Source: Nitrospirota bacterium
Lineage (GTDB): Bacteria > Nitrospirota > UBA9217
Length of the DNA: 64,000 bases
Reading direction: 5' to 3'
Assembly (NCBI GenBank): GCA_963790205.1
Contig: CAWBNQ010000001.1
Span: forward strand, 576,001 to 640,000
The translations under genes were made by a program, and so were the position numbers. Positions within the stretch are counted from its first letter, which is position 1. Each line of letters opens with the position of its first letter. Below, piece by piece: positions 1-64,000 of the stretch. Under the pieces are notes generated by a model that was not told where the DNA came from, ran no database searches, and saw only the letters and a list, made by a program, of their open reading frames with translations.

Positions 1-444
1 CGCCACATCCAGCCACGTGGCAGCGCCGCCGAACTCAACGCCGTCGATGATGTTTTCCTGCTTGACGCCCATCACGTCCATGGTCATCTGACAGGCGATG
101 AGCTTCACGCCGCTTTCCTTGGCAAGCTCAAGCAGCTGGCCGATCGTCGCAACGCCGTGCTTTTTGAACATGGACTTCATCATGGCACCGGCAAAAGCCT
201 GCATGCCCGGCAACGCTGCAACGAGCGCTGGAACAGGCACCGGCATGGGCATGGCGGGATTTCCCAGGGGGGAGATTTTAAGACTGTCCGCGTTCCCTTT
301 TTTAATCAGCTCAAGCCCGTAGAATGTAAAAAATATGGTCACGTCAAAGTCCATGGCTGCGGCCGTGGTGGCAAGGATCAGAGGAGGATAAGCCATGTCC
401 AAGGCGCCCTTGGACGCGATAATCGTCATTTTTTTCTGTGCCAT
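1..444 (-). CDS. DsrE/DsrF/DrsH-like (DsrE2-type) sulfur-transfer protein, 3' end outside window
   Basis: Read manually: AAGGAG RBS then MAQKKMTIIASKGALDMAYPPLILATTAAAMDFDVTIFFTFYGL...ACQMTMDVMG; directly downstream of tusA. Confidence 0.8.
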   Translation of the reverse strand, partial: MAQKKMTIIASKGALDMAYPPLILATTAAAMDFDVTIFFTFYGLELIKKGNADSLKISPLGNPAMPMPVPVPALVAALPGMQAFAGAMMKSMFKKHGVATIGQLLELAKESGVKLIACQMTMDVMGVKQENIIDGVEFGGAATWLDVA

Positions 445-459
445 TGCGGATGATCTCCT

Positions 460-702
460 TTATGCGGTCTTTTTAATGTAAAACGTGAACGTTCCCGAGC
501 TTTCCTCCACACTCAAAATCTCATTCCCCGTTCTCTTTGCCCAGGACGCCATATCGTTCTTAGACCCCGGGTCCGTTGTTAAGACTTTTAAAACCTGGTC
601 CTTTGCAAGCGCTTCCACGGCCTTCTTGGTTTTCAAAATCGGCAGCGGGCAGCTTAATCCCTTTGCATCGAGTGTCTGGTCCACCTTAATATCCACTGGC
701 AT
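460..702 (-). CDS. tusA: Sulfurtransferase TusA family protein
   Basis: LDAKGLSCPLPILKTKKA (CPxP motif), TTDPGS; GAGGAGG RBS before ATG at 702. Confidence 0.9.
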   Translation of the reverse strand: MPVDIKVDQTLDAKGLSCPLPILKTKKAVEALAKDQVLKVLTTDPGSKNDMASWAKRTGNEILSVEESSGTFTFYIKKTA

Positions 703-776
703 GTTCGTTGACCTCCTCTTAAAAATATAATTAATATTATTTTTTATTGATGCGTTCATCCAGAAACACGTGTTTT

Positions 777-806
777 ATTATATCTCATGCATAGTTTCAA
801 AGTCAA
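777..806 (-). promoter_or_regulatory. Sigma70-type promoter for tusA-dsrE
   Basis: Minus strand TTGACT-18 nt-TATAAT. Confidence 0.55.
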
Positions 807-1179
807 GCAATTTTTAAACTGGCTCGTGGGTGAGGTTGTCGCTTGCGGCGCCTCCCGGCGCAAAATTTGGTTTTGTAACTACTGAAAAAAAAGCACTACC
901 AGGCCGCGAAGCGCGCTTAAAAAAGCACGAGATATCGATATGTGCTGTTGGTTGCCGGCGGAGAAAAATACCTTGCCAGAGAGTCAGCGTTCTGGTATAG
1001 TCTAGCCTCGCTGGCATGAGATTCATGGCAACATCCCGCTTAATACTGAAATTTTGCAAGATGCGTGCTAGGCACAATCCGCCAGTGTCACAGAAAATCG
1101 CGCAAAACAAGGCTTCAAAAAGCGGACAATAAGCCTCCGTACGAGAACAAAACAGCCTGAAAACAATAGAATAAATTGG

Positions 1180-1199
1180 TTGTTCACACCTGTGGACAA
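1180..1199. promoter_or_regulatory. Two inverted DnaA-box-like sites upstream of dnaA (autoregulation or part of oriC)
   Basis: TTGTTCACA (1180-1188) and TGTGGACAA (1191-1199) versus consensus TTATCCACA. Confidence 0.6.
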
Positions 1200-1235
1200 G
1201 CATGTTTGTAACCAAGGCTGTTTTTTGGGGTTTTT

Positions 1236-2567
1236 ATGGATCAGGAACGGGTTTGGGAAGAAATACTGCTGCTGATAGAAAACCGAATGTCTAAGCAGGG
1301 TTATGACACCTGGTTCAGCCAATCAAAGCTCATGTCTCTTGACGGCAGCAAGCTCGTTATAGAGGTGCCGAGCAAATTTCACCGGGACTGGATCAAAGAG
1401 CATCACTGGACCACACTCACCGATGTGATCAAGGAAGTAACAAAAAGAAACGACATGGAAATAGATTTTTTCGTCCAGCCCCAGCAGCAGCCGAAAAAGT
1501 CGGCCCGCACCGTGAAAGAGGATAAAAAAGAGGGGCGAGAGGAGAAGTTCGGCCTCTTCGAGAGGAAATATACGTTCAACAACTTCGTGGTGGGGCCGAG
1601 CAACCAGTTCGCGCATGCCGCGGCCAAGGCCGTTGCTGATGCGCCGGGACGGTCATATAACCCGCTGTTTATCTACAGCGGCGTGGGCCTGGGCAAGACC
1701 CATCTTGTCAACGCCATCGGTCACCACATCCAGAGCAAGTCGCCGCGGACCAGGGTCGCGTATCTTTCTTCAGAACAGTTCACGAACGAGCTCATCAACC
1801 GCATGACCCACCAGCGCATGGAGGAATTCCGCCAGAAATACCGAAACATGGACGTGCTGCTGATCGACGACATACAGTTTATCGCGGGCAAGGAGCGGAC
1901 GCAGGAAGAGTTCTTTCATACGTTCAATGCCCTCTACGAGGCACAGAAGCAGATCGTGCTCACGAGCGACCGTCAGCCCAAGGAGATCCCGGACATCGAA
2001 GAACGGCTCCGTTCCCGGTTCGAGTGCGGGCTTATTTCGGACATTCAGCCGCCGGACCTGGAAACAAGAATCGCGATCCTTAAGAAAAAAGCGGACTTCT
2101 GGGGGATCCGCCTGCCCGATGACGTGGCGGAATTTCTTGCCTCGATGATGAAAAACAATATCAGGGAGCTCGAAGGCGGCCTCGTCAAGCTTGGAGCGGT
2201 TTCGTCTCTCACGAATACGGAGATAACCCAGGAACTTGCCCAGAGCGAACTCAAATATCTTCTTGATAATCGGGAAAAGGTCATCACCAACGAACTCGTG
2301 CAAAAGGTCGTGGCCGAGGCCTTCGGTGTTAAAATTTCGGACTTGAAATCAAAACGTCGCACCAGAGCGGTGGTGTTGCCACGGCAAGTGGCCATGTACC
2401 TTTGCAGAAATCATGCTGGTTCGTCGCTCCCGGAGATAGGAAATTTCTTTGGCGGCAAGGACCACAGCACGGTCATCCATGCCTGTAAAGTGATCGAAGA
2501 AAAGAAGGAAAAGGACCCTGAGCTTCGGGCCAGGATAGAGATGTTAATTAAGCAGTTAAGATATTGA
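1236..2567 (+). CDS. dnaA: Chromosomal replication initiator DnaA
   Basis: YNPLFIYSGVGLGKTHL, LLIDDIQF, GGKDHSTVIHA. Confidence 0.99.
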   Translation: MDQERVWEEILLLIENRMSKQGYDTWFSQSKLMSLDGSKLVIEVPSKFHRDWIKEHHWTTLTDVIKEVTKRNDMEIDFFVQPQQQPKKSARTVKEDKKEGREEKFGLFERKYTFNNFVVGPSNQFAHAAAKAVADAPGRSYNPLFIYSGVGLGKTHLVNAIGHHIQSKSPRTRVAYLSSEQFTNELINRMTHQRMEEFRQKYRNMDVLLIDDIQFIAGKERTQEEFFHTFNALYEAQKQIVLTSDRQPKEIPDIEERLRSRFECGLISDIQPPDLETRIAILKKKADFWGIRLPDDVAEFLASMMKNNIRELEGGLVKLGAVSSLTNTEITQELAQSELKYLLDNREKVITNELVQKVVAEAFGVKISDLKSKRRTRAVVLPRQVAMYLCRNHAGSSLPEIGNFFGGKDHSTVIHACKVIEEKKEKDPELRARIEMLIKQLRY

Positions 2568-2604
2568 TTGTAAATGATAAATAAGGATAAAAACTTATTG
2601 CTAT

Positions 2605-2621
2605 TTGGCATCGATTCTGCT
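2605..2621 (+). promoter_or_regulatory. Possible sigma54 (-24/-12) promoter upstream of dnaN
   Basis: TTGGCATCGATTCTGCT has the GG-N10-GC spacing. Confidence 0.4.
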
Positions 2622-2654
2622 AGTATTCTTCCACGTGACAGGAGGCTTCCCTAG

Positions 2655-3770
2655 ATGAAACTGACGATCAAGAAAGAGGAAATCCTGAAGGGGTTGCAGA
2701 GAATCCAGGGCGTTGTGGAGAAGAAGAACACCATGCCCATTCTCTCGAACATGCTTCTTACTGCCGACGGCAAGGGTGTGGAGATCGTTGCCACGGACCT
2801 CGAGATTGGCTTGCGCGGCCGCTATGCGGCGGAGGTTGAGAAACCCGGCGCCGTTACGGTGTCGGCGAAGAAAATGTACGAGATCGTGCGCGAGCTGCCG
2901 GCGGAAGATATTCAGATCAACGTGGAAGACGGCAACTGGGTCAAGATCGTATCGGGCCAGTCGCAGTTCAAGCTCGTGGCGCTTCCCAAAGACGAGTTTC
3001 CCGCGCTTCCCGATGTGGCCGAAGACGGCATGATCGCCATTGAAGGAGAGACGCTCCGGGAGATGATCAAAAAGACGCTTTATTCCGTGGGAGAGAACGA
3101 CGCGCGCTACGTGCTGAACGGCCTGTTCGTCCACATGTCGCCCGCCAAGAACGGTCTCAACATCCGTATGGTCGGCACCGACGGCCATCGTTTGTCCATG
3201 ATTGACCGGGTGATCGATGCGAAACACAAAGAAGAAAGCATGATCATCCCCAAGAAGGCGATGATGGAACTCCGGCGGCTCCTCGAGGAGGACTCGTCCA
3301 CGGCCGAGCTGCGGCTCGGGTTCAGCAAGAACCACGCTCTGTTCAAACGCGACGGGCTGGTCATGGTGTCGAAGCTCATCGACGGCAACTATCCCAACTA
3401 TCTCCAGGTAGTGCCCGCGAAGAGCACGAAGAAGGTCGCGGTGTCCAAGGACGTGTTCACCCATGCGGTGAAGCGCGTCTCCATCCTGTCCAAGGAAAAG
3501 ACCAACGCCGTAAAGCTGCAGCTCGAAAAAGACAGGCTTGTTCTCTCTACCAACAACCCGGAGGTGGGCGAGGCGAGTGAAGAGCTGTCCGTGGACTACA
3601 AGGGTGAGGAGATCACCATCGGATTCAACTCGCGCTACCTCATGGACGTGCTGACGGCCATGGACCGGGCGAACATTGCCCTTGAGCTGAGCGACGCCTT
3701 AAGCCCCTGCCTGATCACTGAAGAAGGCGACGATCACTACAAATGCGTTGTGATGCCCATGAGGGTGTGA
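2655..3770 (+). CDS. dnaN: DNA polymerase III beta clamp
   Basis: ATDLEIG, GTDGHRL, C-terminal VVMPMRV; follows dnaA. Confidence 0.99.
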   Translation: MKLTIKKEEILKGLQRIQGVVEKKNTMPILSNMLLTADGKGVEIVATDLEIGLRGRYAAEVEKPGAVTVSAKKMYEIVRELPAEDIQINVEDGNWVKIVSGQSQFKLVALPKDEFPALPDVAEDGMIAIEGETLREMIKKTLYSVGENDARYVLNGLFVHMSPAKNGLNIRMVGTDGHRLSMIDRVIDAKHKEESMIIPKKAMMELRRLLEEDSSTAELRLGFSKNHALFKRDGLVMVSKLIDGNYPNYLQVVPAKSTKKVAVSKDVFTHAVKRVSILSKEKTNAVKLQLEKDRLVLSTNNPEVGEASEELSVDYKGEEITIGFNSRYLMDVLTAMDRANIALELSDALSPCLITEEGDDHYKCVVMPMRV

Positions 3771-3777
3771 GAAAGTC

Positions 3778-6330
<2,553 letters not shown>

Positions 6331-6427
6331 ACGTGCGGATTGCGCCCTGCTCTCGCCAGGCACCCGTAAACGCTGGGTGCAGGCGGAGTGCGAAATAAAT
6401 TAAAACCGCAGAAAGAAAAAGAGCTAG

Positions 6428-8918
6428 ATGGAACCACAGGAAATAAAATCGCAGATCAACATCGAGCAGGAGATGAAGACCTCTTACCTCGATTACTCCA
6501 TGAGCGTGATCGTGGGGCGGGCGCTTCCGGATGTGCGCGACGGGCTGAAGCCTGTGCACCGGCGCATCCTCTACGCCATGTTCCGGGAAGGGCTCCTGCA
6601 TAATAAAAAATATTCCAAGAGCGCCGGCGTGGTCGGCGAAGTGCTGAAGAAATATCATCCTCATGGCGACAGCGCGGTTTATGATACCATGGTCAGGATG
6701 GCCCAGGACTTCAACATGCGCTACCCCCTTGTCGACGGCCAGGGAAACTTCGGGTCAGTGGACGGCGATCCGGCCGCAGCCTACCGGTATACGGAAGCCA
6801 GGCTCACGAAATTGGCGGAAGAGCTGCTTGCGGACATCGACAAGGAGACCGTGGATTTCGTCCCGAACTTCGACGACACGACGGTCGAGCCGTCCGTGCT
6901 GCCGACGCGCGTGCCGAACCTCCTGATCAACGGTTCCGCCGGCATCGCCGTGGGCATGGCCACGAATATCCCGCCGCATAATCTGTCCGAAGTCGTTGAC
7001 GGGCTCATCCTGATGATCGATAATCCCGAGGTCTCGATCCAGGAGCTCATGGCCGTGATCAAGGGGCCCGACTTCCCGACAGCCGGTTTCATCCACGGTT
7101 ATGAAGGGATCAAGCAGGCTTATCTCACTGGCCGGGGCATCATCCAGATGCGGGCCCGGGCCGTGATCGAGGAAGGGAAGGGAGACCGCGAGAGCATCAT
7201 CGTGACCGAGCTCCCCTACCAGGTGAACAAGGCGAGGCTCTTGGAGCGGATCGCCGAACTCGTGCAGGAGAAAAAGATCACCGGCATCTCCGAGATCCGC
7301 GATGAATCGGACCGCGAAGGCATGCGCATCGCGATCGATCTCAAAAAGGGCGAGATCTCGACCATGATCCTGAACCAGCTTTACAAGCACACGGCCATGC
7401 AGTCCACCTTCGGCGTGATCATGCTGGCGCTCGTGAACAACCAGCCGCGGGTGCTCAATCTTCGAAAACTCCTGTCCAACTTCATTCAGCATCGCAGAGA
7501 AGTCGTCGTGCGCAGGACCAAGTTCGACCTCAGGAAAGCGGAGGAGCGCGCCCATATTCTCCTCGGCCTCAAGATCGCTCTCGATAACCTCGACGCCGTG
7601 ATCGCGCTCATCAAGGCATCGGCAAATCCGGACGAGGCAAAGACCGGCTTAGTGCGTGAATTCAAGCTCTCCGAGATACAGGCCCAGGCCATCCTCGATA
7701 TGCGTCTCCAGCGACTCACCGGTCTTGAGCGCGACAAGATCATCGCTGAATATGAAGAAGTGTTGAAGGAGATCGCACGTCTGAACGAAATCCTGGCGTC
7801 GGACGCGCTTGTCATGAAGATCATCAGGGACGAGCTTCTCGCCGTCAAGCAGGAGTATGGCGATCCTCGACGGACCGAGATCGTGGCCCAGGCCTCGGAG
7901 ATCGACATCGAGGACCTCATCAAAGATGAAGACATGGTCATAACGATCTCCCACGCCGGCTATATCAAACGCAATCCACTCACTACGTACCGGGCGCAAA
8001 AACGCGGAGGCAAGGGCAAAATCGGCATGGAGACCAAGGAAGAGGATTTCGTGGAGCGGCTCTTCACGGCCACGGCGCACAGCTACATCCTCTTCTTTAC
8101 GAACAAGGGGAGAGTGTACTGGCTCAAGGTGCACCAGATCCCCGAGGCGAGCAGCCAGGCAAAGGGCAAAGCGATCGTGAATCTGATCCAGATCAGCCAG
8201 GACGAGCGCGTCACGGCGGCCCTCCCGGTTCGCGAGTTTACGCCGGGACACTTTATCCTGATGGCGACAAAGAAGGGCATCGTTAAAAAGACTGAGCTCG
8301 AATCGTACAGCCATCCGCGGCCGTCGGGCATCATCGCGATTACCCTCGAAGAGGGTGACGAGCTCATCTCGGCGGAGGTGACCGACGGCAAGCGCGATGT
8401 GTTCCTCGGCTCCCGTGACGGACTCTCGATCCGGTTCTCCGAAACCGACGTGCGCGAGATCGGCCGCACGGGCAAGGGCGTGATCGGCATCCGTCTCGAA
8501 GAAGGCAACGGGGTCGTGGGCATGGAGATCGTGCGCGACGACTCGACGATCCTGACCGTGACCGAGAACGGTTACGGCAAACGGAGCACGCTCGAAGACT
8601 ACCGGAGCCAGGGGCGCGGCGGCAAGGGCATCATCACGATCAAGATCACGGAGAAGAACGGCAAAGTGATCGGCATGGCCCAGGTGTCTGCGGACGACGA
8701 GATCATCCTCATCACCTCGAACGGCAAGGTGCTGCGTATCCGGGCCGAAGGATATTTCCGTCCAGGGCAGAAACACCCAGGGCGTACGTCTCTTCGATAT
8801 CGACGGGGGAGACAAAGTGGTCAGCTTTGCCAAGGTGGTGGAGCGTGAGGAAGAGAAAGAACCGGCGGAGAAAAGCACCCCGGAACCTTCTCCCGGGCAG
8901 GATACCGGAGTATCATGA
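6428..8918 (+). CDS. gyrA: DNA gyrase subunit A, with an apparent +1 frameshift near 8745-8750 (likely sequence error)
   Basis: [14 protein letters not shown], GyrA box QKRGGKG; the shifted frame continues [17 protein letters not shown]...TGVS* to 8918. Confidence 0.97.
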
Positions 8919-9704
8919 AGAAGCTGCTGATCGTTCTCCTGCTTGGAATCACTTTAGCAGGATGCGACGTCTTCGATAAGACCGCAATCAACGAGTACGA
9001 GGCGGCAACCAAGTAGCTGGAATGCCGGTGACTACCCGACTGCGGTCAGAATGTATTTTTCAATCGCCAAGGATCATCCCTACAGCTCGCGGGCGGATGA
9101 TGCGCTCTACTGGGCGGGCGTGACCCAGTTTCTCTACCTGGGCCAGACCGAGAAGGCCCTGCAGACGCTGCAGTTACTGCTAAAACGATACCCGCACCGC
9201 GACATGGCGCCCCAGGCCCAGTGGTATATCGCCCAGATTTATGAGCTCGGCTACAGCGATTACGCACGGGCCATCGAGGAATACCGCAAGGCTGCCGCAT
9301 ATTCGGACCGAGAGGTGAGGGAAAAAAGCTTGTACAGTCTTGCCGATTGTCTGTTCCGGACCGGCAAGGTCGACGAGGCAAAGGACGTCTGGACCCGCCA
9401 GGTAACGGAGTTCCCGAACGGGCCGAATGTCAGGCTTGGCTATTACCGGCTCGGCACCGCGGCTTTCTCCAAGGGCGAGCTCGACAAGGCCGAAGCCTTT
9501 TACCGGAAAACGCTCGAAAACAACGCGGACCACGAGCTCGTCGTGAAGGCCAAATTTGCCCTCGCAGGCTGTCTCGAGGCAGGCGATAATCTGACGGAGG
9601 CGCTCAAGCTCTATAAGGAGATCGAGCCCGCATATTCAAACAAAGAAGCCATTCAGATCAAGATCAAAGCGCTCGAGACCAGGATCATCAAGAAAAGTTA
9701 TTGA
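8915..9704 (+). CDS. TPR-repeat lipoprotein (BamD/YbgF-like), with an apparent +1 frameshift at about 9014
   Basis: [17 protein letters not shown] lipobox; removing one base joins it to the 9051-9704 TPR ORF via SWNAGDYPTAVRMY. Confidence 0.75.
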
Positions 9705-9731
9705 CAACGTACAAGGAGAATGATACTTTAA

Positions 9732-11027
<1,296 letters not shown>

Positions 11028-11050
11028 ACGGTTTAAACCGTCAAAAGAAT

Positions 11051-11136
<86 letters not shown>

Positions 11137-11150
11137 TACAATTAAATAAA

Positions 11151-11192
11151 TAACTGTTTAAACGTTTGAACGGTTCAAACTGTTTAAACCGC
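11151..11192. repeat. Palindromic GTTTAAAC-rich tRNA spacer repeat, copy 1
   Basis: Differs by one base from 12880-12921. Confidence 0.85.
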
Positions 11193-11204
11193 GTCAAAAA
11201 AAAC

Positions 11205-11294
11205 GGAGAGGTGGCCGAGCGGCTGAAGGCAGCTGCCTGCTAAGCAGTTGTGGGGGTAACTCCACCCCGGGTTCGAATCCCGGCCTCTCCGCCA
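11205..11294 (+). tRNA. tRNA-Ser(GCT)
   Basis: Anticodon arm CTGC-CT GCT AA-GCAG, long variable arm, CCA. Confidence 0.96.
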
Positions 11295-11396
11295 GTTTAA
11301 TGAAAAAAATGCCCCAGGTACTCGGGTACTGCAGTAATGTAGTTATCGAAAGCCAGCCGGCTTGAATCCATGAATTTTTTAAGGAGGAAGCTTACA

Positions 11397-11918
11397 ATGC
11401 AGAAGAAGATCGTCGCAGTACTCGTAGTGTTGGTTCTTGCCGTTGCTTTCGGAGCGTGCAAGAAAAAAGAAGAGCAACCGTTAATGCCGCCGGCACATCC
11501 GGGCATGGAAGGCGGAATGCCTCCTGCCGGCATGCAGACTATGCCCAATGTGCCCAAGGTGGAACGGACGGTCGTTGTTTCGAAGGAAGTTGCTGCAAAG
11601 TGGAAGGCCGTTAAGCTTGCCGTTGCGGACAAGACCGCCAAGACGACTAAAGAGTATACGGTCAATGTCGGTTCGGAGTTGGCCATTCCCAATACGAAGA
11701 TGAGCGTGAAAGTGCTCAACTTTCTGCCGGACTTCAAGATGTCTGATAAGGAGTTTTACTCCTCGTCTGACAAGCCGAACATGCCCGCCGCACAGGTGGT
11801 CGTCAGCGAGAACGGCAAGGAGATCTGGAGCAATTGGCTGTTTTCCCTGCAGCCCGGCATCCACCCGTTCCAGCACGAGAGAATCGGTATCGTTCTCATC
11901 GGCGGCGTTTCAAAATAA
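11397..11918 (+). CDS. Lipoprotein, DUF2155-like
   Basis: Signal peptide with AFGAC lipobox; C-terminal WLFSLQPGIHPFQHERI; AAGGAGG RBS. Confidence 0.65.
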   Translation: MQKKIVAVLVVLVLAVAFGACKKKEEQPLMPPAHPGMEGGMPPAGMQTMPNVPKVERTVVVSKEVAAKWKAVKLAVADKTAKTTKEYTVNVGSELAIPNTKMSVKVLNFLPDFKMSDKEFYSSSDKPNMPAAQVVVSENGKEIWSNWLFSLQPGIHPFQHERIGIVLIGGVSK

Positions 11919-11992
11919 TCGCCGCTTTGGCCGTGTGAAAAAAGGCACAGCTGCGCAAACGCTAACCAGATTTACCCGAGAGTTTTTTATGA

Positions 11993-12069
11993 GCGCCCAT
12001 AGCTCAGCTGGATAGAGCAACGGACTACGAATCCGTAGGCCAGAGGTTCGAATCCTCTTGGGCGCACCA
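11993..12069 (+). tRNA. tRNA-Arg(ACG)
   Basis: GCGCCCATAGCTCAGCTGGATAGAGC, ACGGA-CT ACG AA-TCCGT, CCA. Confidence 0.97.
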
Positions 12070-12211
12070 TTATGCCATAATCATCGCTGAGAACGCGGGG
12101 CGTTCTGAAGATCGTTTCGGGTTTTTAGCTTCGGGCTCGGGTTAATAAAAAACCTCGACCAGGAAACTACAAGCTGCTGTTTCTGCGCGATCTCTGCGAC
12201 AAATAGTTTTT

Positions 12212-12721
12212 ATGAATTATAGGGCGCACAAAACCGATGATGATTTCATGCGACTAGCCCTTGCCGAGGCCGAAAAGGCGGCGGCCTGTGGCGAGACGCC
12301 GGTCGGCGCCGTGCTTGTTATCGGCGGTGAGGTTATCGCCGCAGCGCACAACATGCGCGAAACCTGGCAGGACCCAACAGCCCACGCCGAGCTGCTCGTC
12401 GTGCGCGAGGCTTCAGCGCGCCTCGGCACCTGGCGGCTGCAGGATGCCGTGCTCTATGTGACCCTCGAACCATGTCTTATGTGTGCCGGTGCTTTAGTGC
12501 TTGCACGGGTCAGCCGGCTTGTGTATGGCTGCCGCGACCCGAAGGCCGGCGCGCTCGGCTCGGTCTATGATGTGGTCCGCGACGGCAGGCTGAATCATAC
12601 TGTTCGAATAACTCCGGGTATCGTTGAAACAGAGTGCCGTGCGGTGCTCCAGGAGTTTTTTGGGAAACTGCGGCAGAAAGAGGGCCACAGAAGTCTCTCG
12701 AGTTCGGAGTCTAACGGGTAA
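12212..12721 (+). CDS. tadA: tRNA adenosine(34) deaminase
   Basis: PVGAVLV, AHAE, TLEPCLMCAGA. Confidence 0.95.
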   Translation: MNYRAHKTDDDFMRLALAEAEKAAACGETPVGAVLVIGGEVIAAAHNMRETWQDPTAHAELLVVREASARLGTWRLQDAVLYVTLEPCLMCAGALVLARVSRLVYGCRDPKAGALGSVYDVVRDGRLNHTVRITPGIVETECRAVLQEFFGKLRQKEGHRSLSSSESNG

Positions 12722-12779
12722 TGGAAATAACGACGCTGCAGACACGACGGACTCAAAAAACTCAGTAGACCAGAATTTC

Positions 12780-12869
12780 GGAGAGGTGGCCGAGTGGTTG
12801 AAGGCGGCAGTCTCGAAAACTGTTGTGGGGGTAACTCCACCGGGGGTTCAAATCCCCCCCTCTCCGCCA
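12780..12869 (+). tRNA. tRNA-Ser(CGA)
   Basis: GCAGT-CT CGA AA-ACTGT, long variable arm, CCA. Confidence 0.96.
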
Positions 12870-12879
12870 TACATTTCAA

Positions 12880-12921
12880 TAACTGTTTAAACGTTTGAAC
12901 GGTTCAAGCTGTTTAAACCGC
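12880..12921. repeat. Palindromic GTTTAAAC-rich tRNA spacer repeat, copy 2
   Basis: Near-identical to 11151-11192; looser copies at about 11019-11041 and 13031-13072. Confidence 0.85.
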
Positions 12922-12932
12922 ATTCATCAAAC

Positions 12933-13020
12933 GGAGAGGTGGCCGAGCGGCTGAAGGCGCACGCTTGGAAAGCGTGTTTAGGGAAACCTAACGTGGGTTC
13001 GAACCCCACCCTCTCCGCCA
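12933..13020 (+). tRNA. tRNA-Ser(GGA)
   Basis: CACGC-TT GGA AA-GCGTG, long variable arm, CCA. Confidence 0.96.
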
Positions 13021-13085
13021 TATTCGTAATAACCGCTTAAGCAGTTTGAACGGTTTAAGCGGTTTAAACGGTCAGTGAATAACGC

Positions 13086-13198
13086 GCTCATGAGCCCGGG
13101 TCCTGCGCAATCACGGTCCCGTGAACCCCGTCAGGTCCGGAAGGAAGCAGCGGTAAACGGGTTCCGGGTGTGCCGCAGGGAAGCCCGGGTTTATGAGC
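13086..13198 (+). ncRNA. ffs: SRP RNA (4.5S)
   Basis: Helix-8 motif GTCAGGTCCGGAAGGAAGCAGC inside a long hairpin GCTCATGAGCCCGGG...CCCGGGTTTATGAGC; upstream of dnaX. Confidence 0.95.
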
Positions 13199-13407
13199 TT
13201 TTTATTTTTTAACGACAACAACCCCAAATATCACAAAGAACAAGTCTATGGAACGCAGATGAGCACGGTAAAAAAAGGAAGCCCCACAAGTTTTGCAGCG
13301 CACGTTTCTACCAATCGGGAGAGGCGCTTACTCCCTATAAGTTTTTTTGGCTCTAAACCGTGTTTATTCGCGGTTAACAAGCCTCTCCGAGTTGTCGCGA
13401 GGTTGCT

Positions 13408-15043
13408 ATGAGTTACCAGGTCCTGGCAAGAAAATGGAGGCCGCAGGTATTCGATGACGTGGTCGGCCAGGGACACATCACGCGTACGCTCCAGAACGCG
13501 ATTGTCTCGGGAAGACTGGCGCATGCCTTCCTGTTCTCCGGACCGCGCGGCGTGGGCAAGACCACGACGGCGCGTATTCTTGCCAAAGCCCTGAACTGCG
13601 TTCAAGGGCCCCACACCGACGCCCTGTGGCAAATGCGATTCGTGCATCGAGACCACGGCCGGCACCTCGGTGGACGTCATCGAGATCGACGGCGCATCGA
13701 ACCGCGGCATCGAGCACATCCGTGAGCTGCGGGAGGCCGTAAAGTACGCTCCTGTTGGCGGCAAGTACAAGGTCTATGTGATCGATGAGGTCCACATGCT
13801 CACGAACGAGGCCTTTAATGCGCTCCTCAAGACCCTCGAAGAGCCGCCGCCGCACGTGATCTTCATCTTCGCTACCACTGAGCCGCAAAAGATTCCTGCC
13901 ACCATTCATTCCCGCTGTCAGCGCTACGGGTTTAAACGTGTTGCACTTCACGAGATTTCCGGCAGGCTCCGCACGATCGCCGACGCCGAGGGCATCAAGA
14001 TCACCGACCAGGGGCTCGGTATGATCGCCCGGGCCGCTGAGGGCAGCATGCGCGACTCGCAGAGTCTTCTGGACCAGGCCGTGTCGTACAGCGGCATGGA
14101 GATCAGCGACGAGGACCTCCAGGCCACCCTCGGTTCCGTGGCCCAGGAAGCGCTTACAAAATTCACCGCCGGCCTGTTGTCCCGCGATACCGCGGGACTG
14201 CTCGGGCAGGTGGACGCCCTGCTCGAGCAGGGACAGGACATGCGCCAGTTCCTCGCGGGCGTCGTGGAGCACCTGCGAAACCTTTTGGTCGTAAAGATTG
14301 TGTCCACCCCCGCGCAGATCATAGAACTCCCTGCTTCGGACATCGAGGCCATCAGGCAGCAGGCCGCAGGCGCGGAGGCCGAGCGCCTTCTCATGCTCTT
14401 CGACAGCCTGTCCAAGACACTCGACGACCTCCGCTGGTCGCCGCACCAGCGCTTTACCTTTGAAGTCGGGCTTATCAAGGCATGCAATCTCGCCCCGCTC
14501 AAGCCTCTTGCCGACGTGCTCGCCCACGTAAAGGAGCTCGAAGCGAGATTTGCAACCGGTCATCTGTCCACGGCTGCGCCGGCAACCGGCATCAGCGAGC
14601 CCCGCGCATCTTATACGACTGCGCCGAAAACGACGGCCCTTTCATCTCAGCCCGTCACAGACGCTGGAGGCGGGGAGCACGGCGACCTCTGGGGCAAGGT
14701 CATGAGCGCTCTCAAGACGAAAAAGCCGGGTCTCGCATCATTTCTCGCGCACAGCAGACTGATGGAACATTCGGACACGAAACTAGTTATCGGCGTTCAG
14801 AGTGGTTTTCGAATAGAACAGGTCGAAAAACCTGAAAATCGCGGTATTATCGAGCAGATTGCCGGCGAGATACTCGGCCGGAACGTGCAGGTCAGGGTCC
14901 GGCCGCTCACAGACGAAGTAATGCCCGCAGCAACGTCAAAAACACCGTTAAAAAAGAAATCCGACGATCAGGATCCCATGGTCCAGGACGCCCTCCGGAT
15001 ATTCGGCGGTGAGGTTATTGAACCGGAGCACGCTGACGAGTGA
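13408..15043 (+). CDS. dnaX: DNA polymerase III gamma/tau, with an apparent +1 frameshift near 13601-13612 (likely sequence error)
   Basis: [21 protein letters not shown]; the shifted frame restores the Zn motif PCGKCDSC and joins [19 protein letters not shown]. Confidence 0.96.
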
Positions 15044-15198
15044 CAGGGCAGGCGCGCTTGGAGCGCCCGACGACACCATTTAATTTTCTTATATTTTCAT
15101 AAACCCCCGCATTTTTTGTTGCAAAACCATAAAATTTCTTTTATTATAAATATCCTTTATTGTGGAGCAGACTATCACTCGCGTACGCGGGAAACCCT

Positions 15199-15519
15199 AT
15201 GTCAAAAAATATCATCAGTAATCTCATGAAACAGGCCCAGCAGATGCAGGAGCGGGTGAAGAAGCTCCAGGAAGAGGCAGCGGGCAAGACCGTGGAGGCG
15301 TCTTCGGGCGGCGGCATGGTGACGGTCATTGCCAATGGCCGCCAGGAAGTGCTTTCCATCAAGATAGACCCTTCGGTAGTCGACCCGAAGGACATCGAAA
15401 TGCTTCAGGACCTGGTCACGGCGGCGGTGAATGAGGCCCTCCGGAAATCGCAGGACCTCATGAAAGAAGAGATGTCCAGGCTTACCGCCGGCATGGGGCT
15501 GCCCCCGGGATTGCTTTAG
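15199..15519 (+). CDS. ybaB: Nucleoid-associated protein YbaB/EbfC
   Basis: MKQAQQMQ...SSGGGMV...DIEMLQDLV; between dnaX and recR. Confidence 0.95.
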   Translation: MSKNIISNLMKQAQQMQERVKKLQEEAAGKTVEASSGGGMVTVIANGRQEVLSIKIDPSVVDPKDIEMLQDLVTAAVNEALRKSQDLMKEEMSRLTAGMGLPPGLL

Positions 15520-15657
15520 AAATTGCGGAGTTCAACCTGTACGTGGCGGCATGCGGCATGTCGGAGCCGCGGGCTCGGTGTGGCCAATGTCCATTAACCA
15601 ATGTTTGCGGCTTAACGCAAAAATAGGGAGCGCGGCGGTCAGGACAGGACAGCGGCG

Positions 15658-16329
15658 GTGAAAGAGCACGACGACGAGTCACAGACTCCTGCGCATGCGA
15701 GACGTCAGGTCAAGGCCGGCGCGCGAGCGGCTGAAATCTCAGGCAAGGCCCTGGGCGGGATGATCGAAGCCTTCATGAAACTGCCCGGCATCGGCAAGAA
15801 GAGCGCCGAGCGGCTCGCCTTTGCCGTGCTCGGCATGCCGCGGGAAGAAGCGGCGGGGATCGCCCAGGCAATCCTGGACCTCAAGAACAACAGCCGCTAC
15901 TGCACCGCCTGCAACAACATTACCGAGGACGAGCTGTGCGGCATCTGCCGCGACCTTACGCGGGACAGTTCCCGTATCTGCGTGGTGGAAGAACCGAGCA
16001 ACATTCTTATCCTCGAAAAGACCGGTGTCTTTCGCGGCCGCTACCACGCCCTGCTCGGCGCCATCGCGCCGCTCGACGGCATCGGTCCCGAAGACCTGAA
16101 GATCGACGGTCTCATGGAACGGCTCAGAGCGGGCGGGATCAAAGAAGTCATCATCGCAACGAACCCCACGGTAAAGGGCGAGACCACGGCCCTCTATCTT
16201 TCGAAACTGATCAAGCCCCTGGGTATCAGCGTCAGCCGCATCGCGTACGGCCTCCCGGTGGGAGGGGACATCGAGTACGCGGACGAGAACACGGTACAGC
16301 GGGCGCTCGAAGGCCGGAGAGAAATGTAG
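15658..16329 (+). CDS. recR: Recombination protein RecR (start uncertain)
   Basis: LPGIGKKSAERLA, C4 zinc finger, TOPRIM region ATNPTVKGE, IAYGLPVGGDIEYAD. Confidence 0.96.
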   Translation: MKEHDDESQTPAHARRQVKAGARAAEISGKALGGMIEAFMKLPGIGKKSAERLAFAVLGMPREEAAGIAQAILDLKNNSRYCTACNNITEDELCGICRDLTRDSSRICVVEEPSNILILEKTGVFRGRYHALLGAIAPLDGIGPEDLKIDGLMERLRAGGIKEVIIATNPTVKGETTALYLSKLIKPLGISVSRIAYGLPVGGDIEYADENTVQRALEGRREM

Positions 16330-16335
16330 GCTAAT

Positions 16336-16363
16336 TGCGGAATGCGGAATGCGGAATGCGGAA
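16336..16363. repeat. Tandem heptamer (TGCGGAA)x4 with a partly complementary arm at 16376-16405
   Basis: Directly visible; related units at about 20884, 21005 and 52485. Confidence 0.8.
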
Positions 16364-16425
16364 TGAAAACCACTCTTCCGTTCTCGACACTCCACACTCC
16401 GAATTGAAGTCAGGAGGATATTGCT

Positions 16426-17001
16426 ATGGCAGAAACAATTGAGATCAGGTGGCACGGCAGGGGCGGTCAGGGCACCGTGACGGCGGCAAAAGTGCTTGCA
16501 GACGCGTGTCTTTCCGGCGGCCGCAACGTGCAGGCGTTCCCGGAATACGGGCCGGAGCGCGCGGGTGCGCCGCTTCGCGCCTACAACCGGATCAGCGAGA
16601 AGATACTCCGGATGCATTGCCCGGTTCTGAACCCCGGCGTCGTGGCGGTGGTGGACGCAACGCTTCTTGACGCGATCAACGTCGCCGAAGGCGCGAAGGA
16701 CGACGCGGTCTTTGTCATCAACACGAGCAAAGACCCGAAGAATGTGCGGGCGAAGTTGAAGGCAAAGCCCACTCAGAAGGTCTTCACCGTTGATGCTTCG
16801 AAGATCGCGATCGAGACCATCGGCAGGGCCATGCCGAACTCGTGCATGCTCGGTGCGGTAAACCGGGCCACGGCGATCGTGACCATGGAAGTGCTGCTTG
16901 ATGACGTGAAGGGCAGCTTTGGCAAGAAGTTCGCCCAGAAGATCATTGACGGGAATCTCGCCGCGGTGAAGCGCGGGTACGAGGAGGTACGTGAAGGATG
17001 A
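16426..17001 (+). CDS. porC: Pyruvate/2-oxoacid:ferredoxin oxidoreductase gamma subunit
   Basis: EIRWHGRGGQG, YGPERAGAP. Confidence 0.9.
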   Translation: MAETIEIRWHGRGGQGTVTAAKVLADACLSGGRNVQAFPEYGPERAGAPLRAYNRISEKILRMHCPVLNPGVVAVVDATLLDAINVAEGAKDDAVFVINTSKDPKNVRAKLKAKPTQKVFTVDASKIAIETIGRAMPNSCMLGAVNRATAIVTMEVLLDDVKGSFGKKFAQKIIDGNLAAVKRGYEEVREG

Positions 17002-17291
17002 AACAGATGAACTGGAAAGAGCTGCCCCATGCCGGAACGATATTGAAGGCCGGAAATGCGAATGAATATAAGACCGGATCGTGGCGTTCGCTCAAGCCGC
17101 GCTGGATCGAGGAAAACTGCATTCAGTGCCTGTTCTGCTGGATTTACTGCCCTGATTCTGCCGTCACGGTGAAGGACGAGAAGATGACGGGCTTCGATTA
17201 CGACCACTGCAAGGGCTGCGGCGTCTGCGCCATGGAGTGCCCGGGCAAAAAGGGCAACAAGGCCATCGTCATGGAAGAGGAGGGCAAATAA
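16998..17291 (+). CDS. porD: Pyruvate/2-oxoacid:ferredoxin oxidoreductase delta subunit (2x[4Fe-4S])
   Basis: TGSWR, CIQCLFCWIYCP, CKGCGVCAMECP. Confidence 0.9.
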   Translation: MKQMNWKELPHAGTILKAGNANEYKTGSWRSLKPRWIEENCIQCLFCWIYCPDSAVTVKDEKMTGFDYDHCKGCGVCAMECPGKKGNKAIVMEEEGK

Positions 17292-17292
17292 C

Positions 17293-18483
17293 ATGGCAGT
17301 TACGACGACAAAGACCGTGGCGGTTACCGGCAACCAGGCTGTTGCCGAAGCTCTTCGCCAGCTGAATCCAGACGTGATGCCGGCATATCCTATCACGCCG
17401 TCAACAGGCATCATGGAGTCCTTCACCAAGTTCGTGTCCGACGGCAAGGTTGACACCGAGACGATCCTCGTGGAGAGCGAGCATAGCGCCATGAGCGCCT
17501 GCATCGGCGCCTCTGCGGCGGGAGGACGCGTGGCAACGGCCACGAGCGCACAGGGGCTGGCACTCATGTGGGAAATGCTCCATATCGCTTCGGGCTACCG
17601 CCTGCCGATCCTGATGGCCCTCGTGAACCGGGCGCTGTCTGCGCCGCTCAACATTCATGGCGACCATTCGGACGGTATGGGCATGCGCGACTGCGGATGG
17701 ATCCAGCTCTTCTGCGAGAACGCCCAGGAAGCGTACGACAATACCATCATGGCGTACCGCATTGCCGAGCACAAGGACGTGCGGCTGCCGATCGCGGTAA
17801 ACATGGACGGGTTCATCATCAGCCATTCCATCGAGAGCATGCAGTTCATAACCGATGAGGACGTAAAGAAGTTCGTGGGCGAGTACCTTGCGATCGACCC
17901 GCTCCTTGATCTCGACCATCCCAAGAGCATCGGCGCCCTGGTGTTGCCGGACTATTATATGGAACACAAGCGCGCCCAGCATGAGGCCATGCTGAATGCG
18001 AAGAAGGTCATTCAGGACGTGTCCGCTGAATTCGCAAGGCTCTTCGGCCGGAAATACGAATTGTTCGAAACCTACCGTCTCGAAGACGCGGAGGTAGTGC
18101 TCGTGGCGCTTAACTCGGCCGCGGGCACGATCAAGGACGAGGTCGACCGCTACCGCGACAAGGGCGTAAAGGCCGGGCTCTTGAAGCCACGGATGTTCAG
18201 ACCCTTCCCGTACGAGGAAGTCGGCGCCGCGCTCAAGAACGCGAAGGCTGTCTGCGTCATGGACCGCGCGGATTCCTACGGCGGCTACGGCCCGCTCTTC
18301 ATGGAGATCGCATCGGCAGTGTATCCCTACCGGCAGGGGCCGCTGATGTTCAACAAGATCTACGGCCTCGGCGGCAGGGACCTGATGCCGCTGGATGTCG
18401 ACCAGGTGATCGAAGAGACCGCCGAGGTCGCGAAGACCGGCAAGGTCAAGATGCTGAAAGAATATATAACGGTTAGAAATTAA
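17293..18483 (+). CDS. porA: Pyruvate/2-oxoacid:ferredoxin oxidoreductase alpha subunit
   Basis: AYPITPST, ESEHSAMS, TATSAQGL, YGLGGRD. Confidence 0.92.
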   Translation: MAVTTTKTVAVTGNQAVAEALRQLNPDVMPAYPITPSTGIMESFTKFVSDGKVDTETILVESEHSAMSACIGASAAGGRVATATSAQGLALMWEMLHIASGYRLPILMALVNRALSAPLNIHGDHSDGMGMRDCGWIQLFCENAQEAYDNTIMAYRIAEHKDVRLPIAVNMDGFIISHSIESMQFITDEDVKKFVGEYLAIDPLLDLDHPKSIGALVLPDYYMEHKRAQHEAMLNAKKVIQDVSAEFARLFGRKYELFETYRLEDAEVVLVALNSAAGTIKDEVDRYRDKGVKAGLLKPRMFRPFPYEEVGAALKNAKAVCVMDRADSYGGYGPLFMEIASAVYPYRQGPLMFNKIYGLGGRDLMPLDVDQVIEETAEVAKTGKVKMLKEYITVRN

Positions 18484-18585
18484 GCACGAAATCCGAAATC
18501 CTAAATTCGAAACAATATCGAATGACCAAATCTCAAAATTAGAATTTTGAAATTATTTAGGATTTCGATATTAGAATTTAGAGTT
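18484..18585. repeat. Heptamer-period imperfect inverted repeat between porA and porB
   Basis: CGAAATCCGAAATCCTAAAT versus ATTTAGGATTTCGATATTAGAATTTAG; same family as 3778-3870. Confidence 0.7.
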
Positions 18586-18605
18586 TCTCTCCGGAGGAGA
18601 AGATT

Positions 18606-19559
18606 ATGAGCCCGACACAGGAAAAACCCTTGACCCTGAAATCGCTCACGCACAAGCCGGTCCTGCTGACCGGCGGACACCGGATGTGTTCCGGCTGCGG
18701 CGCTCCGACCATCGTTCGCCAGGTCCTCATGGCCATCGACGAGCCGGTCGTGATCGCGAACGCCACGGGCTGCCTCGAGGTCTCGACCTGCCTGTTCCCG
18801 TACACGGCCTGGAAGGTGCCGTGGATGCACAGCGCCTTCGAGAACGCGGCGGCAACGGCCTCCGGGATCGAGACCATGTACCGTTCGCTCCGGAAACAGG
18901 GAAAGCTCAAGAAGGAGATGAAGTTCATCGCCTTCGGCGGCGACGGCGGCACCTATGACATCGGGTTCCAGGCGCTCTCCGGCGCCATGGAGCGCGGTCA
19001 CCAGCTGCTCTACATCTGCTATGACAACGGCGCGTACATGAACACCGGCATCCAGCGCTCGAGCGCCACGCCTTTCGGCGCGGACACGACCACTCAGCCG
19101 GTCGGCTCCAAGGTGCCGGGCAAAACGCAGCGGCGCAAGGACCTTACCCGCATCATGGCGGCGCACAACGTGGCCTATGCGGCCCAGGCCTCGCCGCACA
19201 ACTGGAAGGACCTCATGACCAAGGTAAAGAAAGCCCTTGCCACGAACGGCCCGGCGTACATGGGCGTTGTCTCCCCCTGCAACCGCGGGTGGCGTTCCCA
19301 GACGAATGACTCGATCCTGCTTTCCAGGCTGGCGGTCGAGACCTGCTATTGGCCGCTCTATGAGGTGCAGGACGGCAAGTGGACGATCAACTACGATCCC
19401 AAGGACAAGAAGAAGCCGGTGGCCGAGTGGCTGAAACCCCAGGGCAGGTTCAAACATCTCTTTGCTCCGGGCAACGAGGCTTTGCTCGCGCGCTTCCAGG
19501 AGCTTGTGGACAAGGATTGGGAAAGCCTCAAGAAGCTCCAGGAGATGTCCAAAAGCTAA
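18606..19559 (+). CDS. porB: Pyruvate/2-oxoacid:ferredoxin oxidoreductase beta subunit (TPP-binding)
   Basis: GHRMCSGCG, GGDGGTYDIG, DNGAYMNTG. Confidence 0.92.
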   Translation: MSPTQEKPLTLKSLTHKPVLLTGGHRMCSGCGAPTIVRQVLMAIDEPVVIANATGCLEVSTCLFPYTAWKVPWMHSAFENAAATASGIETMYRSLRKQGKLKKEMKFIAFGGDGGTYDIGFQALSGAMERGHQLLYICYDNGAYMNTGIQRSSATPFGADTTTQPVGSKVPGKTQRRKDLTRIMAAHNVAYAAQASPHNWKDLMTKVKKALATNGPAYMGVVSPCNRGWRSQTNDSILLSRLAVETCYWPLYEVQDGKWTINYDPKDKKKPVAEWLKPQGRFKHLFAPGNEALLARFQELVDKDWESLKKLQEMSKS

Positions 19560-19584
19560 CAAGCGCGTCTCCATAAATCAGAAT

Positions 19585-19619
19585 AAAAATAGCCGGGTGA
19601 AGGTTGCCCGGCTATTTTT
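19585..19619 (+). terminator. Rho-independent terminator after the por operon
   Basis: AAAAATAGCCGGG...CCCGGCTATTTTT. Confidence 0.8.
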
Positions 19620-19733
19620 CTGAAGGCCAACCGGTCAAAAAAACGCTTGAAATCTGGGCGTTACTATGGTTTAATAGCTCCTAATCGCAGTAAGGCCTGC
19701 GGGGCTGCACATCGTGAGCGAGGAGAGATACAC

Positions 19734-20228
19734 ATGCTGGGTTCCGACTTGGTAATGTATGATGAAGAGTTCAAGCTGATAGACGCGGAAATCCAGCGTC
19801 TCCTTGCCCAGGCCAACGCAAAGGTCGTGTTCCTCGTGGATAAGAACGGCCAGCTCATCGCGGCCACCGGCGAGACGGAAAACCTCGACACCACGTCGCT
19901 TGCGTCGCTCACCGCGGGCAACATCGCGGCGACGGGCGGGATGGCAAAACTGCTGGGCGAAAAAGAGTTTTCCATCCTCTTCCACGAAGGCCAGCGGGAC
20001 AACATCCATATCTCCATCATCGGCCAGCGTGTAATCCTGGTAGTGATCTTCGACCAGCGCTCATCGCTCGGGCTCGTCCGGCTGCGGGTCAAGAAGAGCG
20101 CCGATGTGCTCGGCGGCATATTCGACCAACTCCTTCAAAAAGTGGAAACGGAAAAGGGTACGGGCAAAGCCGCCGACTCTCCCTTTGCTGAGATAACCGA
20201 CGAGGATATCGATAAGCTCTTCGGTTAG
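19734..20228 (+). CDS. mglB: Roadblock/LC7 GTPase-activating protein MglB
   Basis: FLVDKNGQLIA, SLASLTAGNIAATGG, SSLGLVRLRVKK. Confidence 0.93.
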   Translation: MLGSDLVMYDEEFKLIDAEIQRLLAQANAKVVFLVDKNGQLIAATGETENLDTTSLASLTAGNIAATGGMAKLLGEKEFSILFHEGQRDNIHISIIGQRVILVVIFDQRSSLGLVRLRVKKSADVLGGIFDQLLQKVETEKGTGKAADSPFAEITDEDIDKLFG

Positions 20229-20278
20229 ACCAGCCTCGCTTATTTCCCTGAACACGTAAGAAGAGGAATTACCGACCA

Positions 20279-20875
<597 letters not shown>

Positions 20876-21140
20876 CAGGCGATTGCGGAATGCGGATTTC
20901 ACACTGTACTCGCGCCGGGCACAATACTTAGACCCATTGTCGTACCATCTCGCTGAGAATCGTGAGACGGGAATCAAGGGCCTCATAAGCGCTGGGCGCA
21001 GGTGGAATGCGGAATTAATAAAAGAACGTTGCAGCCGGCTTCCCTCGATGCTTTTCTGTAAATATCCCGTTGACAGTAATCATTATATATGGTATTTATA
21101 CCAGCCTGATTTGATTCTGTCATAACACAAACCAAAACAT

Positions 21141-21216
21141 TCCCGAATAGCTCAGTTGGTAGAGCGGGTGACTGTTAATCACCATGTCGCAGGTTCGAGT
21201 CCTGCTTCGGGAGCCA
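21141..21216 (+). tRNA. tRNA-Asn(GTT), island integration site
   Basis: TCCCGAATAGCTCAGTTGGTAGAGC, GGTGA-CT GTT AA-TCACC, CCA. Confidence 0.97.
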
Positions 21217-21870
21217 AACAGAACGCAGGGCACTTTTCTCACGAAGAGTGCCCTGTTCTTTTTTGTATGTATCGTTGGTAACTGCAAGTAATTGAAACGG
21301 ATTTCTGAACACGGGATTCAGCCGATCATCGCTCCAGGAAGAGTTCGAGTACACAAAACTCAGAATCTTTCGCTTAGTCGTCACACTTTCCTTTTTATAC
21401 ATATTTGCGGCATTTTGAGCGAGTTCTATGAGCTGTACGCCGTCTTCGATATAGACCCGATTCGCGTTTTGATAGTTTTCGATTTCCCGTAAAATGCCTG
21501 CCTGTTCCCGCCGCCATGCTTCATGCTTACTGTCAAAGAAATCCTGAGATATCTTACCGTCGAGCTTGTCGAGATACATAGCATCGATGCGCTCTTGGAT
21601 TACTCGGCTTTTCTGATGGAGGGAAGCTATTTTCTCCTCATGGTATGTTTTTTCGTCCCGGTGGCTTTGTTTCAAGGCTACCACAACGCAGTCCAGGATT
21701 TCTTGATCCACCTGAATACGCTTTAGAGACTCCACGAACTGCCGATCCACTTCCTCTTCCCGGACATAGGTCGGAGGACACTTACCCTTGTTACCTGTAC
21801 AGTGGTAATAAATATATTTCCCCTTTTTCTTTTCAGCGACCATAGCGCAGCCACAATAGCCACAGACAAG
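21175..21870 (-). pseudogene. C-terminal half of a large serine recombinase (zinc ribbon plus coiled coil); catalytic N-terminus deleted
   Basis: LVCGYCGCAM...YIYYHC...CP zinc ribbon; the reading frame runs into the tRNA 3' end (WLPKQDSNLRHGD). Confidence 0.85.
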
Positions 21871-23789
21871 TGAAAAACCGACACCGGCTAAATGCTGTGG
21901 TTGTCCGAAGAACGAAAGCTGATGCATGTGAGTCTGATGGCAGTCCGTTGTTTGCTCGCAGGGTTGTGCATACAGAGGCGTTCACACTTTCAGACAAAGA
22001 ACGGGATTTCTACGATAGTCTGCTTGAATACCTCAGGGACGGATACAACCTCGCTGCGAAGCAAGGGAGCACAGGGCGTGCCCTTGGATTCATCATGACA
22101 ATTTTCCAAAAGATTGCAGCTAGTAGTTTCGCCGCAATACGCACGACTTTGCAGAGGCGAATGTTGGCACTAACAATTCAGGAGGCCATTGAACGGGATG
22201 AACTTCTGGATGTCGATGGACGCAATAAGGTTCTTGACCAGGCACGGCAACTCATCCACGAGATGTATTCACTACCGTTTGAACCGGTTGGAAAGGCCCA
22301 GGCAGATCAAATCTTAGCAGATGCCAAGGTTCAAATGCTGAAGAAACAGGCAGAGGTACAAGAATTTGTTAAATCCTCTGATAGATTCTCGGATGCAGAG
22401 AGTATTGCTGCCATGGGGGAAGAATCCGCCGCAATGCTGGCAGTTGCCGCTCTGCCAGAGGAACGCACAAGAATTCGGGAGCTATTGGGGAAATTCCCAC
22501 TAGGAACCGAGACGAAATCGCAAGTCCTGACAAAAGCCCTGAGGCAGATTTGGGATCAGAATTCAAATGAAAAGGTCGTTGTGTTCGCAACGTATCTTGG
22601 AAGCGTGGACGCGATAAAGAAGAGCCTCGATGATGTGTTTCCTGGAAAGGGTGTTGATGTCCTTAAAGGTGGAGATCACGGCGCTAAAACGGCTGCACAG
22701 AAGCGGTTTCGACGTAAGGACGGACCGAACGTGCTGGTCTGTACAGCTGCCGGTCGAGAAGGTATAAATCTTCAGTTTGCTCGTATCCTGTTTAACTACG
22801 ATTTGCCTTGGAATCCGATGGATCTTGAACAGCGTATCGGGCGCATCCATCGTTATGGCCAGCAATCCACAGCGCAGGTCTATAACCTGGTTGCAAAAGA
22901 TACCATTGAAGGACAGATTTTCCTACTTCTTGAGGAAAAGCTCCACGAAATAGCACAGGCCTTGGGTAAAGTAGACGAAAAAGGCCAAATAGCTGAGGAC
23001 CTGCGAGGTCAGGTGCTGGGACAGCTCGGGAGCCAGCTTAGTTATGATCGGCTTTATCAGGATGCATTAGCAGATCCTACTTTGAAACGAACTCGCCAAG
23101 AGTTAGAGGTTGCTCTTTCTAACGCTGACACAGCACGTCAGGTTGTGTTTGAACTTTTCCAGGACATCGACCGCTTCAATATCGGTGACTACAAGAAGCA
23201 TGATGATCAGGGACGCGGAATGCAGCGCTTAATTTCTTTTATGACAAGAGCTGAGAAACTTGCAAACCACGAATTCCGGAAGAAAGACGATACCCTGTGG
23301 GAGATTGGTTCTGATTCACAGCCTGCCACATTATTTACCTCTGATCGAGATCGAGCATTGCAGGATGAGAAATTGGAGCTGCTCGGTCTTGAGCATCCAA
23401 TTGTGCGCGACCGTCTTCGAGCATTCCTCGGCCTCAATGATGTATCAAGATCTCTTATAGGTAAAATGGATAACATCCCGGGCGGGGGATTGCTAACAGT
23501 TTGGAAGATTGTAACCAACTCCGCTGGCGGCAAAACAAGTCAACATATTGTCAGAATCGCTATCACATCATCTGGTGAGCGCGCTCCCTGGTTGGAAAGG
23601 CTTGGTGATCGTCTCATGGCCATGACTCCAACAGCTATTGAGAATATATCGACACTGAATACATCACTACTCCAGAGTAAGGATAAAATACAGGAGCTGT
23701 TACATCGGGAGTTGGTGTACTCGGGCATTATAGCTGAAGGGACGGATTATTCGGCTACCGTACTGGGAGTGTTTGCAATCGAGAAGTAA
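21870..23789 (+). pseudogene. SNF2/RapA-type (DrmD-like) helicase, N-terminally truncated
   Basis: Helicase_C motifs VCTAAGREGINLQ and NYDLPWNPMDLEQRIGRIHRYGQ; no Walker A or DExH; begins at the recombinase breakpoint. Confidence 0.8.
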
Positions 23790-23841
23790 GGGCAAATTAA
23801 AGACTTCCGATGCCCCTTTGCACTTTTTATGAATTATGTAA

Positions 23842-24405
23842 ATGATGAGGCCAGCGATGCTAGTTGATGAATTAGTTCAAACAGCTTGTCTTAAGCTAAA
23901 GCAGATGGTGTACCACGATAAAACGGATGTGTTTCTACGAAAGCGTGTTGCCGAGTTTGAATGCTCTACAGATTTTGAGGCTAGGCTGTCTTCTATTTCA
24001 CAAATAATTGTGAGTAAGGAACCTTATAATGACAACCATTTTAAGGCATGGTTAGACAAAATATCATTTCGGATAGTTCCGAAAACTATGCCTAAAATGA
24101 CGCCTGGTAATAGTGGAAATTTCATCACCAACTTGACGAGTGCCAAGCAATATAATCTTGAACGTGTAAATTATTTTTTTGATGGCCCTGTAGAGCTCCA
24201 TGTGCTGGCTGTTCTTTGGATTTTAATTCAGGGGCGAATTCTCGATAGACAACTGAGCAGGGATTGTTATGGCACTCGGATTGCGAGTAGTATTGGCGCA
24301 AAGGGGACCAAATCTCTAAATCTCTTTAAAAAATATCATGAGCTGTATGCGGAATGGCGCGATGCGGGAATTCGCACAGCCAAGACAATACTTACAGAGA
24401 ATAAG
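23842..24405 (+). pseudogene. N-terminal fragment of a defence-associated (UG/DRT1-like) reverse transcriptase, cut by an IS
   Basis: KLKQMVYHDKTDVFLR, YFFDGPVELHVLAVLW, YGTRI, LFKKYHELYAEWRD match my recollection of this RT class N-terminus; cut before catalytic motifs at the IS end 24406. Confidence 0.6.
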
Positions 24406-24435
24406 TGTGCACGCTAGCAGTTTATGATAAAAATC

Positions 24436-25479
24436 CTAGAGAAAATTGGGTGACACTTTTCCGTTGATCGTAACGGTAATAAACCCTTTCATCCTCAGCC
24501 AGGCCTCGACGGCGATCCGCCAGGCTGCTTGCGACTGAACACTACCATCACTGCATAGTATATCACCTTGCAAGTTTGTCATCCAGTCATAGGCAGCGCT
24601 CCTTTCCCATTTGGTAAACGTTTTTTTGTTCGTGAAGTACACTTGGCAGGCGTTGCCGCCATGCAGGCACGGACGGGGTTGGTGGTTAAGGTCATGTTCA
24701 ACCGTCGATGCATATGCCTCCATGTGCTCGCGCGGACAACTGGACTTATACAAGAGTTTTGCAGCAAGCCCGTTCTTCAGCTCGGTTTGTGCCTCTTCGA
24801 TCGCGCCGTTGTAGGGCGGATAATGGACTGGACTGTTCAACGGCAGGACGAAGTAGTCGGCGAGCACAGCATTGACCGCTGCATGATTCAGGTTCGCGCC
24901 ATTGTCGCGCTTGAGGAACAGAGGCGCACCGAAGCGATCGAAGGTCGCTGCGAGATAGCCGGATATCTCTTCGCCGCAGGGCACATCTCCCGTCATAGGA
25001 GTGAACTTGTAGCGAGACGCGAGGTCCTGCATATGGTTCAGGTACACCTTGCCACCGTCTGTGTCACGATGTTTGTATTCACAGGGGTCCATTGACCACG
25101 CGACGTTTGGCACGTTCCAGCTGATCCGCCGCAGATTCTGACGATGGAGTGTATTGAGGTCATGCCTCGCCATAGCGACCATGCTCTGCAGGTCTCGCCG
25201 TGACACAGAGGACGCGTGGCTCCCGTATAATGCGCCCGTGCCCTGCGTGCGGCTCTGCCCGTGAGACAGCTTTGCGATATCCCCTGTAATCCCCTCAAGA
25301 TCCGGAGGCTTGACCTTGGGAGGACCCGGTTGCCGCACGAGGGGCGTGGCGTTCTTCTGTCGCAGACGCCAACGGATAAAGCTCGGGTAGGGGAGCCTCA
25401 CGGCACTGCAGATCTCCTGGTAGTGCATACCGGTTTTCTCTCTCATCCGGTCAACAACGGCAAGCATACTGGTTATCAT
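24436..25479 (-). CDS. DDE (rve-type) transposase, OrfB-like
   Basis: WSMD / KRDNG / NGAIE triad; HNxxRP-like LNHQPRPCL. Confidence 0.85.
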   Translation of the reverse strand: MITSMLAVVDRMREKTGMHYQEICSAVRLPYPSFIRWRLRQKNATPLVRQPGPPKVKPPDLEGITGDIAKLSHGQSRTQGTGALYGSHASSVSRRDLQSMVAMARHDLNTLHRQNLRRISWNVPNVAWSMDPCEYKHRDTDGGKVYLNHMQDLASRYKFTPMTGDVPCGEEISGYLAATFDRFGAPLFLKRDNGANLNHAAVNAVLADYFVLPLNSPVHYPPYNGAIEEAQTELKNGLAAKLLYKSSCPREHMEAYASTVEHDLNHQPRPCLHGGNACQVYFTNKKTFTKWERSAAYDWMTNLQGDILCSDGSVQSQAAWRIAVEAWLRMKGFITVTINGKVSPNFL

Positions 25480-25862
25480 TTCTTCCTTCGCTTTCGTTTT
25501 TTTTCCTCCGACTCGTCAGCTCTTTTTTTCACACGGGCATTGTGGAGTTCATACGCGTGCAGCATGTCCCGCACTTCTACCGTTTTCTTAGCGACAAAGA
25601 GCTTGTTCTGGAGCTCAGCGATTTGCTCCTGTAAACGCTGTTTCTCCTCGTCCTGCGGTATACTCGGCCTTCCAGGGGATTTATCCTCCATGGCCTCGGT
25701 CATCGCCTGTAATGCCCGGCGCTCCCACTCGTAGTAGGTCTTCCGCGACACGCCGAGCCTCCGTGCGCCTTCCTCGGCCGTGATCTGGCCGCTGCGCACT
25801 GCAAACACCACCGCAGTCCGCTTTCGGGCAAGCTCCTTGTCTTCTGAGTCGCTCATGCACAC
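25476..25862 (-). CDS. HTH transposase helper, OrfA-like
   Basis: TAEEGARRLGVSRKTYYEW HTH; ATGA overlap with the next ORF; A8 slippery run at 25497-25504. Confidence 0.75.
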   Translation of the reverse strand: MCMSDSEDKELARKRTAVVFAVRSGQITAEEGARRLGVSRKTYYEWERRALQAMTEAMEDKSPGRPSIPQDEEKQRLQEQIAELQNKLFVAKKTVEVRDMLHAYELHNARVKKRADESEEKKRKRRKK

Positions 25863-25873
25863 CGACCTTTCCG

Positions 25874-26269
25874 TTATGGGGTCTCAGCCTTGCGCAGGGG
25901 GGAGCTTTCGGGCTTCAGGTCCTTTAGCTTCTCCGGTTTCCTTGCTTCCTGCGCCTTCGACAGCGTCTTTTCCAGCCTGTTCTGTACCGGGAGCATCAGG
26001 CGCTTTTTCTCCAGCATCGTCTGCAGCCGCGGGCTGAGCGCCGGCCCCTTGTCCAGGATCACCCGGGGTTCCAGAGCCTGGAGCATTCCCTCCATCGCCC
26101 GTTTCTGCCACTGGGAGAGCACCATCCACGGTATCCCCATCTCCCGGCATACTTCCGCCGGCCTCCGCCGCTCCGTCCATATTGAGAGAACCGCCCGGCA
26201 TTTCTCCATCGCCCCGTGGTTTGTCATCTGCCGCTTCTTCTCGCTTTTTATCTTCTCCGTTTTTTCCAT
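25874..26269 (-). CDS. Second HTH helper, overlapping the C-terminal tail of the large transposase
   Basis: PAEVCREMGIPWMVLSQWQKRAMEGMLQALE aligns with the 128-aa ORF (W.RRA..AM..A.E); purine-rich RBS. Confidence 0.6.
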   Translation of the reverse strand: MEKTEKIKSEKKRQMTNHGAMEKCRAVLSIWTERRRPAEVCREMGIPWMVLSQWQKRAMEGMLQALEPRVILDKGPALSPRLQTMLEKKRLMLPVQNRLEKTLSKAQEARKPEKLKDLKPESSPLRKAETP

Positions 26270-27431
26270 GGCCGGCCCCTTCTTCGTTTAGATTGTAGAC
26301 TACTTCCTGCGTGGTGTCATCCTCTTCATCGTCAACCGATAGACGCAGCTTGCCCTTTTCCGCCCGCAGCACTACCGACTGCCCCTCCATGCGGCCCACC
26401 ATGTAGAACGGCAGCTTGGGCTTCCCGCGGAGCGCCATCTCGAGGAGATTCTCCTGGATGCCATGCTCGATCGTCTTCCTGAGCTCGCTCTGGATCTCAA
26501 AATACCGGTCCGCGGGACACAGGCCGCCGATCCCCTGGTGCGGTCGTTTGTGGTTGTAATACTTCACCCACTGCCGTATCCGCTCGGCGGCGTCCTCGAA
26601 GCTATCGAACTGCGCTCTGACAAGAAACTCCAGGTAGATCGTCTTCCAGAACCGTTCGATTTTGCCCAGGGTCATAGGGTGGTGTGGTTGGGATTTGATG
26701 TGGTGGATCTTGTCTTTCTTGAGCTCCAGCTCAAAACGGCTGTGCCCGCGCCAGCTCGTATACTGCCGCCCGTTATCCGTGAGCATCTCTTTCGGCGGGT
26801 TGTACTCGGAGGACGCCCGGCGGTATACCTCGATAACGTTCTGGCCCGTCTGAGTGCGGAAAAGCTCGAGCCCCGTGATGTAGCGGGAGTAATCATCGAT
26901 GTAGCCGATCAGGTACGCATAGTGGCCGCCAAGACGGAACGTGAAGATGTCCGTTTGCCACAGCTGGTTCGGCGTTGATCGTTCGAAAAAACGGGGACGG
27001 GTGATATTACGCTGACGCTTCTTAGGCGGGGACTTGATGAGGGATGAATCGTGAAGGGTCTTGCGGACTGTTTCAGGGCTGGCGGAAAGAAAAAACGCCC
27101 TCTTTAAAACCTGTGAAATGCGCTTGATGCCGAAGAGCGGGTTGGCTTCTTTTACCTCGACGATCTTCTGCCTTACCGGAGAAGGAAGACTGCGCCCCTT
27201 ACCTCTGTAATGCGTTGCGAGCCCCGCTTCGCCATGACGACGATAGTCGCGCACCCAGCGCCCGACCGTCCCACTGCTCAATCCGCATTCCTGCCGAATC
27301 ACCGAAGCAGGGACGCTTTCTTCAACAAACTTTTTGACGACTTGAAGCTTGAAATCCGGTCCATACCGCTTGCTTCGTTTCGGGAACTTCCTTTTCCTGC
27401 CTACTTGCTGTATACTCTTTTCTGGTTTCAT
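25884..27431 (-). CDS. IS481-like transposase (HTH plus rve DDE)
   Basis: PNQLWQTD, LTDNGRQY, GKIERFW, YNHKRPHQG; AGGAG RBS. Confidence 0.92.
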   Translation of the reverse strand: MKPEKSIQQVGRKRKFPKRSKRYGPDFKLQVVKKFVEESVPASVIRQECGLSSGTVGRWVRDYRRHGEAGLATHYRGKGRSLPSPVRQKIVEVKEANPLFGIKRISQVLKRAFFLSASPETVRKTLHDSSLIKSPPKKRQRNITRPRFFERSTPNQLWQTDIFTFRLGGHYAYLIGYIDDYSRYITGLELFRTQTGQNVIEVYRRASSEYNPPKEMLTDNGRQYTSWRGHSRFELELKKDKIHHIKSQPHHPMTLGKIERFWKTIYLEFLVRAQFDSFEDAAERIRQWVKYYNHKRPHQGIGGLCPADRYFEIQSELRKTIEHGIQENLLEMALRGKPKLPFYMVGRMEGQSVVLRAEKGKLRLSVDDEEDDTTQEVVYNLNEEGAGHGKNGEDKKREEAADDKPRGDGEMPGGSLNMDGAAEAGGSMPGDGDTVDGALPVAETGDGGNAPGSGTPGDPGQGAGAQPAAADDAGEKAPDAPGTEQAGKDAVEGAGSKETGEAKGPEARKLPPAQG

Positions 27432-27515
27432 GATGACACTCCTTTCAAAACCTAACTTTGGAGTGTCACCCTATTTCCTCAAATCCTTGTTATCATAAAC
27501 TGGTCGCTAGGACAC

Positions 27516-27622
27516 CACGAAGAGTGCCCTGTTCTTTTCTGTACTCACCATTCGCAACTACAAATAAATCGAAAGGTTTTCTGAAAACCGGATTAAGCTG
27601 GCCGTTGCTCCAAGTAGAGTTC
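27516..27622 (-). pseudogene. Second serine recombinase C-terminal remnant
   Basis: Translates NSTWSNGQLNPVFRKPFDLFVVANGEYRKEQGTLR versus NSSWSDDRLNPVFRNPFQLLAVTNDTYKKEQGTLR in the first copy; 23-nt identity with 21240-21262. Confidence 0.85.
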
Positions 27623-27650
27623 TGGTAAGGGGAATTACGGCATTCTCAGT

Positions 27651-27679
27651 TTGACAAGGTGTGCCATAAGTGTTACACT
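27651..27679 (+). promoter_or_regulatory. Sigma70 promoter of the TA operon
   Basis: TTGACA-17 nt-TACACT. Confidence 0.7.
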
Positions 27680-27701
27680 ATGTCTCGTGGAGGTGATGGT
27701 T

Positions 27702-27926
27702 ATGCCGGTAAAAAATCCAAGGATCAATGTGGTTTTTGAAAAGCCGATTTACAGCACAATCGAACGACTTGCAATAAAGGAAGGTATTTCTCTGTCGCTC
27801 AAGGTGCGTGATCTCGTAAAAGAAGCGCTTGAGATCGAAGAGGATATCGCGCTTTCTGCATTTGCGGAGAAAAGAGAGAAGACGTTCACAAAGTCTAAAG
27901 CTTTGAAACACCACGAGGTCTGGTGA
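27702..27926 (+). CDS. Type II antitoxin, RHH-type
   Basis: MPVKNPRINVV...SLSLKVRDLVKEALEIEED; GGAGGTG RBS; directly upstream of a RelE-like toxin. Confidence 0.8.
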   Translation: MPVKNPRINVVFEKPIYSTIERLAIKEGISLSLKVRDLVKEALEIEEDIALSAFAEKREKTFTKSKALKHHEVW

Positions 27927-28205
27927 TCGTGCCGTTTGGGCTGAGATATCATCCGGACGTCAAGGCAATTGATATTCTCCGACTTGACGCAAAGCTGAAA
28001 ACCCGCATTAAGCACGCCATTGAAACGAGACTCACAACGGAACCTCAGCAGTATGGCGCACCTTTACGGAAAACACTTCATGGTTACTGGAAGCTGCGCG
28101 TAGGTGATTACCGTGTTGTTTTTAAGATCGTCGGGTCAGAAGTCTGGATACTGGGCATCATACATAGAAAGTAAGGTCTATGAAGCAATAGAAAAGAGGC
28201 TCTGA
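27923..28205 (+). CDS. RelE/ParE family toxin, with an apparent +1 frameshift near 28170
   Basis: YGAPLRKTLHGYWKLRVGDYRVVF; the shifted frame gives ...KVYEAIEKRL*. Confidence 0.85.
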
Positions 28206-28448
28206 TTAATAGCCAGGCTCTTTTAGGAGTTTTTTTGCCAGGGTTTGTAGCAGGCATATCGCATTTGGAGAAGGGAAGATATTACTTGCTTCGTCTACAA
28301 AGGGAGCCATACCTTTCCAAGGGGCTGCTTTAAAGCGGCGAAACCGGCCCTTTTCATTTCCCTGCCTTTCAACTTGCCTTTTCCTGCTAATTATATTATC
28401 GTTATCACCTTGTGATGCATTCGTAATATATAAGGAAGCGACTCGCTA

Positions 28449-29927
28449 ATGGCCTCGTTGATCATTAAAAAACGGATACAGCTCCCGCTGCCGTCGGACG
28501 ACGACCGGCGGGCGGACGCCGAGCGCATTAAAGACACGCTCGGGCTTGCGCCAGTCGCGATCCCGCTTTCGGTCTTGAAAAAGGTCTCCGCGCAGATCAA
28601 GAAGCAGAAGGGCGCCCTCTCGTGCATCGTAGGACGCACGGGGAACAGTTATAAGCTCATCGATACCGGGTGCGAGCACTCGTACTCCCTCGCCCTCGAC
28701 CTCGGCACCACGAATCTCGTTCTTCTCCTCTACGACAATATCTCTCAGCAAACGCTCCTCTCCCAGAGCTTCGAGAACCCCCAGATCGCCTTCGGGAGCG
28801 ACATCCTCACGCGTATGCACCATGCCATGTCCGCGCGCGCGAACGAGGTCTACGGCTCGCTCAAGGAAGGCATCAATCGGGCCGCGAAAACGCTGTGCGA
28901 AAAAGCAGGGATCGCAGCCGATGACGTGCACACCTTCGTCGTTGCCGGCAACACGGTTATGAGCCATTTCTTTCTCGGCCTTGATATCAGCACCATCCCG
29001 GTGGACCCTTTCGTGCCCGTGGTCAGGACGCCGGGGTTCTTCACGGCTTCTGAGCTCGGCCTGGACATAAATCCCGAAGCGCTCGTGTACGTGTTCCCGA
29101 ATGCAGGCAGCTACGTGGGGGGCGATACCGTGGCCGGGATCATCGCGGCGGGGATCCACCGTTCAACCAGGATATCGGTCCTGATCGACGTGGGAACCAA
29201 TGCCGAGATCGTGATCGGGAACAAAGACTGGATGCTGGTCGGCGCCGGGGCCGCCGGTCCGGCGCTTGAAGAGGGTATTACGCGGATCGGGAAGCGGGCG
29301 AGCAAGGGCATCATCTACGACGTCGAGATCAAAAGCGGATCGATCGCCTGCAAGACTTTCGACGAGCACGCGCCCGAGGGCATTTGCGGCTCGGGCATGG
29401 TGAGCCTGCTCTTTGAGCTCTACAACGCCGGGACCATAGACAAGAGCGGCGTGCTGAACCCCGCCAAAAAAAATGTGGTGCTTGTCGAAGGCGAGCCCGC
29501 CTACGCCATCGTCTGCGGCTGCGGCGACGCGCTTTATATCCGGCAGAGCGAGCTCCAGAACTTCATGAAGTCGAAGGCGGCCATGTTCACCCTGCTCCTG
29601 GTGCTCGTACGCTCCGTGGGGATCGGGTTCAAGGACATCGCCCGCGTCTTTGTCTCCGGCGCGCTCGGCACCGGCATCGACGCGAACAAGGCCGTGGCCA
29701 TCGGCATGCTCCCTGCCTGGCCCGCGGCAATCGTGAAACCCCTCGGCAACTCGTCTCTTGAAGGCGCGCGCCTGCTGCTCGTCGACGGCGAGCTGGTCCA
29801 AACGATCGACGCGGTCACTGCGAAGATCACCTACAAGCATATGCACGACGACCCGGAATTCATGAAGGAATACCTCGGTGCGGTGTTCATCCCCCATACG
29901 AACCTCGAGCTGCTGAAGGCGACGTAA
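28449..29927 (+). CDS. ASKHA-domain (DUF4445/RACo-like) reductive activator of corrinoid proteins
   Basis: ALDLGTT, NPQIAFGSDILTR, YVGGD, IDVGTNAE, AGPALE, GICGSG; no N-terminal ferredoxin domain. Confidence 0.85.
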   Translation: MASLIIKKRIQLPLPSDDDRRADAERIKDTLGLAPVAIPLSVLKKVSAQIKKQKGALSCIVGRTGNSYKLIDTGCEHSYSLALDLGTTNLVLLLYDNISQQTLLSQSFENPQIAFGSDILTRMHHAMSARANEVYGSLKEGINRAAKTLCEKAGIAADDVHTFVVAGNTVMSHFFLGLDISTIPVDPFVPVVRTPGFFTASELGLDINPEALVYVFPNAGSYVGGDTVAGIIAAGIHRSTRISVLIDVGTNAEIVIGNKDWMLVGAGAAGPALEEGITRIGKRASKGIIYDVEIKSGSIACKTFDEHAPEGICGSGMVSLLFELYNAGTIDKSGVLNPAKKNVVLVEGEPAYAIVCGCGDALYIRQSELQNFMKSKAAMFTLLLVLVRSVGIGFKDIARVFVSGALGTGIDANKAVAIGMLPAWPAAIVKPLGNSSLEGARLLLVDGELVQTIDAVTAKITYKHMHDDPEFMKEYLGAVFIPHTNLELLKAT

Positions 29928-30038
29928 TGGAAATCAACCTTTGATGAACTCGTAATAAGTCAAGATTTGCTACAAAAATCCACAAAAAGCACAAAGGTAA
30001 AACCTTAAAAAACCCAAAGGATTTTTTTGAGAGACGTC

Positions 30039-30109
30039 TATCCGCAGATTACGCAGATAAAAGCGAATCCGAATTCTGGTTTTAAAATCTGCGTCCATCT
30101 GCGTAATCT
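30039..30109. repeat. REP-like palindrome targeted by the IS110 element; second arm completed at 31533-31539
   Basis: TATCCGCAGATTACGCAGAT (30039-30058) is the exact reverse complement of ATCTGCGTAATCT (30097-30109) joined to GCGGATA (31533-31539). Confidence 0.9.
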
Positions 30110-30130
30110 TCTATGTTAAAAAGCAAGTCT

Positions 30131-30378
30131 TTCTTTTGGCATAAACGCATCTCTTTTATTAAGGAGCGATTTATAGCGAACGCAATCTTCAAACCCAATC
30201 TTCTATGAGCAGACAGTCTTCGTTGATGAAGAAAACGCTGCATTGCCTTGATTAATTATGAAGGCGTGGGTTCGTAGTCTGTGGAAGCACAGACGGCATC
30301 TTTCGATCCGCTGTAGATTACGCAAGACGATACCCACGGTGAAACACGGGTTTAAGATCGGCTATAAATATCGGTTTT
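30131..30378 (-). ncRNA. Bridge/seekRNA region of the IS1111-type element (ends approximate)
   Basis: Stem-internal loop-stem with guides UGCGUAAUCU (30324-30315) and UCCACAGA (30285-30278) matching the insertion site; donor match at 30199-30207. Confidence 0.8.
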
Positions 30379-31449
30379 TTATTGAACAACCGCCGTAGTG
30401 TATTCTTGTTGGTTCTTTAAAACGTACCGGACGCGGTTTAACAGCTTCCGGGCGATCCGAACGATAGCTTTGGTCTTTGTCATGTGTTTGCACAGCTCAT
30501 TGAACGCCATCATTAGGGCAGGGTCTTTTCGCACCGCCGTCCAAGCGCTTTCGATCAAGACGAAGCGAAGCTGGGCGTTCCGCCTGCCGGTCATGCCGGT
30601 TTTAAGGTCCTTTTCCCCGCTGGAATCGGTATCGGGGATAAGGCCAACGTAGCTGCAGAGTTTGTCGAGCGTCTTGAAACGATTGATGTCATACAGCTCC
30701 GTCAAGAGCATCATCGCGGTCAAGGTACTGATTCCCGGCACGGTCTTAAGTATCCGGACATTGTTCCGATAGTCGTCCGAATTGGCCAGGGCGCGGATCG
30801 CCCGGTTCATCTCGGCAATGATATGCCGAAGATGCTTAAGCTCGTCTAAGTGTATCTTGAGTGATAGGTTGCCGCTGGCCCGCTCCATTTGTACGGACTC
30901 GATCCAATTGATGAAGCGTTTGGACCAGTAACCGTTGATGAAATCGTCCGGTATGTCGATACCGTAAAAGCTCAGGATCGACTTGATCTGGTTCTTGCAG
31001 CGAGTTTGTTTCCTTACCATGCTATTTCGAGTACGAAGGAGGCTGCGGTCCTCGACTTTTGGTCGCGTAGGGACATAGATCCCTTCGATGTCGCCGTTTC
31101 TGAGGCTCCGGGCTAGCTTGCGGCAGTCCACCCGGTCGGTCTTGCCTGCGCGCTCTTTGTCTTTTGTGGGCACATCCGCCGGATTGACCACGAGACATTG
31201 TATGCCTCGCTCCTGAAGCCGGTCATGTATCCAGAAACCGGAGTAACCGGCCTCATAGACCGACTTATAGGCTGCACCCGGAAAATTGCGTTTGAGATAG
31301 TTTACCAGCACCCCGACCTCCGGAGGTTGTGAAAAGGTCTTATGCTCGAACTGATCGGTAAAAATACTGATGCTCCAACTTTTCTTATGAATGTCCATAC
31401 CGACATAAATTTGTTGACCAGTGAAATCGAGTCTGCTAACGTTATTCAT
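30379..31449 (-). CDS. IS110 family DEDD recombinase/transposase
   Basis: GMDIHK, VYEAG, KTDRVD (DEDD), VPGIS, DSSGE (catalytic Ser region). Confidence 0.97.
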   Translation of the reverse strand: MNNVSRLDFTGQQIYVGMDIHKKSWSISIFTDQFEHKTFSQPPEVGVLVNYLKRNFPGAAYKSVYEAGYSGFWIHDRLQERGIQCLVVNPADVPTKDKERAGKTDRVDCRKLARSLRNGDIEGIYVPTRPKVEDRSLLRTRNSMVRKQTRCKNQIKSILSFYGIDIPDDFINGYWSKRFINWIESVQMERASGNLSLKIHLDELKHLRHIIAEMNRAIRALANSDDYRNNVRILKTVPGISTLTAMMLLTELYDINRFKTLDKLCSYVGLIPDTDSSGEKDLKTGMTGRRNAQLRFVLIESAWTAVRKDPALMMAFNELCKHMTKTKAIVRIARKLLNRVRYVLKNQQEYTTAVVQ

Positions 31450-31636
31450 GGCAAGTCTCCTTTTGGTGTATTTTGGTCCGGGATAGACCTAATATACCTT
31501 AAGTCAGACTTGCCTTTTTAATCATAAGGTCTGCGGATAAAAAATGACCCGAGTAGTTACGGAGGATTTAAAATTACTCACTTCAAATCCTCAATTTGGC
31601 GCTTGAGATTCGGCATTTGCCAGATCGGAGCAGACC

Positions 31637-32938
31637 ATAAAGACCTATTTCGAGTTCGAGAAGCACAATACGGATTTTAAGAAAGAAACTTTGGCGGGGA
31701 TCACGACTTTCCTCACCATGTCCTACATCATCGTGGTAAACCCCGCGATCCTGGAGGCGGCGGGCATTCCCAAGGGGCCGTCAATGACCGCCACGATCCT
31801 CGCGGCCGCGTTCGGCACGCTTCTCATGGGCGTCTACGCCAAACGGCCGTTCGCCGTGGCGCCCTATATGGGCGAGAACGCCTTCATCGCCTTCACCGTG
31901 GTCAGGGCGTTCGGCGCCTCCTGGCAGACGGCGCTCGGCGCGATCTTCATCGCCGGCGTCCTGTTCACGCTGCTCACGGTCTTAAAAATACGCGGGTGGC
32001 TCGCGGGCACGCTCCCGCAGTCGCTCAAGTACAGCTTTGCCGCCGGCATCGGGCTCTTTCTGGCCTTCATAGGGCTGAACGAGACGGGCATCGCAGCGCT
32101 CGGCGTGGCCGGCGCGCCGGTCAGTCTCGGAAGGCTCTCGCAGCCCACGTCGCTGCTTGCGGTGCTGGGCTTCGCCGTGATGTCCTGGCTCATGATCAAA
32201 GGAGTGCGGGGCGCGATCGTCATCGGCGTGCTCGCGATCACGCTCCTGTCCTTTCTGTTCGGGATCACGCCGGCGCCGAGAGCATGGGTGGGCCTGCCGC
32301 CCTCGCCGGGGCCCCTCGTGCTTCAGCTGGACATCGCCGGCGCGCTCAGCCCGAAGAACCTGCCGATCGCCCTCATCATCTTTGTCATGGCCTTTGTGGA
32401 CACCGTGGGCACGCTCATCGGCCTGTCGGCGCGCGGCGGCTTTCTCGACGAAAAAGGAAATCTGCCGGAGATCGAAAAACCCATGCTCGCCGACGCTGTT
32501 GCGAACCTGATCGCGCCCGTGCTCGGAACCACGACGACCGGCGCCTATATCGAGTCCGCAGCCGGGATCGAAGAAGGCGGCCGTACGGGCTTCACCGCCC
32601 TCGTGGTCTCCGGTCTGTTCCTGCTTGCCCTGTTCTTTGCGCCGGTACTTACCGCCGTGCCGCCCCACGCCTACGGCGCAGCCCTCGTCGTGATCGGCGT
32701 TTTCATGATCAAACCGATCGCAAAGATCGACTTCAACGATTATACCGAGCTCATTCCGGCCTTTCTCACGATCTCGCTCATGATCTTCACCTACAACATC
32801 GGCGTGGGCATGACCGCCGGACTGCTTGCCTGGCCCGTGCTCAAAACAATGGCCGGAAGGGTCCGCGAGGTCCCGGCCGGCATGTGGGTCTTTGCCGCGC
32901 TCTCGCTGCTTTTCTATATTTTCTATCCCTACCGGTAA
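31637..32938 (+). CDS. NCS2/AzgA family purine permease (probable start at ATA 31637)
   Basis: KTYFEFEKHNTDFKKETLAGITTFLTMSYIIVVNPAIL, APYMGENAF, YIESAAGIEEGGRTG. Confidence 0.9.
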   Translation: MKTYFEFEKHNTDFKKETLAGITTFLTMSYIIVVNPAILEAAGIPKGPSMTATILAAAFGTLLMGVYAKRPFAVAPYMGENAFIAFTVVRAFGASWQTALGAIFIAGVLFTLLTVLKIRGWLAGTLPQSLKYSFAAGIGLFLAFIGLNETGIAALGVAGAPVSLGRLSQPTSLLAVLGFAVMSWLMIKGVRGAIVIGVLAITLLSFLFGITPAPRAWVGLPPSPGPLVLQLDIAGALSPKNLPIALIIFVMAFVDTVGTLIGLSARGGFLDEKGNLPEIEKPMLADAVANLIAPVLGTTTTGAYIESAAGIEEGGRTGFTALVVSGLFLLALFFAPVLTAVPPHAYGAALVVIGVFMIKPIAKIDFNDYTELIPAFLTISLMIFTYNIGVGMTAGLLAWPVLKTMAGRVREVPAGMWVFAALSLLFYIFYPYR

Positions 32939-33128
32939 CGAACCCCTGACTCGATCAGAATGAACTCTGGCGTGAGCGCATTCCCGGCGAATGCCTTTAC
33001 GAACCTTCATTTGCCGGAGGGACGTTCAATATTATTTACGGGTGGACCCGAATTTGGTATACTAAAACCTGTTGCGCGCACATCCGCGGTCCGAATACCG
33101 CGGGAGGCCGTGGAACGAGGAGAAAACC

Positions 33129-34025
33129 ATGGACATGATGAGCGATGATGTTCTGCTTGAGGAGCTCAAGCGGCGGTTTCTCGACACCAAGAAGGCGCTC
33201 TACGATCTTACGAAGATGAACGAAAAGATCGAGAAGCTGAATGTCAAGCTGGCCGAGTCGGAGCGGTTGAAAAGCGATTTCCTCTCGAACATCAGGAACG
33301 AGATCAACAACCCGCTGACCTCGATCCTGGGCCTGTCACGGGAGATCGCATCGGCAAAAAAGGACGAGCAGACGAAACAGCTCATGGCCCAGTCGATCTA
33401 CGACGAGGCGTTCGAACTCGATTTCCAGCTCCGGAACATCTTCATCGCCGCCGAGCTCGAGGCCGGAGAAACGCAGCTGAGCATCTCGCGCATAGACGTG
33501 ACGGCGTTCATCAAAAACCTGGTCAGCGCCTTCAGCCGCAAGGCGCGGAAAAAAAGTCTGACTGTGACATTCGCCTGCTGCGGGGCCCAGCCGGAGGACC
33601 AGGGCCTCCTGTTCAATACCGATGCCGAAAAACTCCACCGGGTGCTGGCGAACCTCCTGGCGAACGCCATCGAATACAACAAAGAAGGTAAAACAGTGCG
33701 CATCGAGGCACGGGAAGAGAACGGCGTCCTGCGGGTCTCTATCGCCGACGAGGGCATCGGCGTTCCGAAGCGGGAGCGGGAGCGCCTGTTCGACCGCTTC
33801 CACCAGCTCGACCGGGGCAGCACGAAAAAACACCGGGGGCACGGCCTCGGGTTAAGCACCACGAAGGCGCTCGTCGAAATGCTGGGCGGCAAAGTATCGG
33901 TTGCGGACGCCGACGGCGGCGGGTGCGTCTTCGACGTCGCCGTTCCCGAGGCGCCGGGCGCCGGGGACAACGTCCCCTCCGAGGACGGCAACGAGTTCCT
34001 GTTCGAAAACGAAAAGAAGTTTTGA
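33129..34025 (+). CDS. Cytoplasmic histidine-kinase-like protein lacking the phospho-His
   Basis: H-box reads FLSNIRNEINNPL; N box NLLANAIEY, G1 DEGIG, G2 GHGLGL intact. Confidence 0.85.
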   Translation: MDMMSDDVLLEELKRRFLDTKKALYDLTKMNEKIEKLNVKLAESERLKSDFLSNIRNEINNPLTSILGLSREIASAKKDEQTKQLMAQSIYDEAFELDFQLRNIFIAAELEAGETQLSISRIDVTAFIKNLVSAFSRKARKKSLTVTFACCGAQPEDQGLLFNTDAEKLHRVLANLLANAIEYNKEGKTVRIEAREENGVLRVSIADEGIGVPKRERERLFDRFHQLDRGSTKKHRGHGLGLSTTKALVEMLGGKVSVADADGGGCVFDVAVPEAPGAGDNVPSEDGNEFLFENEKKF

Positions 34026-34063
34026 GGCGCTGTTCCCGCGCGCCGCACGAAGGTCGTCCACCC

Positions 34064-34552
34064 ATGAATGGTTCCGACAATTACAGCCACTATCTTATGC
34101 CGGGAAACATCTTTGCGCACCAGGACGAGTACACGGTAACGACGGTGCTCGGTTCCTGCGTTTCCGTTTGCCTCTGGGATCCCGCGCGAAGGCTCGGCGG
34201 GATCAACCACTTCATGCTGCCGCTCTGGAACGGTGACGGGCTGGCTTCGCCCCGCTACGGCAACATCGCCATCACAAAGCTTATCGAGAAGATGCTCGAG
34301 CTTGGCGCCGACCGGAACAATCTCAAGGCTAAGGTCTTCGGCGGCGGCGACGTGCTCAAAGTGACAAGCACCTTCATGAACATCGGTGCGCGCAATGTCG
34401 TGCTGGCCCAGGACCTGTTGCGCGATGAGAAGATCCCGATCATCAGCGCCGATACGGGCGGCCAGAACGGCCGGAAGCTCCTGTACAACACCCGCAGCGG
34501 CGTCGTGCTTGTCAAATTGCTCAAGAAACAGATCGACGACATCAATATCTGA
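34064..34552 (+). CDS. cheD: Chemoreceptor glutamine deamidase CheD
   Basis: TVLGSCVSVCL, GGINHFMLP, AKVFGG, IGARN, DTGG. Confidence 0.92.
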   Translation: MNGSDNYSHYLMPGNIFAHQDEYTVTTVLGSCVSVCLWDPARRLGGINHFMLPLWNGDGLASPRYGNIAITKLIEKMLELGADRNNLKAKVFGGGDVLKVTSTFMNIGARNVVLAQDLLRDEKIPIISADTGGQNGRKLLYNTRSGVVLVKLLKKQIDDINI

Positions 34553-34695
34553 CCTGCTTTCCGGGCAGACCCATTGACAGACTGGCCATAATTTGCTAGA
34601 GTTTCACGGCTGAAGTTCCGTACGCGGTTTCACCGGTCGCTCTCTTCGGGGCCATAAGCATTCCGGGCGGGTCCGGGTCAAGGAGGTTAAAGCAT

Positions 34696-35448
34696 ATGGC
34701 TGAATCCCGAAGGGACATCCCCACTGGAATGCCGGAACGCCGCAGCCGCTTTCTGCTCGTCGTCGACAGCGATGTCAATGACCTCTTCTACCTCTCGATG
34801 CTCCTCCAGCGCTTCGAATACAATATCAGCACGGCCACAACTGCCGCAGAGGCGCTCAAGATGGCAAGGATTGCCACGCCGTCGCTCGTCATCACCTCAT
34901 TGGTCCTTTCGGACATGCCCGGTCTCGAGCTTATCCGGATGATGAGGCAGGACCCCCGTACGGCCGCCGTGCCCGTTCTGATCAAGACAACGGACCGCAC
35001 ACCGGAAACGGAACGGCTGTGCCGCCAGGCCGGCGTTGCGGCCTGTCTGTACGAGCCGGTCAATGCCGAGGAACTGTACCGGACGGTCCAGGCGGAGATC
35101 GAGCCCACACCGCGCCAAAACATCCGCATTCATACCTTCTTGTCCGTGATCGTAGATGGCAAACCGCTTGACTGCGTGGAAGGCGAATGCGCTTCCGTGC
35201 TGTCGGAGCACGGCATGTACGTACGGACTTTGCGGCCCTACTCGTCGAACACGCGTCTCTCTGTGCAGATCGTCATCAAGGGCCGGGCCATCCCGGTGGA
35301 GGCCGTGGTCCTCTACAGCCATAAGTTCGGCGAAGGTCCCTTCAAAGAGCCCGGCATGGGGCTCAAGTTCGTCCGGGTCGCTCCGCAGGACCGGGAGCTT
35401 ATCCGGGAGTTCATCAGAGAAGAGCTCATGAAAGGGGTTCCCCGGTAA
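34696..35448 (+). CDS. Pseudo-receiver plus PilZ domain protein
   Basis: REC fold with LVITS in place of the phospho-Asp; PRQNIR (RxxxR), LSEHG, GMGLKF. Confidence 0.8.
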   Translation: MAESRRDIPTGMPERRSRFLLVVDSDVNDLFYLSMLLQRFEYNISTATTAAEALKMARIATPSLVITSLVLSDMPGLELIRMMRQDPRTAAVPVLIKTTDRTPETERLCRQAGVAACLYEPVNAEELYRTVQAEIEPTPRQNIRIHTFLSVIVDGKPLDCVEGECASVLSEHGMYVRTLRPYSSNTRLSVQIVIKGRAIPVEAVVLYSHKFGEGPFKEPGMGLKFVRVAPQDRELIREFIREELMKGVPR

Positions 35449-35706
35449 TTCGATCGAGTGGAATTTTCCGGTCTTCTCCGCCCAATCCGCATTCGTCACG
35501 CCCTCCGATGTGCGCTTTCACCCTGTTAGGGATCATCCTTTAAATTATCTCTATTGCACTCGAACGGGAAGAAGGATGACCATAGAGCGCGTGTCGTTTG
35601 GCAGTTTTGTTTCGATCACTGACGAGATGAATACTTTAGTTCGCTTTACGTTTTGGCATGGCAGTGTTACATTTAAAAAATAAAGAAAATCTTTCTGAAA
35701 GGAGGC

Positions 35707-36146
35707 ATGCCAGTACGTACTGCTGTAGCCGTATGGGAAGGAAACCTGAAAAAAGGCAGAGGTACCGTGAAACTCGGCAGCGGCGCCTTTGAAGGCAACT
35801 ACTCATTCGCCTCCCGTTTCGAGCAGGGACCGGGAACGAACCCTGAAGAGCTGATCGCGGCCGCTCACGCCGGCTGCTTCTCCATGGCTCTGTCCCTGAT
35901 GCTGGAGAAAGCGGGATATACTGCCGACACTATTCATACCGTCGCGAAAGTCTATATCGACAAGGCCGGCGAGGGGTTTAAAATCACGACGATCGAACTC
36001 GAGACCGAGGGAAACGTGCCGGGCATCGATGAGGCAACGTTCCTGAAACATGCCGAGGCCGCCAAAAAAACTGTCCCGTGTCCATGGCCCTGACCGGCGC
36101 AGAGATCAAGCTGCAGGCAAGGCTCGCAAGGCAGATGGCGGCGTAA
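35707..36146 (+). CDS. osmC: OsmC family peroxiredoxin, one base missing in the A-run at about 36064-36070
   Basis: GTNPEELIAAAHAGCFSMAL; adding one A restores AKKNCPVSMAL. Confidence 0.9.
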
Positions 36147-36374
36147 AGGATTGACGGGAACCCGGCCACCAAAAGAAACAACGATCTGTCCCGTTAGAGA
36201 GGCGTACCAATCTCTAACGGGATACCGCATAACAGGGACGGTCTTTCACGTCATAAGTATCCGCGCTTGCCTTCTATAATCATTATATTGTATCTTCTCG
36301 CTGTGAACCACCAGGGACACGCCAACGTTGACCCAAAAGTGAAGCTTTACCGCTCCGCGAGAGATCGGTGCCGC

Positions 36375-37256
36375 ATGAACAGCATCACCGCGTCCATTAC
36401 AGCAGTATTCATGATCGTTTCGCTTACCGCTTCCCCGGTCATGGCCGACAGCGTTACGCCGCCCGCTGCAGGAGCGGAAGGAGAGTTTTACGCCTCCGTC
36501 GTAGCGCCTGCCATTGCCGCGGTGAAGAAGGCCCTGCCGCCGGCGCCCCCGGGCTGGCTCGTGGCCGGGGAGGTGAAGATCGACGCAGCGCCGCCCGAAA
36601 AAGCGGTAGACGGGATGCGGTCCCTCCGGTTTTCCTGTTTCATTTCCTATAAGCGCGTCGAGGGTCTCCCGGAGGAAAGAAAGCGTCTCGACGCCGCCTA
36701 TCGGGAGAGCTCCAACAGGCACGAGGAAGCTGCCAGGCCACTGATCGAAGAGCTCCTGAAGAAGCAGACCGAGACCTCCTTGGAGCTGAGGAAAGCCACG
36801 AGACGCAGGAACCGGCTGGAAATGCAGCGGTTGAACGATGAACTGGACGAGAACGGCAAGACCATGCAGGCCCTTCATGAAGAGACGGACCGGAAGATTG
36901 CCCACGACATGGAAAAGTATCTTATCAAGGACTCCGAGGCCTCGATCCGCGTGTCCCTGAACGACAACGAGGCGGAGCTCCTGCACGGCGAGCCGGTTTC
37001 TGTCCGGGGCGCCGCGTTCGCCCTTCGCAGGGAAGGCGAGCGGACCGGGGCAACGGCTTGGAAAGAAGGACGGACCCTGATCCTCTATGGGGACTGGCAG
37101 CAGGAGCGGGAGAATACGTTCCGCGCGATGGGGGAGCAGCAGCCCTTTGCGCCCAAAGCAAAGACCGTGAAGATCCTGATAACGGGTGAAAAAAAGCGCG
37201 TTGAGCAGCTGTTAAAGAAGATGGAGATGAAGGCGATTCTCTCGCTTATGAAATGA
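36375..37256 (+). CDS. Hypothetical secreted protein with coiled coil
   Basis: Signal-peptide-like N-terminus; long ORF with host-like codon usage. Confidence 0.65.
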   Translation: MNSITASITAVFMIVSLTASPVMADSVTPPAAGAEGEFYASVVAPAIAAVKKALPPAPPGWLVAGEVKIDAAPPEKAVDGMRSLRFSCFISYKRVEGLPEERKRLDAAYRESSNRHEEAARPLIEELLKKQTETSLELRKATRRRNRLEMQRLNDELDENGKTMQALHEETDRKIAHDMEKYLIKDSEASIRVSLNDNEAELLHGEPVSVRGAAFALRREGERTGATAWKEGRTLILYGDWQQERENTFRAMGEQQPFAPKAKTVKILITGEKKRVEQLLKKMEMKAILSLMK

Positions 37257-37422
37257 GCAGGTCTCTCCGAACGTTGAATATCGACATGCGGATCTTCCCG
37301 AGCGGCGCGTGGAACTCCTTAACCCCTGAGCTCTCGAAATGCCTCAACCCGAAAATTCGGACTGTTAATCCACTTGACCCCGCACCCGCGTACCTGTATT
37401 ATTGATAAATCCTGACATTCCC

Positions 37423-38457
37423 ATGACGATGGACAAATCCATATTCGGCCTTCGCTTCAAATCGAACAACGAGCTCCTGCCCTCAGCGGAGGACCTCAAC
37501 GCCTTCCTCGCGAGCCCGAAAAAGGCAGGCGCGCCCGAGCTGCTGCACAATGACGACCTGGCTCACTATAACGAGCTGATCAGCAGCATCCTGGCTTTCG
37601 ACCTCAATGAGTACCCGGACACGGCGCAGGAGGCCTTCCAAAAAAAGATGTTCCTGGGCGCGCTTGCCCACTCCAACTTCGTCAAACCCGCGCTCAAGTC
37701 GGCCGTGGAGCAGTACAAATATCATTTGCACACCCTGGCCTCGCTGGATCCGAAGAAGCCGCTCGCGTTCATCAAGTCCGCTGAGGAAGAGATGGCCAGG
37801 CTCAATCCCAAAAAAAAGGACGAAGCGGCCCGGCTGGCCAGAATGCAGATACTGGTGGACGAGCGGAAAAAGACCATGGAGGAGCTCGCCAGGCACTGCA
37901 CATCGCTGGTCGAAGAGCTGGGGCACCTTGCGTTCTACATCAGGGAGAACCTGGGCAAGATCGGGAAGCTCTGCGAAGCGTCGATCGGCATCCTCGTGAG
38001 CGAGCAGATCGCGAGAAAGAAAGAGACCGGGCTGATCGAGGACATCAAAATGCATTTCAAGGAGCGTCTCCGGGAATCCCTCCACCAGGGCACGATCACG
38101 AAGGAGCAGCTCGAGGCGGCGAAAGAAGAGGTCGCCGACCTCTCGAAACGGACCGCGGACCTCCTGCGGGCGGATGTCTATACCCTGACCGGGTTGTACG
38201 AAGGCGTCCACGACCACGCAAAGAAGATCACCAATGAGCTCGACGCGCTGACGGCGCGGATTGCGCCCAAGCGCATGAGCCTCGATGAGGACAAGGAGCT
38301 CTTCGCCAGGATCGAGCAGGTCCTGGTCTCGCTCATCACGGCATACCGGTTCGAGCTGAAAGCCGAGGGAATCGGCAACGAAACGGAGCACGATAAGATC
38401 CTCTTCGAAAAAAGAAAAAAGATGCTCGACCACCTTTTCAACCTGCTGCGGAAGTGA
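37423..38457 (+). CDS. Hypothetical alpha-helical/coiled-coil protein
   Basis: Long ORF with host-like codon usage; no motif recognised. Confidence 0.7.
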   Translation: MTMDKSIFGLRFKSNNELLPSAEDLNAFLASPKKAGAPELLHNDDLAHYNELISSILAFDLNEYPDTAQEAFQKKMFLGALAHSNFVKPALKSAVEQYKYHLHTLASLDPKKPLAFIKSAEEEMARLNPKKKDEAARLARMQILVDERKKTMEELARHCTSLVEELGHLAFYIRENLGKIGKLCEASIGILVSEQIARKKETGLIEDIKMHFKERLRESLHQGTITKEQLEAAKEEVADLSKRTADLLRADVYTLTGLYEGVHDHAKKITNELDALTARIAPKRMSLDEDKELFARIEQVLVSLITAYRFELKAEGIGNETEHDKILFEKRKKMLDHLFNLLRK

Positions 38458-38524
38458 TCTTGGACCGGCCCCTTGCCTGACAAGAACAGGTGGCCATGAA
38501 TTTTCACGAGTTCTAAAGGGGGGC

Positions 38525-38637
38525 GGGGGATGTCGGCAAAGCTCTCGCCGGCCTCGCACAGCGGCCGAGGAAACCATGAGTTTATCCGGCAATTTATTTG
38601 CGAGGAGGCCTCCCGGGGCGTCGTGCCGGAGACGGAA
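38525..38637 (+). pseudogene. Decayed C-terminal remnant of a REC-PilZ paralog
   Basis: GM...HEFIRQFICEEASRGV versus GMG...RELIREFIREELMKGV in 34696-35448. Confidence 0.5.
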
Positions 38638-38751
38638 TGGGAGGTTTCGACGCCCCCTTCGAGTTCGTGGTGCAAGACAGGCATGGAGAAAGGACGACGG
38701 GGAGCGGGTAACTTCGTGCTCTGCGCGTGCCTCGCGTAAAAAAAAATAATT

Positions 38752-39102
38752 ATGACCTTTGAACACCATAAAAAACCGCTTCTGAGCCGAAAAGAGTTTC
38801 TGCGCAGGCAGTTCCGCTATACCGGGTTTTCACTCATCATCCTCGCCGTTTCTCTCGGCATAGGGACCGCGGGGTACCATGCATACGGACAGCTCGCCTG
38901 GATCGACTCTTTTTTGAATGCGTCCATGATCCTTACGGGCATGGGGCCCGTAGACCACCTGGAGTCGACGGGAGGCAAGCTCTTTGCTTCGTTCTACGCC
39001 CTTTTTTCAGGCATCTCGTTCCTCACGTTCGTGGGCGTGCTCTTCGCGCCGGTGTATCATCGTTTCTTGCACAAACTGCATTTAGATATCGAAAGGCGAT
39101 AG
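38752..39102 (+). CDS. Small two-TM membrane protein, ion-channel pore-like
   Basis: TM helix, WIDSFLNASMILTGMGP, TM helix. Confidence 0.7.
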   Translation: MTFEHHKKPLLSRKEFLRRQFRYTGFSLIILAVSLGIGTAGYHAYGQLAWIDSFLNASMILTGMGPVDHLESTGGKLFASFYALFSGISFLTFVGVLFAPVYHRFLHKLHLDIERR

Positions 39103-39329
39103 CGGAGCAGCGGAACCACACGCGTTGAACATATACCATGACCTTGATGTAAATCGGAATGCTCTGTTCATAAAGTCCATCCACTTTTTCCGATTATGTG
39201 GGAGAACGAAGTGTGATCGATGCATGAAGACCAACCGGCCGTCAGGTGATTTCTTGCTTTACTGAGCCCCTCCGCGCCTTTATGAAAGACAGGAAGATCC
39301 GATTCTGACCGGGTTTCAGGGGAGATACC

Positions 39330-40139
39330 ATGTGTGACTTTTGTACGAAACACGGCGACGGGAAGATCTGGTATAAGAACGCGCGAAATTACGCCAACGA
39401 TCTCCTGTCCGACCTGGAGCGCCGCCGCTATATCGAAAGCTTTTTAACAACCGCATTTAAGGACGGGTTCCAGACCCTGGGAAGGCTCGAAGCCATCTAT
39501 AGAAAAAAAGGAAAGCTTCCGGAGGCCGTAACAACAGCCATGGTCACGAAGGCAAAACAGGAGCATTTCGGCCAGGTGTTGCCCATCGAAGAGATCAGCG
39601 ATGTGGTAAGGCAGGCAAAGACCGTGGTGCGCATGCCCTGCGCCTGTCGCTGGAACATCGGGAAAAAAGAAGAGCGTTGCTGTTATGCGGTGAGTTACGG
39701 CCCCGAGGCCTGGTATAAAGACATCGACATGGGTTACTTCGGCAAGGCGTCCGATGAAGGCCTCGAGTCGCTCTCCCCGGACACGGCCATAGAGCAGATG
39801 CAGGAGATGGAAGGGGAAGGGGCGGTCCATACTATCTGGACCATGATGACCCCCTTTATCGGCGCGATCTGCAACTGCTCTCCCGAGGAATGCCTTGCCA
39901 TGAGGACCCTGTCCCGCACCAAGGTCGAGACCATGGCGCGCGCGGAATTTGCGGCCACGGTCGATGAAGCGTTATGCACCGGGTGCGGGCTCTGCACTGC
40001 GCAGTGTCATTTTCATGCGATCGAAAGCGTTGCCCGGAGCGGCGCGTCACGTGCCTCCATTGATCCGCAAAAGTGCTTCGGCTGCGGACTGTGCCGCAAG
40101 GCATGCGGTACCGGCGCAATCTCGCTGGCGCTGCGGTGA
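39330..40139 (+). CDS. 4Fe-4S dicluster domain protein
   Basis: MCDFCTKHG, CACR, ICNC, CTGCGLCTAQC, CFGCGLCRKAC. Confidence 0.85.
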   Translation: MCDFCTKHGDGKIWYKNARNYANDLLSDLERRRYIESFLTTAFKDGFQTLGRLEAIYRKKGKLPEAVTTAMVTKAKQEHFGQVLPIEEISDVVRQAKTVVRMPCACRWNIGKKEERCCYAVSYGPEAWYKDIDMGYFGKASDEGLESLSPDTAIEQMQEMEGEGAVHTIWTMMTPFIGAICNCSPEECLAMRTLSRTKVETMARAEFAATVDEALCTGCGLCTAQCHFHAIESVARSGASRASIDPQKCFGCGLCRKACGTGAISLALR

Positions 40140-40243
40140 TACAAGATCGCGCACAAGGGAATCGGATCAAGATGCACGGTGATGACCCCTGCCCGGCATG
40201 CGCGGAGAATGCAGGTAAGAATTGTTCAAACTCAAAGCCCGGT

Positions 40244-40376
40244 GAAAGACACCCGCCGGAGAGTGCGCAACCGTCATGAAGACACCCTCGTACTTGGGAT
40301 AGGTCTTGACCTTGAATAAGGGTGAGGTCTTCATCTGGCTTACGGGTGACGGCACACTGATCTAAGCGGAACATCC
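40244..40376 (-). ncRNA. Candidate rod-like small RNA
   Basis: Nested stems whose G-U pairs work only on the minus strand; TATAAT at 40388-40383; ends in a short U tract. Confidence 0.45.
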
Positions 40377-40521
40377 CGAGGCATTATATAACTTGCTGAT
40401 TTCATTCCTTATTGTCGGTCCATAATTTATGCTATACTATTTTCATACTACCATTGTCATACGCGGGGCATCTCTCAGATCCAGGTTGTTTTGATCAAAT
40501 CCAGTGAACGGGAGGATTACG

Positions 40522-40845
40522 ATGATGACGAAAGCCTTTGCACAGATTGGATTACTTTGTCTGGTGTTGTCCGCGGGCGCAGCAGTTGCCGCTGGTCCGG
40601 GCGGCGGTGACATGACCTTCAAGCCTCAGAACGCAAAACCGGTGGTCTTCAGCCATGATGAGCATGTAAACATAAAGGAATTAAAGTGCAGCGCCTGTCA
40701 CAACCATACATTCCAGATGGCCAAGGATGAGGATAAGATGGACATGAGCAAAATGACCAAGGGCCTTTTCTGCGGGCATTGCCACAATGGGGAGAAGGCC
40801 TTTGACGTCAAAAACAAGGCGAATTGCGGACGATGCCATAAGTAG
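40522..40845 (+). CDS. Triheme c7-type cytochrome c
   Basis: Signal peptide, VVFSHDEH, three CxxCH (CSACH, CGHCH, CGRCH). Confidence 0.9.
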   Translation: MMTKAFAQIGLLCLVLSAGAAVAAGPGGGDMTFKPQNAKPVVFSHDEHVNIKELKCSACHNHTFQMAKDEDKMDMSKMTKGLFCGHCHNGEKAFDVKNKANCGRCHK

Positions 40846-40993
40846 GAGCCGATCCGGGATCACCGGGCGCGAAGAAACGAAGATTTACGGACAGGGACTT
40901 TCACAGGCAGGCGCTTCTGCGTGACGCTGATTTTTTACAAATGTATCCGTGTAAAACACCGGCAGTGTTTAATGAGGGGAAATCTTGATGCGC

Positions 40994-41020
40994 AAGGGCA
41001 ACCCCCTGTGGGTTGCCCTT
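40994..41020 (+). terminator. Terminator-like hairpin
   Basis: AAGGGCAACCC...GGGTTGCCCTT. Confidence 0.55.
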
Positions 41021-41502
41021 ATTGTGGGTGGCCGCACGGGGACGCTCCTCCAAATAAAGAAGATCATATATTCCCTACGCGTTTTCGTCTTCGTCATTAA
41101 AATTCTTACGTTTTATACCTGATTTTGTGTACCACATGCGCTCTTCAACAGACTGCATATTGTTTGACATTGTCCTGTTTATTTATGTAGTCTTTCCCTT
41201 GAGCCGTTCCCTGGACATTGTAGTCGTGGTAGTCGTGATTTTTTTTGGCTGTACCGAAAGAGATTGCGGTCCGCCAATTGAAACCGACCTGCAACCCGAG
41301 CCTGGATATTGCAAAAGCGGACGGCGAGACGGTTCACCCCGCTAAAGATGGCTAAAAAGATTCAGCTCATTCCCCATCTGCCGCTTCCTGGGTCGCCCAA
41401 ATCATGGAAGTATGATGCTGGAAAATGATTGCTAACAGGATAAAGAGACGCGGGAACTTTGTCTCTGCGGCTCGACATTATTGTTCACTGAGGAGGCTGC
41501 AC

Positions 41503-42075
41503 ATGAACACGATACGCCCCGACATAAAACGTTGGGCATTCGCCGGACTGATTGTGAGCGCGGCACTACTCGCCGGCTGCAGCGCATTGGTCATGCCGAA
41601 AAATGTTCCGCAGATAAAGGAAATCGAAGAGGTGTCGATGTCCGGGGTTTCCGTAATCGTCACGAACGCCGAAAAGGACGCGGTGGAGCGTGACATCCGG
41701 ACCGATACGGGAGAAGAGTCGGGCCTCCGGGTGAACCGGCAGGCCTGGTCAGGGAAACTCGTCGAAGCCCTGGCCTTTGAGCTTGCCAAGCGGGGCGCCC
41801 GGGTGCGTAGTACCGCCCCCCTCATGCTGAGCGTCGCGCTGCCCGAGATAGCCTTTGTGCAGACCAGAGAGCTCTACCAGATCAACGTGAAGGTCGCGGT
41901 TTCGTCATCCGCGGCGTGGTCGAAAGATTATGAAGGCACCGCGGAATTGAGCGTGTACAGTGTCTGGACAATCACAGAAGCGGCCAATCAATTGGCCGGC
42001 ACGGCACTGGCAGAGGCCGTCAAGTCCATGCTGGCAGACCCCGAGTTCCTGGCACAACTGCGGGGTCAAAAATAA
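41503..42075 (+). CDS. Hypothetical lipoprotein
   Basis: LLAGC lipobox; GAGGAGG RBS. Confidence 0.7.
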   Translation: MNTIRPDIKRWAFAGLIVSAALLAGCSALVMPKNVPQIKEIEEVSMSGVSVIVTNAEKDAVERDIRTDTGEESGLRVNRQAWSGKLVEALAFELAKRGARVRSTAPLMLSVALPEIAFVQTRELYQINVKVAVSSSAAWSKDYEGTAELSVYSVWTITEAANQLAGTALAEAVKSMLADPEFLAQLRGQK

Positions 42076-42494
42076 GATACGTGCTTCCAGGAAGATGAAA
42101 TTTACGGTTCAACGAGAAACGGTAAGGCAGGTTTTTCCCAGCCGGAACTTCCCTAAAGGAAGGACGGCACCAAAACGATGGTGATCAATCTGATGTTTGC
42201 TGTTGCTTATAGTGTCGTGCTGCCACGAGCGGTAATATCAGGGAAACATCATCGCCCATGCCGTTCCGCTCGTTTCCTGACCCCGACTCATGACCTGCCG
42301 CATACGCACTGAACAGCCCTGGGCGAGCTATCGCCCACCTGCCGCCTCTTTTTCCCGCACGATAGTAAAAAAGAATGATCCGGGGTCGCTCCACCGGCAG
42401 AACGTTCATGATTTTTACCGGTGCTATACTTAAAAGAGGAACGGAGATATTTTTTTGCAGTTCCGATCTGTTTCCGAAAAAAGGGGTGAGGACA

Positions 42495-42887
42495 GTGATT
42501 CTCCTGTATATACTCTTTGCCTTGACCGTCTCCATGGTCCTGACCGCGCTCTCTGCACCCTGGGTCCCGGAGCAACGGCGGGGTGAGGCTTTCATCGTGT
42601 TTTTCATGGCGCTCCTCCTGGCGGCAGGGGCGTCGGCCGAGTGGCAGGTACCGGCAATTGCCGCAGGCAGCAGGGGTGATGCGTGGACGCCTGCGCTGCT
42701 CCTGGTCGTCTTTTCCGCGATCCTTGTTGTTTCCGCGTTCCTTTCGGTCCGCCCGCCCGATTCCTTTGCCCGGGCAGGCGGGTCGCATAACCATCGGCAG
42801 GACGCGGAGGCTGTGGCGTTCGATATAGTGCTCTGGCTCCTGATGCTCATCTTCGGCATCCTGATCATGAGGAGCTTGAAGCTGTAG
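42495..42887 (+). CDS. Hypothetical four-TM membrane protein
   Basis: Four hydrophobic segments; GTG start after GAGG. Confidence 0.6.
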   Translation: MILLYILFALTVSMVLTALSAPWVPEQRRGEAFIVFFMALLLAAGASAEWQVPAIAAGSRGDAWTPALLLVVFSAILVVSAFLSVRPPDSFARAGGSHNHRQDAEAVAFDIVLWLLMLIFGILIMRSLKL

Positions 42888-43415
42888 CGGCAAGGCTGCG
42901 GATTTGTTTTGACGAGAAGCTTTATTCATGCAGCGACGAATACTGATCGTAAGTGTGCTTCTGAGCCTTCTGCCCCTTCAGCCTTTGGACGGGAAGGGGA
43001 TGCGCGGTCTCCGGGCGTTCAGGACCTCAACCGCTTGAAGGCCCAAGGCGTTGAACAGGGAGGGGGTGGAGTGGCTGCGTAAAACGCTCCCGGGTCGCGG
43101 GGTGGTTATTCTTTGACGCCGAACAGAGGGTCGAGTCTGAAAACACCGACCCCGGCAGGGTACTGGCGGGCAACCGCTTGGGAACCCCATTCGCGGCGAG
43201 CATAATCATTGTACGCGGGCCATGAGGGAATACTGTTCAAGAAAATTTATTGGAACTTCACGGGGCCGGTTTTTACTCGGCGACGTATCCTCTCAAAGGT
43301 TCTCTCCTTGCTTCTTTCTCTTTTCTTTTGTATAATCATCCAGATATCAGGCGCGCGAATCCCATGCCGAGCAGGAGCGGGGCCTGCTCTGTCTGATAAA
43401 GGAGAGAGGCAGGCA

Positions 43416-44195
43416 ATGACCGATGAGGCCATCAAGACAGCCGGCAGCCAGGCGCCGGGGCGAAAAAAAAGCTTCGCCCTGCTCGTGGACGGATACATCA
43501 AGGACCTGTTCACGACCGGCATGATCCTCCAGCGGCTCGACTACGACGTTTATATCGTGAACTCGGCCGAGGACGCGTTCAAGATCATTGATGCCGCCAT
43601 GCCGGCCCTCCTCATAACCGAGCTTTCTTTGCCGCAGATGTCAGGCCTTGAGCTGCTGGTCCGCATCAAATATGATCCCGTGACCAAAGCGCTTCCCGTT
43701 ATTATTCATACGACGGAAGAGAACACAAAGCGCCAGGAGCACTGCCGGGCATCGGGATGCGCCGCCTTTTTGAAAAAACCGGCGCAACCCGGCGCTCTCT
43801 TTAGCGCGGTCCAGCAGGCAACGGAGGCCACCCCGCGGCAGCACATACGGCTGAAGACGCTGCTCCCGGCCAGGGTGGGCGGGTCCAGCTCCTCCGGCAA
43901 TGCCTTCAGCACAGAATATGTTTCGGAGCTGTCGGAAAACGGCATTTTCGTGCGCACGCTCTGCCCCCGTCCGGTTGACGCCATTCTCCCGGTGACCATT
44001 ATGATCCGCTCCATCCCGGTAAAGATCAAAGCGGTTGTCCTGTACAGCGTCCCCATGAAGCCCGGGCTTTTCAAGGAGCCGGGAATGGGGATGAAGTTCG
44101 TCGAAATTTCGGCAACCGACCGGGAACTGCTCAGAAACGTTATTATGGGACAGATCGTAAAAGATATCCCGACTGGCCATCTGAAAATATCCTGA
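43416..44195 (+). CDS. Atypical receiver plus PilZ domain protein, paralog of 34696-35448
   Basis: LLITE at the phospho-Asp position; PRQHIR, LSENG, FKEPGMGMKF. Confidence 0.8.
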   Translation: MTDEAIKTAGSQAPGRKKSFALLVDGYIKDLFTTGMILQRLDYDVYIVNSAEDAFKIIDAAMPALLITELSLPQMSGLELLVRIKYDPVTKALPVIIHTTEENTKRQEHCRASGCAAFLKKPAQPGALFSAVQQATEATPRQHIRLKTLLPARVGGSSSSGNAFSTEYVSELSENGIFVRTLCPRPVDAILPVTIMIRSIPVKIKAVVLYSVPMKPGLFKEPGMGMKFVEISATDRELLRNVIMGQIVKDIPTGHLKIS

Positions 44196-44451
44196 GTTTT
44201 TCCTGATAACGATGTTGGTCGATTTTTCCTTCTTCCGCACGGCGGCGATCTCATCCGCCGTTATCAGTCATTAAAATCTAACCCATGGGCAAGGCCCCTG
44301 TACTCCGCGTCCCCGCTTTTTTAATTCCGCACTTCATCCTTTTTTAACGCGGTGGTATACTGTAATGGACAGCGCGGTTCGCGACCGGCTTCAAAGGAAG
44401 CGCTAATCCCCGCGGCAATAAAAGCCGGGCGGGAAAGGGAGACGAACAACG

Positions 44452-45219
44452 ATGCATGTCGTCGCAATACACAGCCTGAAAGACGACAAGCAGGCCATGG
44501 CCGGGGCGCTTGGCACCGTCCTCAAGGGAACGGCCTTCGAAGCACTTTCACGCCTGCGTGCTCCCGGAAGCGGACCTTTTGTCGTCGGTGTATTCGCGGA
44601 GCGGGAGCAGGCGGCGGCGCTTGCCGGACAACTCGAGGCCGGCGGCTTCAGCGCCGCGGTCTTGAGCGCGGACGAGCTCGAGACGGAAACGGCCCAATGG
44701 AGCATAAGAAGATTCGGCCTCAATGAGCACGACCTGCGCGTCGAATCCGTTGACGGCCAGAGCCGCACGCTCGCCTATCAGGACATCGGCCTCATCCTTC
44801 GCGGCACCGGGATTTCCAGCAGCACCTCGATCGAAACAACGAAGCAGCGCAAATTCGACCTGGGGACCGCGGTGCTTTCCAGCGGCTTGAAGATGACGAA
44901 GATGACGAAAACCACGCGCGAAGTGACGAGGGAGGAACGGGAGGGATTTTTCACCCTCTATGCTGCAAACACTCCGACGCTTCTGTTCCGCGAGAACAGC
45001 CTTGTCTACGACGCCCTTGGATCCGAGCGCGGATTGTCCCGATCGGCGAATTTCGTTAAGCTTACCGCGGAAATGCGCCGGCGCTGCCCGGCCGCACGAT
45101 ACGACGACCGGCTGCTGAACAGGGCGGGTTCGGCTGCCCTGCTCGGCCCCTCGCTCAGCCCCGAGGAGCATCTTGTCGTTGCCACGGCCCTGCTTGCAAA
45201 GGTGCTGCGCGGGTACTAA
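44452..45219 (+). CDS. Hypothetical protein
   Basis: 255-aa ORF with host-like codon usage and an RBS. Confidence 0.7.
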   Translation: MHVVAIHSLKDDKQAMAGALGTVLKGTAFEALSRLRAPGSGPFVVGVFAEREQAAALAGQLEAGGFSAAVLSADELETETAQWSIRRFGLNEHDLRVESVDGQSRTLAYQDIGLILRGTGISSSTSIETTKQRKFDLGTAVLSSGLKMTKMTKTTREVTREEREGFFTLYAANTPTLLFRENSLVYDALGSERGLSRSANFVKLTAEMRRRCPAARYDDRLLNRAGSAALLGPSLSPEEHLVVATALLAKVLRGY

Positions 45220-45461
45220 GACCTTCCCGGCCGAAGGCAATCCTCCCAGAGATAAAAAAATCGAAAGCGGCGCATATTGGCTTTCATGTTGATTGCTATT
45301 GCATTTAACGGTTAAAAGCGGATAATGAATGGAATCAGGCTCGAGCACCAATTGGATTCAATGAGCATCCTGATACTTTCATTGAAAGCATGCACGGCTC
45401 GTACATGGTATATGGTATAATTATTATCATTTAATTCATGTCATGCTATGAAGGAGAGCAC

Positions 45462-46970
45462 ATGAAAATCCTGCTTGTCTATCCCAAGTACCCCAATACG
45501 TTCTGGAGCTTCAGTTATGCTCTCAAGTTCATCTCCAAAAAGGCAAGCCTTCCGCCGCTCGGGCTTTTGACCGTCGCGGCCATGCTCCCTCCTGAATGGG
45601 AGCTTCGTCTTGTCGACAAGAACGTCAACCGGCTCAAAGACGCCGACCTTCAGTGGGCCGATTACGTGTTCCTGAGCGCCATGTCCATCCAGAAGGAATC
45701 CGCGCTGTCCGTCATTGCCCGGTGCAAGAAGCTCGGCGTGAAAGTCATTGCCGGAGGCCCCCTCTTTACCGCAAACCCCGAGGAGTTCGGCCACGTGGAC
45801 CATCTGGTCCTGAACGAGGCCGAGATCACGCTGCCGCTCTTTCTCGGGGACCTGAAAAAGGGAACAGCGGGCCGCGTCTACACCTCTCCGCAATGGGCGG
45901 ATATCTCAAAAACGCCCACGCCGCGGTTCGATCTTCTGGACCTCAAGGCCTACGCATCGATGAACGTCCAGTATTCACGCGGCTGCCCTTTTGACTGCGA
46001 GTTCTGCAATATCACCGTGCTCTACGGCCGGATACCGAGAACAAAGAGCAAGGAGCAGGTCCTTGCCGAACTTGAGGCACTGTATAGCTTGGGCTGGAGA
46101 AACGGCGTGTTCGTCGTGGACGACAACTTCATCGGGAACAAGGGGAAGCTCAAGAAGGAGATCCTGCCGGCACTGATCGAGTGGATGGAGAAGCGCAAGC
46201 ACCCCTTCGGCCTCAATACGGAGGGCTCCATCAACCTCGCCGACGACGAAGAGCTCATGACGCTTATGGTCAGGGCGGGTTTCGACACGGTCTTCGTGGG
46301 CATCGAGTCGCCGAACGAGGAAAGCCTCGCGGAGTGCAGCAAGTTCCAGAACAGGAACCGCGATCTGATCGCGAGCGTCAAAAAGATCCAGCAGGCGGGC
46401 CTCGAGGTCCAGGCGGGCTTCATCGTGGGGTTCGACAAGGACCCGGCCACGATCTTCGAGCGTCTGATCGGCTTCATCCAGGAAAGCGGGATCGCGACCG
46501 CCATGGTGGGGCTCCTGAACGCGCCGCATGGCACCAAACTCTACCACCGCCTGAAAGCGGAAGGCAGGCTCACGAAGGCCCCCACCGGGGACAACACCGA
46601 TTTCTCGATCAACTTCATCCCGAGGATGAATGCCGAGCACCTGCTTTCCGGCTACCGGAAGATCATCAACACGATCTACTCGCCGAAACACTACTACGCG
46701 CGGGTAAAAAATTTCCTGAAAGAGTACCGTCCGCCGAAAGCACGAGGGGGGCGCTTCCGGGTCATCCACCTCAAGGCCGCCGTCAAGTCCGTCGTGCGCC
46801 TGGGCATTATCGGCCGCGAGCGCTTCCAGTACTGGAAGCTCTTCTTCTGGTCCCTGTTCAGGCGGCCGCGTCTCCTGCCGCTCGCCATCACCCTCTCGAT
46901 CTACGGGTTCCATTTCCGAAAGGTTTTCGCGAGACACGAGAAAGCGTTCAGGATGGGATTGACCCGGTAA
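45462..46970 (+). CDS. B12-binding radical SAM protein (DUF4070-type)
   Basis: PPLGLLTVA, SRGCPFDCEFC, VDDNFIG, FVGIES, GFIVGFD. Confidence 0.92.
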   Translation: MKILLVYPKYPNTFWSFSYALKFISKKASLPPLGLLTVAAMLPPEWELRLVDKNVNRLKDADLQWADYVFLSAMSIQKESALSVIARCKKLGVKVIAGGPLFTANPEEFGHVDHLVLNEAEITLPLFLGDLKKGTAGRVYTSPQWADISKTPTPRFDLLDLKAYASMNVQYSRGCPFDCEFCNITVLYGRIPRTKSKEQVLAELEALYSLGWRNGVFVVDDNFIGNKGKLKKEILPALIEWMEKRKHPFGLNTEGSINLADDEELMTLMVRAGFDTVFVGIESPNEESLAECSKFQNRNRDLIASVKKIQQAGLEVQAGFIVGFDKDPATIFERLIGFIQESGIATAMVGLLNAPHGTKLYHRLKAEGRLTKAPTGDNTDFSINFIPRMNAEHLLSGYRKIINTIYSPKHYYARVKNFLKEYRPPKARGGRFRVIHLKAAVKSVVRLGIIGRERFQYWKLFFWSLFRRPRLLPLAITLSIYGFHFRKVFARHEKAFRMGLTR

Positions 46971-47048
46971 AAAGCCGGTGTGTGAACGATTCTTGACAAG
47001 GGGAACCAGTGACCGGCAGCGACGCACAGCGATGCTTTGGACAATAAA

Positions 47049-47087
47049 AAAAGGCCCGGATGAAACGTTTGTTCATCCGGGCCTTTT
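47049..47087. terminator. Bidirectional rho-independent terminator
   Basis: AAAAGGCCCGGATGAA...TTCATCCGGGCCTTTT between convergent genes. Confidence 0.8.
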
Positions 47088-47179
47088 CGTGAGACCACTT
47101 TGTCATGCGGTTTTGGCATGGAATGTTTTTATGTCCGCGAGCGGCGAACCACCTGTTGTCCGCCCCGCTCTCTTCGCGA

Positions 47180-48076
47180 TCACGCCGCCTTACGCTGCGA
47201 GTACGCCGGGACGAATACCTCTTCGCAGAACACCTCGAACGACGTCGGCGTCGTGTTCTCCGTCGTGCGCTTCTCGGATTTAATAAGGCCCTCGTTGAAG
47301 GCCCTGCTCATTTCAACATAGAGCCTGCTCATGTCAGGCGACAGTCCGGCGGCGATCATTCCCTTTTCCGCTTCGTCATAGGGGAACATGACGTAGGCAA
47401 GATCGGGCTTGTTGATCTTCCTGCCGATGATCTCCGTGGCCTCAATCGTGCTGAGGTCGCGCTGGCCCAGCAGATACCGGACCGACGAACCGGTAATGTC
47501 CCTCTTTATGAGACGCTCCGCGGCGTACGCTGCGATGTCTTTTGACGCGATCATCGGCAGCTTGAGGTCGCCGCGGCCCGCACCGCCGTTGATGCCCTTG
47601 GACCTGATCAGGTCAATATTCGACATCAGGTTCTCCATGAAGAACCCGGCCCGGATGTGCAGGACCTTCAGCCCCTTGACCTTGTTCAACCGTTCCTCCA
47701 TGTGATTGAGTCCGACGATCGGGCCGGTGCCTTTGGGCAGCTCAGCGCCGGTGCTCGAAAGGTTCACGACAAAGTTCACCCCCGCTATTTCGAGCGCACG
47801 TGCAATGCTCTCACCGATCTTATCGGCATAGTCCAGGAACTTCTCGGCTTTGAGGTTGGGCGGAATCAGCGTAAATACGGCATCAGTATCCTTGAAGGCC
47901 TTTACGAGGAACTCGGTATCAAGCGCGTCGCCGGCAAGGGCCTGGACTTGCTTACTCACGAAGGGCCGCAACCGGTCCGCTGAGCGCGCCACGAGCCGTA
48001 CTTTTTCGCCTTTTTTGATAAGGATATCGGCGATCTTTCCGCCGACGTGACCCGTTGCACCTAAAATAGTAATCAT
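47180..48076 (-). CDS. NmrA family NAD(P)-binding protein
   Basis: ITILGATGHVG, RAGFFMEN, IASKDIA. Confidence 0.88.
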   Translation of the reverse strand: MITILGATGHVGGKIADILIKKGEKVRLVARSADRLRPFVSKQVQALAGDALDTEFLVKAFKDTDAVFTLIPPNLKAEKFLDYADKIGESIARALEIAGVNFVVNLSSTGAELPKGTGPIVGLNHMEERLNKVKGLKVLHIRAGFFMENLMSNIDLIRSKGINGGAGRGDLKLPMIASKDIAAYAAERLIKRDITGSSVRYLLGQRDLSTIEATEIIGRKINKPDLAYVMFPYDEAEKGMIAAGLSPDMSRLYVEMSRAFNEGLIKSEKRTTENTTPTSFEVFCEEVFVPAYSQRKAA

Positions 48077-48371
48077 AATACTCCCTCCTTTCCCCTATAA
48101 CTTCAGTAGTATGGGAAATCAAGACATATCCTGTACTTTAATTTTAACGTAGCACCGGGGCTGTGCAATGTCAACCCCGCGTGAGATCAATGTGTCAGTC
48201 AGGTCAAAAACCATAACGGGAAGACAGGCATGAGGAGGAGAATCCTCCGTTCTTCATCAGCTATTGACAAATATTCCGCTCTGTTATACGATTTCACCGT
48301 GAAAGACAGCGCGAGTACTGCCTGCGGCGCAACCCCGAAGAGAGCTCCGCTCGGTACAAGATAAAACACCA

Positions 48372-48659
48372 ATGGCTACTATTCCTATTACTAAACCCGG
48401 AACTGTTCTTGAACAGCACACCGCCCACATTCCGCGGTACAAGGTCCTGGTCCATAACGACGACGTAAACAGCATGGACCACGTGGTGAGGACGCTCATG
48501 CGCGTGTTCAAGTTTGAGCGCGCGGTATGCGAGGGGATCATGCTCAAGGCCCACCATGACGGCGTGGCGCTCTGCGCTGTCGAGCCCCTGGAACAGGCAG
48601 AGCTCCATCGGGACCAGCTGATTTCCTATTCCCTCGTTTCGACCATAGAAAAAGAATAG
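48372..48659 (+). CDS. clpS: Clp protease adaptor ClpS
   Basis: YKVLVHNDDVNSMDHVV, IMLKAHHDG. Confidence 0.9.
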   Translation: MATIPITKPGTVLEQHTAHIPRYKVLVHNDDVNSMDHVVRTLMRVFKFERAVCEGIMLKAHHDGVALCAVEPLEQAELHRDQLISYSLVSTIEKE

Positions 48660-48819
48660 GACGCCGGCCTCTTGAAGGCCCTTCGACAAATTTTTCAAGC
48701 CTGCCGTATTGCACGCGGCCGCCAAAACACTGCGAAACCTGCCGTCATCGGAGACGGCAACCGTCGCACCTGCTTTTAATGCGTACTGAGAGTAGAAATA
48801 GGGGGGAGAGGAACGGCGC

Positions 48820-49275
48820 ATGACCGAAAAAAACAAATTTTACAAAGACGGAATCCGGTTCGAGTGCCAGGGTGAAGGCAAGTGCTGCGTCACGCGCGGC
48901 CGATACGGTTACGTGTATCTCTCCTTCAACGATCGCCGGCGGCTTGCCGTCCACTTCAAGACCTCGACGGCCGAGTTTACCTTGCGCTATACCGAAAAAG
49001 AAGACGGCTTGTACCAGCTGAAATACGCGGACAAAGATTGCCCGTTCATGAGAGACAGCCGCTGTGCCGTGTACGACGCTCGTCCCTGGCAATGCCGCAC
49101 TTGGCCCTTCTGGCCGGAGAACATGAGCAAGACCGTGTGGGAGCGCGAGGTCGCGTCCTACTGCCCCGGTGTGGGCAGGGGCAGGCTCTATTCCGCTGAA
49201 GAGATCGAGCTGATCATTGCGAAAAAAAGGGACGTCTCCGGATGCCGGCTGAAGTCCGACCCGCTTGATCGATGA
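48820..49275 (+). CDS. YkgJ family cysteine-cluster protein
   Basis: FECQGEGKCC, CPF, CAVYDARPWQCRTWPFW, CPG. Confidence 0.88.
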   Translation: MTEKNKFYKDGIRFECQGEGKCCVTRGRYGYVYLSFNDRRRLAVHFKTSTAEFTLRYTEKEDGLYQLKYADKDCPFMRDSRCAVYDARPWQCRTWPFWPENMSKTVWEREVASYCPGVGRGRLYSAEEIELIIAKKRDVSGCRLKSDPLDR

Positions 49276-49511
49276 GATCGCTTCTACCGCTCTCCTCTTG
49301 TTACTGCTGCCGGTTCTATTGCACCTTCAAAGACATTTCTGCCAAGCCTTCCTGCTCTGGCGACAGGCACCTTCGGGTTTATTCTGCAACTTTAGGAGAA
49401 GCCCACGTTGTTCACTGCGGCATTTCCCGCGTCATGTATAAAAAGCAATTTTTGATAGATTGCTACTTGTAATTAGAATTTGACAAAAAGGTTAGAGCGC
49501 GTTATAGCTGT

Positions 49512-49700
49512 TAGCATAAGGATGCGGGTCTGCTTCGGCAGCCGAGCATGGCTGAGTCCGGGGTTCTTCCAGAGCGCGACTCACCCATGGCCCTGCTGAT
49601 ATCGGTTTCGATGATGCTACCCTCCTCGGGAGAGGGCATAGGGGGGCGGGAGCTGGCCGGACAGCCGAAGGAAATTTCTTTGGTGTGCCCGGTCTTTTTA
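49512..49700 (+). ncRNA. Candidate structured leader or sRNA with terminator upstream of the CBS gene
   Basis: TTGACA at 49480; multiple stems including a CUGC-UUCG-GCAG hairpin; ends in a hairpin plus TTTTT. Confidence 0.4.
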
Positions 49701-49732
49701 TTTCGACATACAGGGAAAAGGAGGAAAACGAC

Positions 49733-50176
49733 ATGCGTACTTCAATTACCGTGGGTCAAGTGTTGAGATCAAAGGGGCAGGAGTTCTGGTATATCACGCC
49801 CTCGATGACCGCCTATAAAGCGCTGGAGATTATGGCTGACAAGAACGTGGGCGCGCTGCTCGTTGTCGATGGCGGCAAGCTGATGGGAGTATTCTCGGAA
49901 CGCGATTATGCCCGGAAGGTCATCCTGAAAGGAAAATCCTCGAAGAGCACCGAGGTGCGGGAACTGATGACCAGCCCGCCGATCTGCATCGAGCCCGAGA
50001 AGTCCATCCATGAGTGCATGGTGCTCATGACGAAGAACCATATCCGTCACGTGCCGGTCATTGACCCGAGGGGGCTTATCGGCGTCGTGAGCATCGGCGA
50101 TATTGTCAACTCCATCATCTCCGATCAGGAAGCCACGATCGAGGAGCTCGAGAGCTACATCACCGTCGGGTATTAA
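49733..50176 (+). CDS. CBS-pair domain protein
   Basis: NVGALLV, GVFSERDYARK, IRHVPV, GVVSIGDIV; AAGGAGG RBS. Confidence 0.92.
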   Translation: MRTSITVGQVLRSKGQEFWYITPSMTAYKALEIMADKNVGALLVVDGGKLMGVFSERDYARKVILKGKSSKSTEVRELMTSPPICIEPEKSIHECMVLMTKNHIRHVPVIDPRGLIGVVSIGDIVNSIISDQEATIEELESYITVGY

Positions 50177-50596
50177 CGTGTAAGGCGTACCGCGCAAAGG
50201 GCGGCTTTCCGGCATACGGTGCAGCTGATGCTCAGCTGTAATGACATCCGATGCGGAAGGCCCGCCCTGCGCACCCCTTCTATACAGGCTTCGCTTCTTA
50301 TAAAGAAAAGCAGAAAGATCGTTGGTGTGTTTTTCCCTGCAGCAATTCCCTCCGTATTGTGTACAGACCATTCCGCGGGGCACCTGTGTCGGCAGCCCGT
50401 CCGTGCGACTTTCGAAAACTTTTCTGATATATTACTAACAAGAGCATAAATGCTTTGCCACAGAGGACACCGAGAAAAGATCAAACCGCTGATTTTTGAC
50501 GGCTGTTCTTCCGTGGCCTCTTGAGTTCTCGGCGGCAACCTGCGCTCCTTAATAACTACCGTAGACTACTCACCAGGTGTTGGAAGGAGAGCTCCC

Positions 50597-51376
50597 ATGC
50601 GAACACAACAGGAAATGCCAAAAAAAAATTCATCGATAAAAGACGGTCTGCTCTTTTTGCTTGCGCCCGCGGGCTTCGGACTTGCCGTGCTCGCGGCGAT
50701 TGCCGGCGCGCTTTCCGGATTCGGAACGCAATGGGGATGGTGGCCGTTCACGAGCGGTTTTACGATCCTGAAATGCTCTGCCTATGCCGGTCTGATCGCT
50801 GCTGCGGTGTCGCTCGCAGCCGCTATCGTGACCAGACAGGGACGTCTGCGGCGGTGGGTTGTGCTGTCTGCCGCAGGGACCATCATCGGACTTGCCGTTG
50901 CGGGTGTTCCCTGGTCGTGGATGCATAAAGCGGAGAAGCTCCCGCGTATCCATGACATTACCACCGATACGGAAAACCCGCCCCACTTTCAATCGGTCCT
51001 GGCGCTCAGAAAAAACGCACGCAACTCTGCCGAGTACGGAGGGCGTAAAATCGCGGAACAGCAGCTGGCCGCGTATCCCGACATCAAGCCGCTCCTGCTG
51101 GCTGCCCCGCCAGCCCAGGCCTTTGCTCGAGCGTTGGAGACAGCGCGGAATATGGGGTGGACGATCATCTACGCGAACGCCCGCGAGGGCCGCATCGAGG
51201 CCACGGACACGACCTTCTGGTTCGGCTTCAAGGATGATGTGGTGGTCCGCGTTACGGCAGCGTCGGGTGGGAGTCGCGTTGACGTGCGCTCCGAGTCGAG
51301 AGTCGGATTGAGCGACATCGGCACCAACGCGGCACGGATCCGGTTATTCCTCCATAAACTGGGAAGCACAGGGTGA
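50597..51376 (+). CDS. DUF1499 domain membrane protein
   Basis: PRIHDITTD, WFGFKDDVVVRV, DVRSESRVGLSDIGTNAARI. Confidence 0.88.
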   Translation: MRTQQEMPKKNSSIKDGLLFLLAPAGFGLAVLAAIAGALSGFGTQWGWWPFTSGFTILKCSAYAGLIAAAVSLAAAIVTRQGRLRRWVVLSAAGTIIGLAVAGVPWSWMHKAEKLPRIHDITTDTENPPHFQSVLALRKNARNSAEYGGRKIAEQQLAAYPDIKPLLLAAPPAQAFARALETARNMGWTIIYANAREGRIEATDTTFWFGFKDDVVVRVTAASGGSRVDVRSESRVGLSDIGTNAARIRLFLHKLGSTG

Positions 51377-51671
51377 AGGGCCCCGCAAACAGTAACGGTC
51401 CGGCCCTTGCAGAAATACCGAGAGCACCTCACCGATGAAGGCGTCAAGCCTGCGCGCTGCGTCCTCTCCCCGCGGAGCTTTCATCGGAATTCAAACATGA
51501 GGATAGCGTGAAGAATGAGCGCCGAACCAACCTGCCCGCACCCGCACTGTTAATAAAAAAATTTTGACAGGGAAAAATATTCTGATAGAATGCTCTTGTA
51601 CCCGGGCGGCCCGCTAGAAGCGACCGTGAGACCCGGAGGCCGTCGGAGCCGTGAGGGAAGGGCAATGGACA

Positions 51672-51935
51672 ATGTCTGATCAAAAAATTGATATCGGCTC
51701 TTATGCGGGGTACCAGGGCGAAGAAAGCCCGCGGGTTTTTTTTGCCCACGGCGAGAAGATCACAGTCCTTAAAATACTCAAGATGTGGATCGAGGAGGGA
51801 GAGGGGGGCCGAAAGCAAGCGCGGTTCTTCATCGTGCGGGGGAGCGACGGTTTCGATCACACGCTCTATTACGACCTGGAGTCGGGCGTCTGGTTCTACC
51901 GGAGTTTCGAAAAGGCGAAGCGCAGCCACCATTGA
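51672..51935 (+). CDS. Small conserved-looking hypothetical protein
   Basis: SYAGYQGEESPRVF...FFIVRGSDG...LYYD...W. Confidence 0.6.
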   Translation: MSDQKIDIGSYAGYQGEESPRVFFAHGEKITVLKILKMWIEEGEGGRKQARFFIVRGSDGFDHTLYYDLESGVWFYRSFEKAKRSHH

Positions 51936-52033
51936 TAGCGCCGGCAGCGCACCCATACGGTTCTCACGCGGCCTCTCGCCTGCCGCAGCGGCCGGACCCC
52001 GTTGAAATCCGAGGAAAATCCTTGATTTTACCC

Positions 52034-52062
52034 TTGACACCTCAGCGGGTTTTGTATATAGT
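52034..52062 (+). promoter_or_regulatory. Sigma70 promoter of the tRNA-Gln/Glu pair
   Basis: TTGACA-17 nt-TATAGT. Confidence 0.75.
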
Positions 52063-52079
52063 GCTAGCTCTGTATTCAC

Positions 52080-52153
52080 TGGGGGATCGTCCAGTGGTAG
52101 GACGACAGGCTCTGAACCTGTTTACGGGGGTTCGAATCCTCCTCCCCCAACCA
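52080..52153 (+). tRNA. tRNA-Gln(CTG)
   Basis: TGGGGGA acceptor, ACAGG-CT CTG AA-CCTGT, CCA. Confidence 0.95.
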
Positions 52154-52254
52154 TACAATGCTCGGAGTTGTGAGTTCGGAGTAGTATCTCTGGCAAGGTT
52201 TTACTCCCAACTCTGCACTCATGACCCTTCCCGCGCCTCATGGGTTCATCGCAC

Positions 52255-52330
52255 GGTCCCATCGTCTAGCGGCCTAGGACGCTGGCCTCTCACGCCGGAG
52301 ACACGGGTTCGATTCCCGTTGGGACCACCA
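52255..52330 (+). tRNA. tRNA-Glu(CTC)
   Basis: GGTCCCATCGTCTAGCGGCCTAGGAC, loop CT CTC AC, CCA. Confidence 0.95.
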
Positions 52331-52559
52331 ATTCACCGTTAAGCGCATAAGCCCCTTGCTAAAACCAACAAGACGATAGCCAGGAAGATCGCCGGGGTAG
52401 GCTCATACAATCGCGCTCTCAGCACTCAAACTTCGAACTCTTTTATCCCGTTCCGCAGGGAGACCTGCCTCTGTTTGACCCCATTTCGTAATCCGAAATC
52501 CGCAATCTGCCCCCCCCCAAAAAAATCACCCACCGAAATCCTTGGAATTTCCGCGCTCT

Positions 52560-53020
52560 GTACACTATGCCATGAACCTGATGCTCCACAGCATCGAGAC
52601 CGACAAAAAGCCCGCATCCGAAACGCCCTGGACAAAGAAGCTCTGGAGCTATGACCTCCGCACGAACAGGCACTTCACGCTCAAGACCAGCTCCCTCCAT
52701 CGTTCTGCCTCGATGAGCTTGTAGCTTGCTATTTTGGCTTGAACGGTTCCAAAACAAATCCTCTTTCAGTCCCTCCTTTGTCAAAGGGGGGAGTTTATTA
52801 GATCGCCAGCAGCGCAAGGCTCCGTGGTCCGAGAAGAAACCCGACGGCCCTGGCGGTTATACAACTACGACGGACTTGCCAGCCGCGACATCTTCCGGCT
52901 CAAAGATGAATCCCCCGAAGATTCCGACAACCTCCCCGGTCCAGGCGTGATCGCCTTGGAGATCGTGGAAGATTTGAAAGGCGTTTGCGCAGTTTAGAGA
53001 GATTGTAACCGGCCTCGTGA
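52560..53020 (+). pseudogene. hsdM: Fragmented type I RM methyltransferase (HsdM) remnant
   Basis: AMNLMLHSIE fused to KPASETPWTKKLWSYDLRTNRHFTLK; later PWSEKKPDG and LKDESPEDSDNLPGPGVIALEIVEDL in shifting frames. Confidence 0.7.
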
Positions 53021-53186
53021 ATGGTAAATCATCAGACGCAGCTTCATAATGCCCGACACCATCCTCGTTCCGGTTGACAGGTCCGACGCGCGCTGTCGGG
53101 TCTGAACACGATAATCGGGCGGCAAAAGCGGAAATACCCTGCCCTCAAATAGTTGACACGTCCGTGTTTATTTGCTATGTTCCTGC

Positions 53187-54671
53187 ATGCGCGCCATACA
53201 GCAAATTCTGGTCGTAGAAGACGATGAACCCATCCAGGACATACTCCGCACTTTTCTTTCGGGAAAAGGTTTTGAAGTAACGTCTGCCCGGAACGGCGAG
53301 GCGGCCCTCGACTTGCTGGGGGTTCAAAAGTTCGACCTCGTTCTGACCGACCTGGTGATGCCCGGCAAGGGAGGGATGGACGTCCTGAAAGCGGCAACGG
53401 CTTCTCAGCCCGGTCTTCCCGTCATTGTCATGACCGGCTTCGGAACCGTCAAAACGGCCGTTGAGGCCATGAAGATCGGCGCCTTCGACTATCTCACCAA
53501 ACCCTTCAACCTCGACGAGCTCATTATCGTTCTCGACAAGGCGCTCTCCGTTTCACAGCTGCAGAAAGAGAACCGGATGCTCAAAATGCAGCTCAAGAAG
53601 AAGTACGTTTTCAAGGGGATCGTCGGCGACTCACCCTCCATGCATGCCGTGTACGAGCTGATAGAAAAGATCGCCGACACCGACAGCACCGTCCTCATAA
53701 CCGGCGAAAGCGGGACCGGCAAGGAGCTTGTTGCCAGGACCATTCACTATAACAACACCAGGCGAGCGAGCGGCCCCTTCGTCGCGCTGAACTGCGCCGC
53801 CATCCCCCAAGACCTCCTTGCCTCGGAGCTCTTCGGCCACGAGAAAGGAGCTTTTACCGGGGCTGTTTATGCGCGGGCCGGCCGGTTCGAACTGGCCCAG
53901 GGCGGCACGCTCTTTCTCGATGAAATAAGCGAGCTCGATCCCGCGCTCCAGGTCAAGCTGCTCCGCGTGCTTCAGGAGCGCGAGTTTCAGCGGGTCGGCG
54001 GAGTGAAAACAGTCAAGGTGGATGTTCGCATCCTCGCGGCCACGAATGCGGACCTGGAAACAGCGACCAAAAAGGGCGCGTTCCGGGAAGACCTGTTTTA
54101 CCGGCTGAACGTCATCCCGCTCCATCTTCCTCCTCTCAGAGATCGGCCGGAGGACCTTGCGCTTTTGACCGCCCATTTTGTCCTGGAATTTTCCCGGAAA
54201 AGACAGCACGAACCGCTTGTCTTTTCAGCTGAGGCAAATGATTGTTTGATGAAGTATTCATGGCCGGGAAACGTGCGGGAGCTCGAAAACCTGATCGAGC
54301 GGCTCTCCATCCTTGTGAGCGGCAGGTCGGTGCAGGTATCGGACCTCCCTCAAACGATGCACCGGATGGATGTTGCCGTCCAGCAACAGGCAATCACCGC
54401 GCAGGAACCGGCGGGCGTCTTCGGAAACCCCGCGCCCGCGGCGATACGATACGACACGCTGGAGGTTGGCGAGACCGGTATTGATCTTGATGAGCTAATC
54501 ACCAGTATCGAGAGGGATCTGATCCGGAAGGCCCTGGAACGGGCCGGAGGAGTAAGGAGCAAGGCGGCCCGGCTTCTCGGCCTTAATCGAACGACGCTCC
54601 TGGAGAAAATAAAAAAAATGGACATCGAGACCGGAAGGCGCCCGGTACCCGTAAAAAAACAAGCCCGTTGA
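53187..54671 (+). CDS. Sigma54-dependent response regulator (NtrC family)
   Basis: REC LTDLVMP, GESGTGKE, GAFTGA, WPGNVRELEN, Fis-type HTH. Confidence 0.95.
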   Translation: MRAIQQILVVEDDEPIQDILRTFLSGKGFEVTSARNGEAALDLLGVQKFDLVLTDLVMPGKGGMDVLKAATASQPGLPVIVMTGFGTVKTAVEAMKIGAFDYLTKPFNLDELIIVLDKALSVSQLQKENRMLKMQLKKKYVFKGIVGDSPSMHAVYELIEKIADTDSTVLITGESGTGKELVARTIHYNNTRRASGPFVALNCAAIPQDLLASELFGHEKGAFTGAVYARAGRFELAQGGTLFLDEISELDPALQVKLLRVLQEREFQRVGGVKTVKVDVRILAATNADLETATKKGAFREDLFYRLNVIPLHLPPLRDRPEDLALLTAHFVLEFSRKRQHEPLVFSAEANDCLMKYSWPGNVRELENLIERLSILVSGRSVQVSDLPQTMHRMDVAVQQQAITAQEPAGVFGNPAPAAIRYDTLEVGETGIDLDELITSIERDLIRKALERAGGVRSKAARLLGLNRTTLLEKIKKMDIETGRRPVPVKKQAR

Positions 54672-54788
54672 CCAACTGAGAATTCGAGAGGATTTCGCCA
54701 AGACATCCCGAAAGAGCGCTCCAAGGCCGCGGTCCGGATCCTGACCTTTCTCCACAAGAGGAGCGGGCGTCTGTAGGCGCACGCGCCA

Positions 54789-56984
54789 TCAAATGGTGGT
54801 GAGAGCGGTTTTCGCTTTCGCGTCGAGGATACGCCGTACCACCGAGAGCAGGTAGGGGGATTCAAAGGGCTTCTTCAGGAAGCCGTCGATTTCCCGTATT
54901 CCGTCCTTGTCCGCAATATATTTCGTGTGGCCGGACATGGCGAGAATCTTTATTTCGGGCTTTATCTCCTTGATCTGCCTGATGAGCTCCATGCCGTCCA
55001 TCTGCGGCATGGCGATGTCCGTAATAACGAGCGCTATCTCCTGAGGAATTTTTTTGAAAATGCTGAGCGCGCTGGGGGAATCGCTCATGGCGAAGGTCTT
55101 GTAGCCATGGCCTGTAAGTGCCTCCTGGACGGCGTTGAGCGTCTCCTTCTCATCATCGACAATGAGCAGCGTTTCATTTCCGCCCACAGGAGTAAGCAAT
55201 TCCTTCTCCCGCGCGAGGGCGGCCTTGCGCGAAGCGGGCAGGTAGATGGTAAAGAGCGTGCCGGCGCCGGGCTCGCTTGCGACCGTGATATATCCCTTAT
55301 GCTCTTTGACCGCTCCATACACCATGGACAGGCCGAGCCCGGTGCCCTTGCCCCGTTCTTTCGTGGTGAAAAACGGCTCGAAGATCCTATTGATGATATC
55401 CTTCGGGATGCCCGTCCCCGTATCCGAGAGGCTGAATACGACGTATTCTCCCGGCAGGATGTAGGCCGGGACGTCCGGCATGCCTTGCACAACGTCCACA
55501 ACGGAAGTTTTGATTACGATCCCCCCCCCTTTCGGCATGGCATCCCGGGCGTTGATGATAAGGTTCATGACGATCTGCTCTATATGGTTGGTATCTCCCT
55601 GGATGGGCGGAAGATGGCTGTCGAGCTCCACGCGCATCTCGATGTTTTTGTCGATGACCCGCTCGAGGAGCTTGAGCGTATCATACACCACGTCGTTGAG
55701 GTAGAGCGGCACGATCTCATACTTGCTCTTGCGCGCGAAGCCCAGCAGTCTTGAGATCATCCTCCCCGCCCTTCGCGAGGCGTCTTCGATCACGCCGAGA
55801 CTGTTCGTTGACTTTACATCCAATACGGAATTCTTGCGAATGATCTCCGCATGGCCGAGGATGGCCGTCAGAATGTTGTTGAAATCATGGGCAATGCCGC
55901 CCGCGAGCACGCCGATGGACTCCATCTTCTGTGACTGGGACAGGTGCTCCTGGAATTTCTTCCTCTCCGTAATATCACGGTAAAAGGATTGAATGAACAG
56001 TTCCTCGCCGATAGTAATCGCTTTTGCGCTGACCTCGAGATCGATGGAGTTGCCGTCCTTTTTGTTATGTCTGGTTTCAAACACGAGGGATTCCCCAGCC
56101 AAAATCCGCCGCATCCTCTCTGCCATTTTTTCCGTATTGCCTGCATCTTCAAGCAGCTTTATGTGCGTGCCTAGTAATGCCTCTCTGCTGAAACCGTGCA
56201 TCTCGCATGCTTTCCCATTTGTGTTCAGAATGACGCCGTTCTTGTCGAGGACGACGATGCCGTCCGTGGCGTTCTCAAAAAGCGACCGGTGCCACTGCTC
56301 GGATTTATGCAAATCTTTTGTTCTTTCTTCAACCAGGTCCTCAAGTTTACGGGAATACATTTCGAGCTGCCCTTTGTCCTTTGCAAGCTCGTATTCAAGA
56401 GATAGCTTCTTGATAAGGAGTGTATAGTTGTAATACCGCCACGCCAACCCAGTCACCGCAGCCGCAGTTAAGAAAACAGTATTATTTATAAATATTCTGA
56501 AGTTTGTGATTTTATCTAAAATAAGAATAGGGAGCAGATAAATTCCATAAATCATAGAAGCCATTGTTAACGTTACTCTAAAAGAAACCGGTACAAAACC
56601 TAGAATAAACATAAAAAGAATAGTAAATCCGGCATAGTAAACAGATTGATGTCCGCCAAAAGACAGCATCATTAACTCAATCATTGAAGCAGGTATTAAA
56701 ATACCTACAAACAAGACAGTTATCTGAAAAAGGTTAGTCTTCTTAAGCCTAAAAATGAAATATAAAACTACCTGTAGTGAGGCTGAAATGAATCTATACG
56801 TGAGGAATTTTGTAAAATTTTCGGGCGTGACAAAATAATCCAACATACTTAATAATACAGTAACACCAGCTCCAGCAAGTAAAAGAGCCCCTCCCATTGA
56901 CTGCAAGTAAGTTGATAGTTCTTGTTCTATATATTTGTTTTTGTCCATATAAATTAGTGTATCAAAAATTTGATTCGATAACAA
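54789..56984 (-). CDS. Membrane hybrid histidine kinase (multi-TM sensor, PAS, HisKA, HATPase, REC); alternative start 56948
   Basis: About 5 TM helices, PAS (FENATDGI), GIAHDFNN, GTGLGL, VITDIAMP. Confidence 0.93.
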   Translation of the reverse strand: MLSNQIFDTLIYMDKNKYIEQELSTYLQSMGGALLLAGAGVTVLLSMLDYFVTPENFTKFLTYRFISASLQVVLYFIFRLKKTNLFQITVLFVGILIPASMIELMMLSFGGHQSVYYAGFTILFMFILGFVPVSFRVTLTMASMIYGIYLLPILILDKITNFRIFINNTVFLTAAAVTGLAWRYYNYTLLIKKLSLEYELAKDKGQLEMYSRKLEDLVEERTKDLHKSEQWHRSLFENATDGIVVLDKNGVILNTNGKACEMHGFSREALLGTHIKLLEDAGNTEKMAERMRRILAGESLVFETRHNKKDGNSIDLEVSAKAITIGEELFIQSFYRDITERKKFQEHLSQSQKMESIGVLAGGIAHDFNNILTAILGHAEIIRKNSVLDVKSTNSLGVIEDASRRAGRMISRLLGFARKSKYEIVPLYLNDVVYDTLKLLERVIDKNIEMRVELDSHLPPIQGDTNHIEQIVMNLIINARDAMPKGGGIVIKTSVVDVVQGMPDVPAYILPGEYVVFSLSDTGTGIPKDIINRIFEPFFTTKERGKGTGLGLSMVYGAVKEHKGYITVASEPGAGTLFTIYLPASRKAALAREKELLTPVGGNETLLIVDDEKETLNAVQEALTGHGYKTFAMSDSPSALSIFKKIPQEIALVITDIAMPQMDGMELIRQIKEIKPEIKILAMSGHTKYIADKDGIREIDGFLKKPFESPYLLSVVRRILDAKAKTALTTI

Positions 56985-56986
56985 TC

Positions 56987-58411
56987 TTAATCACGAATGA
57001 CTTTTTCTTTTCGCAGGATCATTTTAGCTGTATCATAACCAACATGTACCACACCTGAGATCCCAAGTCCTCGGGTTGTCCAGTGGCCTGTCAGATAAAG
57101 ACCCTGGATGAACGAAGGTTTCCTAAAATCTGGGAGCGCTAATTGTGAAGGGGTAACAGCCCATCCAAAGGTAGCTCCCTTGTGATTCAAGGTATATCTG
57201 AAAAGCGTTTGTGGAGTGGCTACATCTTTATATATAGTATGTTTTGACAAACCAGGAACGACATCTTTTTCTAGTCTTTTTATAAAGGATTCTGCTAATA
57301 TTTTTTTATTGTCAGCCCAGTATTTTTTATTTATGAATGGTACATTAATGAAAGAAGTAAGACTCTTTTTATCGGGAGATACGTGCGTCAAATATCCTCC
57401 AATGCTGTCAAAATTTTTCTTTTTTATTGTAGAATATGCATTGTCAAAATTGTAGTGAGACAGTATCCACAAGTTGGTGCCCGGCTCAGGTAAATTGTAA
57501 TAATGTTTGTCCATTCCTAAATATAAAATAAATGCTGAAAGTGCGGGTGTCATCTTAGTGACGCTGCTTAAAAAATCTGCACTTATAATTCTTTTCCCTA
57601 ACAATTTGAAGAAGGTCTGCGTGGCGTCACAGTTAGATATTACATATCGCGATGGTATGAAATCGCCTCCTTCAGAAACTATACCATCAACTTTATTCTC
57701 TCTGACCTTTATTTTTTTTACAGGGCAAGAAAGCCGTAATTCACCACCCGATTGCTTGAATGTTTCAGCTAATGCATCAGGAAGTGTTTGCATGCCACCT
57801 TCCGGATAATAACCGCCGTCAAGGAGAAATTCTGTAAAGATTTGAGCGCCCATACAAGCTGATAAGAATGTTGGAGATGCGCCGCTATTGCCATATACTG
57901 GAAGGGATAAGATGGACTTTAATTTATCATCCTTAAAATACTTATCTAATAAATTCTTAAATGTCCAGCTTCTAATACGAGCAAAAAAAATTGGCTCGGG
58001 GTTAACCAAGAGCGAGAAAAATTTTTTAATATTGTCACTTTCTTCCGGGAAAGCTTTCTGAAAGTCTGTAATTGTATTTTTAAAGTCAGCCCAGAAAGAG
58101 ATTTTGTAATCAGGGCTTATTACAATGTCTGACGGGTCATATCGTATAATCCTGACTCGTTTGTTTATTCCAAGATCATTAAACACCTTTCTCATAATCC
58201 CACCCGTTCTATAGGCGCCAAACGAGTGAGCCGCAGCATCAAAGGTGAACCCGGATCTTTTAAATGAGGTACAATAACCACCGGGCTTATAATGCTGCTC
58301 TGCTATGAGGACTTTCATTCCTGCCTTCGCGAGATAGCAGCCGCAGACAAGGCCGCTCATGCCTGCACCTATGATTACAACATCATAAATATCTTTATCA
58401 ACCTTTAACAT
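56987..58411 (-). CDS. FAD-dependent oxidoreductase, phytoene desaturase/retinol saturase family
   Basis: IIGAGMSG, PGGYCTSF..GFTFD, YPEGG, TPQTLFRYT..GA, GLYLTGHW. Confidence 0.88.
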   Translation of the reverse strand: MLKVDKDIYDVVIIGAGMSGLVCGCYLAKAGMKVLIAEQHYKPGGYCTSFKRSGFTFDAAAHSFGAYRTGGIMRKVFNDLGINKRVRIIRYDPSDIVISPDYKISFWADFKNTITDFQKAFPEESDNIKKFFSLLVNPEPIFFARIRSWTFKNLLDKYFKDDKLKSILSLPVYGNSGASPTFLSACMGAQIFTEFLLDGGYYPEGGMQTLPDALAETFKQSGGELRLSCPVKKIKVRENKVDGIVSEGGDFIPSRYVISNCDATQTFFKLLGKRIISADFLSSVTKMTPALSAFILYLGMDKHYYNLPEPGTNLWILSHYNFDNAYSTIKKKNFDSIGGYLTHVSPDKKSLTSFINVPFINKKYWADNKKILAESFIKRLEKDVVPGLSKHTIYKDVATPQTLFRYTLNHKGATFGWAVTPSQLALPDFRKPSFIQGLYLTGHWTTRGLGISGVVHVGYDTAKMILRKEKVIRD

Positions 58412-58664
58412 TGATCGAACTTTTTTGACTCAATAAATTATTAACAAGTGCCACAGCTTCCTTCACGGTTGTAATTTTGGGAACATCCTCATCCCGCACC
58501 GACACTTTAAATTTTTTTTCAATTGCAACCGTAATTTCGATTGCCTTAATAGAATCGACTTCAAGGTCCTTAAAAAAATTTTTCTCGGGTGTTATCATTT
58601 CCATATCAAATCCTGAAACATCTGAGATTATCGAGACTATTTCTTTTTCCACATTTACAGCCAT
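58398..58664 (-). CDS. Acyl carrier protein
   Basis: DLEVDSIKAIEI (phosphopantetheine Ser); GAGGAG RBS. Confidence 0.9.
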   Translation of the reverse strand: MAVNVEKEIVSIISDVSGFDMEMITPEKNFFKDLEVDSIKAIEITVAIEKKFKVSVRDEDVPKITTVKEAVALVNNLLSQKSSINVKG

Positions 58665-58683
58665 TGTTATCTCCTCATCGTTC

Positions 58684-59898
58684 TTAGCCGGTAAATTTTC
58701 TTAAGATCAGGCAGGCATTATTGCCGCCAAAGGCATACGAGTTGTTTAGGGCTACTGTGATGGTATGTTTTCTTGATTGATTAGGTACGCAGTCAATATC
58801 GCATTCCGGGTCGGGTGTTTCGTAATTTATGGTTGGTGGAATCATATCATTTTTTACGGCAAGTGCGCAAGCGATCGCTTCGATTGCCGAAGCCGCTCCC
58901 ATGGTGTGACCGAGCATGGACTTAATGGAACTCACGGGTATCTTCGTATAGAGAGGTCCGAAGACTTCCTTAATGGCTGCGGACTCATTTCTGTCATTGG
59001 TAAGAGTTCCGGTCCCATGGGCGCTTATATAATCTACGCGCTCAGCCGTAATCTCTGTCTCCCGCATTGCTTTTCTCATGCACGCTACAATGCCTTCCGT
59101 GGAGGATGTAGTCATGTGGAAGGCATCACAGCTGAGTCCGTACCCAAGAACCTCGGCATAAATACCGGCTTTTCTTTTTATCGCATTTTCGAGGGATTCG
59201 AGAACCACTAATCCTGCGCCTTCGGCTACCATCATACCCTTCCTGCTTTTATCAAAAGGCTGGCACTTTTCAGGCGCGACAGCTGAGAACTGATTAAACC
59301 CCGTGAAAGCAACCTTGGAGAGAGGTTCGGCGCCTCCCGCGAGGAGAATGTCGGCCCTGCCGAGACGGATCAAATCCAGTCCGTATCCTATTGCATAATT
59401 ACCTGCCGCACATGCGGTTGAAAACATCAGATTGGGGCCGTGCAGAGAAAATGTCTCTGCAATGACCGAAGGAGTTGAATGTGTCGGCACTTGACGAATC
59501 AGATTTTCGCTGATCTGATGCTTTTTTTCGGCAACAATCATTTCATCTATCTTTTCCACAGTCTGGATAGATCCCATTGTTGTTCCGATACAAACGCCAG
59601 TCCTCAGACTGGAAAGTTCACTTAATGATAAATCAGCATCCTTGATTGCGAGCGTTGCAGCAGCGAGAGCCAGCTGTGACGCCCTACTGAGGGAATTAAT
59701 TTTATTCCCGGGAATGAATTCCTCAGGGTTAAAATTTTTAACCTCTCCTCCGTTGTGAGTAAACTGGTTTGAAGTGTCAAAGGACGTCACAGGGCTTATC
59801 CCTGATTTTCCCTTCAGGAGATTATCCCAGAATTCCTCCCACCCGATGCCGATCGAGGAAATGACGCCCAGGCCTGTTATCACGACTCGCTTATTCAT
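58684..59898 (-). CDS. fabF: Beta-ketoacyl-ACP synthase II-like (active KS)
   Basis: STACAAG, HGTGT, KSMLGH catalytic Cys-His-His. Confidence 0.9.
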   Translation of the reverse strand: MNKRVVITGLGVISSIGIGWEEFWDNLLKGKSGISPVTSFDTSNQFTHNGGEVKNFNPEEFIPGNKINSLSRASQLALAAATLAIKDADLSLSELSSLRTGVCIGTTMGSIQTVEKIDEMIVAEKKHQISENLIRQVPTHSTPSVIAETFSLHGPNLMFSTACAAGNYAIGYGLDLIRLGRADILLAGGAEPLSKVAFTGFNQFSAVAPEKCQPFDKSRKGMMVAEGAGLVVLESLENAIKRKAGIYAEVLGYGLSCDAFHMTTSSTEGIVACMRKAMRETEITAERVDYISAHGTGTLTNDRNESAAIKEVFGPLYTKIPVSSIKSMLGHTMGAASAIEAIACALAVKNDMIPPTINYETPDPECDIDCVPNQSRKHTITVALNNSYAFGGNNACLILRKFTG

Positions 59899-60331
59899 TT
59901 TTTACACTGAATACCAGCTCCGCCTCTGTTATCTTTTTGTCGTCGACAAATGCCTCGCCCGACACATAAGCGCCGGTCGGCAGGGATTTGACGTTTTCAA
60001 CCCTGATTTTCAACTGGTCGCCCGGTATAGCGGGGTGGAGAAAGCGTGCCTTGACCGAACCGAAGTAATACATCGGTTTTTTCCCCTCTTCGGGTTTCTC
60101 TTTTCCCAGGGCAAAAAGGATGATGGCGGTCTGTGCCATTGCCTCAAGTATGAGGGCGCCGGGCATAACGGCCTTGTCGGGAAAATGGCCGAGAAAGACC
60201 ATATCATTGCCCGAAATGTTCTTCACGGCAACGATGTGTTTCCCGGGTTCGATTTCCAGGATCCGGTCGATCATGATGAAGGGAAAACGCTGGGGCACGA
60301 GCTTTTTGATTTCTTCAAAGTCAAGTTGCAT
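59891..60331 (-). CDS. fabZ: 3-hydroxyacyl-ACP dehydratase
   Basis: PQRFPF, GHFP, MPGALILEAMAQ, PGDQL. Confidence 0.92.
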   Translation of the reverse strand: MQLDFEEIKKLVPQRFPFIMIDRILEIEPGKHIVAVKNISGNDMVFLGHFPDKAVMPGALILEAMAQTAIILFALGKEKPEEGKKPMYYFGSVKARFLHPAIPGDQLKIRVENVKSLPTGAYVSGEAFVDDKKITEAELVFSVKNE

Positions 60332-60334
60332 CGA

Positions 60335-61570
60335 TCATCCTTCGTAGCTGCCTAATACAACGGCGGAGTTCTGACCGTATGGGTCAGTTGAGGTCACGAG
60401 CACGGTCTTGACGCGTTTCTGTCTTGCTTCATTCGGGACGTAATCGAGGTCGCACTCGGGATCTTTTTCCTTATAGTTGACAGTAGGGAATAGTATACCC
60501 TTCTGTATAGCGCCTACGACGGCTGAAAGGGATAGAGCGCCGGAAGCTGAAAAAGACTCCCCTACCATGGATTTTATCGAACTCACCGGGATCGTATATG
60601 CATGTTTTCCAAAAACTTCTTTTATTACCCTCGTTTCCATCCTGTCAAGATTCTTTGTTGAATTGGAACAAGCGCTGATAAAGTCTATGTCTTCAGGCTT
60701 GAGAGAAGCATCCTTTAAAGCGTGCAGAATGGCATTCTTTAAGCCTTTTCCCGCATGATTGAAGCTGCTATCCGCTGAAGGATCAAAGACATTGCCGTAG
60801 CCCAGTACTTGTGCAAGAATGGCGGCGCCCCTGTTTATTGCGTGGTCCTCATCTTCAAGTACCAGCACTGCTGCGCCCTCAGAAAGCAATACTCCGTTCC
60901 TTCTCGCATCAAAGGGGCAGCAGCGGGGCTCTGAACCGTCCGTCCCCGATAAACAGCCGAGCTTATGAAAACCCAGAAAAGCTTCTTCGCACAGCTCTTC
61001 AACCCCGCCGGCAAGTACAACGTCGGCCCTGTTTAAGTGTATGAAGTCGGCAGCATAGGAAAGGGCGTCAAGGCTGGCGCAGAAGCCTGTGGATATGGTG
61101 GTGTTGAACCCTTTAATTTTAAAACGAATGGAAACCTGGCTTGCCGGGGAATTTATGACGGTGTTCGGAAAGTGTGAGGGATTGACAAAGCGCGGCCCCT
61201 CGATGAGGCCCGACCGGTCGAATTGCGAGATGCTGTGGAGGCTTCCGAACGTCGTGCCGATCGAGACGCCTGCGGAATGAGTATTCTCTTCTGTGATCTG
61301 GAGGCGGGCGTCTTCGAGAGCGAGCTTTGCAGCGGAGCATATCAGCCTCGTGCTCCTGTCGAGGTCCCGCAGCCCTTTCTTGCCGAGCAAAGAAAGGGGA
61401 TCAAAGCCGGCCAGCTCGCCGGCAGAATGGATCTGCAAGGGTGCTGTATCGAACAGGGTTATGTCCCGGAATCCTGTTTTCCCCTGGAACAGCCCTTCCC
61501 AGTAGTTATCCCGGCCGATGCCGATGGGCGATAAGACCCCTATGCCTGAGATTACGACCGTTCTTTTCAT
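60335..61570 (-). CDS. Non-catalytic ketosynthase homolog (chain-length-factor-like)
   Basis: KS fold, but STACAAG becomes STGFCAS, HGTGT becomes CSNST and KSMLGH becomes KSMVGE. Confidence 0.85.
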   Translation of the reverse strand: MKRTVVISGIGVLSPIGIGRDNYWEGLFQGKTGFRDITLFDTAPLQIHSAGELAGFDPLSLLGKKGLRDLDRSTRLICSAAKLALEDARLQITEENTHSAGVSIGTTFGSLHSISQFDRSGLIEGPRFVNPSHFPNTVINSPASQVSIRFKIKGFNTTISTGFCASLDALSYAADFIHLNRADVVLAGGVEELCEEAFLGFHKLGCLSGTDGSEPRCCPFDARRNGVLLSEGAAVLVLEDEDHAINRGAAILAQVLGYGNVFDPSADSSFNHAGKGLKNAILHALKDASLKPEDIDFISACSNSTKNLDRMETRVIKEVFGKHAYTIPVSSIKSMVGESFSASGALSLSAVVGAIQKGILFPTVNYKEKDPECDLDYVPNEARQKRVKTVLVTSTDPYGQNSAVVLGSYEG

Positions 61571-61576
61571 CCTGGC

Positions 61577-62344
61577 TTATATCCCCAGTCCCCCGTCTAT
61601 CTGAATTACCTGCCCGGTGATATACTGAGATGCATCGCTCACTAAGAATACTACAACCTGCGCCACCTCATCCGGCGTGCCGAATCTTCCCAGCGGGATC
61701 ATCTTCATGACCTTCTCTCTGTATTTTTCAGCAAACGACGCTGTCATGTCAGTGGCCACAAAACCGGGAGCAACGGCATTGACCCTGATATTATACGGCG
61801 CCACCTCTGCTGCCAGCGATTTGGTAAAGCCGATCACCCCTGCCTTTGCAGCCGCGTAGTTGGCCTGGCCCGCAAGCGGATGAATGCCGCTGACCGACGA
61901 GATGTTCACGATGTTTCCGCTCTTTTGCTTCAGAAAGGTGATGATGCATGCGCGTGATGTATTAAAAACGCCGGTAAGGTCTGTTTCTATTACCTCGGAC
62001 CAATCCTCTTTATTCATCATCATAAGGGATTTGTCGCGTGTTATGCCTGCGTTATTGACAAGGATATCGATCTTTCCGAATTCTTTTTTTACCTCTTCTA
62101 TAAACGTTCTGGCGCCTTCAAACTCCCTCACGTCCAGTTGAAAAGGCGTTGCCTTCCTGCCCATGATCTGAACTTCTCTTGCCAGCGATTCTGCTGCTGC
62201 CGGATTTTTCGTATACGTGAATGCGCAATCAGCGCCTTCACGGCACAGGGCAAGTACGATGGAGCGGCCTATGCCCCTTGTCCCTCCCGTTACGATCGCT
62301 ACCTTGTTGAGAACTGAGTTCTTTTCCATGCCTTGCGCGTTCAC
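61577..62344 (-). CDS. fabG: 3-oxoacyl-ACP reductase (alternative start 62329)
   Basis: TGGTRGIG, NNAGITRD, NYAAAKAG, VNAVAPG. Confidence 0.92.
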   Translation of the reverse strand: MNAQGMEKNSVLNKVAIVTGGTRGIGRSIVLALCREGADCAFTYTKNPAAAESLAREVQIMGRKATPFQLDVREFEGARTFIEEVKKEFGKIDILVNNAGITRDKSLMMMNKEDWSEVIETDLTGVFNTSRACIITFLKQKSGNIVNISSVSGIHPLAGQANYAAAKAGVIGFTKSLAAEVAPYNIRVNAVAPGFVATDMTASFAEKYREKVMKMIPLGRFGTPDEVAQVVVFLVSDASQYITGQVIQIDGGLGI

Positions 62345-62667
62345 TGTAACATAACTTTAAACCCTAATCAATAGTAATAACTGGGCGGGGGGATACTACA
62401 GTAAGGAAAATAAAACTTGTCTTGCACCGGGTCATGAGACAAAACGCCCTCTCAGCAGCAGGACAGTATTGCTGCAGAAAGGCTGTAACAGCGCGAAATC
62501 GTGTTCGTACTCTTCCTTCATTTCCTTGAAAAGTCGACGAACCCGGCGTGCAATTTTTTGGTTGAGAATAAAACTTGTGCAGTGCGGACTTTTTCGCGGC
62601 GGATCTTTTGATCATGAGCAGGGTGCCTGCTCAGGCTCGGCCTGTTTTTTATAATTATCGACAATCG

Positions 62668-62710
62668 CCTCGCCGGGAGGAGGATTTCCTTCCCCCTCCT
62701 CCCGGCGAGG
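62668..62710. terminator. Strong hairpin downstream of the methyltransferase gene
   Basis: CCTCGCCGGGAGGAGG...CCTCCTCCCGGCGAGG perfect 16-bp stem. Confidence 0.6.
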
Positions 62711-62747
62711 ATACCATCTTTCCCCGCGCCGCATTCAGGACCTTCTG

Positions 62748-63800
62748 TTAATACTTCGTAGCAGTGTAAAAGATTATTGAACCTGATTTTACGCGGGTCA
62801 TTGATAATGCGCTGCCGGGGATTTCTGCTTGATGGAGCAACCTTTCAAAATCCTCCTGCGTACGCTGCAGAAAGCCGTCCCAGTCGGCGAGCCAGTGGTA
62901 GCCTTGCGACCGGTAACGGGTCGCGTCCTTAAAAGCCGCTATGAGCTTTCCCCCCGGGTTGAGCATCAGATAGAGGGAGTTGAGCACTTTGGCGAGAAAA
63001 TCATCGGCCAGGTAATCGAAATATCCAACGCTGTAAATGATATCTTGCATGCCGAATGCAGACACCGCGGTCTCGTAGTCGAACATTCTGAGAGCATTGT
63101 ATTGGATAAATTCGGCCCGATCTGACGAAAGGCCCGCATAGGACAAACGATCGAGTGCGAAATCGAGTGCTTCAGGGTCTAAATCGATACATTTGATGTG
63201 GGCGCCGGTTTTTTCAATTTCCGGGACTATTTCATGCACCTCACGGCATGAGCCGCAGGCGATATCGAGGACCTTCGGATGTTGTCTGTTGATGAGCTCT
63301 GTTTTCAGCAGCTCAGCCAGTTTTTGCATTCTTTCTCGCACCCCTACGGCAAGGGTTGTAGAAAGCATATATTTATCGAGATGATATCCTATCCCTTCCG
63401 ACATCGGCGTATTTCTATATAGGAATTCTATTGTTTTGTAATCTCCCTGGTATCCTTGGGGCCATGTCCGGGCCCGGTTTGCACCGTAGCTTTTTGAGAA
63501 AATAGGGTCCGTCTTATCACGAAAGGCGACCCGTGCGGCTTTGATTGCCGCCTCGTTGTTCACCAAATTCTCAAATTGTTCGCAAACCTGGAGCATCGAG
63601 TCGTTCAGGACGGACAGTTCCTGAAAGATGCTTTCGGCGTCTCCCTCCTGTTTTATGCACCTCCGCTCAATAGCTTTGAGCGAGTCCATATACTGATCGG
63701 TTGTTGCTTCAAGATAGCTGATATATTTTTCGCTCTCCTCGCTGACAAGCAATGTTTTTTCGTTGATCGTTTCATCTTCGTAACTCCATGAATTTTGCAT
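62748..63800 (-). CDS. Class I SAM-dependent methyltransferase, PhcB-like
   Basis: RARTWPQGYQGDY motif, VLDIACGS, DLDPEAL, YSVGYFDYL; GGAGGTG RBS before ATG 63800. Confidence 0.75.
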   Translation of the reverse strand: MQNSWSYEDETINEKTLLVSEESEKYISYLEATTDQYMDSLKAIERRCIKQEGDAESIFQELSVLNDSMLQVCEQFENLVNNEAAIKAARVAFRDKTDPIFSKSYGANRARTWPQGYQGDYKTIEFLYRNTPMSEGIGYHLDKYMLSTTLAVGVRERMQKLAELLKTELINRQHPKVLDIACGSCREVHEIVPEIEKTGAHIKCIDLDPEALDFALDRLSYAGLSSDRAEFIQYNALRMFDYETAVSAFGMQDIIYSVGYFDYLADDFLAKVLNSLYLMLNPGGKLIAAFKDATRYRSQGYHWLADWDGFLQRTQEDFERLLHQAEIPGSALSMTRVKSGSIIFYTATKY

Positions 63801-64000
63801 GTTCACCTCCCGAGTAATTTTTTTCGGTACCGTGTAAACCGCCCCTGGCAGGCTCAAAAACTTCCAATCCCCCAGTGTAGACAGACTTCAACAGAACAAT
63901 CACCCCTTTCCCATGAGGAGCTGTGTTCAATTACGTTTTCATTTCCTGCCGGTTGCGCTATGAAAATAACCGCCGTGCTGCGATAAAAGGGTTCTATTTT

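Follow-up and report, generated by a model that had tools for sequence, protein, structure and literature searches.

IS110-family elements guided by bridge or seek RNAs, a system known since 2024, offer several points of comparison for the element described here. IS621 has a CT core, as reported in PMC11208158, the source of the handshake base concept, and is described as cutting the top strands just 3′ of position 9. In IS621 and IS622, handshake pairing is said to be disturbed when target and donor have the same base at position 7, and current IS622 designs filter for identical cores and an unmatched position 7. The first core base was changed in target and donor together in PMC11208160, which also reports donor guides placed in a multiloop for many IS1111 elements. 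According to the Hall group, these elements make no duplication, and one copy of the core belongs inside the left end. Copying during excision has been argued for other members (10.64898/2026.08.31.748434, 10.1101/2025.10.25.684509).

The element analysed here is a clear new example of this system. The main reading, to which we assign a probability of about 0.9, is that an IS1111-type element is guided by RNA to a 14-bp site in the arms of intergenic inverted repeats of its host, with a CT core. An earlier note on this DNA had proposed an IS1111-type bridge or seek RNA aimed at a host palindrome, a proposal that all seven copies in the source genome fit and that covariation of guides and targets in relatives supports.

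Element, Recombinase Gene and Boundaries

Positions 30110–31532 of the window (the whole 64,000-nt stretch of DNA analysed) are an intact insertion sequence of the IS110 family and IS1111 type (Table 1). Both a DEDD RuvC domain and a Tnp domain with the catalytic Ser-Gly, which characterize the IS110 family, were found in the recombinase (PF01548, E 1.9e-13; PF02371, E 2.8e-20), and residues D19/E66/D105/D108 and S277-G278 align with the catalytic motifs of IS621. Features of the IS1111 group include the motif GL-P----S(t)G at residues 269–278 and the longer non-coding region lying downstream of the gene (269 nt versus 81 nt upstream). The sub-terminal repeats measure 19/21 nt, the left one carrying two 1-nt insertions relative to the right, with a longest perfect run of 8 bp, whereas IS1111 elements typically have near-perfect repeats of 11–13 bp. 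The terminal extensions follow the IS1111 pattern, with 7 nt on the left (31526–31532) and 3 nt on the right (30110–30112), if ATG is taken as the start of the repeat and the core copy is assigned to the inside of the left end; with TATG as the start they are 6 and 2. The size of the protein, regarded in the earlier note as an asset for reprogramming, offers no advantage, as the IS621 chain in the PDB has 328 residues. The insertion is intergenic, with a RACo/ASKHA-domain gene on one side and a xanthine/uracil permease gene on the other.

Other mobile elements were also observed. The window also contains, at 25884–27431 (minus strand), the gene of a 515-aa transposase that has an integrase core (rve), helix-turn-helix domains and an extended low-complexity tail; a 131-aa ORF overlaps it. 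The source genome (G000) holds two further IS110-family elements in two copies each, 24–27% identical to the window protein (C1:496675-497655, C1:229726-230706, C2:81259-82131 and C5:25588-26460).

Table 1. Features of the element and its insertion site (window coordinates).
Feature	Position	Strand	Remarks
Intact left arm of host inverted repeat	30039..30058	+	unoccupied target on other strand
Interrupted right arm, left part	30097..30107	+	left target 30101-30107
CT core, right-end junction	30108..30109	+	target-derived copy
Right end, 269 nt	30110..30378	-	contains predicted bridge RNA
Right sub-terminal inverted repeat	30112..30130	+	contains weak -35 of predicted circle-junction promoter
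Predicted circle-junction -35	30121-30126	-	weak
Predicted bridge RNA body	30185..30358	-	closing basal helix 30348-30358 with 30185-30196
Donor-loop handshake AU	30198..30199	-	complementary to target positions 7 and 6 at 7/7 sites
Right donor guide CAUAGA + core-pairing AG	30200..30207	-	
Donor-loop inner stem	30209..30242	-	repeats UGCAGC...GUCUGC scaffold of target loop
Likely left donor guide AAGG	30246..30249	-	short, no pairing with core
Target-binding loop	30265..30338	-	outer stem, internal loop, inner GAAA stem
Target-loop handshake AC	30277..30278	-	complementary to donor positions 7 and 6
Right target guide UCCAC + core-pairing AG	30279..30285	-	
Left target guide, 7 nt + core	30315..30323	-	30324 adds tenth match
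Recombinase gene, IS110 family, 356 aa	30379..31449	-	PF01548 + PF02371, catalytic motif alignment
Left end, 81 nt	31450..31530	-	upstream of gene
Left sub-terminal inverted repeat	31506..31526	+	contains -10 TATGAT of predicted circle-junction promoter
Predicted circle-junction -10 TATGAT	31521-31526	-	
CT core, left-end junction	31531..31532	+	donor-derived copy; inside element by Hall convention
Interrupted right arm, right part	31533..31539	+	right target 31533-31537

Predicted Bridge RNA

The three guide matches claimed in the earlier note are all present in the non-coding tail, and the coordinates it gave are confirmed. The match to the left target, UGCGUAAUCU (30315–30324), holds at 10/10 positions; when the tail was shuffled 3000 times with its dinucleotides preserved, this score was reached twice, and that of the right donor match, TCTTCTATG (30199–30207), four times. 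The match to the right target, UCCACAGA (30278–30285), weak when taken alone (531 of 3000 shuffles), holds at 7/8 positions here and at 8/8 at three of the seven copies. No shuffle among the 3000 reached all three matches at once.

The tail folds better than its shuffles (z −3.9; second z −3.1), and an Rfam search gave no match at E ≤ 1. The fold outlined in the earlier note stood as regards its two stems (30327–30338 with 30265–30275, and the GAAA-capped 30289–30314). Its open loop appears in the consensus fold of 51 homologs, in which two stems enclose an open internal loop and the donor loop has a similar stem of its own (compensatory changes at 10 of the 25 pairs); in the single-sequence minimum-energy fold this part held only partly, the guide strands being partly closed into small hairpins. 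The basal helix is more stable as a cognate duplex than as a non-cognate one (−10.0 vs. −6.7 kcal/mol, 68 guide types). Since this helix closes the RNA, the donor guides would lie in a multiloop, the arrangement of PMC11208160.

Covariation of Guides and Targets in Relatives

Loci of relatives were collected from genome contigs (63), from a search of 401 genomes of the phylum (30 loci in the 16 genomes with a match) and from metagenomes (79 kept of 457 relatives). At least 50% identity was found for 127 loci, of which 104 were distinct and 102 were left after two own copies had been dropped. The RNA and right junction could be parsed in 75 of these 102, giving 71 guide types, from each of which one locus was drawn; two loci with stops (L022 and L028) were excluded from the protein alignment. 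The closest named records are assemblies of Nitrospirota, Syntrophales and Bacteroidota, and no relatives were found in viral contigs.

The covariation between guides and targets that the earlier note had proposed as a check is present on both sides of the core. The left guide matches its own left target at 6.21 of 7 positions versus 3.6 after permutation (n = 66, best of two registers, 0/3000, permutation maximum 4.18), and at 6.0 versus 3.0 with the commonest guide family collapsed (n = 42); the right guide matches at 4.12 of 5 positions versus 1.66 (n = 48), the relatives being kin, so that these permutation tests overstate significance. Matches of the right guide at positions 1–5 number 46, 42, 39, 38 and 33 of 48, falling to 13 and 12 at positions 6–7. 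Because AG was required by the search patterns both in the right target guide and at the left junction, those two are not independent counts.

Some relatives depart from this layout. In Bacteroidota relatives (35–39% identity), two tandem modules resembling the target loop, followed by one donor loop, lie downstream of the transposase; both modules were parsed in L033 and L034, with left guides that partly differ, and the second was recognised by eye in L035 and L046. Other loci (L002–L010, L019 and L071) have a right end of about 455–465 nt, with an additional stretch of about 190 bases separating the RNA from the end. Similarity stops suddenly in the right ends of L005, L066 and L095, which look as though other insertions had interrupted them, and L016 has identical flank sequence at both sides.

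Donor Guides and Handshake Bases

As in the IS110 family, the predicted donor loop can pair with the circle junction on either side, more weakly and over a short stretch on the left. On the right, the donor guide agrees with the element end at its variable dinucleotide in every one of 66 types, with four variants. The left donor guide, missed in the earlier note, is likely AAGG. Only at this one of six offsets does the agreement with the donor exceed permutations (3.08 vs. 2.82 of 4, 0/2000, n = 49). Among the 12 guide types with a variant donor, about six follow the donor change with their left donor guide (L098, L083, L108, L166, L168 and L171) and six do not (L001, L095, L096, L155, L158 and L162); in L018, outside the statistical set, the guide follows the change as judged by eye.

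Of 52 types, 51 have a target-loop handshake that corresponds to donor positions 7 and 6, and 47 of them have AC; the variants AT (twice, the left-end parse of one, L162, being doubtful), GC and GT covary, and one type disagrees. This handshake equals both target bases in 0/66 types. In the donor loop, the first handshake base follows target position 7 in 43/66 types versus 23.6 expected by permutation (0/5000), and no covariation was detected for the second (8/66 vs. 9.8). A gain of pairing upon exchange is the insertion-favouring pattern described in PMC13626964.

These observations bear on the alternative that survives best, in which guidance comes from the target hairpin alone (about 75–85 nt), recognition of the ends falls mainly to the protein via the inverted repeats, and the donor loop has an accessory role or serves excision only. 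An 82-nt seekRNA was enough for movement of ISEc11 (PMC11187229), and both the long sub-terminal repeats of the element and the short, imperfect left donor guide would suit such a model. However, the right donor guide tracks the element end in every type and the donor-loop handshake tracks target position 7, which implies selection on donor-loop pairing during insertion. We therefore consider guidance by the target hairpin alone unlikely and retain a bridge RNA with two working loops.

Length of the Core

The earlier note had read a 3-nt TCT core, and TCT does stand at both ends of all seven copies; a T at position 7 is, moreover, compatible with all four guide and handshake positions. Against an obligatory core of this length, no more than 14 of the 36 guide types with an AG core have the third base in common between target and donor, the target base at position 7 varies (A 26, G 22, T 7 and C 1 on the element strand in 56 loci with both junctions) and the donor base in the same loci is nearly fixed. 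Relatives at 77% identity (L012, L013 and L020) have AG alone in common. A T at position 7 is required by the left guide itself, and this accounts for the TCT at all seven copies. A true 3-nt core is rejected as highly improbable.

The junctions indicate instead a core of no more than 2 nt, read as CT on the plus strand of the window, that is, the core of IS621, since so few AG-core relatives share the third base. This base is target position 7, a handshake position that here coincides by chance with donor position 7. When the right junction was parsed freely in 66 types, AG was found in 51, GG in 13, and AA and GA in one each. Target and donor agree at position 7 in 24/48 types, and at the base on the other side of the core in 4/48. 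A group at 43–45% identity shows, by eye, the same artefact as an apparent 4-nt AGCA. PMC11187229 discusses a comparable case, a 4-bp duplication that had been claimed for ISEc11.

Unequal Cores in Relatives

CC at the target-derived junction (GG on the element strand) was observed in 13 of 66 guide types, and in 11 of these 13 the left guide itself ends in CC. In the genome of one relative (G194), CC at the right-end junction is combined with CT at the left-end junction in 7/7 copies inspected, and all seven uninterrupted exact repeat units, some of them partner arms beside element copies, carry CC, which settles the reading of CC as the target for that relative. The loci from this genome are L068, L083, L176, L178 and L187–L189, and most relatives with a GG core target GTCATTCC-type palindromic repeats. 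The origin of GG junctions by a 1-nt deletion or from a CT target was considered and set aside, the CC reconstruction giving clearly the longest palindrome in 7 of 11 two-flank loci; among the remaining four, L109 favours CT, L145 favours the deletion model, and L099 and L021 are ties.

In these relatives the bases up to position 9 are retained on the target side, and those of the donor are likewise retained. The crossover would accordingly fall just 3′ of position 9, the point at which IS621 is described as cutting its top strands. Identical cores thus seem unnecessary in this clade, as the no-duplication model of the Hall group implies. We suggest tentatively, at somewhat less than even odds, that the clade joins strictly 3′ of position 9, with a CT donor entering CC, TT or TC targets and a shared position 7 being tolerated. 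The window element has a shared position 7 and yet has spread to seven copies. Its own sites are all CT, and from the relatives we infer that its enzyme could also accept unequal cores. In the literature searched, mostly the main texts of open-access articles, no description of natural unequal cores was found. If this capacity is real, the enzyme would be programmable to sites barred by the design rules for IS621 and IS622, and the clade would provide natural evidence for products set by top-strand exchange alone.

Copies and Landing Sites in the Source Genome

Six full-length copies with zero differences over 1420 nt were found in the source genome, together with a seventh that we assume to be split between two contigs (C3:1073723-1074430 and C11:1-740), breaking at about element position 707 and resuming at the contig start. 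Interruption or misassembly are possible causes of this break.

Target sites were examined in a frame of 7 nt, CT and 5 nt (14 bp). Copies at unrelated sites, which the earlier note had named as evidence against guidance, were looked for, and all seven copies lie at most two mismatches from the site spelled by the guides (0, 1, 1, 1, 1, 1 and 2 mismatches). With the six whole copies removed in silico, 10 genome sites have at most one mismatch, where a second-order Markov model predicts 0.7; five of the 10 are occupied and five are free. The free sites, namely the partner arm at 30039–30058 and four others, show that the element has not saturated its targets in this genome.

At the site in the window, the empty site could be reconstructed as the earlier note had described: the flanks 30097–30109 and 31533–31539 join into a 20-mer identical to the intact arm when read in reverse complement, the two arms lying 38 nt apart. 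Host inverted repeats hold six of the seven insertion sites (opposite-arm words within 130 nt upstream), and a target stem-loop is reported to improve integration of ISPpu10 (10.64898/2026.03.19.712850), but targeting by protein or hairpin structure, with the RNA matches as relics copied from past target sites, is the least probable explanation considered here, as the copy at C1 804370 has no opposite arm within 130 nt and still shows a 7/7 match to the left guide, and the guides follow different targets in dozens of relatives with proteins 55–96% identical to that of the window. A tie between the target repeats and GxxExxY genes was dropped, the eight PF13366 matches in the genome all being far from the seven insertion sites (nearest about 90 kb).

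Proposed Mechanism and Expression

By analogy with IS621 and ISEc11, the element would leave as a circle whose junction would form a promoter transcribing both the gene and the RNA. The two-loop bridge RNA, encoded downstream of the gene, would then guide the recombinase, its target loop pairing with both target strands and its donor loop with the junction, through 6 nt plus the core on the right and about 4 nt on the left. A composite serine/DEDD site would cut the top strands just 3′ of CT, and the handshake would favour insertion, with two Watson-Crick pairs and a wobble before exchange and four pairs after it. The geometry of the element and its RNA matches that described in PMC11208158 and PMC11187229.

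In 28 of 48 cases the best-scoring junction promoter falls at one and the same position, with a 17-nt spacer, and that predicted for the window element itself is poor (8 of 12 consensus bases). A promoter and terminator scan returned one promoter-like site versus 2.1 expected and no terminator. No circle joint was present in Logan contigs of eight runs, a result that is uninformative because contigs drop rare forms. Contigs of relatives occur in three RNA runs, and one of them, of 151 nt, spans 30183–30331; it is given no weight as a sign of expression, since records of equal length suggest single reads and DNA carry-over is possible.

Significance and Comparison with Known Systems

The element adds a further readable bridge-RNA system, in a branch without a close solved structure. 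Its value lies in a natural reprogramming series, with 71 guide types on one scaffold and the target, donor and handshake positions mapped; the unequal cores of relatives are the only lead beyond the textbook. Since relatives accept unequal cores and half of them share position 7, the clade could be a reasonable source of an enzyme without the limits of IS622.

By protein identity, the nearest named elements are ISHvo10 (28%), ISSso6 (28%) and ISEc45 (26%), with IS4321, a canonical IS1111 member, at about 21%; similarity to IS621 is distant (E about 1e-6). A 22-row tree, which contains neither IS621, ISEc21, ISEc11 nor IS1111 itself, groups the window protein with ISSso6 and ISEc45 (92/93) through a weak join, away from IS4321; a plasmid search with ISBth166 provided no IS621- or ISEc21-type reference for it. 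We class the element as an IS1111-type member of a diverged branch. The ISSso6/ISEc45 branch and ISHvo10 comprise diverged elements with a downstream RNA, the window protein forming a separate clade, and AG junctions and TATG...CATA ends are, by eye, apparently shared with ISEc45. ISCARN28 stands beside ISSso6 and ISEc45 in the source data of PMC11187229, and Bacteroidetes proteins with similar motifs and no ISfinder name appear in the tree table of PMC11208160.

As in ISEc11, ISKpn4, ISPa11 and ISPst6 (PMC11187229), the window element has a downstream non-coding RNA in which the top-strand match lies 5′ of the bottom-strand match, an order of the IS1111 group, together with sub-terminal repeats, 7/3-nt extensions counted from ATG and the GL-P-x4-SG motif. 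Natural re-direction by replacement of guides is likewise described for ISEc11 and ISXne4 in the same source. Unlike the seekRNA elements reported there, its protein is just above the range of 330–350 aa, its repeats are longer and broken by two 1-nt indels, and a donor loop and handshake bases are readable. With ISPpu10 and ISPpu9 (PMC12288879) it shares insertion of an IS110-family element into repeated intergenic palindromes, although the repeat is a different one and its arms are 38 nt apart. With IS621 and IS622 (ISCro4), as described in PMC11208160, PMC11208158, PMC13626964 and 10.1101/2025.05.14.653916, it shares the 7 + CT + 5 frame, two guide loops, handshake dinucleotides that favour insertion, the DEDD plus Ser-Gly enzyme and palindromic repeat targets. 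In contrast to both, its RNA is a downstream one and, taken with respect to the gene, has the opposite sense of target reading, its donor guides are placed in the predicted multiloop with the long one on the right and about 4 nt on the left, and its target and donor share position 7.

Follow-up and report, generated by a model that had tools for sequence, protein, structure and literature searches.

The body of a flavin oxidoreductase (OX) and the membrane sensor of the adjoining histidine kinase are exchanged together, inside a conserved operon, between near-identical relatives, and we consider it probable that the two serve as the module that sets specificity in a lipid-ester signalling system of the Phc type. 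In Nitrospirota this operon comprises methyltransferase, FabG, ketosynthase and partner (KS/CLF pair), FabZ, acyl carrier protein (ACP), OX and kinase, and the ACP gene overlaps the OX gene. In the window, i.e. the whole stretch of 64,000 nucleotides analysed here, the parts are as follows.

62748..63857, minus strand: SAM methyltransferase, PhcB-like, probable start 63800 (Pfam, hhalign, tree)
61577..62344, minus strand: FabG-type ketoreductase (TIGR01830, above cut-off)
60335..61570, minus strand: ketosynthase partner, inactive and chain-length-factor-like, CLF (catalytic His replacement, PDB matches)
59891..60331, minus strand: FabZ dehydratase, like anammox amxFabZ (PDB matches)
58684..59898, minus strand: ketosynthase, KS, predicted active (Cys-His-His, PDB matches)
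58398..58664, minus strand: ACP, AT-rich, a passenger in longer exchange tracts
56987..58411, minus strand: CrtI/CrtISO-family flavin oxidoreductase, OX (family match, trees)
54789..56984, minus strand: hybrid histidine kinase, probable start 56948, with a six-helix MASE8/PhcS-like sensor at residues ~13-190 followed by coiled coil, PAS, HisKA, HATPase and REC
56370..58255, no strand: core exchanged block, OX body and membrane sensor (X1 contig, L102, L065/L090)
53172..54671, plus strand: NtrC-type sigma-54 response regulator, convergent, present only in some relatives and possibly the output of the kinase

The exchange is seen directly in a metagenome contig from run X1, both flanks of which are 97.6-98.2% identical to the window while the block between them differs: 56370-58255 is replaced by 1,870 other letters (known by length alone), a stretch comprising OX from codon ~52 together with the sensor. 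Comparison with L102 gives matching edges, as do L065/L090. On the right the breakpoint does not vary and lies at a domain boundary, kinase residue ~190-210; on the left it varies, giving nested tracts that often contain ACP and KS. The first ~55 codons of OX are conserved, do not follow the history of the OX body and sensor, and are a conserved crossover anchor.

The phylogenies of the block and of its surroundings disagree. Across 28 loci the OX and sensor trees have 13 of 25 splits in common, ten of them with support of at least 0.9, and seven of these ten contradict well-supported splits of the kinase core; the sensor tree shares only 3/25 splits with the tree of its own core. In 21 loci methyltransferase and core, at the two operon ends, agree on 10/18 splits and the parts of the block on 10/18, against 1/18 between block and frame. 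In AU tests the OX and sensor alignments each reject the other's tree (delta lnL 118 and 97), whereas the core tree costs them 620 and 907. Among 94 full-length kinases, sensors are less than 60% alike in 20 of the 41 pairs with cores at least 95% alike, a share inflated because the protein database was clustered at 90%, which removed close same-type pairs. Sensors merely 31-37% alike occur on cores 99% alike, and conversely P0125 and P0162 pair cores at 77% with sensors at 97%. At a 65% cut there are 38 sensor types, more than one of them in 11/14 multi-member core clusters, and several alleles occur among near-identical backgrounds (e.g. L056/L057/L115). A hypervariable OX and receptor N-terminus thus share a common history inside a conserved frame, as in a pherotype locus.

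The signal is likely to be a tailored fatty-acid methyl ester, read by dozens of receptor types. In our proposal, KS/CLF, FabG and FabZ assemble an acyl chain of a dedicated kind on the ACP, probably unsaturated, since no enoyl reductase was found among the operon genes, and OX would then alter this chain, a role that would fall in other loci to a cyclopropane-synthase-like methyltransferase or to a B12 radical-SAM enzyme. Released by the PhcB-like methyltransferase, the chain would diffuse as a methyl ester; the six-helix sensor, binding this ester within the membrane, would control the kinase, presumably in density sensing. Left crossovers would fall where OX begins, in its conserved FAD-binding part, or upstream of that in FabZ or KS, and right crossovers in the coiled coil past the last membrane helix; with enzyme and receptor moving as one, signal and receptor would stay matched. 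By analogy, such a lineage-specific fatty-acid-ester signal and its matching receptor would likely resemble quorum-sensing 'dialects'.

The relationship to the Phc system lies in the two outer genes. By hhalign the methyltransferase matches a PhcB-annotated Paraburkholderia protein (99.1%, E 5.9e-19, 270 columns) and the sensor a Paraburkholderia kinase of a PhcS-named cluster (98.1%, E 1e-13, 169 columns), the sole sensor match at E<=0.01 in a search of 72,556 plasmid records. The two matched genes are adjacent and their clusters are named PhcB-type and PhcS; the comparison is with these Paraburkholderia homologues. JGI names on homologs 85% identical are part of the evidence for the methyltransferase; NCBIfam yielded no model for the family, cluster look-up gave no informative name for 10 matches of PhcB length, and a distant-homolog search reached only Desulfobacterota-type proteins. 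In fold the methyltransferase resembles class I methyltransferases at large (top match 3ocj, Z 21.6), which gives no substrate clue. Six sensor helices are predicted by the AlphaFold model, where the hydropathy rule gave only four; the sensor fold matches ImcA (Z 17.3) and the six-helix domains of membrane adenylyl cyclases (Z 15.7 and 15.2). Of 55 members of the present sensor family, 43 match MASE8 (PF20968) at E<=0.05 (2.2e-7 at best), and the window's own sensor reaches 16 bits where the Pfam gathering cut-off is 26.2. The six-helix design also occurs in the lipid-sensing receptors CqsS and LqsS (PMC4821796).

In phcBSRQ of Ralstonia and other Burkholderiaceae (3-OH PAME / 3-OH MAME), the homologous methyltransferase and sensor stand in like order and strand, and PhcB and PhcS of Ralstonia are described as co-evolving with signal type (PMC7694676). 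Here, in contrast, a KS/CLF synthase and a tailoring gene sit between methyltransferase and kinase, the kinase is a hybrid with PAS and REC, no phcR/phcQ-type regulators were found in the operon, which ends at the hybrid kinase, and the 38 sensor types compare with two signal types in phcBSRQ. In its tree the methyltransferase follows the kinase core and not the sensor, so specificity appears to have moved to the tailoring enzyme. Judged by sequence, the locus is Phc-like and not phcBSRQ proper. Promoter and terminator scans gave nothing above chance level, and a sigma-54 pattern was absent 5' of the methyltransferase in 14 loci.

The synthase points elsewhere. The catalytic Cys-His-His of KS is present in 59/59 sequences, while in CLF both catalytic His positions are substituted in 54/54 and the catalytic Cys position is Phe, with a Cys one residue on (by eye). 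The best PDB match of KS is 9s5h_B (497 bits against 359 for the next, 6kxd) and that of CLF is 9s5h_C (382 against 266), 9s5h being presumably the anammox heterodimer (the code is absent from the preprint text); amxFabZ entries are the top five matches of FabZ. As judged from PDB matches, KS, CLF and FabZ thus match enzymes of anammox Cluster I (kuste3603-3608: amxACP, amxFabZ, amxFabF2/amxFabFmut, PDH-like, B12 radical SAM), KS and CLF far above canonical FabF, and a CrtI-like flavoenzyme is common to both as a family-level match. Cluster I differs in its anammox host and in that FabG, methyltransferase and sensor kinase are added here. The highly reducing type II PKS of ishigamide (Iga11/Iga12) likewise combines KS and inactive partner, ketoreductase, dehydratase and ACP without an enoyl reductase; coupling to a receptor, and release by a PhcB-like methyltransferase as proposed above, set the present locus apart.

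This kinship leaves room for a different product. The block could be exchanged as described and yet serve a membrane lipid or specialised metabolite of the ladderane-cluster kind, with the kinase as an in-cell feedback sensor, a reading favoured by the nearness of KS, CLF and FabZ to Cluster I among solved structures, by the B12 radical-SAM gene present in L030 and L068 (none was found in the window operon), and by the absence of the kinase from some loci. We regard it as unlikely: it hardly explains why dozens of receptor types should be shuffled among near-identical strains, both flanking genes are related to a known diffusible-signal pair, and 14 of the loci used here have the methyltransferase-kinase pair with no synthase. 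In the literature open to full search we found nothing on quorum sensing by fatty acid methyl esters in Nitrospirota and no K19620; a search for 3-hydroxypalmitic acid methyl ester with Nitrospira returned nothing on topic, and 'Nitrospir' is not mentioned in two anammox enzyme papers.

Improbable, to our mind, is that OX and sensor are just fast-evolving or hitch-hiking neighbours, joined by linkage and not by functional matching. Adjacent genes co-transfer anyway, the nested tracts often include ACP and KS, and there are both losses of OX and changes confined to the sensor. The pairing of enzyme and receptor is not strict, which also counts against the main reading: most of OX is gone from L005, whose sensor is nonetheless 95% identical to that of the OX-bearing L075; L004 differs from L075 mainly in the sensor (77%, OX 87%); and L013 and L017 have OX without an adjoining kinase. 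Fast evolution, however, cannot produce sensors 97% alike on cores 77% alike, nor a clean swap between 98% flanks, and hitch-hiking does not predict a right breakpoint fixed at a domain boundary. ACP, which overlaps OX, has a separate history, as have the first 55 codons of OX: ACP and sensor trees share 3/25 splits, and ACP proteins are 81-90% identical in pairs whose sensors are at only 49-57%. ACP is a passenger, riding in longer tracts only, and residues ~61-150 of KS are a second variable spot with no link to the sensor. The earlier proposal of joint exchange therefore stands for OX and sensor, on incongruent trees, the fixed right breakpoint and near-identical backgrounds, and fails for ACP.

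From ~56.3 to 58.8 kb GC drops to 0.32-0.45. The island, with edges at 56294-56474 and 58649-58874 in a two-changepoint fit, has a GC of 0.370, where genome tiles average 0.551 (sd 0.042), and equally low GC occurs in one of 1,912 non-overlapping genome tiles, whichever tile that be. GC at fourfold sites is about 0.27-0.28 in the sensor, 0.35 in OX, 0.43 in ACP and 0.83 in the kinase core, agreeing with the original description of the cytoplasmic part as host-like. It had also been argued that membrane amino-acid bias does not explain the shift, and this bias is ruled out by 58 other polytopic segments of the same genome, which are far GC-richer at fourfold sites (median 0.80, minimum 0.57). 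Of the exact cassette edges once claimed, the one within the kinase and the AT-rich sensor, OX and ACP are confirmed, whereas the edge toward ACP is soft and KS is intermediate (GC3 0.49). As the mark of a swap in this genome the AT-rich block fails: sensor GC lies more than 0.1 below the core in 35/42 synthase-linked loci, so the block is AT-rich as a rule, throughout the lineage, and this gives no date for a swap here. In the control, solo methyltransferase-kinase loci, the sensor is AT-rich in just 3/14 and is conserved equally with the core in both close pairs. A crude estimate of the short-term equilibrium from polarised fourfold-site substitutions is 0.47-0.52 in OX, sensor and core alike. 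Because divergence from L115 is about equal within and beyond the block, the block may be an inherited allele in this genome and not a recent import. One recent import of the block, from a donor of low GC, or an assembly chimera, would account for the sharp edge within a gene and agrees with homologous operons in low-GC Nitrospirota, but it is largely refuted and hardly credible, given the 35/42 loci, the closest sensor alleles lying on kinases 79-82% alike in core, and contigs from X3, X6 and X8 (three other studies) that continue at 93-94% from one end of the block to the other and over the kinase junction, runs X5, X12 and X14 contributing short pieces only.

In comQXP of Bacillus and agrBDC of Staphylococcus variation is confined to the receptor N-terminus and GC is low. 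We know of no reason to expect sequence homology between those loci and this block, and the likeness is analogy only. There, too, a signal-shaping gene and a receptor form a polymorphic block in a conserved frame, with pherotypes, as described in PMC4408185 and PMC6461992. The difference is that here an enzyme-made lipid signal is proposed in place of a peptide precursor, for which there is no room between OX and sensor, the block being OX and sensor only, and that the left boundary is variable and nested.

The methyltransferase is present in 43/64 genomes of the family and KS in 49/401 sampled genomes of the phylum. We give an even chance to the wider view of a combinatorial lipid language, in which a Phc-family circuit with a captured anammox-type KS/CLF synthase would diversify by nested module swaps (tailoring enzyme and receptor, KS tunnel segment, optional methylating enzymes), with dozens of pherotypes coexisting within species. 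Pherotype cassettes are known best from Gram-positive peptide signals; if our proposal is true, this would be one for an enzymatically tailored lipid signal, a pherotype-type design around a lipid synthase in an uncultured soil, peat and groundwater phylum, with far more receptor types. The natural matched enzyme-receptor pairs would offer a testbed for lipid recognition by six-helix sensors (PhcS, adenylyl-cyclase-type domains), a way into the role of the CrtI-like enzyme and KS/CLF common to the ladderane cluster, through which the ladderane-cluster enzymes, whose chemistry is still unsolved, would become tractable.

The operon runs on the minus strand in the order methyltransferase, FabG, inactive ketosynthase partner, FabZ, active ketosynthase (KS), ACP, CrtI-family flavoenzyme (OX) and hybrid kinase, and an NtrC-type gene is convergent with the kinase.
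54789..56984, minus strand, hybrid kinase; residues ~13-190 are the six-helix membrane sensor, with the core after it
56987..58411, minus strand, OX
58398..58664, minus strand, ACP
58684..59898, minus strand, active KS
59891..60331, minus strand, FabZ

We are highly confident that OX and the sensor have been exchanged together. FastTree estimates were made for the 28 loci that, once duplicates and frameshifted or partial loci had been set aside, have KS, ACP, OX and kinase all intact. In these, the OX and sensor trees have 13 of 25 splits in common, against 3 of 25 for each of the sensor-core, OX-core and ACP-sensor comparisons. Support reaches at least 0.9 in ten of the common OX-sensor splits, seven of which contradict well-supported core splits. 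Across 21 loci having the methyltransferase, its tree has 10 of 18 splits in common with the core tree and 1 of 18 with OX or the sensor. AU tests reject the core tree by 620 log units for the sensor and 907 for OX; because the two also reject one another's tree, by 118 and 97 log units respectively, their congruence is strong yet imperfect.

The kinases are mosaic in the same place. We took the best 120 matches to kinase residues 215-731 and retained 93 with at least 700 residues, plus that of the window. Among these kinases, 41 pairs have cores at least 95% alike, and the sensors are less than 60% alike in 20 of them, a share inflated by the 90% clustering of the protein database, although clustering is unable to create such pairs. 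Three pairs with 99% cores have sensors 31-37% alike and, in the opposite case, a 97% sensor sits on a 77% core. The window sensor is 82% alike to those of two database proteins (P0143 and P0155) and 33-52% alike to those on its five closest cores among the matches listed. A 65% cut gives at least 38 sensor types in this set; 11 of the 14 multi-member core clusters among the matches listed hold several, and one type is spread over at least 10 core clusters. Identity across 58 discordant pairs is 37-57% over residues 170-199 and climbs to 91% by residue 220, directly past the last membrane helix of the predicted structure.

At the nucleotide level, the right edge of the exchange is fixed and the left edge is nested. 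Between the window and the related locus L102, flanks of mostly 80-98% identity enclose a stretch of 49-71% that begins at OX codon ~60 and ends at kinase codon ~180-190, and the pair L065/L090 has the same edges; in further pairs the left break lies at KS ~300, KS ~60 or FabZ ~60, or the sensor alone has changed. A contig of metagenome run X1 matches the window at 97.6% over 53000-56369 and at 98.2% over 59714-61184, with 56370-58255 (OX codon 52 to kinase codon 206) replaced by 1,870 other letters, the ACP 85% alike and the KS diverged as far as 59714; a second X1 contig carries on to 64000 at 99.5%. In X2, from the same study, the match ends at the identical base. Runs X3, X6 and X8, from three other studies, have flanks 89-95% alike and the window's block at 93-94%, and an additional X8 contig departs from the window sequence at 56347. 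Thus a near-clonal relative carries a different block, whereas more distant relatives carry the window's, and X1 is the likelier recipient of the swap. Separately, two loci lacking OX, L005 (15290-15450) and L010 (15284-15370), retain OX stumps that stop where the left breakpoint usually lies (residues 1-55 in L005, 14-42 in L010); the L005 sensor is 95% identical to one of OX-bearing type, and assembly error is possible at L005 because of its many frameshifts.

The original prediction of an AT-rich cassette spanning sensor, OX and ACP holds for the GC drop, the edge on the ACP/KS side being softer. GC is 0.32-0.45 at 56.3-58.8 kb, against about 0.55 around it; a two-changepoint fit places the edges at 56294-56474 and 58649-58874, and the block has GC 0.370, a level reached by 1 of 1,912 tiles of the genome. 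Synonymous positions carry the shift, with GC at fourfold sites of 0.28 for kinase residues 1-190, 0.35 for OX and 0.43 for the ACP, against 0.83 for the kinase core; in 58 polytopic segments elsewhere in the genome the median is 0.80 and the minimum 0.57. Of 42 synthase-linked loci, 35 have a sensor whose fourfold GC lies more than 0.1 below that of its own core, as do 3 of 14 solo loci (kin not being independent), and divergence between the window and L115 is about the same within the block and outside. Low GC is thus a lineage-wide mark of the exchangeable region, and AT-richness is no proof of recent import into the window. It may reflect escape from GC-favouring recombination or selection, or old low-GC donors.

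The named relatives of the operon are Nitrospirota MAGs; of 64 genomes from the family, 43 have the methyltransferase, and of 401 genomes sampled from the phylum, 49 have the KS. The tailoring gene differs by locus (OX, a cyclopropane-synthase-like methyltransferase, a B12 radical-SAM enzyme or none), and some loci hold methyltransferase and kinase alone. Such solo pairs, without synthase, occur at L018, L037, L072 and 11 more loci, the L018 core sharing 72% identity with the window core. A single clade (support 1.0) unites the synthase-linked methyltransferases. Longer relatives of the methyltransferase (P0087, P0241-P0360) have a PilZ (PF07238) or cyclic-nucleotide-binding (PF00027) domain at the N-terminus, which suggests second-messenger control of synthesis; the window methyltransferase has neither. 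A second lipid cluster region of the genome (G000:C11, ~19.5-53 kb) has three KS homologs, an OX paralog and three radical-SAM genes. By eye, window 52200-52820 holds what we take to be tRNA genes, then a fragment like a type I restriction methylase end.

The structural model of the sensor, with pLDDT 92.5, aligns with ImcA (Z 17.3, rmsd 5.6, 213 residues aligned) and with the membrane domains of adenylyl cyclases (Z 15.7, rmsd 3.2, 204 residues aligned), the next-best row having Z 10.1; Foldseek with this model returned nothing at E<=0.001, its top ranks again being ImcA and adenylyl cyclase entries. In their design, six-helix domains of this kind are similar to the lipid-sensing CqsS/LqsS (PMC4821796). 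L182 (6561-8771; G000:C2) is an orphan hybrid kinase of this sensor family (sensor 32%, core 41% to the window) that lacks an accompanying methyltransferase, its genome having one of this family; it is possibly an eavesdropping receptor. In L183 (4555-5856; G000:C1), a more distant copy of the sensor is joined to an adenylate/guanylate cyclase domain.

The synthase is similar to anammox Cluster I (10.64898/2026.05.19.726425; PMC10139942; PMC2649909). The most variable part of the KS, residues 61-150, overlaps the motif at 110-140 assigned to the substrate site by the preprint (10.64898/2026.05.19.726425); these residues do not track the sensor.

By homology the locus is Phc-like. Methyltransferase homologs at 85-87% bear the JGI name 'EF 3-hydroxypalmitic acid methyl ester biosynthesis protein', and on a Paraburkholderia plasmid homologs of methyltransferase and sensor adjoin (hhalign 99.1% and 98.1%), their protein clusters bearing PhcB-type, PhcS and PhcQ names. 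Directly upstream of this Paraburkholderia phcBS-like operon lies a cyclopropane-fatty-acyl synthase family gene (L184, 2541-3563), which parallels the CFA-like tailoring genes of L011, L012, L032, L060, L076 and L085. In Ralstonia, methyl 3-hydroxy fatty esters are made by PhcB and sensed by PhcS, and the two co-evolve with signal type (PMC7694676). The locus is nevertheless distinct from phcBSRQ, agr/comQXP and Cluster I proper, and the literature searched held no paper on it. The operon probably produces a lipid ester and detects it in a type-specific way and, by analogy, would work like a pherotype locus.
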